Notes: a model not told the origin generated them from the sequence alone. A DNA stretch of 64,000 nt from Syncephalis fuscata S228 (GCA_025786725.1 JAHLTZ010000001.1:248001-312000); one strand, 5' to 3'; counted from the stretch's first letter, positions 1-64,000 are shown. Translations and numbers: made by a program.

Positions 1-654
1 GCACGAATATCGATGATCTTAAAGCAGATATGGATGAGGCGACCCAGACAGCCGAAACCATTCGAAGTGACATTAGTGAATTGAAGAATAGGTTAGTTGG
101 AAAAGATGTAATCTTTATTGAAGCTAATAGTGTATAATATTATTAGATATGCTCTTATTACTACAGAGGATCGATGTGCAATATGCCATAAACTAGCATT
201 GACACAACAATTCTATGTGTTCCCGTGTCAGCACATCTTCCATGTTCATTGTCTTGTTCAAGGTGTAAGTAATAAGAGAATTATATAAAATTATATTAAC
301 AACACTAACAATATTGCTATAGATCAGTAAATATGTACATAGTAAACGACGAAAGAAGATCCAAAAACTTTATAATGAAATTACACAAGACTATTCAGTT
401 ATGCATTCTGAATCAACGCCACGTAATTCATCGGCTCAACAGCACGATTTACAAAGAATAGCTCATAATAAGGTAACGCCTTTTATCAATGTCAATCTAA
501 TAAATACTAATCATTAATCTCTAACTCTACTAGGCCCAACTCGATGAACTAGTGGCCAAGGAATGCTTTTTATGCAATGACATGATGATTCGTAGTATTG
601 ATATCCATTCATTGATGAAAGCGAACGAGAGTTGGAAGATTCGTGGGCTTTATA
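1..654 (+). CDS. VPS18: Vps18/Pep3 HOPS/CORVET subunit, 3' exons (coiled coil + C-terminal RING-H2); 5' part outside the window
   Basis: Spliced translation gives IDDLKADMDEATQTAETIRSDISELKNR-YALITTEDRCAICH..QFYVFPCQHIFHVHCL..LDELVAKECFLCNDMMIRSID. The canonical ending PFIDESERELEDSWAL* needs one extra base near 605. Confidence 0.9.
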
Positions 655-694
655 ATTAATGGATTATTCATTATAAATAAGAAGCTACTTCACC

Positions 695-1282
695 TTGACT
701 CCCGCATTTTCTTAATACTTCAATACAATTAAACACTCATCCATCACTATAACATGTATAATATTACATCCAACATTAATTAATTTATGTATAATTAGCG
801 GTATAATAATGTAATTCATTAGTTATCTTTATTATGGTTTTGGTATATATACATTGTCATTTATTTAGTCAGATTGACTATAAGGAAGTGGCTGTTTAAT
901 AAATGACTTTTATAATAATTATATTAATATTGATCTTACATTACAAATATGCCCAGAATGCAATAGTAGAATATTAAAAGATAGAAGATATCATTTAGAT
1001 GCAAGAATCCACATTGTACGTAGATGCAATAACAACAAATGCAAAACGATATGGAATCGTGATCATATAATTTCTATTAATATTCAATTAATCTTTCTAT
1101 ATATGTCCAACAACAACAATGAACGGCCTCGAATGTTCCAAATAAATTAAATAGTATATTACATTGTTTATTTAAATCAATCCATTAATAGCATTTCAAT
1201 AAAAAGTAGTATAATTATGATGTGTATAGCAGCATGACTTTGATTGAAACGAATTGTGCTTTGGGACAGATGTGGGAGTCAA
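695..1282 (+). mobile_element. Fanzor relic 1: C-terminal zinc finger/RuvC-III fragment (935-1150) inside a putative TIR-bounded non-autonomous element
   Basis: 935-1150 translates LTLQICPECNSR..IHIVRRCNNNKCKTIWNRDHIISINIQLIF..ERPRMF*, the CxxC..CxxxxC-WNRD-NI-RP pattern of Fanzor1/TnpB. The ends ttgactcccgcat (695-707) and atgtgggagtcaa (1270-1282) form a 12/13 inverted repeat. Confidence 0.8.
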
Positions 1283-1401
1283 CCAATAGTAACAATACAA
1301 ATTGAATAATAGCAACAATAGCAAGATAATATAAATTATACATTGGTGGTAATAATAGATGCCTACCTTTTAATTATTGCGTTATTGATAGAAATATTAC
1401 T

Positions 1402-1512
1402 TTATTTACGCATCAACAAGTACACTGTCTCGCCAATCATAAGTTTTTGTAAATGACGATAATCTCCTTCTAAGCACAATAAGAGTCCACCAAATGAGAC
1501 ATAGACCGCACT

Positions 1513-1545
<33 letters not shown>

Positions 1546-2040
1546 ACATTAGTATAACGCATAGCAATATCAATATTACACCTTATTGACTCTTAGATAT
1601 GTACTTACACTCTTGTGCCTGTACCCTCATCGTATTTGAATACACGACCGTGCATTACATAGTCATAATTATCAGCAAGTGTTGGTTCCTTGCGTCGACT
1701 AAGATCACGCCACGATTCCTCTTTCTGTTCAACTTCATCGGCAGCCGACGTTTGCTGTTTCTCAAGTGATAGCGATGAGGCAAGAGCAAAAGCAAACTTG
1801 TCACCAATTTCCATTGGATATAGTTCGCTATTCACATCAAGTGTCATTTCCATATCGTAGTTTTCACTTCGGGCATGGATACGCGACACTAATACGTCAA
1901 CATATTGAGTGTTATTAGTATACTGCCATTCCATTCTTCACTGTCTATAACCACCTACCACGATCAAACTGCTTTCCATCGCGATCCATGTCTTTGACGT
2001 CAAAGACATCTGAAAAAAGAATATTTTCCTTGCCACTCAT
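1402..2040 (-). CDS. RPB8: RNA polymerase I/II/III shared subunit RPABC3 (3 exons)
   Basis: [84 protein letters not shown]. Confidence 0.96.
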
Positions 2041-2780
2041 TATAAATAAAAAACTTTAGATCAAGAAAAAAGTAAAAAAGTAAAAAATGAATTTTAAATC
2101 GATCCTTATTTATTATTTACGCCCATTAGTGATCATTATTATTACCGTGTTATATTGTAAATTTTTATATAGTTTCATCAAATTAATTGTGGTCTATTGT
2201 ACTTTGAGTCCCTATCCTTAAACTGAAGGATAAAAAGATCCATGGCTCAAACAATAAATCGTCGATTAGTTTTTATGCTGAAAAGTGGTTTGTTGAAGCG
2301 ACGCTATGTCAATTCCGTTTGAATCAATCAGTGTCAATTAATCAGCACTATTTTCAATATCGAAATAAATAAATAGTATTTGATGCTACTTACAATAAAA
2401 TATAATGCATAGATAAATGTTGATCCATATTATTATTGCTGTAAAGTATTGAAAACATTGTAATTTAGTGATTTAATATAACTCACCATCCAGTTTCATG
2501 TTTAGTAGAACAACAAACGTGTAGTTTAATCATGTAAAGGATGTTAGCTTTGATTTTTTGACGCTGAATTACACGAGTCTATTTATTAATTAATATATAA
2601 AAGGTATTATACGTTGACTCTCACATTTTTTATTTACTCATTTTACTCTTATTTTTCTATTGCTATCTTATTGCTCTATTCAGTAATATATTATCCAATA
2701 ATACCAAATATATCAATATAAATAATATGCGTATTTGAACATCAATAAAAAGCACTATTCAATCCCTAGTCTTTATTTCT

Positions 2781-3455
2781 TTATTTTACATCAACACCTG
2801 TTCAAGTAACCTCAACGGCATGCCGCATCTTCTGGTTACACCTGTTGCCACAAGATCTTCCTGATGAAGACACTCAGCTTAGCATTATTGCATACAATGA
2901 AGGCCATTTGCTTTATCAATGATCGGCAAATAATCTGCGCCTACCAAGTTGATACTAAGAATATTCAAAAAATGGTGAACATCAAAAATGCTAGTCGTCC
3001 TACCTTTTTGGCACCATAAACGAGTATCTCACATTGCAAATATGCCCAAATGCAACAGTAGAAGATTGGAAAATAGAAGAAATCATGCAGATATAATAAC
3101 CCATACTGTACGTAGTAACAACAACAACAATTGTGGAACAATATGGAGTCATAATCATATGGCTTTTATTAATATTCAATCAGTCTTTCTACACATGATC
3201 AACAGCAACAATGGTCAACTCTAAATGTCCCAAAGAAATCAAATAGTATGTTACATTGTTTATTTGAATGTTTAAAATAGCAGCTACTAATACAATGTTT
3301 TGTTATATTCAATCAATTCTATTTATGGAAATAATAATGCTATTACATTAATATTTATTGTGAATGGTAATTTAAACACAATTCAACTATTTGAATCATT
3401 ACAATTAATCGCATAAAATGATTTATTGCCCTAGGGAAGTCAAAGTAATGTCAAT
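2781..3455 (+). pseudogene. Fanzor relic 2 (RuvC-II region to C-terminus plus conserved 3' non-coding tail), frameshifted
   Basis: Across frameshifts it reads SIIAYNEG..SMIGK*SAPTKLI..TINEYLTLQICPxCNSRR..HTVR..CGTIWSHNHMAFINIQSVF. Homologous at DNA level to 935-1180 and 63520-64000. Confidence 0.82.
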
Positions 3456-3568
3456 CAGCTAGTTTGCTCATCATTATAATATAAACAATCGGCTTATAAC
3501 AATAAAGTTTATTAATGATTTAAAAGTGCACGGCAATACTATCGTTATGATTATAGTCATTGCAATTC

Positions 3569-4789
3569 TTATTCTTGCTTTTGCTGTTGCAATTGTTGTC
3601 GGATCATTTTCCGTGCATCTTTATGTGCCTTCTCTGTACGACCAACACGGCTTTGTGGCCCGAATGCTGGATCCATAATAAATCGCCAGATAACCATCCA
3701 CCACGAGGTGTGATAGGCGAGTGTGTCATAGTATTCAGGGGCAATGCGACGTACAGCTGGCAAACGAGACCATGGAATATGTGCAAAGTCATGGTGTTCG
3801 TTATGATAGCCAATGTTCATTAACACTTTGTTGCCGCTGCCATAGTACGAATAAGTTTCTTGGCCATCATTGAATGTATAGTGCTCTTGAATGAAGTGTG
3901 CTGCACCTGGATGCAACGAATAGCCCATCCATAGACTAAGGAATAGATAGAGAAGGCCACGCCAGCCGCAGAAATAGACCACTAGCGAATCGGTGCAAAT
4001 GGTCCAGGCCCAGTTGTACTTTTCCCATTCGGATAGTGCTTTGCCTTGAGCAGCACCACGAACGACGTACATCACAGGGTAGATAAGCACCCAAATGAAC
4101 TTTGTGATCATATTACCGCGGATCAAACGAACTTCCCAGTCCATTGGCAAATCCGGATCACGACCAAATACGCCTTGATACGTGTGGTGTTCGAGATGAT
4201 AGCGACGGAACGACATGGCAATAGGCACAGGAATGCCAATATTGGCCACCAATCCGCAGAAACGATTCATAAGTGGACTTGATGAGGCGAGATTGTGCGT
4301 GCATTCATGTAGAATAACACCATACAAAGCAGTTGCGGTACCGCCGATAACATAGCTAAATATAAGCATCGACACATTGTAGTCGACAAGGACACGTCCA
4401 AACAGAAAGGCGAAAAATGTTTGAATAAATGCTGCAAATAGAGCAACGTAAATCGTGCTAACATCATAACCGTAAAGGTGAACGAGTTCAGGATGGTCGT
4501 GTAAGATTTGGCGTTTGCGCTTAAAATGCGGCTCGTCAAGGTCATCTTCGGCAAAGTTGTCATCAACGTAGGGAACAGAGCGTTCCCAATCGCCAAGATA
4601 AAGTGGATAGCGACGGTCAAACGCAGGGATGGAATCTAAAGAGTCGCCAGAGGAAAGCGAGCTCATCGAGCTTGAAGGAGCTAGTTTGCCGTCCAGCGAC
4701 GTTAAAGACGGTACGCCAGTGGCAATGGCGGAACAGTCGCTGCCATTCGTCGCTGCATTCTCCTCGCTACGATTGAGTGGAGGAGACAT
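3569..4789 (-). CDS. DES1: Sphingolipid delta-4 desaturase / C4-hydroxylase (DEGS/DES1 family), intronless
   Basis: N-terminal EPHFKRKRQILHDHPE motif, histidine boxes HECTH, HLEHH, HNEHH, and QETYSYYG. Confidence 0.93.
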   Translation of the reverse strand: MSPPLNRSEENAATNGSDCSAIATGVPSLTSLDGKLAPSSSMSSLSSGDSLDSIPAFDRRYPLYLGDWERSVPYVDDNFAEDDLDEPHFKRKRQILHDHPELVHLYGYDVSTIYVALFAAFIQTFFAFLFGRVLVDYNVSMLIFSYVIGGTATALYGVILHECTHNLASSSPLMNRFCGLVANIGIPVPIAMSFRRYHLEHHTYQGVFGRDPDLPMDWEVRLIRGNMITKFIWVLIYPVMYVVRGAAQGKALSEWEKYNWAWTICTDSLVVYFCGWRGLLYLFLSLWMGYSLHPGAAHFIQEHYTFNDGQETYSYYGSGNKVLMNIGYHNEHHDFAHIPWSRLPAVRRIAPEYYDTLAYHTSWWMVIWRFIMDPAFGPQSRVGRTEKAHKDARKMIRQQLQQQKQE

Positions 4790-5543
4790 TAGTTGCTTGC
4801 TTTATACGTCGTTCAAATAGCCAGTACAGCGGTTGTTACTGTGTTAATAAGGTAGAGTATTAGTAAAGTAGTACACAACAATAACCATAAGATGACTGCG
4901 GCCTAGTAATAGCAGCGTTGCAGAACAGTGGTAAAAACGTAGAAGTGATGTATGTTTGCCTATTCTTAAGCCTGTAGCTACGCAAACACACGTACTTTCA
5001 ATAAGTCCGTGACAATAGAAGGAGAAACAGGAGAACAATAAAAGCAATACAAATTACTCTTAGTATAGAATGCAAATAGAAAGTGATGACTACTTAAAAG
5101 CCACCTTGTAGAAAGGAAAAAAGGGATATAAGCGACTAGCGCGTGCTCGAGGCGGATGGTTTTTACTTAATGGTTCATTATGGTTTGATTTGAGTCAAAT
5201 GATTTCACGTTTATCTGGTTTTTTCTTTTACTCAGCGCATGGTATTCTGAGTATTTGTCTCGGAAGACGGAATCATACGATAACCGATGCATTTACAACG
5301 CCTTAAAATAGAATGCATTCTCATAGGTTTTTACACTGTATGGTGAAATATAATTCATAGGACAATGGAGTACCAATCAAATAAAGACTTATTTGTTATA
5401 AATTGTTGATAAAATTGTCATGGTTATTAATTATTATATTATAGTTTAGTGATTAATTAACAATATGTATCGATAACAACAGTGTTGTAGTCTCTATGTT
5501 TTCCCGTTTATTTTCGACAACAATCGTTAAACAGATCAGTACT

Positions 5544-6274
5544 ATGCGTAAGTAATACCTAGATCATTATACTGATTAGAGTATTGTTTTAGTAAGATGA
5601 GTACTAATAGACTAAATACTAAATAGGCCCTATTGTACTTTCTGGTCCTTCTGGTGCAGGTAAAAGCACTATTTTGAAGCGACTTTTCGCTGAATACCCG
5701 GATCGATTCGGTTTTAGTGTATCTCGTAAGCGAACTAATAGGCTTTCAGTAATGATGTAGGCTATTTACTAATATGTATATGTATATGCAATATACAATA
5801 GATACAACTCGGTCAATGAGACCTGGTGAAGTTAATGGAAAAGATTATCATTTTGTTGCTCGTGACCATATGCTTTCAGAAGTAGAGGCGGGTAAATTTA
5901 TTGAAAGTGCTGAGTTTAGTGGCAATATGTATGGCACATCTATTGCATCGGTTGAGGCAGTTGCCGCCACTGGCCGTCAATGTATATTGGATATTGATTT
6001 ACAAGGTGTATTGTCAGTAAAGAAGACACCATTAAATGCACGCTATTTATTCTTGGCACCACCATCCATTGAAGAACTAGAGGCTCGTCTACGGTCTCGT
6101 GGCACTGAAACGGAAGAAAGTCTTGCTAAACGACTTGCCGCTGCACAGCGTGAAATGTCTTATGCACAAGAACATCCCGAGACCCATGACAGTATCGTTG
6201 TTAACGATAATCTGGATACAGCGTATGAAGCAGTACGTCAGTTTATTTTAGATGATGAAAGCAATGCTGCCTAA
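5544..6274 (+). CDS. GUK1: Guanylate kinase (3 exons; only 4 coding nt in exon 1)
   Basis: [17 protein letters not shown]-loop; [17 protein letters not shown]; FSGNMYGTS; ILDIDLQGV. Confidence 0.96.
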
Positions 6275-6357
6275 TTATAGTTGATGGCCGTAATCATTAA
6301 AGTGATGGAATAAATATGCGTAGATTAAGCTACAATTATCGAATGAACAAATGTTTA

Positions 6358-8224
6358 TTATTTATCGCTTGATTTGGCTTCATCTAATAGTAGATTTAGA
6401 TCTAATAGCACTTCACTTGTTTCCTTGGGACTAACAATCCAGGTGGTACAGCAGGCAGTTCGTGTAGAAAAGTCATTGCCGGTTGACAGGAACTATTTAT
6501 ATAATAGTCAATCATTTTTATACTTTATATAACTATTTGTTTAATTACCTGATCGCCTACATGTAGCGTGGTTGATGGTGTTGTGCCCAAATAGGCTTGT
6601 AATAACTGTACACCAATAAACTTGTTACCAATATCGACCCAGACATCTATTTAATATAAATGTTGATTGTATTAGTATGTATATTTATAGGTATATGTAT
6701 TGCATAGCGGCTATCTACTTACCGCTGCCACCATTGAATGCACAGAATGGCAATGGTGCTTGATCCTGAGATGGAGAGTGTTGGTATTTGAGCAAAGCAT
6801 GCTGTGTGCTTAGTGTGCATTCATCCTAATTGATAAATAGCTGGTTAATTGCTAAATTAGTATATATTTAATATATTTACCAGCTGTTCTCGTCGTATAA
6901 CAGCATTACCATTAGAGATAACACCAACAGCTCTTGGTTTACGTAGCACACGGGCTGGTAATCGCATATCGGACACACAGCGACGAAGGTTCTTTTCAGC
7001 CACATCAAGTAGTTGGTTGATATCATTATCTGACCATAGTCTAATACCTGTTGCTGGTCGGTAAATGTCCTCAGCAATGTAGCGTAAACGACATTCTGAA
7101 TTGCATTGGAACAAATAGTTACACTCGCCACCTATTATAAACGATACTATAAGTAATTTGGACCTGTATGCTTAACTATAAACTGATTACCAAGTACAAA
7201 GAAACGAGCTAGTCGTTCAGCACTTAATCCGGCCTCTTGGAAGCCTGCTAGTAGGCCAGAGAGTCGACTTTCATAGCCAGTGGCATCACCGCCATAACTG
7301 GCCGCTGTTACAATGGCTACACGTAGATCATGTTGCAACAAACTGACCAATTGATGTACCAGTTCACTATCCTTGGCAAAATCTTGACCATCAGCATCTT
7401 TATGTAAAGTTTTGTTAGTCTTAATATGTTATAGGAATTATTAAAGTTTACTTACACAGCGTCATATCACCATCACTAGCATAGTATAGTATGTTATGGT
7501 TACTAAATTATTAAATATAAAAAATACTACCTACAATGTAATCAATTGAAGCTCTGGTGCAATAGCATACAGCTGGGCTGTGTTAAGAATTCTATGATAC
7601 AGTGTAGATGTTGGTAATAGATTGGTAAATAAAAGCAATAACTTACCGTCGAATATCATTAAAGCTAGGTGGCACAAAGCGACGTGCAGCAATAGAGTGC
7701 TTGGCATCTTGGGCCAGAAAAGCTCGACGCAAAGGCAAGCTAGTAAAGAACGTGCCAATGGTCGGTACAATACGATAGAGACGCGAATGCTCTCTTAGAC
7801 CGGCTGCCTCCATTCTACGATGTTCCTGCAAGTAGCAAATGAGTTAACACTACGTATGGCTACTTTATTTTTCTGTTGTTTGAGCCTACCTCGATAAGTA
7901 CTTCAACATTGCTCATAATTTCGGCATAGCGTGCTACATTAGTCTCTCGGCATCACTAAGACGGCGTTGACGGGTTGTAGTAGCAGTCGGGCTAACAGTA
8001 AGGCTTCCATCAGATGACAGTAATGCCGTGGACACAAAACCCGTTCCCTCTCCGCCTTCAAGACTGCTTACTACTTGATTGTCCTGGTCGGCCAATGATC
8101 CAGGAATGGCATGTGGTTTGATGTGAAGAACAAAAGGTGTAAGCATCATACTCTTGATGAATTCAATCAAGGCATCGCGCTTATGTGCGCGCAATTGGTA
8201 GTTGATGCGATAAACAGACGTCAT
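6358..8224 (-). CDS. ISN1: IMP-specific 5'-nucleotidase (HAD family), multi-exon
   Basis: MTSVYRINYQLRAHKRDALIEFIK; ARRFVPPSFNDIR; spliced ITFDGDMTLY with DGDMTL on a 20-nt microexon (7456-7475); PFCAFNGGS; LHVGDQF. Confidence 0.94.
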
Positions 8225-8824
8225 TGTAGCTGATTGGATAACAGGAAGAGTTGGAAAGTACAAAGAATAACTGGAAACGAAAATGAATGAAAAGTGACCC
8301 TTTTTTAAAGACCGAAAGAGTGTAATTAATTGCTGCACTCTATTTTCTTTTTTTTCTATCATGCAATGCATCTTTATTATTTCATATTGTTAAATTACAT
8401 TAATCACGTGCAAATGTTCAATATTATATTTTACTATTTATTTTATAAATTAAAAGTAATTGCTAATATGAAATAATAATTACGATTTATTTGTAAAATA
8501 TTTTTAATCAGATCGATTTAGTGCATGTGTATCACAAAAATGTGAGCTTTATTTATCTATTTATATAATTAATAATTTTGTTTGATTTAAATAAATTATA
8601 TTGCATATTTAAGTATGGTGTTAATATTATAAAACAATGTTATTTTACTTATTAGACTAGAGCTTAATGTGTTATTTTTAACGATATACAAGTGCTATCA
8701 ACACCAAATGTAATATTATTTAATGCTTTACATTTATATTAATTAATTCATTAGCTGAATAATTTCAAAGCACATGCATTTTATTTAATATTTATGTGGA
8801 TGGCATCATAAATCCAATAAGTAA

Positions 8825-10033
8825 TTATTCACAAACACCTTGCCATTGTCCTTCAGGAATGGCACAAGTTGAATAGCTACACAAAGTCAAATCGTTATTG
8901 CAGGATTCACCTCTTTTGCGTAGGTCAAGGCATACACGTTGAGAACCATTGGCAGGCTTAGCACAGATACGATGATTTAGACAGGTGCGATCTGTGTCGT
9001 TACAAGTATCACCGAGGCCAACTGAGCCTGAGCTACGTTCATACTCATAGTTGGACTTTGTAGATCGGCGGTAAACGTTGTTTTTCTTTTTCTTAACAAG
9101 AGTACAAACACCGTTTTCCTGGCCTGGTGGCACAACACAAGTACTGCCGCCGGTACAGAAATACTGGCTAAGATTGCATAGTTCACCTGGTGCGCTTGGT
9201 GCCATGCAAATCATTGGTCGACCTTCAGATGGACTACGGCATACGTAAGGACTGCCGCAAACACGAGTTACGCCATCACAGGTATCAGCGAATCCAACAG
9301 TTTCTTGGCTAGGTGGAGGAGAAGTGCTAGTTGGAGGCGGTGTAGTTGGAGGTTGTGTAGTTGGAGGCTGTGTCGTTGGAGGCTGCGTAGTTGGTGGTCG
9401 TGTAGTTGGAGGTTGTGTCGTTGGAGGTGTAGTAGTTGGGGGAGGCACAGGAGGCGTTGTTGGAGGCTGCGTAGTTGGTGGTCGTGTAGTTGGAGGTTGT
9501 GTCGTTGGAGGCTGCGTAGTTGGGGGAGGTACAGGAGGCGTCGTTGGATTAGGTGAAGTAGTCGGTGGAGGGCGAGATGCTGACGGAGACGCCGTTGGAA
9601 CAGGTGGGCGAGATGTTGGAGGTGTTGGCCCAGAATATTTGTCATTAGGTGGGTATTTAGGTGAATTGGGAGTGCCATTATACACTGGAACTGGCGCTTT
9701 ACCATATTGTGAACCATTAGACGGATTTTGGTTATAGAACGGGTTATTATTACTACTACCGTATGGATCATAGTATGGCTTATTGCTATTACTATCATCA
9801 TATGGATCGTAGTTATCGTTATTATGGCCATACGGGTCATTGTACTGATTATTGCCACCATGAGAGTCATGATGCTGATTATGGTATGGGTCATAATAAT
9901 TATTCGATCCAGCCTCAGAATTAACTTTGCTATTTACTTCAATTTGATCGCCGCTAATAATAGCAGGAGCAAATATCAGTATGGCAAAAGCCATAATGCC
10001 AATGGTTGATTTGATGGAAATATTGCTATACAT
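8825..10033 (-). CDS. Secreted Pro/Thr-rich protein with YDPY repeats and four small 4-Cys modules
   Basis: Intronless 402-aa ORF with hydrophobic N-terminus, PPTT(Q/R) pentapeptide array and duplicated Cys-rich C-terminal modules. Confidence 0.85.
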   Translation of the reverse strand: MYSNISIKSTIGIMAFAILIFAPAIISGDQIEVNSKVNSEAGSNNYYDPYHNQHHDSHGGNNQYNDPYGHNNDNYDPYDDSNSNKPYYDPYGSSNNNPFYNQNPSNGSQYGKAPVPVYNGTPNSPKYPPNDKYSGPTPPTSRPPVPTASPSASRPPPTTSPNPTTPPVPPPTTQPPTTQPPTTRPPTTQPPTTPPVPPPTTTPPTTQPPTTRPPTTQPPTTQPPTTQPPTTPPPTSTSPPPSQETVGFADTCDGVTRVCGSPYVCRSPSEGRPMICMAPSAPGELCNLSQYFCTGGSTCVVPPGQENGVCTLVKKKKNNVYRRSTKSNYEYERSSGSVGLGDTCNDTDRTCLNHRICAKPANGSQRVCLDLRKRGESCNNDLTLCSYSTCAIPEGQWQGVCE

Positions 10034-11158
10034 GATTGTTATTTTTTTTGTTATTATGACTCAATTATATGCCAAATATAAACAAGTAGTTGAATTGAAT
10101 TAAAATAATATGTTTGTAATGCGTGCGTGTGTGATATGTGCCTCTGCCGCTTTGATATTAACAATTGACAATGTGTGCTATGAAATGCGAGCGCTAATTG
10201 AAATACGATTAAATGATGAATGTGAATGAATGAATGAAGGGATGTTGGATGCTTTGAATGCTGATGTGGATGATGATGAATAAAACCTGGAATTGACTGT
10301 ATCATTGCCGTTTACTTATACTCGTTTATCGGCAGTTATCTGGTCTATATTGTGTTAATGCAACAAAGATGTCGTTGGTAACTAAGTCTTGTGTCAATGC
10401 AAATTAAAAAAGTGCAAATAATGTGCACAGCCAACAACTATACAGAAATGATTAAATCTCCGACTCATTAATGAACGATAATAATAAATTCAACACATTA
10501 CTCGATAATAATTTATGGTAGCCAATTAATGATGTTTTGTCAATAAAGACAAGACTAATGATAGTGTAAAATTAATATAATAAATCCAATCCAATCTAAT
10601 TAATTGCTTATGATTATGATAATAATCATTGATATGATACACTTTGGTAATTATTTTCATTAGATACAGATTGGCTTGGAATATTTTTATTGTGTATGGA
10701 GAGGCATGTGATATAAGATCAAGGCATGGCGCAAGATAATACCCACTGAACGGGTAAAAGTCTTTTTTTTGCCCTAACCAATACAGTGGGTACGCTATGA
10801 TCCTACTAGATTCTCGGTTATAATGGTGCTAATGTATTATGACGGCTGTCATGTTACCATGAGATATTGAACGTTGTGAATTGCAAAACCTTATTACCGT
10901 TTGTATTTATCGTGGTTGTCAAACGATGACGACGGTCATTTATTCGTACATTTGTATCTGTTACCGTTTAAATTAAATATATTAATTAACATTTCTATTG
11001 TATGCTATCTTTATACACAAAATACACATCACATACCATCTTTATTTTAAAATAATTTTTAAAAGATTAATTTAGTATTTAATGATTATAGTTACAAGCA
11101 TATTATTTTTATATGATTATAATTACAAGCATTAACCACTAAATCAATAATTATTTTT

Positions 11159-11858
11159 ATTTTATTCGTTTAGGTCTTGATGATACTAAAGTATCAGCTT
11201 CTTTTGATGTCATAACCGCTATCTCTTCTTTAATTTGGGGTGATGCAGGCCTTTTAGATTTGGTGGTTATTACCACAGTTGACGCCTTTGCAAGTTTGAT
11301 TTGTTTAACACTATGCGGCTGTTGCAGTGCAAGTACAACAGCACTAGTACGACCGCCTGCTATTACAATCAAATAAGCTTTGTACATATAAACATTACCA
11401 AGTACCTACCGTTTCAAATGTAATTGGATGGCCCTCAGTGGTCACTGGTCCGCGGTGACCGTTATTACTTGCCTCGTCGTCTGTATCTTGTTGTTTATTA
11501 CCTAGTATTTTATATTAGCAATGCAATAATGTATAGTATTTATTATAATAGTATATCAGCTCATTAATACTTACGTTTTTCACGTCCTTTTCCCCAACGT
11601 CTATGGAAAAGCCAATCAGCAGGAAATTGTTTAGAGTCTGCATTGACGGCACAGGCTTGTTTGCATATCGCATGCACTTGTTCATGCAATTGATCAACTT
11701 CCTTGTTAGTTAGTAATTAGCCGGCCGTCCTGGATGGATTCTACTTTGGTATAGCACCTCTAGTAGCTGAGTGTTATCCAAGTGTTATACCATTAAGAAT
11801 AATAATTACCATCAGCAATCCAATTGCCTACACCTGCTGAAAAATGTTGGTCAAGTAA
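11159..11858 (-). pseudogene. Stranded duplicate of the 3' ~700 bp (exons and introns) of the Fpg/MutM gene
   Basis: Near-identical to 17708-18409 apart from two 1-bp deletions seen; ends RPKRIK* (stop at 11157). Confidence 0.92.
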
Positions 11859-12505
11859 TAGTTTGTGCACACAATTGTAATAGATTTATACTTGTTAAAA
11901 TGATACATTTTATTTATTTATATAGCTAGTAATTCATTGATTTTGTCTTTCTGAATATATTGATGTGTCAAATTTACATATGTTAACTTAGAAGCTCTAT
12001 GTAATAGTAATTTTTAGATAGAAATCCATTTAAAATACTTTTTTTGACAATGCTGTCATTGTTTTACTGCTGTCATTGTTTTACTGCTGACATTGTTTTA
12101 TGAATACACTTGTCTTTATTGTTTGTTGTTTACTATTTTTATTACAATCATTGTTTCACTGATGACATTGTTCTACCATTATGATTATCTTTATTGTATG
12201 CTACTCGTCATTCTTATTACACTTACTGCTTTACTGATAAAATTGTTCTATAAATATACTTGCTTTTATGCTATTGATTTTTATTCTTTTATTTCGTTAC
12301 TTGGCAACTCTTTCATCTGTATTTTAATTTATTCATAGACTTTTATGTACAATGCCATTCGATTTATGGCTTTTATTAAAATATTGTATATACCATCCCA
12401 TTTATTAATGCTTTAATGTGCTTTGGATGTCAAATGACTAAATTTAAGCATATTTATACTTTTAAATTAAACTTTTTCAATTAAACATAAAACTAGTAAT
12501 AATTT

Positions 12506-13416
12506 ACATCAGAGTCCAAAATACTCATCATCATAGATTCATTATTAGTATGCATATATCCAGTATGCATATATCTTTTATTCATCTATATCATTCTCAT
12601 TATATCCTACACTACTATATATCATTCTATTCCATACTAAGCATATTCTATTTATTATATGCAGCAACACACCACTCATTCCACTCGTTGCATTATATGC
12701 CCTATAGCTTCAACATTGTTTTATGTACTTTCTTACCGTACACTTATCATTTTACATATCATTATATACTCTCATAGTCTTGCTCTACCCAAAACTGGTT
12801 TTATTTTTGTTCTAGCCTTATTATTAAGAAAGTTCGACTAATGTCGGTCATCTGCTCATGCATATATGCTCAATAACTTTAACATTGCTAATCTCGCTCA
12901 ATATTGCATATTCATTATAATGTTTATCATTTTATTGTGTACTGCCATTACGCTGTCTATAGCCGTTGTCGGTATGGCTCCAACTCTTTTATTAATAAAA
13001 TTGACATATCGCACTTAGTTTGGTCACTGAGTTATATTGATAGAACAGATAATATGGATATGAACGGAGTTATGTTTTATTAAAATTATTTATAAACAAA
13101 CTAGATCATGCCAGTTAGTTATGATTTTAATGTTGATCAAGCAAAGTGACGATATATATATAGCAATAACGCATACTGTGATGATATATGCATACTGGAC
13201 AGTAAATATACAATGATAAGTATTTGATGACTGATGTCACCCACCATCCACCATTATGTTCAATAGATTGGATGTTATTAAATATTAGTCATTTGTGCAC
13301 CAAAAAAGCAATAAATGTGATGATGTAATGATTAAATAAAACTCACCACTTGTCCCATGTTCAATAGATTGAGTGTGCAGTTCAATTGCGCGAATGTTAT
13401 TAAAAATAGTCATTTG
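12506..13416. repeat. ~910-bp direct repeat, copy 1
   Basis: Nearly identical to 16461-17369. Confidence 0.95.
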
Positions 13417-13839
13417 ACCCCCAAATCATAATATAATCTAATGATTTGATGATTTAATGAAAATGATTATTCAATAAAATAAACGTTTAGTTTGACTGGG
13501 CGAGTGCTGTCAAACAAGTCAATTAGTACCAATCATAATAATTGTTTATTTTTATTACATCAGCACTTGCACCCACACTATAAAAACAGTCTGCCATCGC
13601 ATAACACACGATTTACGTCACACCTTTCTCTTTCTCTTCCACCACACTTGACAGCATTCATCCACTAGCCACCTTCCCACTTGCACTTGTTTCCATAAGT
13701 TCAGTATATGCTTTGCTTGCTATATGTCATTGTTAGTCTATTAGTATAAGCATGCCTAGTCTTGGTACTACATACCGCCCTGCTGTATGGCGCCATACAG
13801 CAGTGCTAGCGGTATCGTTTTACCTTGTGGGCAGCTGCT

Positions 13840-14200
13840 AGTATGCTAACTATGGCAATATATGCTACCAAACATATACCGTTATCTTTCTCTTTCTCAT
13901 CCTCTTTCTCATCCTCTTTCTCTTCATCCTTTTTCACTAACCTTCCATTACTTACCGTACTAGCAACAGTGTATGCTGGATATATGCTACCAAACATACA
14001 CTGTTGTTATCTTTCTCCTCCTCCTCCTCCTCTTCCTCTTCCTCCTCCTCTTCTTCTCTAACCTTCCATTACTCACCGTACTAGCAACAGTGTATGCTGG
14101 ATATATGCTACCAAGCATATACTGTTCCTTTCTCACCCTTCCTCATCATTTCCTTATACCTTCCATTGCTCACCGTGCTAGCAATAGTGTGTTTAGCTAC
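13840..14200. repeat. Degenerate ~100-120-bp tandem repeat (ccttccattac(t/c)accgtactagcaacagtgtatgctggatatatgctacc) with pyrimidine-rich spacers
   Basis: Clear copies at ~13940 and ~14063, partial copies at ~13855 and ~14160. Confidence 0.8.
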
Positions 14201-14719
14201 GGTAGTAGCATATAGTAGCACTCTGTACTGGCCATACAGCAGTGCCATTATATGCACTGCCTGTAAACACCTGCTAGCACGATGTGCATTGGCAGCTCTT
14301 CTTCTCTTTCCCTTTTCACTTTTAACAAACCACTTACCGGTCCTTCTTTATGATACACTGATTATGCAATGGTAAGTAACTAACTTAAATCAGTCACTAA
14401 CTCTGCATATAATGCTTTAGATTTACAAGCCATCAAGTATCAAGTTCAAGAGCAATGGCGATTAGTGTGTTAGCGGCCGGCTACCAAGCAATATAACATT
14501 GATGTTATATTGATGACTTTAGATTTTGTTTACTAACTTACTAACCTGTATTGATAATTACAGATTTATATCATAAATAAAAATCACCAAATTGTTTTAG
14601 TGTGCTAGCGGCCGGCTACACAACATTGCAACATACTAACTTTATATGTATTGTTTTAGATTTAGGTACTTGGACACTAACACTAACACTTGTTGATTAT
14701 TATAGATTTTAGATAGCCG

Positions 14720-15740
14720 AACACCAACACCAGTACCAACACTAGCACCAACATTGGCATCAGCACCAGTACCAACATCAACGCCAACATCAACATCGGC
14801 ACCAACACAACACCAACACAACATCAACATCAACACCAACACCAACATCGGCACCGGCACCAACACCAACATCGGCACCGGCACCAACAACACCAGCACC
14901 AGCAACACCAACACCAATACCAGCACCAGCACCAGCACCAATACCAACACCACCAACACCAATACCAATACCAGCACCAGCAACATCAATACCACCATCG
15001 GCACCAACACCAACACCAACATCGGCACCGGCACCAACAACACCAGCACCAGCAACACCAACACCAATACCAGCACCAGCACCAGCACCAATACCAACAC
15101 CACCATCGGCACCAACATCAACACCAACACCGACACCAACACACCAACACCAGTACCAACAACACCAGCAACACCGACACCAATACCAGCACCAGCACCA
15201 CACCAATACCAACACCAGCAACATCAACACCACCAGCAACACCAACATCGGCACCGGCATCAACAATACCAGTACCAACAACACCAGCACCAGCACCAGC
15301 AACACCAACACCACACCAGCAACACCAACACCAGCAACACACACCAGCACCGACACCGCACCAGTACTAGCATCAACAACATCCAACACCGACACCAACA
15401 CCACCATCCACCAACACCAACGTCGACAACAGCACCAGTACTAGCACTAGCACCAACAACATCAACACCGACACCAACAACACCAACACCAACATCGACA
15501 ACAGCACCAGCACTAGCACTAGCACCAACAACATCAACACCAGCAACACCAACACCAACATCAGCAACACCGACATCAACATTGGCACCAGCACCAACAC
15601 CAACACCAGTACCAACAACACCAGCAACACCGACATCAACACCGACAACAGCACCAGTACTAGCACCAACAACATCGACAACAGCACCAGCACCAACACC
15701 AACACCAGTACCAAAAACACCAGCAACACCGGCACCAACA
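14720..15740. repeat. A/C-rich low-complexity hexamer-type minisatellite (acc/aac/agc units) with internal ~130-bp duplications
   Basis: Visible repeat; long ORFs in several frames on both strands follow from the composition. Confidence 0.9.
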
Positions 15741-16460
15741 CTAACATTATTATTGTTATTTAGATTTTAGATAGCCGGCCACGGACACCTAACGTAAGTA
15801 TTATTATTATTAATAGCCGGCCGCTAGCACACTAAAACCAAATATGCAATATCAATTCAAGACAATTGTCTACTAACGTACTAACATTGTATTTATTATT
15901 TTAGAATTATAGATAGCCGGCCGCTAACACACTAATCGCCATTTTAAATAAGTAAGTAATGTGATACAGCAGTTGTAGCAGTATCCATCATAATTTGTAT
16001 GTGGTGGTATACTGTCACCAATAAACGGTGGTTATACCATCACAACAATAGCAACAATAGCAACAATAGCAACAATAGCAACTTCACAAGTACTTGATGT
16101 GACATCATCAAGACTAATTGATACTATTGCTATCAATTAACAGCAAGATTAAAAAGAAATATTGGATCAATTAATAATATATTATTTATTGGTAATATCA
16201 AACAATAATAAGTTTGATATTACCAAACAATATCAGAGCAAAGCATTAAATAAAAGCACATAGCTACTAAATAAGTAGATGCAAAGGTTTATACTTGTGC
16301 ATCTCAATCAATAACAATATGATCAATATACTTTATTGCATTTAATAAAGTGAATTGTAATAATAAATATTATACAATTATTATATTTGCACATACTAAC
16401 TAATCATTTATTAATTAAATAATTTACTAATCATTATAATATGATTATGAATGATGAATG

Positions 16461-17369
16461 ACGTCAGGGTCCAAAATACTCATCATCATAGATTCATTAT
16501 TAGTATGCATATATCCAGTATGCATATATCTTCTATTCATCTATATCATTCTCATTATATCCTACACTACTATATATCATTCTATTCCATACTAAGCATA
16601 TTCTATTTATTATATGCAGCAACACACCACTCATTCCACTCGTTGCATTATATGCCCTATAGCTTCAACATTGTTTTATGTACTTTCTTACCGTACACTT
16701 ATCATTTTACATATCATTATATACTCTCATAGTCTTGCTCTATCCAATGCTTTTTATTTTTGTTCTAGCCTTATTATTAAGAAAGTTCGACTAATGTCGG
16801 TCATCTACTCATGCATATATGCTCAATAACTTTAACATTGTTAATCTCGCTCAATATTGCATATTCATTATAATGTTTATCATTTTATTGTGTACTGCCA
16901 TTACGCTGTCTATAGCCGTTGTCGGTATGGCTCCAACTCTTTTATTAATAAAATTGACATATCGCACTTAGTTTGGTCACTGAGTTATATTGATAGAACA
17001 GATAATATGGATATGAACGGAGTTATGTTTTATTAAAATTATTTATAAACAAACTAGATCATGCCAGTTAGTTATGATTTTAATGTTGATCAAGCAAAGT
17101 GACGATATATATATAGCAATAACGCATACTGTGATGATATATGCATACTGGACAGTAAATATACAATGATAAGTATTTGATGACTGATGTCACCCACCAT
17201 CCACCATTATGTTCAATAGATTGGATGTTATTAAATATTAGTCATTTGTGCACCAAAAAAGCAATAAATGTGATGATGTAATGATTAAATAAAACTCACC
17301 ACTTGTCCCATGTTCAATAGATTGAGTGTGCAGTTCAATTGCGCGAATGTTATTAAAAATAGTCATTTG
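16461..17369. repeat. ~910-bp direct repeat, copy 2
   Basis: Nearly identical to 12506-13416. Confidence 0.95.
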
Positions 17370-17633
17370 GCACCAAATTATATTAAACTATTAATAAGTT
17401 GTTTAATATTAGTGTAATGAGAATAATACAAATAAATTACTGATAGTATTGTTAAAATGAGCAATGTCAATGTAGCTGTATTAAATGTAACTAACTGTAA
17501 TATGTTTATTTATTTATTATTTAATAAACTAAATCAAATGTATGATAACATACTGTTACTATTTTACTTAGAGTAAAATAGTAAATATATTGCTAACGGT
17601 ATACTAATCTTGAATGACCTATAATAAAGCTTG

Positions 17634-19139
17634 TTAGTATTTTATAATACTTATATCAAGTACAACATCTATTATTCGTATGCACAAAGTACACACCATT
17701 CTTTTTGATTTTATTCGTTTAGGTCTTGATGATACTAAAGTATCAGCTTCTTTTGATGTCATAACCGCTATCTCTTCTTTAATTTGGGGTGATGCAGGCC
17801 TTTTAGATTTGGTGGTTATTACCACAGTTGACGCCTTTGCAAGTTTGATTTGTTTAACACTATGCGGCTGTTGCAGTGCAAGTACAACAGCACTAGTACG
17901 ACCGCCGTGCTATTACAATCAAATAAGCTTTGTACATATAAACATTACCAAGTACCTACCGTTTCAAATGTAATTGGATGGCCCTCAGTGGTCACTGGTC
18001 CGCGGTGACCGTTATTACTTGCCTCGTCGTCTGTATCTTGTTGTTTATTACCTAGTATTTTATATTAGCAATGCAATAATGTATAGTATTTATTATAATA
18101 GTATATCAGCTCATTAATACTTACGTTTTTCACGTCCTTTTCCCCAACGTCTATGGAAAAGCCAATCAGCAGGAAATTGTTTAGAGTCTGCATTGACGGC
18201 ACAGGCTTGTTTGCATATCGCATGCACTTGTTCATGCAATTGATCAACTTCCTTGTTAGTTAGTGAATTAGCCGGCCGTCCTGGATGGATTCTACTTTGG
18301 TATAGCACCTCTAGTAGCTGAGTGTTATCCAAGTGTTATACCATTAAGAATAATAATTACCATCAGCAATCCAATTGCCTACACCTGCTGAAAAATGTTG
18401 GTCAAGTAAAAGCGCTTTAATTGGTGTACGCCGTTTACTGACTGCTTCAGCAAATGTTGTTTTACTAGGCATAGATAGGATTGGATCAAATCCAAGCTCG
18501 GAGATTGGTGGTTCATTTAAAGGGCGATCAACTAAACGAATACGCCCAAGTCGACGTGGATCAGTAAATGCCCAAAGTATGTTATCTTCTATTGGTGCCG
18601 TTGTAGTTGCTGGTTTTTTATTACTCGTTTTACTATTTGGTGCCAGTTCCATAATCAATTTCCAATACCGTGGTGGCCATTCGCTTTTTTCTTTTACATT
18701 TTTACCGGATCGTCGATATTCAAATGGTGCTTCACTAGCAAACTATACAATAAAATTAATATTTTACTTAATTTAATACTCAGTATTATTAGTAAATCAA
18801 TATTATATTTATTACCTGAATGTTGCCTGTCATACCAAAATGACATACCAATGCTGGTGATTGCTCAAATTGTATAAAGAATAATTTCCCCCTTCGATCT
18901 ACACTTTTGACACGTTGGCCACCCAGTGCCTTAAAAAGTGTCGGTTCAGTGTTGCAAAACACAATAGGATCGTCAGACTAATAATTAGAATAAACGCAAG
19001 GCGCTTAGTGTTATCATTTTGTTGAACAATAGTATATTAATGATTATATACATACCACACGGACTGATATCACCTGTCGGTCTAGACACCGTTCCTCTAA
19101 TAGACGGCGTGCCCGTTCAACTTCTGGTAATTCTGGCAT
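17634..19139 (-). CDS. Formamidopyrimidine-DNA glycosylase (Fpg/MutM/Nei, plant/fungal zincless type), multi-exon
   Basis: MPELPEVERARR catalytic N-terminus; HFGMTG; FTDPRRLGRIRL; IKALLLDQHFSAGVGNWIADEVLYQSRIHP (H2TH); WLFHRRWGKG; GGRTSA. The C-terminus reads into the insertion end. Confidence 0.93.
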
Positions 19140-20645
19140 GATATTAGTTGTATAGTAATCACTTTACTGTAATAGTAAGATAAAATAACACACTGTTAAT
19201 TGATACATTTATGGACTAGTCTATATAGACACATACATATATATATATATAATATAAAAGTAATAACACGTTAACGCGTAAACTAAGCGTTGTCAATTAA
19301 CAAAGAAAACAAACTTTCAATTTTACTAAATAGCAACAAGTTAATCAAATGAACATGTGATCATAATTTGATTGGCCTGTTGAGTGGTGGACTGTGTGTG
19401 TTATGCGTATAGAATAATTACTATCAAGGCAACAGTGCTCAGCTGACTACCTTGTCCCCTTTTCTTCACTGTGTGTATACTGTGCCCATAACTATCGTCT
19501 CTATTCCTTCTCCGACTGGATTCTTCATTCTATTCGTGTCATTTTCTGCTATTGCTGCCTACTACTGCCACTGCCTCTACCACTAAAACAACGGCTACTA
19601 TAGTCTGTTCTAGTGACTGCGCCTTGGCCGTGTTTGTTCTTTGTGCCAACATAGTGACGGATCTACTTATTTCTCGTTTCTATACAGGTGTACCTGCATA
19701 GGTTCATTACCGCAACCAAACTATAGCTGTAGTCACGGTTGTGTAGGCGCGTACCTGATATTCCGTTACTGCCACACTATTCTTCACTTGCTCTTATTTC
19801 TATAAGCTATTGGCGTCGCTTGGTAGACATCAGGGATTAACAGCCGCAAGACTTACTGTGTAAGGAAGAGTGTTTGTATTTACGAGGTAATTGCCGCTAT
19901 TGATCTTCCGCTTCACTTGTACTGCTTTCTTCCGTCGCTATTATTACTTTTGTATTTGACGTCACCATTACTTACCTTCTTTGTTCCTTGTTCTTCTTTG
20001 CCTGTTTCACAGCACTTTTATAGTTGCCAATAATAGGACGAGTAAAGGCCAATAGCTCTATTGTAAGTATAGCGTATAGATAGAATAAATACGTTGATAT
20101 GTGTAGTGTGTGGATGTGTGTGTGTGTGTGTGTGTGTGTGGATAGATGATGGATTTGTATGATATGGATAGTGAGAATGAGTAGATTTGCGTATAGGTGT
20201 GTCACAGACATATTTGTCTCCCTGGTTCCCCTCTTACTTTCACTCACGCACTCACTTATTCTCGTTCTTTCTCCTTCGACTTTACTGCAATATCAACACT
20301 ACGTTTATTGCTACTTAGCACTCCTTTTTTATAAGTTAACTGGCTTGTCGGTGAAAGCAACGACAAAGACGATCTGTCGTGTTTGTCTGCTGTTATTTAC
20401 CTTTGCGTCACTTTTTCGTACATTTAGCCACTTCTTTGCCTATTACTTTCTGTTCATCTTTCTACTTGGCATTTGTTTGGTAAGAAGTGCAGTGTGGAGT
20501 CATTAAAGGTGTATATGTCTTTTTAATTGCCATCCTAACTATTCTGTTAATAATTGCTTGGCACTGGGACTACTGGCTAACGCTTTTATTCTGTTTAGTT
20601 GGTCGTGCATTAGTAGGCATTATTGAAATAGCTTAAAGTATCGTC

Positions 20646-22817
20646 ATGGGCAATTGCGGCAGTGCTTGTTGTCATAACAGCAGTTATGGTAAGTTTTCAA
20701 ATGTTCCTACTAGCAGTCAATAGATTTTTCTAGAATGTAGAGCGTTGGTTGGTTAGCTGACCACGCGATACTATTGCATCAATTACCCATTAAGCTCCTA
20801 TTAATACTGCTATTTTTATATAGCATTAATCAGTCGCGGCAATCAAGCTTTATACGAACCACTACTGCAAGATAATGAAAGAGAAGCAGTGGCCGATTTG
20901 CTACAGTATCTAGAGAGTAAGTTTTGATCTATGATATGTATCAATAGTGGCTTATTGTGATCTACTCATTAGATCGTAGCGAGACCGATTTCTTCCAAGG
21001 CGAACCATTAAGGGCGTTGTCGACTCTATCATTTTCTGAAAACCTTGATTTACAAAGATCAGCTGCTCTTGCCTTTGCAGAGATTACTGAGAAAGGTATG
21101 TGGTACCCTTTTACAGCTGTATTTATTGGCATACTTATAGTTGTATATATTAGATGTTCGTGAAGTAGATCGAGACACATTGGAACCTATTATGTTCTTA
21201 TTGCAATCGACTGATGTTGAAGTACAACGTGCTGCTTCGGCCGCTTTGGGCAATCTTGCCGTTAATCGTAAGTCTTTTTGTTTTATTTCTGCACTATTAT
21301 TCGTTTCTAATAGTATCAATAGCTGAAAATAAGGTTTTAGTTGTAAGACTAGGCGGTCTAGACCCATTAATTCGTCAAATGACGTCAACAAATGTTGAAG
21401 TGCAATGCAATGCCGTTGGCTGCATTACGAATCTGGCCACACATGGTAAGCTGATGCTAATAATGCCATTGCTATTATTGCTGTTGCTATAACCAGTAAT
21501 AATCAATGAATCTGTTCTATTGTAATTATATTATAGATGAAAATAAATTACGTATTGCTCGTAGTGGTGCATTGGTACCACTTACTCGATTGGCTAGATC
21601 TAAAGATCTGCGCGTACAGCGTAATGCAACTGGCGCTCTATTAAATATGACGCATTCAGGCAAGTACTAAAAATGGCTATTCTATCATAATACTTACATA
21701 GACGAATTTAGATGAAAATCGTATGCAATTGGTACACGCTGGTGCTATTCCCGTACTTATTGGCTTATTAAACTCGCCCGATCAAGATGTACAATATTAT
21801 TGCACGACTGCCATCAGTAATATTGCTGTTGATGCTGTTAATCGTCGTAAATTATCGCAGACTGAGTCACGTCTCGTACAATCACTTATTAATCTGATGG
21901 ACTCGCCGGTAATGAAAGTACAATGCCAGGCGGCACTTGCACTACGCAATCTTGCCTCAGATAGTAAATATCAATTGGATATTGTACGTGCTGGTGGTCT
22001 TCAGCCATTGCTACGTTTATTGCAATCAAGCTATTTGCCATTGATTTTATCTTCAGTTGCATGCATTCGCAACATTTCAATCCATCCAGCCAATGAATCG
22101 CCCATTATTGATGCTGGTTTTCTTCGTCCACTGATTGATCTATTGGCATTTGATGAAAATGAAGAAATTCAATGTCATGCCATTAGTACGCTACGCAACT
22201 TGGCTGCCAGCTCGGAACATAACAAGCGGGCTATTGTCGATGCTGGTGCCGTTGATCGTATTCGCGATTTGGTACTTGTATTACCCACAAGTGTACAAAG
22301 CGAAATGACAGCAGCTGTTGCCGTTCTTGCTTTATGCGATGAGCTTAAGCCTCGTCTGCTTGAATTAGGCATTTGCAGCGTACTGATTCCACTCACCAAT
22401 TCAGATAGTTTTGAAGTACAAGGTAATAGTGCAGCCGCTCTTGGCAATCTCTCATCCAAAGTCGACGACTACTCGGCATTCCTTTCGGTGTGGGATGAAC
22501 CATCGGGTGGTCTACACGGCTATTTGACCCGCTTTCTCGAAAATCACGATCCTACGTTCCAGCATATTGCCGTCTGGACTGTCGTGCAATTCATTGAAGG
22601 CAAAGAGGAACGTTTACTACGCCATATCCAGGATTCGCCTACAATTCTGCCAGCCATCCAACGACTAGCGACCAACACTGAGAATGTCACGCCTACAGCA
22701 TCGGTCAGTTCGGCTACCGGTACTATTGGCACGCAAAAAGGCAATCGCGACGATGAAAGTGGAGATGAAAATGAAATTACTGCACTAGCACGAAAGGTAT
22801 TGGCATCGATTGTCTAG
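20646..22817 (+). CDS. VAC8: Vacuolar armadillo-repeat protein Vac8, multi-exon (includes a GC-AG intron at ~21660)
   Basis: MGNCGSACC myristoylation/palmitoylation N-terminus; [13 protein letters not shown]; [15 protein letters not shown]; ARM repeats. Confidence 0.96.
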
Positions 22818-23907
22818 AAGCCATAGTTACTATCGTGTGTTATCGAATTACCCATTAATTACAACACAATGTCAAGTAGTTTATTATTACATGGCATTGA
22901 ATAGTTAATGTATTCGTGCCATACCGATTTCATTTCTTCTTTGTTGTCATCACATCACATTATCATTGTCGTTGCCGTCTTCTTTTTCTTTTATTCGTCT
23001 CAGCGGTATGCATGTTTGCTAGTTAATTGGTTATAATACCAATCGAGCAGTACTTATTTGATTTTGACCAACCACTGTTCTTTGTTGTTGTTGTTGTCGC
23101 TGTCGTTGTTGTTGCTACTATTGCCAAGGCTGGGCATTGTTGTTCGTCGATGTTGACATTGGTGCAGTATACATTCGGACATATCTATTGGCGTGCAAAT
23201 ACGTGTGCATGTGTCTATCTATCTGAATGCATATCTGCGCAGGTTATGTGTACAGCTCTGTTTGCATGCTTTCGTGTCCAAGATTTGCATTGTCCTTCCT
23301 CATCATCCTCGTTAGTTTGTACTTGTCATTTCATACGCGATGAAAATATATCATTCATGGGTCAAATCGTCTCAATCGACTGAGTGTCTAATTGTTTATT
23401 TTAAATATATGAATGAATTATAATGTCATGCCTCTTTTAGATGGAATATTGGTATTAATAATTTGGTGTTAAATCATTATTAATTTTCACGCAAAAGCTT
23501 AATTAATTTACAATTACAAACTAGGTAATCGTTAATGCCTTGGCAATTTTAATTCAAACTCCGTTAATAAATAATAAATTCAGTTTATATTACACATTAT
23601 ATTGCATTTCACAGTAATATTTAGTATTGTATAATGTTCAATAGATGAACTGTAATAAACAAACTAAAATGAATACTGCTGTGTCATTATTGGTAATACG
23701 ACTGATTATAGCTATTGTATGTAGCCCAAGTTGGTCAATATGACGCTCGTGTTACAGTATTGCATCCATTCATGGCCTTTGCGTCGAGGACTATTGCGCT
23801 CTTCATTTGTATTGTCGTATCATTCGGTTTATTTTGCTGTATAAATCTAAAGTAAATTAGTAGCTATTTATATTGTAAAACAACAACTAGCTATATATGA
23901 TACAAGC

Positions 23908-26900
23908 ATGTCGGGGCAGGCTCAACAATACTCAAACGAGAATGAGAAACGGGCCCAGGCAGCCCAGTCGCCGCTAGTTAAATGTACAGGAGATTCCAAG
24001 CATCCTAATCTTACGCTAAGCAATGCGTATTTCTACTTTCCGCCCCAAAGTGGCCAATTTGAATTGGTGAACGATACGACATTGCACACGCATATCTTGC
24101 ATCCCAGTCCAGAAACTGGCAATTTACTCGTGGGCATGGTTGTCTTTAAAATCGCACCAATTATCGGTCCAAATTTACATGAAGTCTATGCTGCTGTGGC
24201 ATTCGACACAGGTTTACAGCACGAAGAGCCACCGCAGATGTGTGGTCGTATTTTAACCACTGAGCGTGGTTTTGATTTTAACAAAGAACCTAATCAATTA
24301 AGAACCTACTATGACCGAGCAATTTCGCACTCGCTTCGACCTCTCGTCGGTCCACAGTTTATTCAAGGCAAACTGTTTAATGAGATTTTTATGCTAAAGT
24401 ATTCACTTGCTAGCACGGAGCCTGGAGAGCCTTTTGCTTTAAACGTCGAGCTATTGCAACACGAAGACCAAGGTCGACCAAGACTTTATGATGTTGAATA
24501 TATGGAACTGCCATAGTAAGTATACATTTTGCGGCTAATGTTTTAGTTAATTAATATTGTTTGTAGCCCAAGTTCGGCGCAGAAACGAGAAAGTGCTGCT
24601 GCATTCAAATCAGACCTAGGCAAGTAAATAGTGCCTGCATCTATTTTAGTTACTAACAATTAATACAGGTGGCGGCGGATTTCTTAGCCATTCATTATCA
24701 CCAACGCCCTTTGACATTGTTGCAACATTGGACACAGGATATGGCGATTTCAGCTACGGTGATAATGAGCAGGATTATGTGGATTCTGGATACTCTTCAG
24801 TGACCATTCGGTTTATCAACAATCATCCAGATATTCTACTTACGAATAGGCATCAGTATACGCATAAAGGTACAGTGGAACTAGAAACCAATCAAACAAT
24901 ACCTTGGAATATGCCAGAAGAGTATAAGGTGGCAAAGTACAGCGGTGAAGAGACATCGGCCATTATTGTATTTGAAGTAAAGGCGGCAAAGTTAGCGTCT
25001 CAAATAAACCATCCATATGATCGTCTTTTTCTCGCTGTTGCCGGCCGACATTATTCGCAACAAAACGAAGAAGAAGACGATGGAATCTACGACTCTGGTC
25101 CAATGACGGAGACAACATCAATCGACGAGACTTGCACTTTTCTCTTTCGAACAGATAGTCCAAATTTCCCCGAACGAGATTTATTACTGCAGCGTCTTTA
25201 CGAACATCAAGCCGTTCATTTATTTGGATCAACGACAGATGCCGAACCTATGAGTTGGATTTACTCACTTGATAATCAGTTGTCATTTATTGTTAAATCC
25301 AACAGTACAGGAGATGATGGACGAGTTGCCATCGACATCTCCATTGACCAATTGACTTTGAATAATACAGATCAAGAGGGTATACCGATGCTATGTGGAC
25401 AAACACCACTAATGGGGCCCATACTAAATGTTTCTTTTAGTGGATTTAGGTATTTGTTAACTTAATGCTTATTGATAATTTCTAATAATGCAATCTTAGT
25501 TGGCATTGTTCAAATGCATTTGATGCAGTTAAAAAGGAGATCAGTTCTAATTTATCGTGGAAAGAGGGCCAGTTTATTCAATTAATTGAAAATGCCACTC
25601 AAGCTACACCATTGGAGCTTGTACAAATCTGGTCTAGCAAACATCTTAAACATCTACCAACTAGCTCAAGCCAAGCTGGTCGATTGAAAAGTGACAAATT
25701 TGAATTACGACATGTAACTATGTTTAACTCAAGCGAAAAGCTTCATTATGGTCTTTATCAGCTTGAAGTGGCACCAGCTTCTACTCAGGAAACCAACTTG
25801 ATGTGTGGACCATATTTACTTGTACATCATGATGAATATGCCACAGCATCAACAGTTTTATTTTTGGAAAACATGCCACTTGATTACCTTACCGAACATA
25901 TAATACCCTTTTAAAGGATCAAGAATTTTTGTTGTATTTCGGTGCTATGATTTCTGTCTATCAAAATATTTATTTGAATGATTCAGCTTCAGTGGTTTTA
26001 AAGGCTTTTCGCACATATCCTGAAGTTAATGAAAAGATGCACATTGTTAAACCGGCCGTTGTTACTTTATCCGTCCTGGACCATGCGGAATATGAACACA
26101 ACAAATCAAATATTACTTCATTTAGTGTAAGTATATTAGCTATTGTAATAACTAATATTAACTAGTATTATAGGATAACTCGTCAAATACAATGGTGCCT
26201 TATTTCCGTATACATCACAACAATCAACATACTAACTTCTCGCTTGATTTTCCTTCAATATGTTGTGTTGGATACAATAGAAAACATGAAGATATACAAA
26301 ACAAAGATGATTTGCTGGTAGATGCTGATGATGTAATTCAATACAAGGCAACCACGACAGATGCAACGAATGAGCGTGTAGTTTTCATGGAATATCAGCT
26401 ACTCGACGAGGATAGTGCTGCACGCTCTTCAGACAAGATCCGATTATTTAGTCATATTCAGGAACAATCTAAATCTGAAATAGTTGTTAATGTCGAACTC
26501 AATTGGCATCAGGGAGAACGCTGTGTATCTGGATATGCTACTATGAATACCAATTATCAGCCCGATAATAATGATGATGGCAATAACCGACATTTACTTG
26601 TGGAAGGATATATTAAAGATAGTATTCGCTGTTTTGTCTCTATTTATCTATTCGAAACACCAGCTGAAAGCTCATATGACGTTTTATTTTTGACAACAAA
26701 TAGTCTTGCTGAGGTAAGTAATAACAATCAGAATTATCATATATTTATTTACGGAGTATTAGATGCGTGGAATTATGCGTACTACACTGGATAAACTCAA
26801 TATTGTCGATTGTCGATTTGATGAACCAATTTATCCTTTGGTAAGTGTTTGAAATAACAAATTTTAAATCATTAATTTATTAATTAAATTCGTCATAATA

Positions 26901-29900
26901 ACAATAAGGTAATGGATAATACTACTGATCAATCACTCGGTGATTTACAACTAGGAATCGTTAATTTCACGGTGGATACAAGCATGGCTGATGCGACTGA
27001 GGTAAATGATAATTATTAAAACTATAGTACATTTATTTACAAGTATTAGACACGTGAACTTGTGCATATAATTTGGATCAACTTGGTATTGCTGATTGGC
27101 AAATTAATGAACTACCTGATATGCAGTAGGTTTTTGAAATAACAAACTGCATATTAGTAATTTACTAATTGAATTTGCTGTAATAATAATAAGATGATGG
27201 AAAACACTGTTGATCAATCGCTTAGCAAGTCACAAGTAAAACTCACTAATGCTATTTTGTACACACGCAATAATAACCTCGACAATGAATGCAATCTTGA
27301 TTTGGAAGATAACCAGTCTATTAATGTTCCAACAGAGATTTGTGAACACGGCTGTGTTGTTTGGCGAGTAGATCTTACCGAAAATACAGCAGATGGAAAT
27401 AATGTCGATATAGCAACAATTCCTCACTACATTGGCTTGGTATGGAAAACTAATACCAATCCCAATGTGGCAAAACTTGGTCACTCTTTTGACTTCATAC
27501 AGGGACAGGCCAGCGATAACGCGAACGAAACAGCTATTAGTACTGCTGTCTATATGTTCACGTCAGAAGAGCCGGTAACGCCAAACAAGATGCTATTTAT
27601 GCGGATTCTCATGCATATGGATCCTTTATTGTCAGGTACTAATGATAGTAAATTTACTTATGTAACACCTACTGGTCAACAATTTGGAATTAGCGTCAAA
27701 ATAGTCGATGAATCACTAAAGTCGCTTTGCGTCCAACTATATCAACAAGAAAAATTAGTAACTTGTAATTCAGTCGATGAGTTTACTTCACTTGAAGGCG
27801 TAGTATTATCATTGCCAAAATGCTTGTATGGGTAAGTAATAATTATAAACTATTTACAAAATATTAATATTTGATTTAAATAGATTCAATAGCAAAGAAT
27901 CATTTTATAAAATGCACACAAATACAAAATCATTTGCAAATCGGTTTTCAGTTGTGCTGGAAAAAACATCTGCCAATATTGATTATGAATTGATCGAGTG
28001 CTGGACACATCCGCAATTGTGGAAACAATCTAAAGAATGGCCCGATGTTGTATTAAGTAGTATTAATGTGATCTGTAGTATACCAACAACTTCAGAATTA
28101 TTGAACAAGATCAGCTTTGCAAGATATACAAAATATCATACAAATATGCAATGGAGCCTTGTATACAGGACTATCTGGTTCTTGGTATAGTAGGTGGCCA
28201 AATAGGTGTTACGGTAGTGAAGCACACTATGCTACAAAACAGTCAATTGTTTGTCAGCTCTATTACGCGATTATTACGCAAAAGTGGTGGTATTCAAGCA
28301 ATTACACCATTGATACAGTTTGAACAGCAATTTGATTTAGATTCAGAGAATAGCTTGCATATCCGTGGCTATTTTACACCTGGCAAGACATCGGTTGTTC
28401 ATTTAAGCACATTGATTAAGCCGATAAATTTGACTCAAGTAGCAAATTCTATTCCTCTGCTCGGATCTAGTACAGGTATTAAATTGCTACTAGCAATCTG
28501 TTTATTTATTTAAATTACTAATTTAATTATAGGAAAAATACAGCTTGCTGTGTATAACTTTAATGAAGAAATTGATATTCAGTTTAAAGAGTTGGCATCT
28601 ACTGGTACTCAGTCGGATGAGGCCCAACCGATTGGTTTAGAACAAAGCAGCGCTGCTTATTGTTTTACTCGATCGATGGAAATATCGAACGCTCTTTCGA
28701 CACATATCCAGTTTGATATTATGGATAAAGCAACGCAAGATATCTACTGTAAATTGGACATTAACATGCAGGAACATTTATCCGAAAACAATTTATCGGA
28801 ATATGTAGAAGCATCTTGTATGCTAATAGCTAATACGAAGCAAGAGGACGAAGAAGAAGAAGCGGCTTTGGATCCAGCTGTTCCTGGCTATACTTGTGGC
28901 TCATATAATACTACTGTTCGACTGGAGAAAAAGCAAAATGCTTCATCGCCCACGGAACATCGCATATTTACAGAAATTAATAAGATGCAAGAAGATGAAG
29001 AAGTGTGCTTGGTATCAGATGCCTCTGGATATAATTCTAATTTATATGATACTATTTCCCCACTGAACAAAAAACAAGCTGTTCCACTTTCCGCAGACTA
29101 TTACAAGTCTACGGAAATATATACTCGTGGTAGTAATAGATGTTTTGCAACAGTTTATCTCAACTATACACAAAGTACTGGTTTGAATTGCATAGTAGTT
29201 CTTACGGAAAAATTAGATGAGGTAATATAGGTTTAATTAGCTAATTTAATATTAATACAAGACAGCATTGCTAATATAATTACAACATATAGGCTGTTGT
29301 ACAATTAAGGGGTATACATGATAGGCTAAACAATGCCATAGATAATACCATTATAAACATGAATTATTTTAATCTTATCAACAGTAAGTATTGTATGCAG
29401 ATCAATTAAATGTACTAATTAGTATATAATAGCAACATTCCTTACAACAGGACTTGATCAGGTAAATTATATCCATGCGTATTTGTTTCGATAATAGATA
29501 CGCTAACATAATTACAAATCAACTAGATTGAAGTAAGCGGAACTCAGATCGCTAATCCCGCAGCCAAAATTGCTAGTAGTAACAGAAAGGGTAAGTTTAA
29601 TATGAAATAGATTGTTATAATAACCATAAATGTTAACATTAATATTATTTGATCTGCTTAGATAAAACCAATGCAAATAATTCACTGGCCACAACATACG
29701 ACTCTGTGGCATGTAACATTAAGCAAGATAAATTTAAAGACTAACACGCAAATATAGGGCGATATTAAGGATAATGGTATAATACTTCGTATATGGATGC
29801 CCGACTCTAGCAAATCCAATCGACCAATATACGTAAATGTCAATAAAACTGCTATGGCGGTAGATGTCATTGGCTATGTTATTGCCCAGTATACTGAGAA

Positions 29901-32085
29901 ATACCAAGAACCGGAATTGAAGGATAAATTGGATCCAAGCTTTTGGAATATACAAATCACCGGAAACAGGCATACAGATACAAAGAAATTATGTATGTAG
30001 CTATATATCATATTTATTTTACTAACGATATTATTTACTACTTAGCATTGACAAGACTGCAGCCAATTCAAGAGTTTGGTTCTAGAGAATTTAATATTTA
30101 TCTAGCCACAGAAACTCAAAGTAAGTATAAGCATTTTTGATAAACATTAATTAAAAAATTAATTAAAACAGGATTGGGGAACTATGCAATTGCAGGAGTG
30201 TACGAATCGACTAAGAAAACAAATGATAATAATAATCTAGATTTAGTTTCGAATGCTACAACAAAATCATCAATCCATACTACAGTTTAGTAAGCTGATC
30301 TATAATTACAGTAACGACAATAACTGATAATAACAATAATAATAATATAATTTATAGCCACCGTCCAATAATGCCAGTATACCACCTGCTCCGCCACTAC
30401 CGCCTATGTCATATGCAGAAACATTTCAACATAGACCACCAGCTAACACATCCGTTCCTTCCCGGCTTCAAAACATTATCGAATTTCACGCATTTCACAA
30501 CCTTTACGGCCTACAATAATTTCACCGGTTTTATCAGCTCCGCCACCTCCACCACCTCAATCAGCTCTACCGGTTCCTCCAGTCATTCCAAGCTTTTCGT
30601 TTGGTGTACCAACCAGTTCTACAAATTTACCAGATTATGGTACTGGCACACTTGATTCCTTTGATTTTGACACGGCTGATTTCAACAATACTGATTTTGG
30701 CGCAACCGATTTTAGCTCCAAAGAGTACCATGCTCTTTGGAGTACACCAGCCAACTCTAACTACTCGACAAACACTCCTATGTATGAGCCAGTTAGTCCT
30801 GCTTATTCACCAACCAGTCCTGGTGGCTCACCAGCCAATCCTAGATATTCATCAGGCAGTCCTAATTATACACCATCCAGTCCTACACATTCATCCATGC
30901 CGCCAGACAATCAGAATTTATCCGATACAATGGATGAGCAATATCAAGCTGATGTCTCTTTAACTATTGATGAAATAGACTCGGCCACTTCTGAAAAGTC
31001 TAAATCAAATATCCAGCTTTCTAAGGTTTGTTTTAAAACTATATTATAAATACATAATTATAACGTCTTACAACATTTTAGAAAACAAGCAGCACAGATG
31101 GTGGATTAGACAGTAATTACGAAACGGGACAAACTTACAATGACGAAGAGTTATGGGTACAGTATTTGATTATTAAGTGATACTAAGTTATTAATTTTAT
31201 TTATTTAATAACAGAATATCATGGACAATATTCTCGATCCTCAAATCATATCTAATTCATTGAAAGTGAATATTCGGGTATTATTTAATTAGTATAACTA
31301 AATCATGTGTATTAATTTGTAATTTATTAGGAACAAGTAAAGCAAGTAATTCAAATGATTGATGCAGCGGCTGTTAATCCTGGTTTATTGGTAAGATGTT
31401 TATAATATGCTTATCCTTTGAGTAAAGACTGACAACTTGTAATAAGAAAACTTTCCGGTATAGAATTGCAAAGACTGGATTGGATGGATCATGCATGAAA
31501 ATAATGGTATATAAAGGCTTCAACGAGCCAATGGAATTAAAACTCTTAGCCATTGAAAGGGATCAAAACAATCAAATATTTGAATGTTTTGAAGGCTATG
31601 ACGAACGACCAGATCGTATCGTTGTATTTTTTGAAGCAGAAACGCTATTATCGGCATCTACAATATTTAATGAAGAATCTGCAGGCTGGAATGATGGCAT
31701 ATATCAAATAGCAATGGAGCATAATTATAAACCCATCTATGAAAGTAGTTTACAGTTTTATAAAACAAAAAAAAGTTCTAAACATAAATTTACATTTAAC
31801 CAATCAAGCCAGGAGACAGCTAGCTCCACTAGCCGACGCAGTAAATATGTTTACCAGCAGACCATAGAATTTGATGATGAGCACCATTCCGTCAATATTC
31901 ATTACACCTTTAGTGATAACTCCCAAGCTTATCGGCCAACTGAAGAGATATTAACATTTGCAACTGAAGATATATTTAAATCTGCAGCATCTAAAAAATC
32001 TAAATGGTCGCTTAGTCGAGCTATGGGCAATATTTTTAATCCAAAAGGTAGTGGCTCTCGCAAGTCAGATGATAATCCAAAATAG
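23908..32085 (+). CDS. Very large multi-exon orphan protein: about 7-8 divergent beta-rich repeats, CRIM-like domain, Pro-rich region and CTD-like heptads
   Basis: Successive ORFs are joined in frame by short GT/GC-AG introns at the junctions I checked (e.g. ~24515, ~24619 GC donor, ~25450, ~29221-29757). Three 1-bp frameshifts occur in homopolymers. A single-gene model is likely but not verified at every junction. Confidence 0.7.
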
Positions 32086-32407
32086 AACATTTATTTGAGT
32101 AGTATAGTTTTATTATTCTCAACTAGTTGGGTGATGCGATTTAATAAAACTGTGTTTAACAAGATTGAAATAGTGTGCAAATTAATAAACAATTCAGTTT
32201 GTGCAATAGATTATTCTGTTTAATTTATAGGATAATATTTGGTAGCATCAATTTGTTAACATTATAAAACAATAAATAACATGTAAACATTGTGCTATTG
32301 TAAACGTAGGCAATAATAAATATAAATGCTATTGTTGATCGACCGAAGATACAAATGCTATTAAAACGCGAATAAAATGTAAATGGCTGAAATATAAATA
32401 TTTGATA

Positions 32408-33767
32408 TTAGACGTTGTCGTCAGAATAGGCATAAGTTCCAAAGGCTGGATAAAGCACAGAGAACAGAATAAGAAATACGCCCAAAGAAACGGTGATAGT
32501 GCCTGCTACACGCAAAGTATGCGCATCTTTGTTAAGCCATTGGCGGGCATGATTAAATCGATTACGAAGACTATTTGCCCCTGGTCCAACGGTAACAAGA
32601 GCCGGTGCATTCTTACTAGGCGAGTTGCCACCTTCTGTTTCTAATGGACGATGTTTTATACGAAGTTGCTTGCGTCGTCGCCGGTACATAATGCAAATGA
32701 CTACACCAAGCATCGAGATAATCAACCCGGCCAGCATAACCCAGACATATGTTTCCAAGAACTGTTGGACTGAAACGTCCATGCTATTGTCTGCTGAGCG
32801 ACAAACTCTATGCATCAAGTCTTCGTTTGCTTCACATAATCCACCGATGCACTATTATATTGTTATACACGCCATCAATGATTGATTAGTATTTATGTTG
32901 CACTCACAACACTGTACTAATTACCTGATTGCCACCATTACATCCGTGATAGTCTTGTTTACGGGCATAGCAAATATTGTCCTTACCACAGAAAGCATCA
33001 ATATTACAATTACCGAATGTTGACCATGAATTATCAAGGAAATTATCATTGCCGAATTTACGCACTAATTGTTGCACCAAGGTTGAATCACTGGGCCGAG
33101 GGCATCGCCGACATTGACTCGAAGTGGCTACTCCTTGTTGTATAGCCTGTGTTTCATTTAGAACCATTGCTATAGGCCATGCTGGCGATTGACCCACAAT
33201 GCAATAGTCAAGTGGCGTACTATTGCCAGTCGAATCATCTGCTTTATTAGCAATACTTGGAAGTGCTGCTATATTGCTTATGGGTGTGCACTCTGTTCTA
33301 CTTTTAGTAACTTGACATACACTATCCTGAGGACAGTAAGGTTCAAAAAGATTCAGATTGCATGAACCATCAGCTGGAAATGTATAATTTCTTGCAGCAT
33401 TCATTGTAGATGTTGTTGGTGCTGCACTGTTGGATTGCGGTGTAGTTGCAGTTTGAAGTACACTACTAGGTGATGTTATGCTATTAGCACTGGTTGGTGG
33501 TATGTTGCTAGCACTGGCTGGTGATATGCTGTTAATACTGGGTGCTGGTGGTAGTGGTGTGTTATTGGTGCTAGGTGCAACTAATGTAGGACTCGTTGGT
33601 GTTGGTGCTATACCCGTTGTCTGCCCAGGTGGTAAACTAGGTGCTACTGTAGGTGCCGTGGCCGCTACCGGAACAGATGGTGTAGCTGCAGGAGGGGCAT
33701 TGAATATACTAGGAAAGCCAAATTGAGTGGCCACCGAAGTAATAAAAGCATGGGTGTCAGTATTCAT
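32408..33767 (-). CDS. Membrane protein with Ser/Thr/Pro-rich and Cys-rich ectodomain and two TM segments; N-terminus uncertain
   Basis: Two ORFs linked by an intron (~32853-32925); TM WVMLAGLIISMLGVVICIMY followed by RRRRK; second hydrophobic segment near the C-terminus. Confidence 0.75.
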
Positions 33768-35507
33768 GCTATTGAAGCAAATCTATTAATTCAATAAAAT
33801 AGGTAAAATATCAAGAATGATAGCCAAGAATGTAGTGTTAGCGTATAAAGGATAAATGTGATAAATCTACAGCATATTAATAACAACAACAACAGCAATA
33901 ATAATAATAATAGCCTTGTTGGCTATTAATATCGCTTGAATAAGGGGTATAGTGTCGTTTTGTATATTACCTGCACTGGTTTTACGATATATAAATACCG
34001 CGTTAGAGACTGAACCGGTTTCCGTTCAGCAGTGTTGATGGTACTGAGTGGATAACTGTGCCAAGATATGTAAATGTTTCGGCGCTTTGTGTGCGTTAAA
34101 TACGCTTTAACTATTCGTGTAATAATACTAAATAAAGTTCAAGTGTACTATTACCACTACTACAGCAACAATAGATTTAAAGTGATGCCGTTATGCTAAA
34201 GTGTTGTTGTTAATGCCAATGCTTAGATGCAGAAAAGGAGACAAAGCCGTCGGTCAACGCCAATACTCAAGTTTCATATAGAGCTATGACACGGCATGAA
34301 ATAAAAAATAGATACAAAAGTAAACGACCTCATGGGCCCAGTAAATAGAAAAACGTTTTATTTAAATTGCCAAAAATAGTACAAACTGGGTGTACCTTTG
34401 ACCGCCTTTGTAGAAAAGATCATATAGTGCTTCCATTGGAATATTGGCATGGAAACAGCGGCTAGTCATAGTCGAAACTCTTTTGTAGATGTGCCGAATG
34501 CAGAACAATGATATTGCCCATTCATATTTAGCGCATTATGCCGTGCATACCTGTACTTTGCAATGTAAATGGGCACCCGCATACAATAAATAGATAGCAT
34601 CGATTAACATTGTTCACAATCTCCATTTAATTTATAAAATACCCATGATGTCATAGGTGGTCAAGTAGTTATTTGAAAGCAAACAAATCAATGTATGTAG
34701 ATTACGACTAAGAAGTAGTAGCACCGCCGCACAGCGAACAGAGCCCGTGTTGTAGTAATGGTCATGGTGGTGGTGATGTGGTAGTATAGTAGTAGTAGTA
34801 GTAGTAGTAACAAATCTGGTAGCCATGTCGTTCAAGTCAAAGTCACAGTCGTGGGACAACATAGGCACGTGAATACAGCAATGCAGAAACACAAAGAAAA
34901 GCAATAAAGGAAAAAAGGACAATTTCAATGCTTGTTGTGTTACCAAAGGAATGGCCATATACTAATAATAATAATAATAGGCTCATTGATGGATAAACAT
35001 CAACATAGTGGATCGCACATTAATAAGCTGGCTTTTACATGAGTTATCTTAATAAAAATACCGCTAAAGATAGGCTTATGGTGTAATAAGCACTCGTGCA
35101 AACGAGGATAAGAAAACAGAAAAGGATAATCCCTAGCATATGAGTATATATCCGTATTGCTGTGCTGTTATCACGGCCAGTGTCGTTACCACGATCACAT
35201 TTTAACTGAAGGTCAATGGAAGAGTATGAAAGGCGCGGCAAAGGAATGGAAGATAATGAAGATGATGTTTGAGTTTAAAAAGGTAGAAAGAAGCGATAAA
35301 ATAGTGGAAGAGAGAGAGAGGAAAGAGAGAGCGAGAAAGAGAACAAGAACAAGCAAGTAATAGCCGTGGTTGTAGTTGTAATAGTCATAGTAGTCATAGT
35401 AGTAGTAGTAATAAGTAGTAGTAATATTATTGTAAAACAGACAATATTAATGCTAGACTATATTGAAATGCTAGCCGTATCGTCTTTTCTAGTTTGTTCA
35501 TAGCAGC

Positions 35508-36517
35508 TTAAAGAATAATGCAACAACCGGATGATTGAGCCTTTGGTTCCGACGGTGATTGTTGCTGAGTAGCACTATGACCGGTACCATTACGCCCACT
35601 GGCCGCCGAGATGTTGGACTGGCGTCGAATTTCACGTACTAGACTTTGGAATGCCTCGTCAATGTTCAAACGCTCTTTGGCACTCGTTTCCAAGAAGAGT
35701 GCGTTTGATTGACGGGCAAATGCATGGCCTTCTTCCGTTGTCACTTGTCGGAATTGGTGAAGATCGCTCTTGTTACCTAGAATAATAATAGGACACTGAT
35801 AAAATAGTTAATATACTAAAGTGTTAATCAGTGGTAATACATACTGGACCGTATTCCTTGGCACGATGAATCTGATCACGAATAGGTCCTAATTCCTCGA
35901 GTGATTCACGTGCTGTGATAGAGTAAACACAGATAAATCCATCACCTTGTCGCATAAATTTGTCACCAAATAAACCACTAATAGTGTACACATGTATATT
36001 ATTAATCTATCCTTTTACTTAATCTTGACTACCTACCGATATTCCTCTTGTCCAGCTGTATCTGTAATATCCAAATTACACTCAAGACCATCTATCGTAC
36101 ATGTTTTGCAATAGCAATCCTCTAATAGCATAAGTATTCAATAGTTTACAAATGGATAGATGGTTAGCATAGTTGTTGCATCAACAGGATAGCTACTTAC
36201 CAATAGTAGGATCATATCTAATAGATAGATGGTTGGTTGGTTGGTTTATTATAAAGTATAGGGTTAGTAACAGATACCAATAGATGATAAGTGCCAAGTA
36301 TTATGCTAAACTATAAAAGCCAGCATCATACAAATAGGCTCTATTTAACGAGTACTTACTCTTCAACAAATCTGATAAATACAGGTAAAACATGTAAGTC
36401 ATCTATAGATAGTATCTAGTTAATAACTTACTGATTACGTGTGAAGCTAAGTGTAATGGCGGATTTACCAACACCACCACCACCTAGCACCACAATGTTA
36501 TATTTAACCATATTCAT
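35508..36517 (-). CDS. Ras-family small GTPase with 12-nt and 17-nt microexons
   Basis: GGGGVGKS, EYDPTIED, DTAGQEEY, NKSD, ETSAK, C-terminal CCIIL CAAX. Confidence 0.94.
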
Positions 36518-38579
36518 TTTGAAAGAGGGTGAACAGACAAATGTGTATAGCCGTCAACAAAGGTGTGTGTGTGTGTGTGTAAAATAACAAGAGATATCGC
36601 AAAATCGAGATACTAAACCAATAAGACCAGGTGTAGACTATCCGCTGTACAACTATAATATAATCAATAAATCAATAAATCAGTTAGCTATATTCGTATA
36701 TATTTAAATCATAGTCACATCATAACATTTAACAGTTGTTTATATTATAATTACTATTATTATTGTAATAATATAGTATAATATAGTATAATATAATATA
36801 ATTACAGTATCCAAATACTATTGAATACAATGGTATACATAACCACACTCGACATAGTAATAGACATACCCCAGTAATAGTAATCTCAATACACAACGTA
36901 CAGTAACACACTAGACTGGATTGATAACAATCTCCAATGATATTAAGTCAATGAACACAGTGACCAGGTGCAAACTAGCAATAATATAATCAATTAAACG
37001 AAAAGAAAAAGAGTTAGTGAAACGATGCCTATGGCCTTTCACCAGATATATATGCAAACACGCATATATATATTTATATATTTATAATGGCCTTGTTGTC
37101 TAAGGACGCAGTACAAGTAGGGCGTTTGAAAGTCTAAGCCTTCATATACTGGACTAAACGGGTTTTTATCCATTGGTGGATATCTGGAGGCATAGACATG
37201 AAACCGACCATTTGCAACGATAATATTAAACAAGCAATAACCAACCAGACAAACAAAGGAGTCACCGCTGTCAACCTATAGAGCATCACGCTCTACTCGT
37301 CTATACAGACAAGTGGCCAATAACCAGATGGGGTCGCATCCAGTCAATACAGATGAAACAGACAGAGTGCTAAATTAAGCTACCATCACTAATACTTTGT
37401 AACAGTCCTTCATCTGAATCGACCATCCAACTCACAAACTATAACTACAACCAATACTAAACACAATAAACACTACTTACTCGTAGTGACAGTAACAACG
37501 GGTATGGAATGGGGCTGTTTGGTTGGTAGTTGTAATAATGTAAAAAACGATGAAGGAAATAAACGATAGTGTGTATAGTGTGGTGGTGAGTAAGTGGGCG
37601 TGCTTTTTCCATACACACACCCATACACACACACACACATTATTCCTTCCACTTGTGTGTGTGAGTGAAGCCATAGGTGAGTAAATGGCCAGTCAACCAA
37701 TCAACAGGCTTTCATGATAAAAAGGAAGTGTGTGATTAAGGAGATCACCACAAATGATGATAATGACGCTTAATAAATGTCCTCCACATTCAATGGATGG
37801 AGTGATGGATTGAGAGTGATATTCACCCACAGACGGAGTCAATATTTACTAAAAAGAAAACAGGTGGGCCAAGGTGGTAAAAAGTATATAGAAAAAAGCA
37901 TCCATATCACACCCCATGATATGACATAGTTATCAATATATGAATATTAATAAGGAAAACATGCATCGATAGATGGTTGGTTGGTTCTACGAACAACAAC
38001 AACAGCCACAGCCACAACTAGCACTATTGCTAACAGATGCTATGTGTTTGAGATTATTATGAATGGTTGGTATCAAACTTGTACAAGTACAACATCTATC
38101 CTTTCTCACAACATATAAAACACATGATATTTACCTATATTTTAGTATTAATATTAAGTGCCAATACACGAATAAGCGTTGGGCAACAATAGATAGAGAA
38201 GCCGACGAGAATAAGCTGGTTATTAACTAGAAATGGCAGATTGACAACAATAACTACTGCAGTAATTCAATAAGTAGACAAAGGGGGAGGCGCGTTGGTA
38301 TCGTTGTTGTCGTTGTTGTTAAAGATAGAGCGAGTAAGATAGTGAGTGAGTGAGTGAGTGAGTGAGTGAATACGGCACAAACTAGAGCAACAAGAAAAAG
38401 GAGCAACTTGTAACGGTACAATCAGTATCCGTTCTGGCCTATGTGCGTGCGTGGGTGTGTGTGGCTGTGTGGTGGAGTACACAGACGAGTGATTGTAGTA
38501 GATATGTAAAGACAAGCATGCAAATGGCGTAAACTGCCAAATAAAGCTAATTGATGCAAGAATGGCCTATGGAATAGTT

Positions 38580-41500
38580 CACATTTATACCTATGGCCAT
38601 TTAAACAGAGCATTGGTTTATTAATCCAGTCCATGCAATGCTTAGCCACATTATATAAATCATCGATAAATACATGATTTGTCGTAAAGATAAAAGACTA
38701 GTTTTTGTGTATGTGTATTAGTAATGGATAGTAGACGACTATTTGTCATGGCTGTACATCATCCTATTGCCTGTGTTGCACTACATAACACATACACAGA
38801 TGTATTGTATAGCCACACTTACTTTGAGCAATCCAATGAGGCAAATACTAATGTCGGATAAAATAGATGACTTGAAGGCAAATACGGTTTACAGGGCAGT
38901 ATACAGAGAAGAATCTTGGCGGTAATTACTATTAGTTTCCTTTTAGGCATCGGCATAATAACTTACTTTAATAAGACCAAGTAGACTGCCAAAGGTAAAA
39001 TAAATTCTATTTTGAGTAAGCCAGGGCCATTTCTTAGATACTTGAGCTATCCAATGGAAATGTTCGTTATACTGCCACCATCTATAGAGCTGTTGATACC
39101 ATCGAGTGCATGTCTAGTATCATTGTTAATAGATAGTATACTCTATAATGGCTGCTACTTACAGTTCTATGTAGTGGTGGAGATAGCAGTAATAGCTTCT
39201 CTTCCTCCTCCTCTTCCCCATGCCTTATCCCCTCTGCATTCTCCTCATGCTTCAACGTCATTAATGCATTGTCTTTGCTTAAATGTGCATGGGCCCCTTT
39301 TCGGCGATTACTTAGTGTATGATATGCCCCTGGCAATGTGGGAACGGACATTTGGCGAAATGTGATCTTTTACGAATAATCGATGGCATGGAAACTTCCA
39401 TGGTGGAGGCACGGGCAGCTTGAGTTAAAACTCCGTCTGTCCCTTCAAGCCAGTCTTCTGCAGTATAATGGATGTCACTATGATCGCTATCATCGATAGC
39501 TGTATCTTGAAGACGGCCACCAATATCGCTTGTATCGAATTCACTAGGAGCATTTGATGGCTGTTCAATAATCGTTGGTTCGTGGCTTGATCGGTTACGG
39601 GATGCCTGTAGCATTAATCCCGTTAAATTGGTGGTATTCTAGACATTATAAGCTAATGACGGTAGATGCTAATTACTTACTGAAGAAAATATATCTGTAC
39701 TCGATATTTGACCTGAATTCCATACATCTAGAATGTTATCAACAGATGGACGACTAAATGGATTTCTTGATAATAATGCTATAATAAGGTCTTTGAAGGT
39801 AGATGGAATTGGTTCCACGCCCGATTCTTGTCGTAGATAGTCGGGAAACGAAGGGATACTAGTACAGTCATTATAATAGTCAATAACATATAATAAGGTG
39901 CAGTATGTTGCTGATTACCCGTCAAATGCTAGTATTTCTTCTTTAAGCTCATCTACATTTTCAATATTACGATATGGTAGTTGAGAATAGCATAGATAGT
40001 AGAAGAGTAGACCGAGTGACCACATATCGGCCTTTAATGAGAAATTTGGTAAATAGCGACCGTGTTCATCCATGGCAATCAGTTCAGGTGCCATAAATTC
40101 AAGTGTTCCTGTGGCACCTGATCGAGATCGATTGGTTTGTGATTTGTTATTTTGATTCAATTGTGATAAATCTTCACATTCACCAAAATCTGACAACAAA
40201 ATACGTGGTCTATTGATATGGATATTAATTGATTAATTAGTTATTGACTATTTGATATTCTAGTCATAGAATGACTTACAGTTGTTTGTATTTATCTACT
40301 CTGGTAAAGCTTTTAATGTTAGGTCGATGTGTACCATCATCGTAACTTAATAGTAGATTACATGGCTTCAAATCACGATGAATAATACCGTTGTGATGTA
40401 AATGAGCTAGACCTTCACACGTACCTAGCATGAAGTGCTCAATTTCTTCCAAGGTTAATCGTCGTAATTGTGGCTGTGTCTCCATAAGCGGATAGGGTTG
40501 GCTACGACGACGGCGTGCCCGTTGAGATGCTGTCATATTGGGTTCTTCAATCGCTAGATATTCTTCTAGATTGCCTCCATTGGCACATTCCTAAGTAGTA
40601 GCATGCATGTAATTAAAACCATTTACAATGTATTAATAGCGATTTACCATAAGAATAAATAGACAAGGTACAACCGGTCCTGGTTCGTTTGGCAGTCAGC
40701 GATCAATATAGAGATAATTAAATAAATCTTACCAAATGATCCCATTTGATAGTGTTCAAGCCATGAATGCTTATAATCTACAATATTCGGATGATGAAGT
40801 CGTTCAAGTAAATGAACTTCTCGAAGCATTCTTAATAGCCATGCCTTATTATCGCCTATACAGTCATTATAGCCATTTATAATAGAATAAATAACATCAT
40901 AATTGACCTACCCACTGGTACTTTTTTAATAGCATATTCTCCTAATTTCACTTGGTCCAATACATGCTAATAATTACAATATAAATAATTGCTTATTGGG
41001 TGTGTTTATTACAATATGGTTTACCTGACATAAAAATACCTGACCTCTTAGGCCACGGCCTAGCTGTTTCTCTTCAACAAAGAACCGTTCATAGTATCCT
41101 TGGTTAAATGCACGCTCATGTAGTGATTCCTGGCCCATAGTAGGGACAAAATCAGGTGTACCTCGTTGTGAATAGTCATTGCCGCCAGGTGTTGAGCTAT
41201 ATATCAGTTGGTTAATCAACTGGCTATTAAATATAGATTTAGGCCATTTACCTGATAGCTTTACCCAGTAATCGGAAATAATTACGATCCATTTGCACAT
41301 TAGCCGTGCTATCTGTTACAGGGGAAGATGGTTCAAATGGTCGATGACACATTGCACAGTAGCCAGCATTCGATACACTTGTCTAAGGAATAGGATGGTT
41401 ATAGTGGTCATTGTTTAACTAATATCCTGAATGACTATGTAACATGAAATACTTACCACAGGCATTGGTTCATTAGGTATAATACGTCGCACGGCAACAC

Positions 41501-41741
41501 GGTTAGATAGAGGATTATAGACAACAACCTGTCCTTGGTCTTCATTCCGGCTATATTGTTATGGTTTAGAGCCAAGATACAATATATCTATAATATACAT
41601 GACTTACAGAATCACGGTCCAATCTGCACGACGCGATATTTGCCCCATAGCAGAGCTTTGTATTGAGCCACGTCGGCTCCATGGCGTACTGGTTGCCGAT
41701 TCGGCCGGCGAAGAGGTGCGCGAATACATAGGTTGTGCCAT
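38580..41741 (-). CDS. IKS1: IKS1-family Ser/Thr kinase, multi-exon; 3' end approximate
   Basis: QVVVYN; CAMCHRP; FNQGYYERFFVEEKQLGRG; GEYAIKKVPVGDN..WL..MLREVHLLERLHHPNIVDYKHSWLE; HRDLKP; SDFGE; TGTLEFMAPE. Confidence 0.88.
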
Positions 41742-42703
41742 GCGTAGGAATTACTAAATAGGCGAGTAATGAGAGTGAAATAGTTACGATGAAGCTAGTT
41801 TTACAGCTATACTGTTATAGTTGAATCAGTCCGATACTAAGGTGTCATTCCGTTGATCATAAGAATTGACAATAGTCAGTAGTTCAGTAGCTAGTAAAAC
41901 GGCAAAGAAAATAGATTGGGACGTAGTAGAACCAAGCGTAGGCGAGTCGTGATGACACAACTATAAAGCAGTGGCAGTGTGAGCCATGTTCCAAATAATT
42001 TGACATTGGCTGTCGTCACTTCATGTGACTGCATTTCAAACTTGATATTTTGATTATCAATGTTCAATTATGTTCTACAGACCCCCCAATAACAAGTGGT
42101 TAGTAGTTTAAAAGACTAATGTTGATCATTCCCAGGCACAATAACTCTTTTAAACTATTAGAAAATATTCAAATAGTGCACGTGGTCTCTGTTACAAACA
42201 ATAGGGTGTGCACATCCATGGCGGATCTACATGCGCTAGACGCAGTGTAAATGAATGATCCGACTCAGTATATGGATGTGGATAAGTACATCTCCTTACT
42301 ATTGGAGGTGGAAATAACGATGATAGCAATGATAGCGACAACGACAGCAAAAACAAGGACGACGACGACGACGACGACAGCATTGGCCAGCCGCCTTGAT
42401 AATCATTGCTGAAACTGACATGGCTGTACCTTTTAAATAACAAATAAATATTCTCCTTAATAATGAATTTTAGTTTACTTACGTTTGTCGCAAATTCTAC
42501 TTGCTGTGTTTTTGTTAGCACTTTCAGTCGTTGACGCAAGCAAAGTTAACCACCGTTTGTTTCTAATGCGCATTGTCTTCTGTATTGATTACGTTGCTCG
42601 CAGTTTATAAATCAACCAATTCGCTTCTACACTACCGTACAAATTTAACAAACAAACAAACAAACAAAATAGTCAACAGAAATCTGTACTGTTTTACCCG
42701 CTC

Positions 42704-44081
42704 ATGGATTCAATTACCAGTGGTAATTCCACCGATACTGAAGTAGGCATTTATCCTCTGGGCGAGTTTCTGGACGAGCCAAGAGATTTGAGCACGGCTA
42801 ATCATCTTTGATTATTCGCGAAGTTTTAGGCAGTGCTTCGTTGTTGTTCTGGTCTATTCAACTTCTACCGCAAGGTGTGTGTACCAGATAACCGGGATTT
42901 ACTGTAGTATTAATTAACCACGCAATGAATAATAGTGATTAGAAATTATCGAAATGGTTCAACTGTCGGTTTATCGGCATGGATGCTAGTTTTATGGAGT
43001 TTAGAAGCATGTCTATCAGGGGCCTATTTAATAGTACAAAAGCTTGCTATTAGCTTAACTATCCAGTCGGAGCTATTTTTACTATTTTCGCTGTTTTGTT
43101 CTGTTCAATGTTACTACTATTCAAGGTAATAGATTTGTAGCTGTAACTACTAAGTGCATTAACGTGGCTATCAAACGGCTAGAAAGCGACCTTTGATTAA
43201 TGCAATGGCACTTTTTATTGCTATGGCGTTGCTGGCGGCACTTCTTCAAATCGGCGTAATTTTTGGTATTCAGGTAATGATAATTTATTGAACATAAATT
43301 ATAATTAACAATCACAAATATGTAGAATGTATTAGGAAATGAGCCTAGTTCGTCTAAAAACTCGTATTATTGGATTTTACAAGTTTTGGGTATATTACCA
43401 GTGGCATTAAGCATTCTTGGATTTATTCCACAGTACATTGAAGTGTTCAGTAAGTTTAATTGGTTTAATTGTTGCATTTAACTAATTATTGATAATGTGA
43501 TAGAGCTACAAAATAGCTATGGACTAAGTAAATGTTTTTTATTTTTAGATATGCAAGGCGCTGTATTTGCACTGGGTTGTCTGGCATTTCACCAAAAGTT
43601 TGATATTCTAGCAGCTGCCAATATTGCCTCAATTCTTGTTTTAGATATTGGCTTGATCATCATTTGCTTAATGTTCTATAGTCGCTCACCAAGACGCTAT
43701 GAGATCAAAAAAACACCCGATGCTAACCTTACCATTGATTGTGAAGACCGGTTTAACTCCGATAAACTGTCGATTACTACAGTCGAATGGTGGCCAACAA
43801 CACACGAATTGGAGGATGAGTGCGATACGAGAAAAGATGGGATTATGCAAGAATTGGGAGCATTGCGTAAAAAGATGTCTGTTAAGCGCAAATGCTCCAC
43901 TTCGTCATCCTATGCTGGCACACTCTACACCCCGTCGCAGCAGGTCATTACTATGGTCACCATACCCCTTGCTCGTGCCCACACTATGAATATGGATTTT
44001 GTAACATCGCAGCCAAATATTACAATGTCTCCTCCGCCAAGACCACAGACACCGCTAATTATTCCTGAGCTAAAGGAATAG
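42704..44081 (+). CDS. PQ-loop repeat transporter (YPQ/PQLC2-like), divergent paralog with long C-terminal tail
   Basis: FWSIQLLPQ-VIRNYRNGSTVGLS; GFIPQYIEVF..SYGLSKCFLFLDMQG; 1-bp frameshift near 42806. Confidence 0.88.
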
Positions 44082-45418
44082 TGGTTTCATGCAATTATCT
44101 GGTGCATTTTGAGTAATAAAGCTTTACTAGTAAACTAAAACAAACTGTTTGGACAGTCTATTAATTATATAGCGTACGTAACTTTTTATGATAGTGTGTC
44201 ATTAGATATCCGGGTTATAATGATGAAAATAGTTTAGATAAACAAATGCTTTTACTGTGTACTTTGTAATATATACTAGTTACATGATCATTATAAATAT
44301 AACTAGGACTAAGTATTATATTAATGATAATATAGCATTATAATAATATCCATATAAATGATGGCCTAAAAACAGCAATTGGCCATATTATCAATTTAAT
44401 AATAAATGCCTTGTTAAGGGTAGTCATGCAGAAAACCCATACACTCGCCTTAGTATACCTGTGGTGTTTAAAATGCTTGCCTTGGTTGTAATAGTGTTTT
44501 ATATGTCTAGCTTATGGCACGCAGCTCGTTTAACCAAGCCAACTTGTCAATTGTTTGTCAATGCAAATAGTTATTTGAAAAGTAAATGGTGATTGTTTTG
44601 GTCAAGATTCTTGACAAGATACTATTTTATTGCCATTAAAATCAGTATCAGGTTAGATAGAATTGTACAACTACACTTGTCTATTATTTAAATAGTTATA
44701 CTGAAAATGACCTACATAATGGCCAAGTCCAGTGTGTCGCTACCACCTAGTTTATAACCAGGCATTATACAACTATTCTGATTTATTTTGCCGAATAAAG
44801 CACAATTATGAAAACCATTGTTTTATCCGTGTTACAGGTAAAATTAAATGACAAGTCAAAACCAAGCCTTTCAGCATTATTAATTGTGCTGTTACATCAG
44901 TTTAAATGAAAAATCATGAATGATTGGTGTATTTTGACATATTCTCAGCTATTGTTGCACGGCTCATTTGATAACAATAGGCTGTTGATGCCTTATTTGC
45001 TCTAAATCTTATAAGCTGATTTCTATTGTCCATGTATAGCAAATTGGCAATTGGTTTCAGGTTGGTATGCAATTCATTTGTTATATGTAACAATGTGTGG
45101 GTAATAGCCCGAATCACCCTTATTTGATGAAACAATATTGTGTGCCTTACACATGAAAAGAAGGTAGATGTTTTAGTCATTATGTTCGTTAATACTTCTT
45201 ATTAAAAGACTGCTCCGTTTTTTAACTTGAATGAAAATCGTCGACTTTTTTACTTTGACATCGCCTTGTTTCATGATTGATGCTACGACATACTTGTTCG
45301 CATTGATGCTACGATAACTTATCAGCAATTATAAATACTGTTTTATGAATTATTCTAAATACCGCAACTATTCTTTATATTCCTCAAAAATACATTCTAT
45401 TTTTAACATCATATCATA

Positions 45419-46410
45419 ATGCAGACTCACACTCGCGAAATAGTAAAAGAGGTCTCGGATCTTTAGCTTTACTATTTTGGTCTTTTCAACTTGTACCACA
45501 AAGTAAGTATAAGCAGTAAAATTAATTATACGGCAGCTTATTGACCACTTAAAAAGTATGGAAGATGTATAAAGAGAGATCCTCCAAAGGTGTATCTAGC
45601 CTAATGATGCTGATCTGGATTGCTGGATGCGCATTTTACGCGTCCTACGCAGTTGCATTGGATCTTGCAGTGACGCTTATTATCGAACCGCAGGCGGTTT
45701 TACTTTTTGCACTCGTTTGTTATGCTCAGTGTATTTACTATGAAAAGCAAGTATATTAATGACTGTGACACTGATAACTAACAATACTATAGAAAACTAT
45801 CCAAGCTTACTACGGCTTCTATTATATTAATAATTGTTTTTATTTGTGTTGGTCTAGAAGTAGGAAGCATTTATGGTACAATTGTAAGTGGATCAATATT
45901 TTATAATTATTAATTAACATTATTATTATGTAATTAGGAAGCTGACCGTCAGGGATTAACTGGTGTTGTTGCATTCATGGGAATCTTGCCTGCTGTTTTG
46001 ATTGATATTGGCTTTTTGCCTCAGTATTGGGAAGTGTGGGGTAAGTCGCTACTGTATTGATACTACCATTGTCATACTAATGATTGAAATAGTGACTAAA
46101 AGTGCCAGTGGTATTAGTTACGGCTTTTTAGCAATGGATATAATCGGATCTGTATTCTCTATCCTTAGCCTTATTTTCCACGAACATATTGATCCTATTG
46201 CTGCCGCCATTTACATTTCGGTCCTTATACTAAACTCAGGATTACTGGCTATTAAGATTATATTTGCCTTACGCGATCGCACAAGACTGCGCCATAATTT
46301 GACTACTTGTAATACTGTGTGTGAAAAGGGATTGCCTATGGAATCAGTAATGACGGAATCCACAATCATAGTGCGTGATGATGAAAAGTGCGAAAACAAA
46401 ACCATTATAA
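45419..46410 (+). CDS. PQ-loop transporter, tandem copy A (apparent 1-bp indels)
   Basis: FWSFQLVPQ..MYKERSSKGVS..; GFLPQYWEVW; GISYGFLAMD. Confidence 0.8.
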
Positions 46411-46424
46411 TATTACTACTAGCT

Positions 46425-46740
46425 GCATTTTATTCATTAATTATTCAAAAATCTATTAAATTTTGTGTTGAATTTAAGCGAGAAATCTACATGTGAACGC
46501 TTTGTTATAATGTCAATATCCATAACATCTACATTTAGCAAAGTTAATGAAAGCAACCAGTAGATCGCTGATTGTTTTCTTTAACTCTTTTTGCTACTTA
46601 AACAATTTTAATTAGCAGCACTGTTTCTTGTGTGCGATCAATGGCGACTGTATAAAGCTGTATTTTAAATATCAATGTTTGTCTTGAATCAATACTGTAA
46701 CCGGTGCCAATGTCGACAATTGGCCGTTGTCTAAAGACTC
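46425..46740 (-). pseudogene. Degenerate fragment of the BNA6 3' end (further copies at ~49562-49880 and ~52648-52970)
   Basis: gcattttattcatt..attaaattttgtgttgaatttaagcgagaaatctacatgtgaa matches 55275-55350 of the intact gene; right boundary approximate. Confidence 0.75.
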
Positions 46741-48554
46741 TCTGATTATATCCCCTTCTAGTCTACATTTAAATATATGTTATTTTTTAATATTTACGTT
46801 TATATATTATTATTTTTATTAATTATTTTTTTATTTGTTGAAACATAAATAATATAATACAAGTAAATAATTAAGAAGTTATAGTAACACTGCCGATAAA
46901 ACACAATATGTATATGTATACTTGTATATTTTTTAAATATGTCATGTTGAAAGTTAAAAATGCTATAGCTAGATACAAAAAAATTATCAATAAACTTAGT
47001 TGCTAAAACATAGGATAGTATAGAGTAAAAGGGATGGGTTAAAGAAACTGCATGAATAGCAATGTTAAAGCTGTAGTGTATGCGGCTCAATGAATAAAAC
47101 AATTAAAGCTTGTAACAAACAAAATGTACCTAATGCATTATAAAATGACATATAATAGTATAAACATAATTATAGTAATATATGCTACTACAAATTGTTT
47201 AATTATTTCTATACTAAAAGTCGTAATTGCCTTGTAATCAATACATTTTTAAAAGTTGTGCTGACGGTGATGGTCAAATAACGGTGATATGCAGTTTCCA
47301 AATTGGCTTTAATTGCCATATTTTATTAAATGAACCATACTAAGGAGCAAAGAATAAAATATGGCTGATAGTTAGCATTAGGTTGCAGAGTGTGAACGCT
47401 AATGGTATGAGCTGGCGTCAGGTTGTATTTAAAAAGACGTTTTAAATTTAGTTTGTATTATTAATAAATGTTGGTAAAGGCGCATACAGAGCATTATAAT
47501 AATATCCATATAAATGATGGCCTAAAAATAGCAATTGGCCATATTATCAATTTGATAATGAGTGCCTTGCTAAGGGTAGTCATGCAGAAAGCCCATACAC
47601 TCGCCTTAGTATACCTGTGGTTGTTTGAAAATGTTTGTCTTGGCTGTAGTAGTGTTTTATAGTGTCTAGCTTATGGCACGCAGCTCGTTTAACCAAGCCA
47701 ACTTGTCAATTGTTTGTCAATGCAAATAGTTATTTGAAAAGTAGAATGGTGGTTGTTTTGGTCAAGATTCTTGACAAGATACTATTTTATTGCCATTAAA
47801 ATCAGTATCAGGTTAGATAGAATTGTACAAATACACTTGTCTATTATTTAAATAGCTATACTGAAAATGACCTACATAATGGCCAAGTCCAGTGTGTCGC
47901 TACCACCTAGTTTATAACCAGGCATTATACAACTATTCTGATTTATTTTGCCAAATAAAGCACAATTATGAAAACCATTGTTTTATCCGTGTTACAGGTA
48001 AAATTAAATGACAAGTCAAAACCAAGCCTTTCAGCATTATTAATTGTGCTGTTACATCAGTTTAAATGAAAAATCATGAATGATTGGTGTATTTTGACAT
48101 ATTCTCAGCTATTGTTGCACGGCTCATTTGATAACAATAGGCTGGTGATGCCTTATTTGCTCTAAATCTTATAAGCTGATTTCTATTGTCCATGTATAGC
48201 AAATTGGCAATTGGTTTCGGGGTTGGTATGCGATTCATTTGTTATACGCAACAATGTGTGGGTAATAGCCCGAATCACCCTTATTTGATGAAACAATATT
48301 GTGTGCCTCACACATGAAAAGGAAGGAAAATATTTTAACCATCACGTTCTTTAATGCATCTTATTAGGAAACTGCTCCGCTTTAACTTGAATGGAAACCA
48401 TTGACTTTTTTTGCTTTGACATTGTCTTTTTTTTTCACGATTGATGCTACGATAACTTATCAGCATTATAAATACTGTTTTATGAATTATTCTAAATATC
48501 GCAGCTATTCTTTATATTCCTCAAAAATACATTCTATTTTAACATCATATCATA

Positions 48555-49548
48555 ATGCAGACTCACACTCGCGAAATAGTAAAAGAGGTGCTCGGATCTT
48601 TATCTTTACTATTTTGGTCTTTTCAACTTGTACCACAAAGTAAGTATAAGCAGTAAAATTAATTATACGGCAGCTTATTGACCACTTAAAAAGTATGGAA
48701 GATGTATAAAGAGAGATCCTCCAAAGGTGTATCTGGCCTAATGATGCTGATCTGGATTGCTGGATGCGCATTTTACGCGTCCTACGCAGTTGCATTGGAT
48801 CTTGCAGTGACGCTTATTATTCAACCAGAGGTGTTTTTATTTTTTGCAATCATTTGTTATGCTCAGTGTATTTACTATGAAAAGCAAGTACTATTAATGA
48901 CTGTGACACTGATAACTAACAATGCTATAGAAAACTATCCAAGCTCACTGCGGTCGCTATTATGCTATTAGTTGCTAGTCTCTGTGTTGGTCTACAAGTA
49001 GGAAGCATTTATGGTACAATTGTAAGTGAATCAATTTTTTTAATTATTAATTAACAGTTATTATTATGTAATTAGGAAGCTGACCGTCAGGGATTAACTG
49101 GTGTTGTTGCATTCATGGGAATCTTGCCTGCTGTTTTGATTGATATTGGCTTTTTGCCTCAGTATTGGGAAGTGTGGGGTAAGTCGCTACTGTATTGATA
49201 CTACCATTGTCATACTAATGATTGAAATAGTGACTAAAAGTGCCAGTGGTATTAGTTATGGCTTTTTAGTAATGGATACGCTCGGATCTATATTCGCTAT
49301 TCTTAGCCTTATTTTCCACGAACATTTTGATTCTATCGCTGCCTCCACCTATATTTCGGTCCTTATACTGGATTTAGGATTACTGGCTATTAAGATTATA
49401 TTTGCCTTACGCGATCGCACAAGACTGCGCCATAATTTGACTACTTGTAATACTGTGTATGAAAAGGATTGCCTATGGAATCGTAATGACGGAATCCACA
49501 ATCATAGTGCGTGATGATGAAAAGTGCGAAAACAAGGACACATTATAA
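48555..49548 (+). CDS. PQ-loop transporter, tandem copy B
   Basis: Same exon structure as copy A; MQTHTREIVKEVLGSLSLLFWSFQLVPQ. Confidence 0.82.
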
Positions 49549-51636
49549 TATAACTACTAGCTGCATTTTATTCATTAATTATTCAAAAATCTATTAAATT
49601 TTGCGTTAAATTTAAGCGAGAAATCTACATGTGAACGCTTTGTGTCATAATGTCAATACCATAACATCTACATTTAGCAAAGTTAATGAAAGCAACCAGT
49701 AGATCGCTGATTGTTTTCTTTACTCTTTTTGCTACTTAAACAATTTTAATTAGCAGCACTGCTTTCTTGTGTGCGATCAATGGCACTGTATAAAGCTGAT
49801 TTTAAATATCAATTGTTTGTCTTGAATCAATACTGTAACCGGTGCCAATGTCGACAATTGGCCGTTGTCTAAAGACTCTCTGATTATATCCCCTTCTAGT
49901 CTACATTTAAATATATGTTATTTTTTAATATTTACGTTTATATATTATTATTTTTATTAATTATTTTTTTATTTGTTGAAACATAAGTAATATAATACAA
50001 GTAAATAATTAAAGAAGTTATAGTAACACTGCCGATAAAACACAATATGTATATGTATACTTGTATATTTTTTAAATATGTCATGTTGAAAGTTAAAAAT
50101 GATATAGCTAGATACAAAAAAATTTATCAGTAAACTTAGTTGCTAAAACATAGGATAGTATAGAGTAAAAGGGATGGGTTAAAGAAACTGCACGAATAGC
50201 AATGTTAAAGCTGTAGTGTATGCGGCTCAATGAATAAAACAATTAAAGCTTGTAACAAACAAAATGTACCTAATGCATTATAAAATGACATATAAGAGCA
50301 TAAACATAATTATAGTAATGTATGCTAATACAAATTATTTAATTATTCCTATACTAAAAGTCGTAATTGCCATGTAGTTAATACATTTTTAAAAGTTGTG
50401 CTGACGTTGATGGTCAAACAACGGTGATATGCAGTTTCCAAATTGGCTTTAATTGCTATATTTTATTAAATGAACCACACTAAGGAGCAAAAAATAAAAT
50501 ATGGCTGATAGTTAGCGTCAGGTTGCAGAGTGTGAGCGCTAATGGTATGAGCTGGCGTCAGGTTGTATTTAAACAGACATTTTAAAGTTAGTTTGTATTA
50601 TTAGTAAATGTTGGTAAAGGCGCATGCAGAGCATTATAATAATATCCATATAAATGATGGCCTAAAAATAGCAACTGGCCGCATTATCAATTTGATAATG
50701 AGTACCTTGCTAAGGATAGTCACGCAGAAAACCCATACACTCGCCTTAGTATACCTGTGGCTGTTTGAAAATGTTTGTCTTGGCTGTAGTAGTGTTTTAT
50801 AGTGTCTAGCTTATGGCACGCAGCTCGTTTAACCAAGCCAACTTGTCAATTGTTTGTCAATGCAAATAGTTATTTGAAAAGTAGAACTGGTGATTGTTTT
50901 GGTCAAGATTCTTGACAAGATACTATTTTATTGCCATTAAAATCAGTATCAGGTTAGATAGAATTGTACAACTACACTTGTCTATTATTTAAACAGTTAT
51001 ACTGAAAATGACCTACGTAATGGCCAAGTCCAGTGTGTCGCTACCACCTAGTTTATAACCAGGCATTATACAACTATTCTGATTTATTTTGCCAAATAAA
51101 GCACAATTATGAAAACCATTGTTTTATCCGTGTTACAGGTAAAATTAAATGACAAGTCAAAACCAAGCCTTTCAGCATTATCAATTGTGCTGTTACATCA
51201 GTTTAAATGAAAAATCATGAATGATTGGTGTATTTTCGACATATTCTCAGCTATTGTTACATGGCTCATTTGATAACAATAGGCTGTTGATGCCTTATTT
51301 GCTCTAAATCTTATAAGCTGATTTCTATTGTCCATGTATAGCGAAATTGGCAATTGGTTTCAAGGTTGGTATGCAATTTCATTTGTTATACGCAACAATG
51401 TGTGAGTAATAACTTGAATCACCCTTATTTGATGAAACAATTTTAACCATAATGTTCTTTGGTACATCTTAATTAGGAAACTGTTCTACTTTTTAACTTG
51501 AATGGTCGTTGACTTTTCCGATCGATGCTACGATAACTTATCAGCGATTATAAATACTGTTTTATGAATTATTCTAAATACCGCAACTATTCTTTATATT
51601 CCTCAAAAAGCTCCTTTATTCCTAACACATATCATA

Positions 51637-52633
51637 ATGCAGACTCACACTCGCGAAATATAAAAGAGGTGCTCGGATCTTTAGCTTTACTGTTTTGGTC
51701 TTTTCAACTTGTACCACAAAGTAAGTACAAGCAGTAAAATAATTATACGGCAGCTTATTGACCACTTAAAAAGTATGGAAGATGTATAAAGAGAGATCCT
51801 CCAAAGGGTATCTGGCCTAATGATGCTGATCTGGATTGCTGGATGCGCATTTTACGCGTCCTACGCAGTTGCATTGGATCTTGCAGTTACAATTATTATC
51901 GAACCAGAGGTGTTTATATTTTTTGCAATCATTTGTTATGCTCAGTGTATTTACTATGAAAAGCAAGTACTATTAATGACTGTGACACTGATAACTAACA
52001 ATGCTATAGAAAACTATCCAAGCTTACTGCGGTTGCTATTATGCTATTAGTTGCTAGTCTCTGTGTTGGTCTACAAGTAGGAAGCATTTATGGTACAATT
52101 GTAAGTGAATCAATTGTTTTGTAATTGCTAATTAACAATTATTATTATGATGTAATTAGGAAGCTGACCGTCAGGGATTAACTGGTGTTGTTGCATTCAT
52201 GGGAATCTTGCCTGCTGTTTTGATTGATATTGGCTTTTTGCCTCAGTATTGGGAAGTGTGGGGTAAGTCGCTACTGTATTGGTACTACCATTGTCATACT
52301 AATGATTGAAATAGTGACTAAAAGTGCCAGTGGTATTAGTTACGGCTTTTTAGTAATGGATACGCTCGGATCTATATTCGCTATTTTAGCCTTATTTTCC
52401 ACGAACATTTTGATTCTATCGCTGCCTCCACCTATATTTCGGTCCTTATACTGGATTTAGGATTACTGGCTATTAAGATTATATTTGCCTTACGCGATCG
52501 CACAAGACTGCGCCATAATTTGACTACTTGTAATACTGTGTGTGAAAAGGGATTACCTATGGAATCAGTAATGACGGAATCCACAATCATAGTGCGTGAT
52601 GATGAAAAGTGCGAAAACAAGGACACATTATAA
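51637..52633 (+). CDS. PQ-loop transporter, tandem copy C (several indels; pseudogene or assembly error)
   Basis: Same exon structure as copies A and B, with frameshifts. Confidence 0.72.
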
Positions 52634-54253
52634 TATCAACTACTAGCTGCATTTTATTCATTAATTATTCAAAAATCTATTAAATTTTGCGTTAAATTTA
52701 AGCGAGAAATCTACATGTGAACGCTTTGTGTCATAATGTCAATACCCATAACATCTACATTTAGCAAAGTTAATGAAAGCAACCAGTAGATCGCTGATTG
52801 TTTTCTTTACCTCTTTTTTGCTACTTAAACAATTTTAATTAGCAGCACTGTTTTCTTGTGTGCGATCAATGGCGACTGTATAAAGCTGTATTTTAAATAT
52901 CAATTGTTTGTCTTGAATCAATACTGTAACCGGTGCCAATGTCGACAATTGGCCGTTGTCTAAAGACTCTCTGATTATATCCCCTTCTAGTCTACATTTA
53001 AATATATGTTATTTTTTAATATTTACGTTTATATATTATTATTTTTATTGAATTATTTTTTTATTTTGTTGAAACATAAATAATATAATACAAGTAAACA
53101 ACTAAAGACATTATAGTTTGTGCGGTTTAACGAGTGGAATGCTTAAAATCAAAGTCTATAACCAATAAAATATATTTAACACATAAAATAGTATATAATA
53201 GTATATGACATTATTATATTTAATATTTACATAATATTTAATCCCTTTTATACTAAAGAATTGTAATCTTTATCTTGTAATTGATTGTATTTTAAAAGCT
53301 CTGATGGCGTTGATGATCGAAAGAGCGATGATATCCAATTTAATATACAATTGATATGAATTCACTTTTATGAATATATAACCAATAAATTAAATGCTTG
53401 GCTTGTTACGTCTATTATTTTATTGATTAAACTTGTAAATCGATATTTATTTAGTCAATAAAACTTTTGGAACAAAAAATTATTAGTTATACTGTTTAAT
53501 TTACTGTTTCCTTAATATTAGTAATTAAACACTAATTAAACTAAATTTAAACCTACCGATAAAGCCATTTTATTAAATACTGTATTCATAAGAAATAGGC
53601 AAATACAATAAAATTACACATAGAAAACAAGTTAATGCAATACTGGAGTAGTGAGAATATTTACCGTATAATTGTGCTGTTTGGCCAAATTGAAGTAGCT
53701 TCATAGCGAGTACATGCATGTTAGATTGTCGAAGCATATCTGTATGCATGTTGCCACGTTGGTATGGCAAAATGACAAAACGGTCATTCACGAGTTGATT
53801 GAGCAGCAGAGAAGTAAACTGCTTTTGCTGTTATGTTGTTATTTTATGAAATAAAATTAAATATAATAAAAACAATAAGTAATAACTAATGAATCATCTT
53901 TTTAATAGTTATTTTAAGCGTGTATTTGAAAGGTAAGTAAATAGCTTCTTATAATGATATGCACTGTTTTAAGCCAGACTGTGGTCGTGCATGCAGCTGG
54001 GTAAATAAACTGGTATTGTGGGTGTATAGCTACGTATGCATACTAAATCATCGTGTGGTCCTATTTATCATTCAAATTGCGTTCAGGTAGCATTGGTTGT
54101 ACAATATACAATATGTCGGTCTGCCATTATCGCATATTTAAATACTGTGCAATGCCCATACAAATCAAGTTAGTAATTTACTGTCATTGTCTACTTCTTA
54201 TTGTAAACTGCCACTTTTTGTCTATTTGTCTATTCGATTTAACAACTAATAAT

Positions 54254-54427
54254 ATGAGGCTTACTACTGCTGCTATTTACACCATTGGTGTTATCTTTGT
54301 AGCCAATATGGCTATAATTGATTCGGAACCAGTTGTGGTTCGTCGTGGACCTCTAATTAAAAGAAAAGTTAATCTTCGTTCAAGAGTTGACAATCCTGGT
54401 AGTCCTGGCCGATCTGGCAATTCTTAG
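54254..54427 (+). CDS. Small putative secreted basic peptide (57 aa)
   Basis: MRLTTAAIYTIGVIFVANMAIIDS signal-like N-terminus, then Arg/Lys/Pro-rich; could be a truncated gene. Confidence 0.5.
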   Translation: MRLTTAAIYTIGVIFVANMAIIDSEPVVVRRGPLIKRKVNLRSRVDNPGSPGRSGNS

Positions 54428-55305
54428 AATACCGGCAATACTCGTAAATGTACCATTTCAAGCAACCTTAAAGTATTAAGCAATACATTAACTTTAAAAT
54501 AAAATTTGAATATGACATTATAATTCCAGATTTTCCTATTATACATTTAGTATATAATCTGGAAATCAATTTAAAACTATATTACATGCTCGTTTAGAGT
54601 ATTAATAAATACCAATCGTACATAATTAACAAATCCGCTTTTTTATGTTTAATGTTATAAATAAATAGGCAATAGTAACCATACATTTAAAAATTATTGT
54701 AGTTTGCGCACATGGTAAATAATCAGATACAACAAAAATCAATTGCATTATTGGCTAATGCTTTTTTACAACAACTGGCAATTAATATTGCCACAAATAA
54801 GTGAATGATGTATAAATTGCGTTGCATCTAGTTCTGTTAATATTACCATATGAATAGTATTGTTTTACTAATTTATTTATAAAAATATTATTATCCTATT
54901 TGATACTTATAGATTGCTTGGGCCCTCCTACACTAAAGAATTGCAACTGCATATTTTGTGCTATATTTAGGCGACATTTGCCACTCATCCAAAAACTGCT
55001 ATACAAGCAATTAGCTTTTTCCATTAATGAGGAATATCTAAGCTTTCATAGCTTATTTTTACAAGATTTTATAGATTTACAATTGTTGTTTTATTTTTAT
55101 TGTGACTTTATAATTGATTAAAATATAAAGTGGTAATTATATAAATGCATACTAGTCATTTAAGTACTAAATCTTTTAAACAATAAAAATATAATGTATA
55201 CAAATACTTTTGCAAAAAAAAGTCTATTAATTGGTAGAAAACAAAACTATATCATTATCAAAATAGCTATCAATTGCATTTTATTCATTCATTATCCACA
55301 ATCCA

Positions 55306-56444
<1,139 letters not shown>

Positions 56445-57105
56445 GATTGTATGACGAAAAAGAGAGAAATAAAACGAGTTTCAGTTATCGATAATTATAA
56501 TTGTATGTTAAAGAGAAAGATATGATTTTAGTTAAGTTACTATGCTTTAACTGGGCAAGTGGCTGTTTCATTATATAATATAATACAATGCTCATAGACT
56601 GTTATTACAAAAATACAAGACAATTATATCAGTTATATAAATGTTTTTGGCTATTCATATTTGAATTTGATAGCTTATTATTGTAATATTTTCGATTTTA
56701 ATGTAAATAAACAATATATAGTTTGTTAACAATAATAATAATGAATGCATTAGTGGGATAAAAGTCATTTAACATCAACATTCGTTGTTATAGAACATGT
56801 CCATTGATAAACAGCAAGCATAGTAATAAGGTTAATAAAAGATTAAACCATCTAGCACTAACATCATTATTATAGAACATATTCATTAGTAAATAGTGAA
56901 TAGTAAGAAGAATGAATTTGCCATTTATGAACATCCAGCCAATCATTAACAGCCACGGCAAGGACTTGCTACAGTAAAGCGAGTTTAAACAGTAGACTTC
57001 TCACTTATCCTTGTTTAACATTAACCTTTGCTTACTTGCTATTATTCGCGATAAGAACCAAACTACCTCAATTATCGACCGCTGCTTGTTTTCACTTGCC
57101 TTGCG

Positions 57106-59101
57106 ATGCAACTCTGGTTTAACACTGTGCCGGCATTCGTGCTACTGCTTGTGGCCAGCAGTGCGAGTGTACCAGCAGTGCATGCAACTACGGACGACGA
57201 CACTGCTGAGCAGTCGTTTGACGCGCTTATTGAGTCGGCCGATGCACATGCTGATGCTGGTCGCTTACGGGCAGCATTAAACATGTACGAATTGGCGGCG
57301 TGTAAGTTATGCTGTTTTGTTGACAGGATTCAATCGACTAACATACTATTAGTAAAAGAGCCCGACAATTATTTAGGCTATTGGAAATGCGCAGCAACGC
57401 GAATTGCACTAGGCAAATCCACGCACTTGATGAGAGATCTAGCCAAAGTATTGGAATTGAAGCCAGCATTCAACGGGGTAAGCCAAACAACAAATTTGTT
57501 ATAATACAGTTGAAACAAAAATTAACGCGAATCTACAGGCTCGCCTGGAGCGAGCACGAATATACACCAAAGAGGGTAAATTTACAAACGCCAAAGAAGA
57601 TCTAGAGGCAATAGAAAGTGAAGAAGGTGAAGAAAGCGAAAAATCAAGTGGAACAGAAGAGCTAGTAAGTAGTTGGTGGGCATAGTATTCTAATGCTTAC
57701 ATATTATTATATTATTATAACTAGAAAAGTGATATTCAGTCAGCAATTAATGCACAAGAAGCAATGAACAAATCAGTCGAGGACAAGGATTATAAAGGAT
57801 GTGTAAAACAAGCCACTGAATTACAACGCATTGCTTCGAATCTAGCCAGTGTCCGACGTGTACGTGCCAAGTGTTATTTAGCACAAGGCAAGATCGATCA
57901 AGCTGTAAATGATTTATCGTAAGTTATTTATAATATGGTGATTCATTATTATATTTTGTATCAATACTGATTATATATTGTTTAGACGAGCGTGGCATTG
58001 GAGCCGGATGATGCGGCAACACATTTACTTACAGCACGTTTAAAATTTTTTGCACTTGATTCTCAATCGGTTGCAATGGCTCATGTGAGACAGTGTCTAC
58101 ACTATGATCCAGAACATAAACAATGCAAGCTGTTCTTCCGTAAATTCAAAAAACTAGACAAAGAAATTCAACAGGCAGCTAAAGAAGCAGATAATAAGAA
58201 ATGGTCAGCTGCTACGCGTAAAGTCGCAGGACCAGTAGGTAAACCAGAAGAAGGTGTAGCCCATGAAGTAGAAGAAGCTACAGATGAGCTTGAGAAGGAA
58301 CTTGATGTTAAAGACAAACTACCACGTAAACTCTACGGACGATTGGCCGGTATTGCTTGCCAAGGCTATGCAGAAGTAAGTTTGTTGTTTGTGATGCATT
58401 GTATCAAATGCTGACTTTGATATTTAGCTGAAATTGGCCGATAAAGCACTTCGCTGGTGTAATAAGTCTATTAAAGACAATCCAGATAACGTTGATGCCT
58501 ATATTTTCCGCGGTGATATGTATTTATTAAAAGAACAACTCGATGAAGCAATGGACGACTTTAACACTGCCAAAGACAAAACAAATGGTGGTGACCATCG
58601 CATACGTGAACGTATTAATCGTACAACACAGCTTAAAGCAAAAGCATCACAGCGCGATTACTACAAGATTCTTGGCGTTCCACGTGATGCAAGCAAACGA
58701 GACATTAAAAAGGCATATCGTAAGCTGGCTCAAGAATGGCATCCAGATACTTATCGCGGCAATCTACCCGCCGATAAAGTAGAAGCAAAGATGAGTGAAC
58801 TCAATGTGGCCTATGAAGTTCTTGGTGATGATGGTAATATAAATATAAATTACTATTTCATACCTAACCAATACTAATCAATCAATTTATTTATTATTAA
58901 TATGGTATAGAAAAACGAGCTCAATTTGACCAAGGTATTGACCCAGAGAATCCACATGCTAATGCCGGTGGTGGCTTCCATCATGGCCATGGATTCGGCG
59001 GCGAGTCATTCTTCCACGGTCAAGGTGGCGGTAGCCCATTCGACTTTTTCTTTAACGGTGGTGGTGGTGGCGGTGGTAATCACTTTCAGTTCCAATTTTA
59101 A
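57106..59101 (+). CDS. ER TPR + J-domain co-chaperone (DnaJC3/P58IPK/JEM1 type)
   Basis: Signal peptide; TPRs; [11 protein letters not shown]; [20 protein letters not shown]; Gly/Phe-rich tail ending FQFQF*. Confidence 0.92.
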
Positions 59102-59296
59102 TTCCCAGCGTTTTAATACAAAATAAAATTTATGCTATTTGATTTGTCATCCGTTTTGAACCATCGAGAATTTTCTAGATGATGTCATTCTCATCAGCTA
59201 TATATTGACGCGATTCATTTAAATAGATTTCATAACTGATTCCAGCTTTTTTTATTGTTTATATCATTCCATTAACTCTTAACTCTCATCACCACT

Positions 59297-60387
59297 ATGT
59301 CAGATACGCATCATAATTCTACGGATTCTACTACGAATCCAATATCATCACCATCTATGATATTTCTACGATTCCATATCTACCCAACTTCTAACAGCAA
59401 CAGCAATAATAACGACAATAATAACGCAGAAAATAGCAGCCATTCATTTGATACTGCCAATACCGATGCCAATACCGATGCCAATGCCAATACCGATGCC
59501 ACAGACACTACTAGCGCCACTACTAATACAAGCGACTCCATGCCTTATTCCTTAGATTCATCGCATTACAATGGATTGTTTCAACGCTATTTACTCAAGA
59601 TGATACCTCAGATGAGGAGGGACACCATCGATCGCCTATTGTTATTGTACCATGGTTCATTAATCGTCAAGCACAGTTTGAGTCATGGGGAGAAAATGGT
59701 GACTGGTCATTGCAAGGACAGCCACCAGCAGCTGATAAAGTAATGCATGCGCTACCTATCATTTATTCGCCATTTGACGATCCTGCTATGTTGAATGAGT
59801 GTGCCATTTGTCAAGAAGTACTATTTTCATCGTCGACTATAGAAGTAGAGGCTGCATCGCCTTTTATTGATAGCGATAATAGTAACAATGAAGATGCTGC
59901 AGATACAACCATTCGACAAATGCCATGTCAGCATGGATTTCATGAGTCGTGTCTCTTTCCTTGGTTACATCGGTCAAATACATGTCCGTGTTGCCGATGG
60001 GAATTGGATACAGACAATAGTGACTATAATCGTGTAATTCATCGTCGACGATCAGAACAAATGGCCACTATGGGCAAACTGCCCTGTGCACTTACCAAGA
60101 TACACAGCTGTGGCCATACCAATTGTAACAACATAAATAAGAAAGATGATGATAAGATGGCCGATATAGCTAGCAGCAATGACAATGGTAATGAGCATGT
60201 AGATACAGAAATGATTATATTGCCTGGCTGTGGCTGTGGATTTCACAAAGATTGTTTATCAGACTTTTTACGTATTTCCGGCGATTTACCAAATACAACC
60301 ACTGAATCATCGCCTACAACAACACTACACTGTCCGATGTGCCGTCAATTACAAGATATATCGACGAATAAATTACAGTTGTTATAA
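59297..60387 (+). CDS. RING-H2 E3 ligase-like protein with a second C-terminal RING-like Cys cluster (1-bp frameshift near 59591)
   Basis: QPPAA..CAICQE..MPCQHGFHESCLFPWLHRSNTCPCCRWELDTD; LPGCGCGFHKDCL..CPMCR. Confidence 0.85.
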
Positions 60388-60659
60388 CTGTTACCTTTTT
60401 TGTATTAGCACTTTTTGTTTATATTGCATCTAATTGTATACAGTAACTATTAGTATAGTTTCATACAACCATCTAGCTACATATATATATCCATTTATAT
60501 TTGTTAAACATATTGTAATAAATATAGTTAAAATTTATCCAAGACGACACAGTGTCCATCTTTTCTTTATTCCTCAGTGTTGGACAGGTACGAAAAACAT
60601 TGAACTCTCGCAGCCAAACCAGCCAACAAAGAAGCCCGTAGAGATCGAAGCAAACAGGA

Positions 60660-61543
60660 TTAACGGTTGCCTATTAAACAGTAATAATAATAATAATAAA
60701 TATTAGTAATAATTCATCAAAATGCTGTACTAATTAAATAAAACCATACGATGGCATTGTACTTACTCTTGGCGACACGTTCCAACTCGTCCTTCTTCTT
60801 GATGGCATAGGAGTTGGATGAGCCCTTGGCGGCGTTGATAAGCTCATCGGCCAAGCATTCAGCAATGGTCTTGATGTTGCGGAAGGCAGATTCGCGAGCA
60901 CCAGTGGTCAACAAGTGAATGGACTGGTTGACACGACGGAGAGGCGACACATCGACGGCCTGACGACGCACGGTACCGGCTGAACCAATACGGGTCGAGT
61001 CTTCGCGTGGACCAGTGTTGATGATGGCATCGATCAAAACTTGGATTGGGTTTTGGTCGGTAAGCAAGTTGATGATCTCAAAAGCGTGCTTGACAATGCG
61101 GACAGCCATGAGCTTCTTGCCGTTGTTGCGACCGTGCATCATGAGCGAGTTGGTAAGACGCTCGACGATTGGGCACTAAATAAGCCATGCCAAACCAATA
61201 GAAATAGAAATAATATTGATAATATGTATATAAAAGTGCAATAGTCAGTGCTGGTTCAATTCATTGGTTATCAACTGGCCTATTGCAATAATAGATATAC
61301 GTTTCTACCCGTATATCACGTATTGTATTGCCACCATTGTTGATGTCATTAATAGCTTACCTGAGCCTTACGGAAACGCTTGACGGCGAAACGGCCGGCA
61401 GTGTGAGGAAGGTACACTGGGTGACGGATCTGAAGGTAGTCAGTCAAGGACAAATCCTTGATCTCGACATCTTCGTAGGTCCACTTGTTGAACAAGCGAA
61501 TGCCTTGGTTGTCCTTGGACACCTCACGCGGAAGGACGGTCAT
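60660..61543 (-). CDS. RPS5: 40S ribosomal protein S5 (uS7), 3 coding exons
   Basis: [58 protein letters not shown]. Confidence 0.98.
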
Positions 61544-61566
61544 GATGTAAATGTGTAACTCTCTAA

Positions 61567-61719
61567 AAGTGGCGATGATTAGTATTGTGTTGCAAATCTT
61601 CATACAATAGTGCATACAACGCGTATTCAATCAGATCTACAGTGATGAATCTACACGCCAGTTGCATCGAACTGGTTGTTTGACTTGTAGCATATAGTCC
61701 ATGCACATAATCGCCACTT
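61567..61719 (-). promoter_or_regulatory. Predicted multibranch RNA structure at the 3' end of the RPS5 5'UTR intron (61563-62103)
   Basis: 10-bp closing stem aagtggcgat/atcgccactt plus several internal stems; overlaps the TACTAAT branch point. Confidence 0.6.
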
Positions 61720-61785
61720 GTTCTACACATTCTAAACACACTTTTTATAAAGTTGCTAGCAGTTATAGATACTAACGATTACACT

Positions 61786-61950
61786 ACACTATATACTGCC
61801 ATCGCATCACAGCTATACACAGCTATTACAATACAGTTATATGCTAATATTACAAAACAGCATATTCTACCAGCACACTACAGCTATATACTGCCATTAC
61901 AATGCAGCTATATACTGCCATTACAATACAGTTATATGCTAATATTACAC
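61786..61950. repeat. ~23-bp degenerate tandem repeat (cagctatatactgccattacaat) in the RPS5 5'UTR intron
   Basis: Visible repeated units. Confidence 0.75.
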
Positions 61951-62103
61951 CAACAACTATGTGCTATCATGCTATTTTTTCCATAACTCCAGTATCCTTC
62001 GTATCGCCAATTAAGCATGCATATTTGATAATTCCAAACCGCAATGCTGTAGATGGATGGATGGATGGATGTATGCACCTCCTAGATGGATATATCTACT
62101 TAC

Positions 62104-62158
62104 GATGACACTTGCCGACGAACGGATGCTACCGTGCGGATGTTGTGTTTGGAAGAGG
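62104..62158 (-). promoter_or_regulatory. Putative non-coding exon 1 of RPS5 starting at a pyrimidine CCTCTTCC motif
   Basis: GTAAGT donor at 62103 (minus strand); matching branch point and TAG acceptor at 61563, 19 nt before the ATG. Confidence 0.6.
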
Positions 62159-62859
62159 CCGCGCCAAATGGCGATCCACTGTGGTGCTGGCATTTTGCCA
62201 GTATAGATTTCAATCATCACCCACTCACGCTTGATTTGTGTTGACCCAGTTCATTTTTGCCTATTTATTTTGTACAGTTGAGTTGAAACTGTAGATCATC
62301 CGCTGTAATTCTTCCTTAGTTTATTGTAAATTACATTTTTACACTGTTTAATTATGCTTATGTTTAGTATACATATTTTTGTTTATTTATTATATAAGAT
62401 CCGTCATGAAATTTTCTATTGGTTTTATTTGTATTTTTGTTATAGTTTTTATTACCAATATAGCCATGATGGATCTGATTTAATTTGAATCCGCCGTGAA
62501 CCCATTGTAGGAAAGGATAAGTCTTGATATTAAAACAATTAAACATACAATTAATAAAAGTAAAAGTACAATAATAATGAAATTATAGTCCAATTGAAAT
62601 GCTAGTTTATTATATGTTAAATGTAAATTTTACAAGAAACAAAATCATCTAACAGTAATACCATGTAGCTAATTATACATTAATATTAGCCATATATTTC
62701 AGTTACTCGGTTATTTAATCGATGGCAATGTTATATTGTTATTAAAATCATACGTGTTATTGCCCATGTTAATCTGTACTCTTACACCAATAGATACATA
62801 ACACTATTCTGTAACAAACTATATTCATATGCTGCTTATTAGCAATAACAATAAAACAA

Positions 62860-63458
62860 CTAATAAAGATACGCGCCAAACACTGTAACAACACAGAACA
62901 GGGAATCCTATGATACGTAGTCAATATAATTTTGCTGACTATGCTTCATTCTGAACAATACTTACATTGGCGAATGTTTCTTTAACCATTTTATCCGTGT
63001 CCATATCCCAGAAACAGCGACAGTCCATTCTAATTTCAATGCGTTAATGTATATAGTAGATTTATACAAAGTAGCATACCGTGCACCAACACCCGAGTTT
63101 TCACCGATAATCACATTTACAACGTATTTGTAGCGACTAAGGTCGAGTTCTATGAAATAACGTGCTTAGTGATGAGTCGTTTATCCATGCTATAGTATAA
63201 ATACCTTGTAGTTTGTTTTTAAGAATGTCAGCTATCTCCTTTGCCGTATCCGAGGCAGTCTCTGCATCGTAGGAAGCAGACTCTAGCTTTTCTTTCAATA
63301 GCTGCTGTATCAACGTGGTGACGACAGCCGGACGGAACCTACGCGATTATATAAGATGAGCCATGTATATGTCTGTCATCTTACTTTTGTGCAAATGTTG
63401 GTCGGATACCAACAAACCCGGAGTTGGCTTCGGTACCAGATGCTTCTGTGGTTGCCAT
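62860..63458 (-). CDS. Tctex-type dynein light chain, TCTEX1D2/DYNLT2B-like (5 exons)
   Basis: IRPTFAQKFRPAVV..LKEKLESASY..RYKYVVNVIIGENSGVGARMDCRCFWDMDTD..NDSLFCVVTVFGAYLY*. Confidence 0.9.
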
Positions 63459-63519
63459 AGTTGAAATAGAAGATTCCTAATACTGTAGTGAAATAGCGGT
63501 GTATAGTATGAAAAAGGAA

Positions 63520-64000
63520 TGGCTGGCATTACTTCAATCTCCTGGGGCAGTAAATCATTTTACGCAATCAATTGTAGTGATTTGATTTGATTAATTGGTG
63601 TTTAAATGATAATTCATAATAAACATTAATCAATGTAACAACATTATCATTTCCATAAAATAGAATTGATTGTAACAGAGCATTGTATTAGTGGTTGCTA
63701 TTTTAAACATTTAAATAAACAATGTAATATGCTATTTGATTTCATTGAACCACTTGAAACCGATCATTGTTGTTGTTGGCCATGTGTAGAAAGATTGATT
63801 GAATATTAATAAAAGCCATACTTGGTATCAACTTGATAGATACAATTTATTTGCTGACCATTAATGAAGCAAATGGCCTCTACCATATGCAATAATGATA
63901 GGCTGAGTGTCTTTATTAAAAGCTCTTGTGGCGACAGTTGTAACCAGAATATACGGCATGCCGTTGAGGTTACTTGAACAGGTGTTGATGTAAATAAGAG
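63520..64000 (-). pseudogene. Fanzor relic 3 (internal ~200-bp deletion; continues beyond the window edge)
   Basis: Reverse complement aligns with 2781-2960 and 3158-3455; reads TQPIIIAYGRG..ASLM.SK..MAFINIQSIFLHMANNNNDR. Confidence 0.82.

What the first reader, a model, noticed from the sequence alone, without database searches (positions are those of the whole stretch)
11159..18409. Insertion flanked by a 700-bp duplication of the host gene's 3' end, leaving the gene intact
Seen: 11159-11858 equals 17708-18409 (introns included), separated by a 5.8-kb TIR-bounded insert plus 16 extra nt. The left TIR starts exactly at the duplication breakpoint. Fpg keeps a full ORF but appears to swap RPKRIK* for RPKRIKSKRMVCTLCIR..KY*. 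Known: ordinary TSDs are roughly 2-20 bp. Inference: a non-standard mechanism, such as single-crossover integration of a circle carrying host DNA, alternative transposition or break repair with template switching, that inserts without destroying genes in a compact genome.
Basis: partly seen in the sequence, partly recalled or inferred. Interest (0 to 1): 0.8.

Follow-up and report, generated by a model that had tools for sequence, protein, structure and literature searches.

The report
Transposon remnant with 700-bp flank duplication
A decayed jumping-gene element sits between two 700-base copies of the end of a fungal DNA-repair gene, and a second member of the same family has a similar 459-base duplication; such oversized duplications are a rare but already described result of an element's two ends being joined to the chromosome in separate steps.

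Summary
The duplication is in the assembly: 11159-11858 and 17708-18409 differ by two 1-bp indels and no substitution, and occur nowhere else. Low-depth contigs of two public runs cross the insert|right-copy junction, extra 16 nt included; the left junction was not tested. The 5.85-kb insert is a non-coding mosaic of a high-copy repeat family. Its 'TIR' is a real but 75% inverted match, not the family terminus (GRAGYTAYTTTACTTTRA, 189 hits), which is missing at both ends. Another copy (contig C201) is flanked by a 459-bp duplication of a globin gene's 3' end with 10 substitutions and no indel, so the pattern is biological; it was seen in 2 of 37 copies. Unchecked scan notes describe similar 384-645-bp repeats elsewhere in this genome. 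Fpg keeps its frame but loses its stop (+24 residues). Most likely the two ends were joined separately, at least one by break repair. Precedents: duplications up to 443 bp at Fanzor-carrying Chlamydomonas CRe elements, one-ended retroviral integration, P-element hybrid insertion. A host-DNA circle cannot reach new genes. New variant of a known kind.

The parts
11159..11858 (-). Left copy (D1) of the duplicated Fpg 3' segment; promoterless fragment joined to the native stop (11157-11159) and 3' flank; lacks two single G bases, one of them frameshifting (error or decay)
17708..18409 (-). Right copy (D2), part of the full-length Fpg gene; frame intact; sequence matched by X2 contigs without differences
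17634..19139 (-). Fpg (formamidopyrimidine-DNA glycosylase) gene, coding span with introns, ending at a new stop inside the insert (+24 aa)
   Evidence: Pfam H2TH in two exons; orthologues with the same Vac8 neighbour end in a short basic tail
11859..17707 (.). Insert, 5849 bp, non-coding mosaic of a high-copy modular repeat family; no family terminus at either end
11859..12505 (+). Arm 'a'; starts 67-117 bp inside the family terminus; best full-length relative 71-74% identical
12506..13433 (+). Module R, first copy; 98.4% identical to the second (12 substitutions), about 85% to other loci
13434..16460 (+). Middle module with A/C-rich minisatellite (about 14720-15745) between two nested perfect inverted repeats (14454-14483/15914-15943; 14594-14618/15814-15838); 89-97% identical to other copies
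16461..17385 (+). Module R, second copy, in direct orientation (inverted in copies on C201 and C168)
17386..17659 (+). Arm 'b'; best relative 84% identical
17660..17707 (+).
   Evidence: read support

Best explanation
The structure is real and arose because the two ends of a decayed, non-autonomous TIR element were joined to the host in separate steps at sites 700 bp apart, at least one of them by host double-strand-break repair, so the host DNA between the two sites ended up on both sides. Slightly favoured route (about 0.35): the element already sat at the Fpg stop codon; a break at its 'a' end was resolved with the empty homologous chromosome, either by strand transfer of that end into the homologue 700 bp upstream (hybrid-element-insertion type) or by the broken flank copying 700 bp from the homologue and then end-joining to the trimmed element. 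Second route (about 0.27): an excised element was integrated anew with one or both ends joined by repair (giant target duplication). Shown: the geometry, the right junction in reads, trimmed ends, a second case. Inferred: the order of events, the homologue's role and the enzyme (a MULE-type transposase in trans is a guess from G-starting ends and MULE genes in the genome).
For: Second case on C201: 459-bp duplication abutting both element ends, 10 substitutions, 0 indels; the element is on both haplotype-like contigs there. Right junction in independent runs. 'a' end trimmed by 67-117 bp, with a 2-nt overlap with the family sequence; 'b' end replaced by a private tail with an 8-of-9 junction match, chance about 0.01. 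On C361 a true terminus starts exactly where a 536-bp repeated tract ends, so the 'a' end makes precise new joints (locus ambiguous). No near-identical donor for any arm, which suits a long-resident or cut-out element. The assembly holds 96-99% identical allele-like pairs, and one such pair differs by a flank rearrangement beside a family copy. Precedents.
Against: The left junction is untested in reads. The two missing bases in D1 look like long-read consensus errors. Neither end in the window is a true terminus, so no transposase-made joint is visible here. No empty or unduplicated allele is in the assembly. No short target duplication was recovered for the family, so its superfamily is unproven.
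Confidence: 0.62

Rival explanations
1. Assembly chimera at this locus: an empty haplotype and a haplotype with a plain insertion at the stop codon were stitched together, creating the left copy.
For: D1 differs from D2 only by 1-bp deletions, the error type seen between redundant contigs. No haplotig covers the locus. The X2 contig crosses 17708 without a visible branch to the left flank (depth about 5). Left junction untested.
Against: An overhang join would be expected to drop about 700 bp of the element start, but only 67-117 bp are missing. The same geometry on C201 has substitutions only. Allele-like pairs mostly differ by 1-4%, D1 and D2 by no substitution.
Confidence: 0.15
2. Single-crossover integration of a circle made of element plus 700 bp of host DNA.
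For: It yields exactly this geometry, and family copies do bracket host genes such as a prolyl oligopeptidase.
Against: The host segment exists only at this locus, so the circle must derive from here; it is then a variant of the resident route, not a means of entering new genes. The circle joint would have to be the same non-terminal, microhomology-type joint.
Confidence: 0.07
3. Unequal crossover between two independent family copies inserted 700 bp apart on the two homologues.
For: Classic route to duplication-element-duplication (own knowledge); the family is abundant.
Against: The two R modules are 98.4% alike, as within single copies elsewhere (97-98%), not about 85% as between copies. 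It needs an earlier insertion inside an Fpg exon, and should leave true termini.
Confidence: 0.05
4. Fanzor-guided homing with overshoot: an RNA-guided cut at the empty allele was repaired from the element-bearing allele and copied too much flank.
For: Many family copies end in the same terminal modules as the Fanzor-like relics of this window; the best precedent, CRe-1/2/3, also carries Fanzor1.
Against: Neither the window insert nor the C201 copy holds those modules, so neither can supply a guide for its own site. The relic peptide gave no Pfam support; the Fanzor label rests on motif resemblance and earlier notes.
Confidence: 0.04

Closest known systems
CRe-1/2/3, Fanzor1-carrying non-autonomous Helitron2 elements of Chlamydomonas (Bao and Jurka 2013, PMC3627910)
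   Same: Truncated copies flanked by variable target duplications, some 44, 50, 93, 242 and 443 bp long, sometimes with extra sequence beside the duplication; Fanzor-linked family.
   Different: Most CRe duplications are 7-19 bp and follow TTTT; one element end is intact. Here no short duplications were found, both ends are trimmed, ends are symmetric TIR-like, and no Helitron domain was detected (uncontrolled search).
One-ended (aberrant) retroviral integration (PMC5041404)
   Same: One end joined by host repair, often truncated or joined to extra sequence, with host duplications of hundreds to thousands of bp.
   Different: There one end is a clean integrase joint; in the window neither end is a terminus. 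DNA transposon remnant, not a provirus.
P-element hybrid element insertion and maize Ac reversed-ends transposition (PMC3744419 and its refs 25-27)
   Same: Resident element ends re-insert nearby on a sister or homologue and leave tandem direct duplications that end at the element.
   Different: Those endpoints coincide with true termini and keep an 8-bp target duplication on the reciprocal product; Ac needs two nearby elements. Neither feature could be shown here.
Non-autonomous Mutator-like (MULE/Pack-MULE) elements, including Fanzor-bearing ROr-4, PBl-3, MCi-4 of Mucorales (PMC3627910)
   Same: G-starting termini, long internally repetitive arms, bracketed host genes, MULE transposase genes in the same genome.
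   Different: The 9-bp target duplication was not recovered, and no intact transposase was tied to these ends.

Membership tests
   63 hits vs 40 control; two pairs unrelated to the family; other copies run past this point
MULE-like non-autonomous element | Conserved terminal inverted repeat starting with G | tested here: met
   For the family: 189 hits vs 1 control. Not present on the window copy
MULE-like non-autonomous element | 8-11-bp target duplication at paired ends | tested here: inconclusive
   None recovered in old, rearranged copies in hand
MULE-like non-autonomous element | MULE transposase within the same termini | tested here: inconclusive
   PF10551 hits exist; one broken hit lies about 1.3 kb from a 'b' arm on C312; the DNA could not be fetched
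Helitron2 / CRe-type | RepHel partner, asymmetric terminal repeats, insertion after TTTT | tested here: inconclusive
   No PF14214 hit, but the control never rang; T-runs precede the left copy here but not on C201
Helitron2 / CRe-type | One element end intact in nearly all copies | tested here: not met
   Both ends vary among copies; the window copy has neither terminus
Hybrid element insertion / reversed-ends transposition product | Duplication endpoint coincides with a true terminus | tested here: not met
   Window: 67-117 bp short of it. Met on C361, an ambiguous locus; C201 begins with an alternative recurring end
Hybrid element insertion / reversed-ends transposition product | Reciprocal deletion product or parental allele | not testable with these tools
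   Needs other isolates or phased reads
Fanzor (OMEGA) homing element | Guide-RNA scaffold at the element end next to the target flank | tested here: not met
   Relic-tail modules absent from the window insert and the C201 copy

The most novel reading that the evidence does not exclude
In this fungus, long (6-7 kb) cassettes of a Fanzor-related TIR family regularly integrate with 400-700-bp host duplications by a dedicated route, which leaves a complete gene copy and lets the cassette pop out cleanly by recombination between the two copies, releasing element-plus-host circles. My two tested cases, the ambiguous third and several unchecked notes of the scan do not exclude this.
Probability: 0.15. 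Interest if true: 0.7.

Novelty: new variant of a known kind. Interest (0 to 1): 0.38.

Why it matters
It adds a fungal, TIR-type case to a short list of elements with target duplications of hundreds of bases, and at 700 bp exceeds the 443 bp reported for CRe elements. If the unchecked cases hold, this would be a recurring source of partial gene duplications and altered protein ends (Fpg gains 24 residues) in a compact genome, and such insertions would be reversible. As a one-in-twenty repair accident it is a curiosity with known parallels.

Tried and rejected
TAGTTTGTGCA ends as a family: rejected. About 700 bp missing from the element start, the signature of an overhang join: not found. Homology between the left flank and the insert's right end: not significant (P 0.27). 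Tail as a generic copy of arm 'a': a profile of other copies did not hit it. Short target duplications: none found. One-flank searches for further duplications at seven other copies were negative (and pairs in 45); two flanks turned out to be further repeat modules. C361 was set aside as ambiguous because it lies in an older tandem paralogue array. No coding ORF shared by family copies, no Rfam match. Metagenome scans for the terminus and for the left junction found nothing, and the source genome may be excluded there. Preston et al. 1996 was not held, so P-element details rest on PMC3744419 and own knowledge.

Full report
Observation. The two segments 11159-11858 and 17708-18409 align with no substitution and two 1-bp indels, both a G missing from the left copy. 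The match runs on imperfectly to 11150-11861 and 17698-18412. The segment occurs only at these two places in the 29.4-Mb genome. The gene is Fpg on the minus strand (Pfam H2TH in two exons). Read exon by exon, the right copy keeps the frame and the left copy is frameshifted. The breakpoint falls in the stop codon, so the full gene reads 24 residues into the insert. Orthologues on soil-metagenome contigs with the same Vac8 neighbour end in a short basic tail of similar length, so the short end is the native one. Earlier scan notes name the organism Syncephalis fuscata; I did not test the name.

Read support. One laying was allowed, on 17200-20000. A 361-nt contig of run X2 lies on 17494-17850 without a difference, so the insert|right-copy junction and the 16 extra bases exist outside the assembly, though X2 may be the same strain. 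A contig of run X5, which looks bisulfite-converted, crosses the same point with only 14 bases on one side. X2 and X3 carry the right copy's bases at the indel sites they cover. The left junction (11858/9) was outside the stretch and is untested. Contig depth says nothing about copy number.

The insert. It is a non-coding mosaic of a high-copy family: arm a (11859-12505), module R, a middle part with a minisatellite between nested perfect inverted repeats, a second R, arm b (17386-17659) and a 48-bp tail. The two R modules are 98.4% alike; within other single copies they are 97-98% alike, often inverted, while between copies they are about 85%. No arm has a relative above 85% over its length, so no fresh donor is in the assembly (the searches score only the best 40 candidates).

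The start of arm a and the tail match in inverted orientation at 39 of 52 columns, beyond all 3000 shuffles. But other copies continue leftwards past 11859 for 67-117 bp to a conserved terminus, GRAGYTAYTTTACTTTRA, found 189 times against 1 control. The window insert has it at neither end. The tail is private to this locus. The left joint shares 2 bases with the family sequence and the right joint has an 8-of-9 match to the bases before the left copy (chance about 0.01). Both look like repair joints.

Other copies. Among 37 family segments with at least 500 bp of both flanks (some are allele-like pairs), two have an adjacent long direct repeat: this one, and a 4.6-kb copy on contig C201 with 459 bp. 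The C201 repeat is the 3' half and 3' UTR of a globin-like gene; its copies differ by 10 substitutions, all transitions, and no indel, which is not an assembly error pattern. The polarity is the same as here: arm b faces the intact gene. An allele-like contig also carries that element, and its copy of the segment scores closer to the distal copy than the proximal one does, a weak hint of exchange between homologues. On C361 a true terminus starts exactly at the end of a 536-bp tract repeated beyond the element, but the locus is an older paralogue array and an adjacent deletion explains it as well. Further one-flank searches were negative. So the pattern is seen in about 2 of 10 long copies and in no short copy for certain. 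No short target duplication was recovered. Unchecked notes of this scan describe 384-, 435-, 490-, 520- and 645-bp direct repeats around 7-12-kb blocks elsewhere in this genome; they are leads only, and I could not fetch them.

Mechanism. A direct duplication on both sides of an element results whenever its two ends are joined to the host at two different points, the upstream point by one end and the downstream point by the other (inference from geometry). I put 0.62 on such uncoupled joining with host repair. The lack of a donor, the eroded ends and the younger age of the flank duplication than of the R pair (0 substitutions in 700 bp against 12 in 928) slightly favour a resident element whose a end was re-joined to an empty homologue; new integration of an excised, trimmed element is nearly as likely. 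An assembly chimera keeps 0.15 because the left junction is untested and the left copy's indels resemble consensus errors; against it, only about 100 bp of the element start is missing and C201 is biological. A circle carrying host DNA could only come from this locus. Unequal crossover between two copies is disfavoured by the within-copy identity of the R modules. Fanzor homing lacks a guide scaffold in both cases, although many relatives end in the same modules as the Fanzor-like relics in this window.

Comparison with known systems. Bao and Jurka (PMC3627910) report that truncated copies of the Fanzor1-carrying CRe-1/2/3 elements have variable duplications, some 242 and 443 bp long, with occasional extra sequence. 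One-ended HIV integrations give duplications of hundreds to thousands of bases with truncated ends (PMC5041404). Alternative transposition gives tandem duplications ending at element termini (PMC3744419). The window works like these but fails membership of each on a tested feature: no intact end, no terminus at the endpoint, no guide scaffold. The family is MULE-like by its ends and by MULE genes in the genome, without proof.

Verdict. Real in large part, mis-described in its ends, not unique in the genome and not without precedent. Sparing the gene needs no special design. New variant of a known kind, interest 0.38; a 0.15 chance that it is a regular, dedicated insertion route, which would deserve 0.7.

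Noticed in passing
L079:1214-1672 and L002 (G000:C201 12213-12671 and 17323-17781): Second family copy flanked by a 459-bp duplication of a globin-like gene's 3' end.
   Followed up: yes
L018, L089, L090 (G000:C361 57-65 kb): Family copy whose true terminus abuts a 536-bp tract repeated at 98.5% beyond the element, inside an older paralogue array.
   Followed up: partly
L038:68-772; also C290, C309, C312, C257: Prolyl oligopeptidase gene beside 'b' arms in at least five places (81-87% alike); on C350 and C312 two inward-facing arms bracket about 4.3-4.5 kb. Possible cargo-carrying copies.
   Followed up: partly
window 14380-15940: The best-conserved part of the family: nested perfect inverted repeats around an A/C minisatellite, with several branch-point and acceptor-like motifs on the plus strand. 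Possibly a structured or spliced RNA; no Rfam match.
   Followed up: no
window 17200-17390 (run X1): Contigs of the presumed RNA run reach summed depth in the thousands on module R-like sequence, far above neighbouring genes; the family may be heavily transcribed, or this only reflects copy number.
   Followed up: no
L093 (G000:C223 578 kb) vs C11: Allele-like contig C11 shows the flank of a family copy partly inverted, duplicated and on the other side of the element.
   Followed up: no
L087 and L088 (G000:C157 384.7-390.0 kb): Copy with 99.7% identical inverted arms of at least 612 bp and no target duplication.
   Followed up: partly
C111, C168 (413-428 kb), C174, C50, C325: Middle-module copies cluster at about 6-kb spacing at contig ends and on small contigs: probable tandem arrays.
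   Followed up: partly
window 2193-2262; L084:1131-1203: Solo 70-bp hairpins made of two family termini.
   Followed up: no
window 681-1290, 2617-3457, 63524-63994: Three Fanzor-like relics that share terminal modules and termini with the insert's family.
   Followed up: partly
window 44334-53117: Three tandem copies of about 3.1 kb, 90-94% alike.
   Followed up: no
run X5: G-to-A and C-to-T changes dominate: a bisulfite library, useful for methylation of this family.
   Followed up: no
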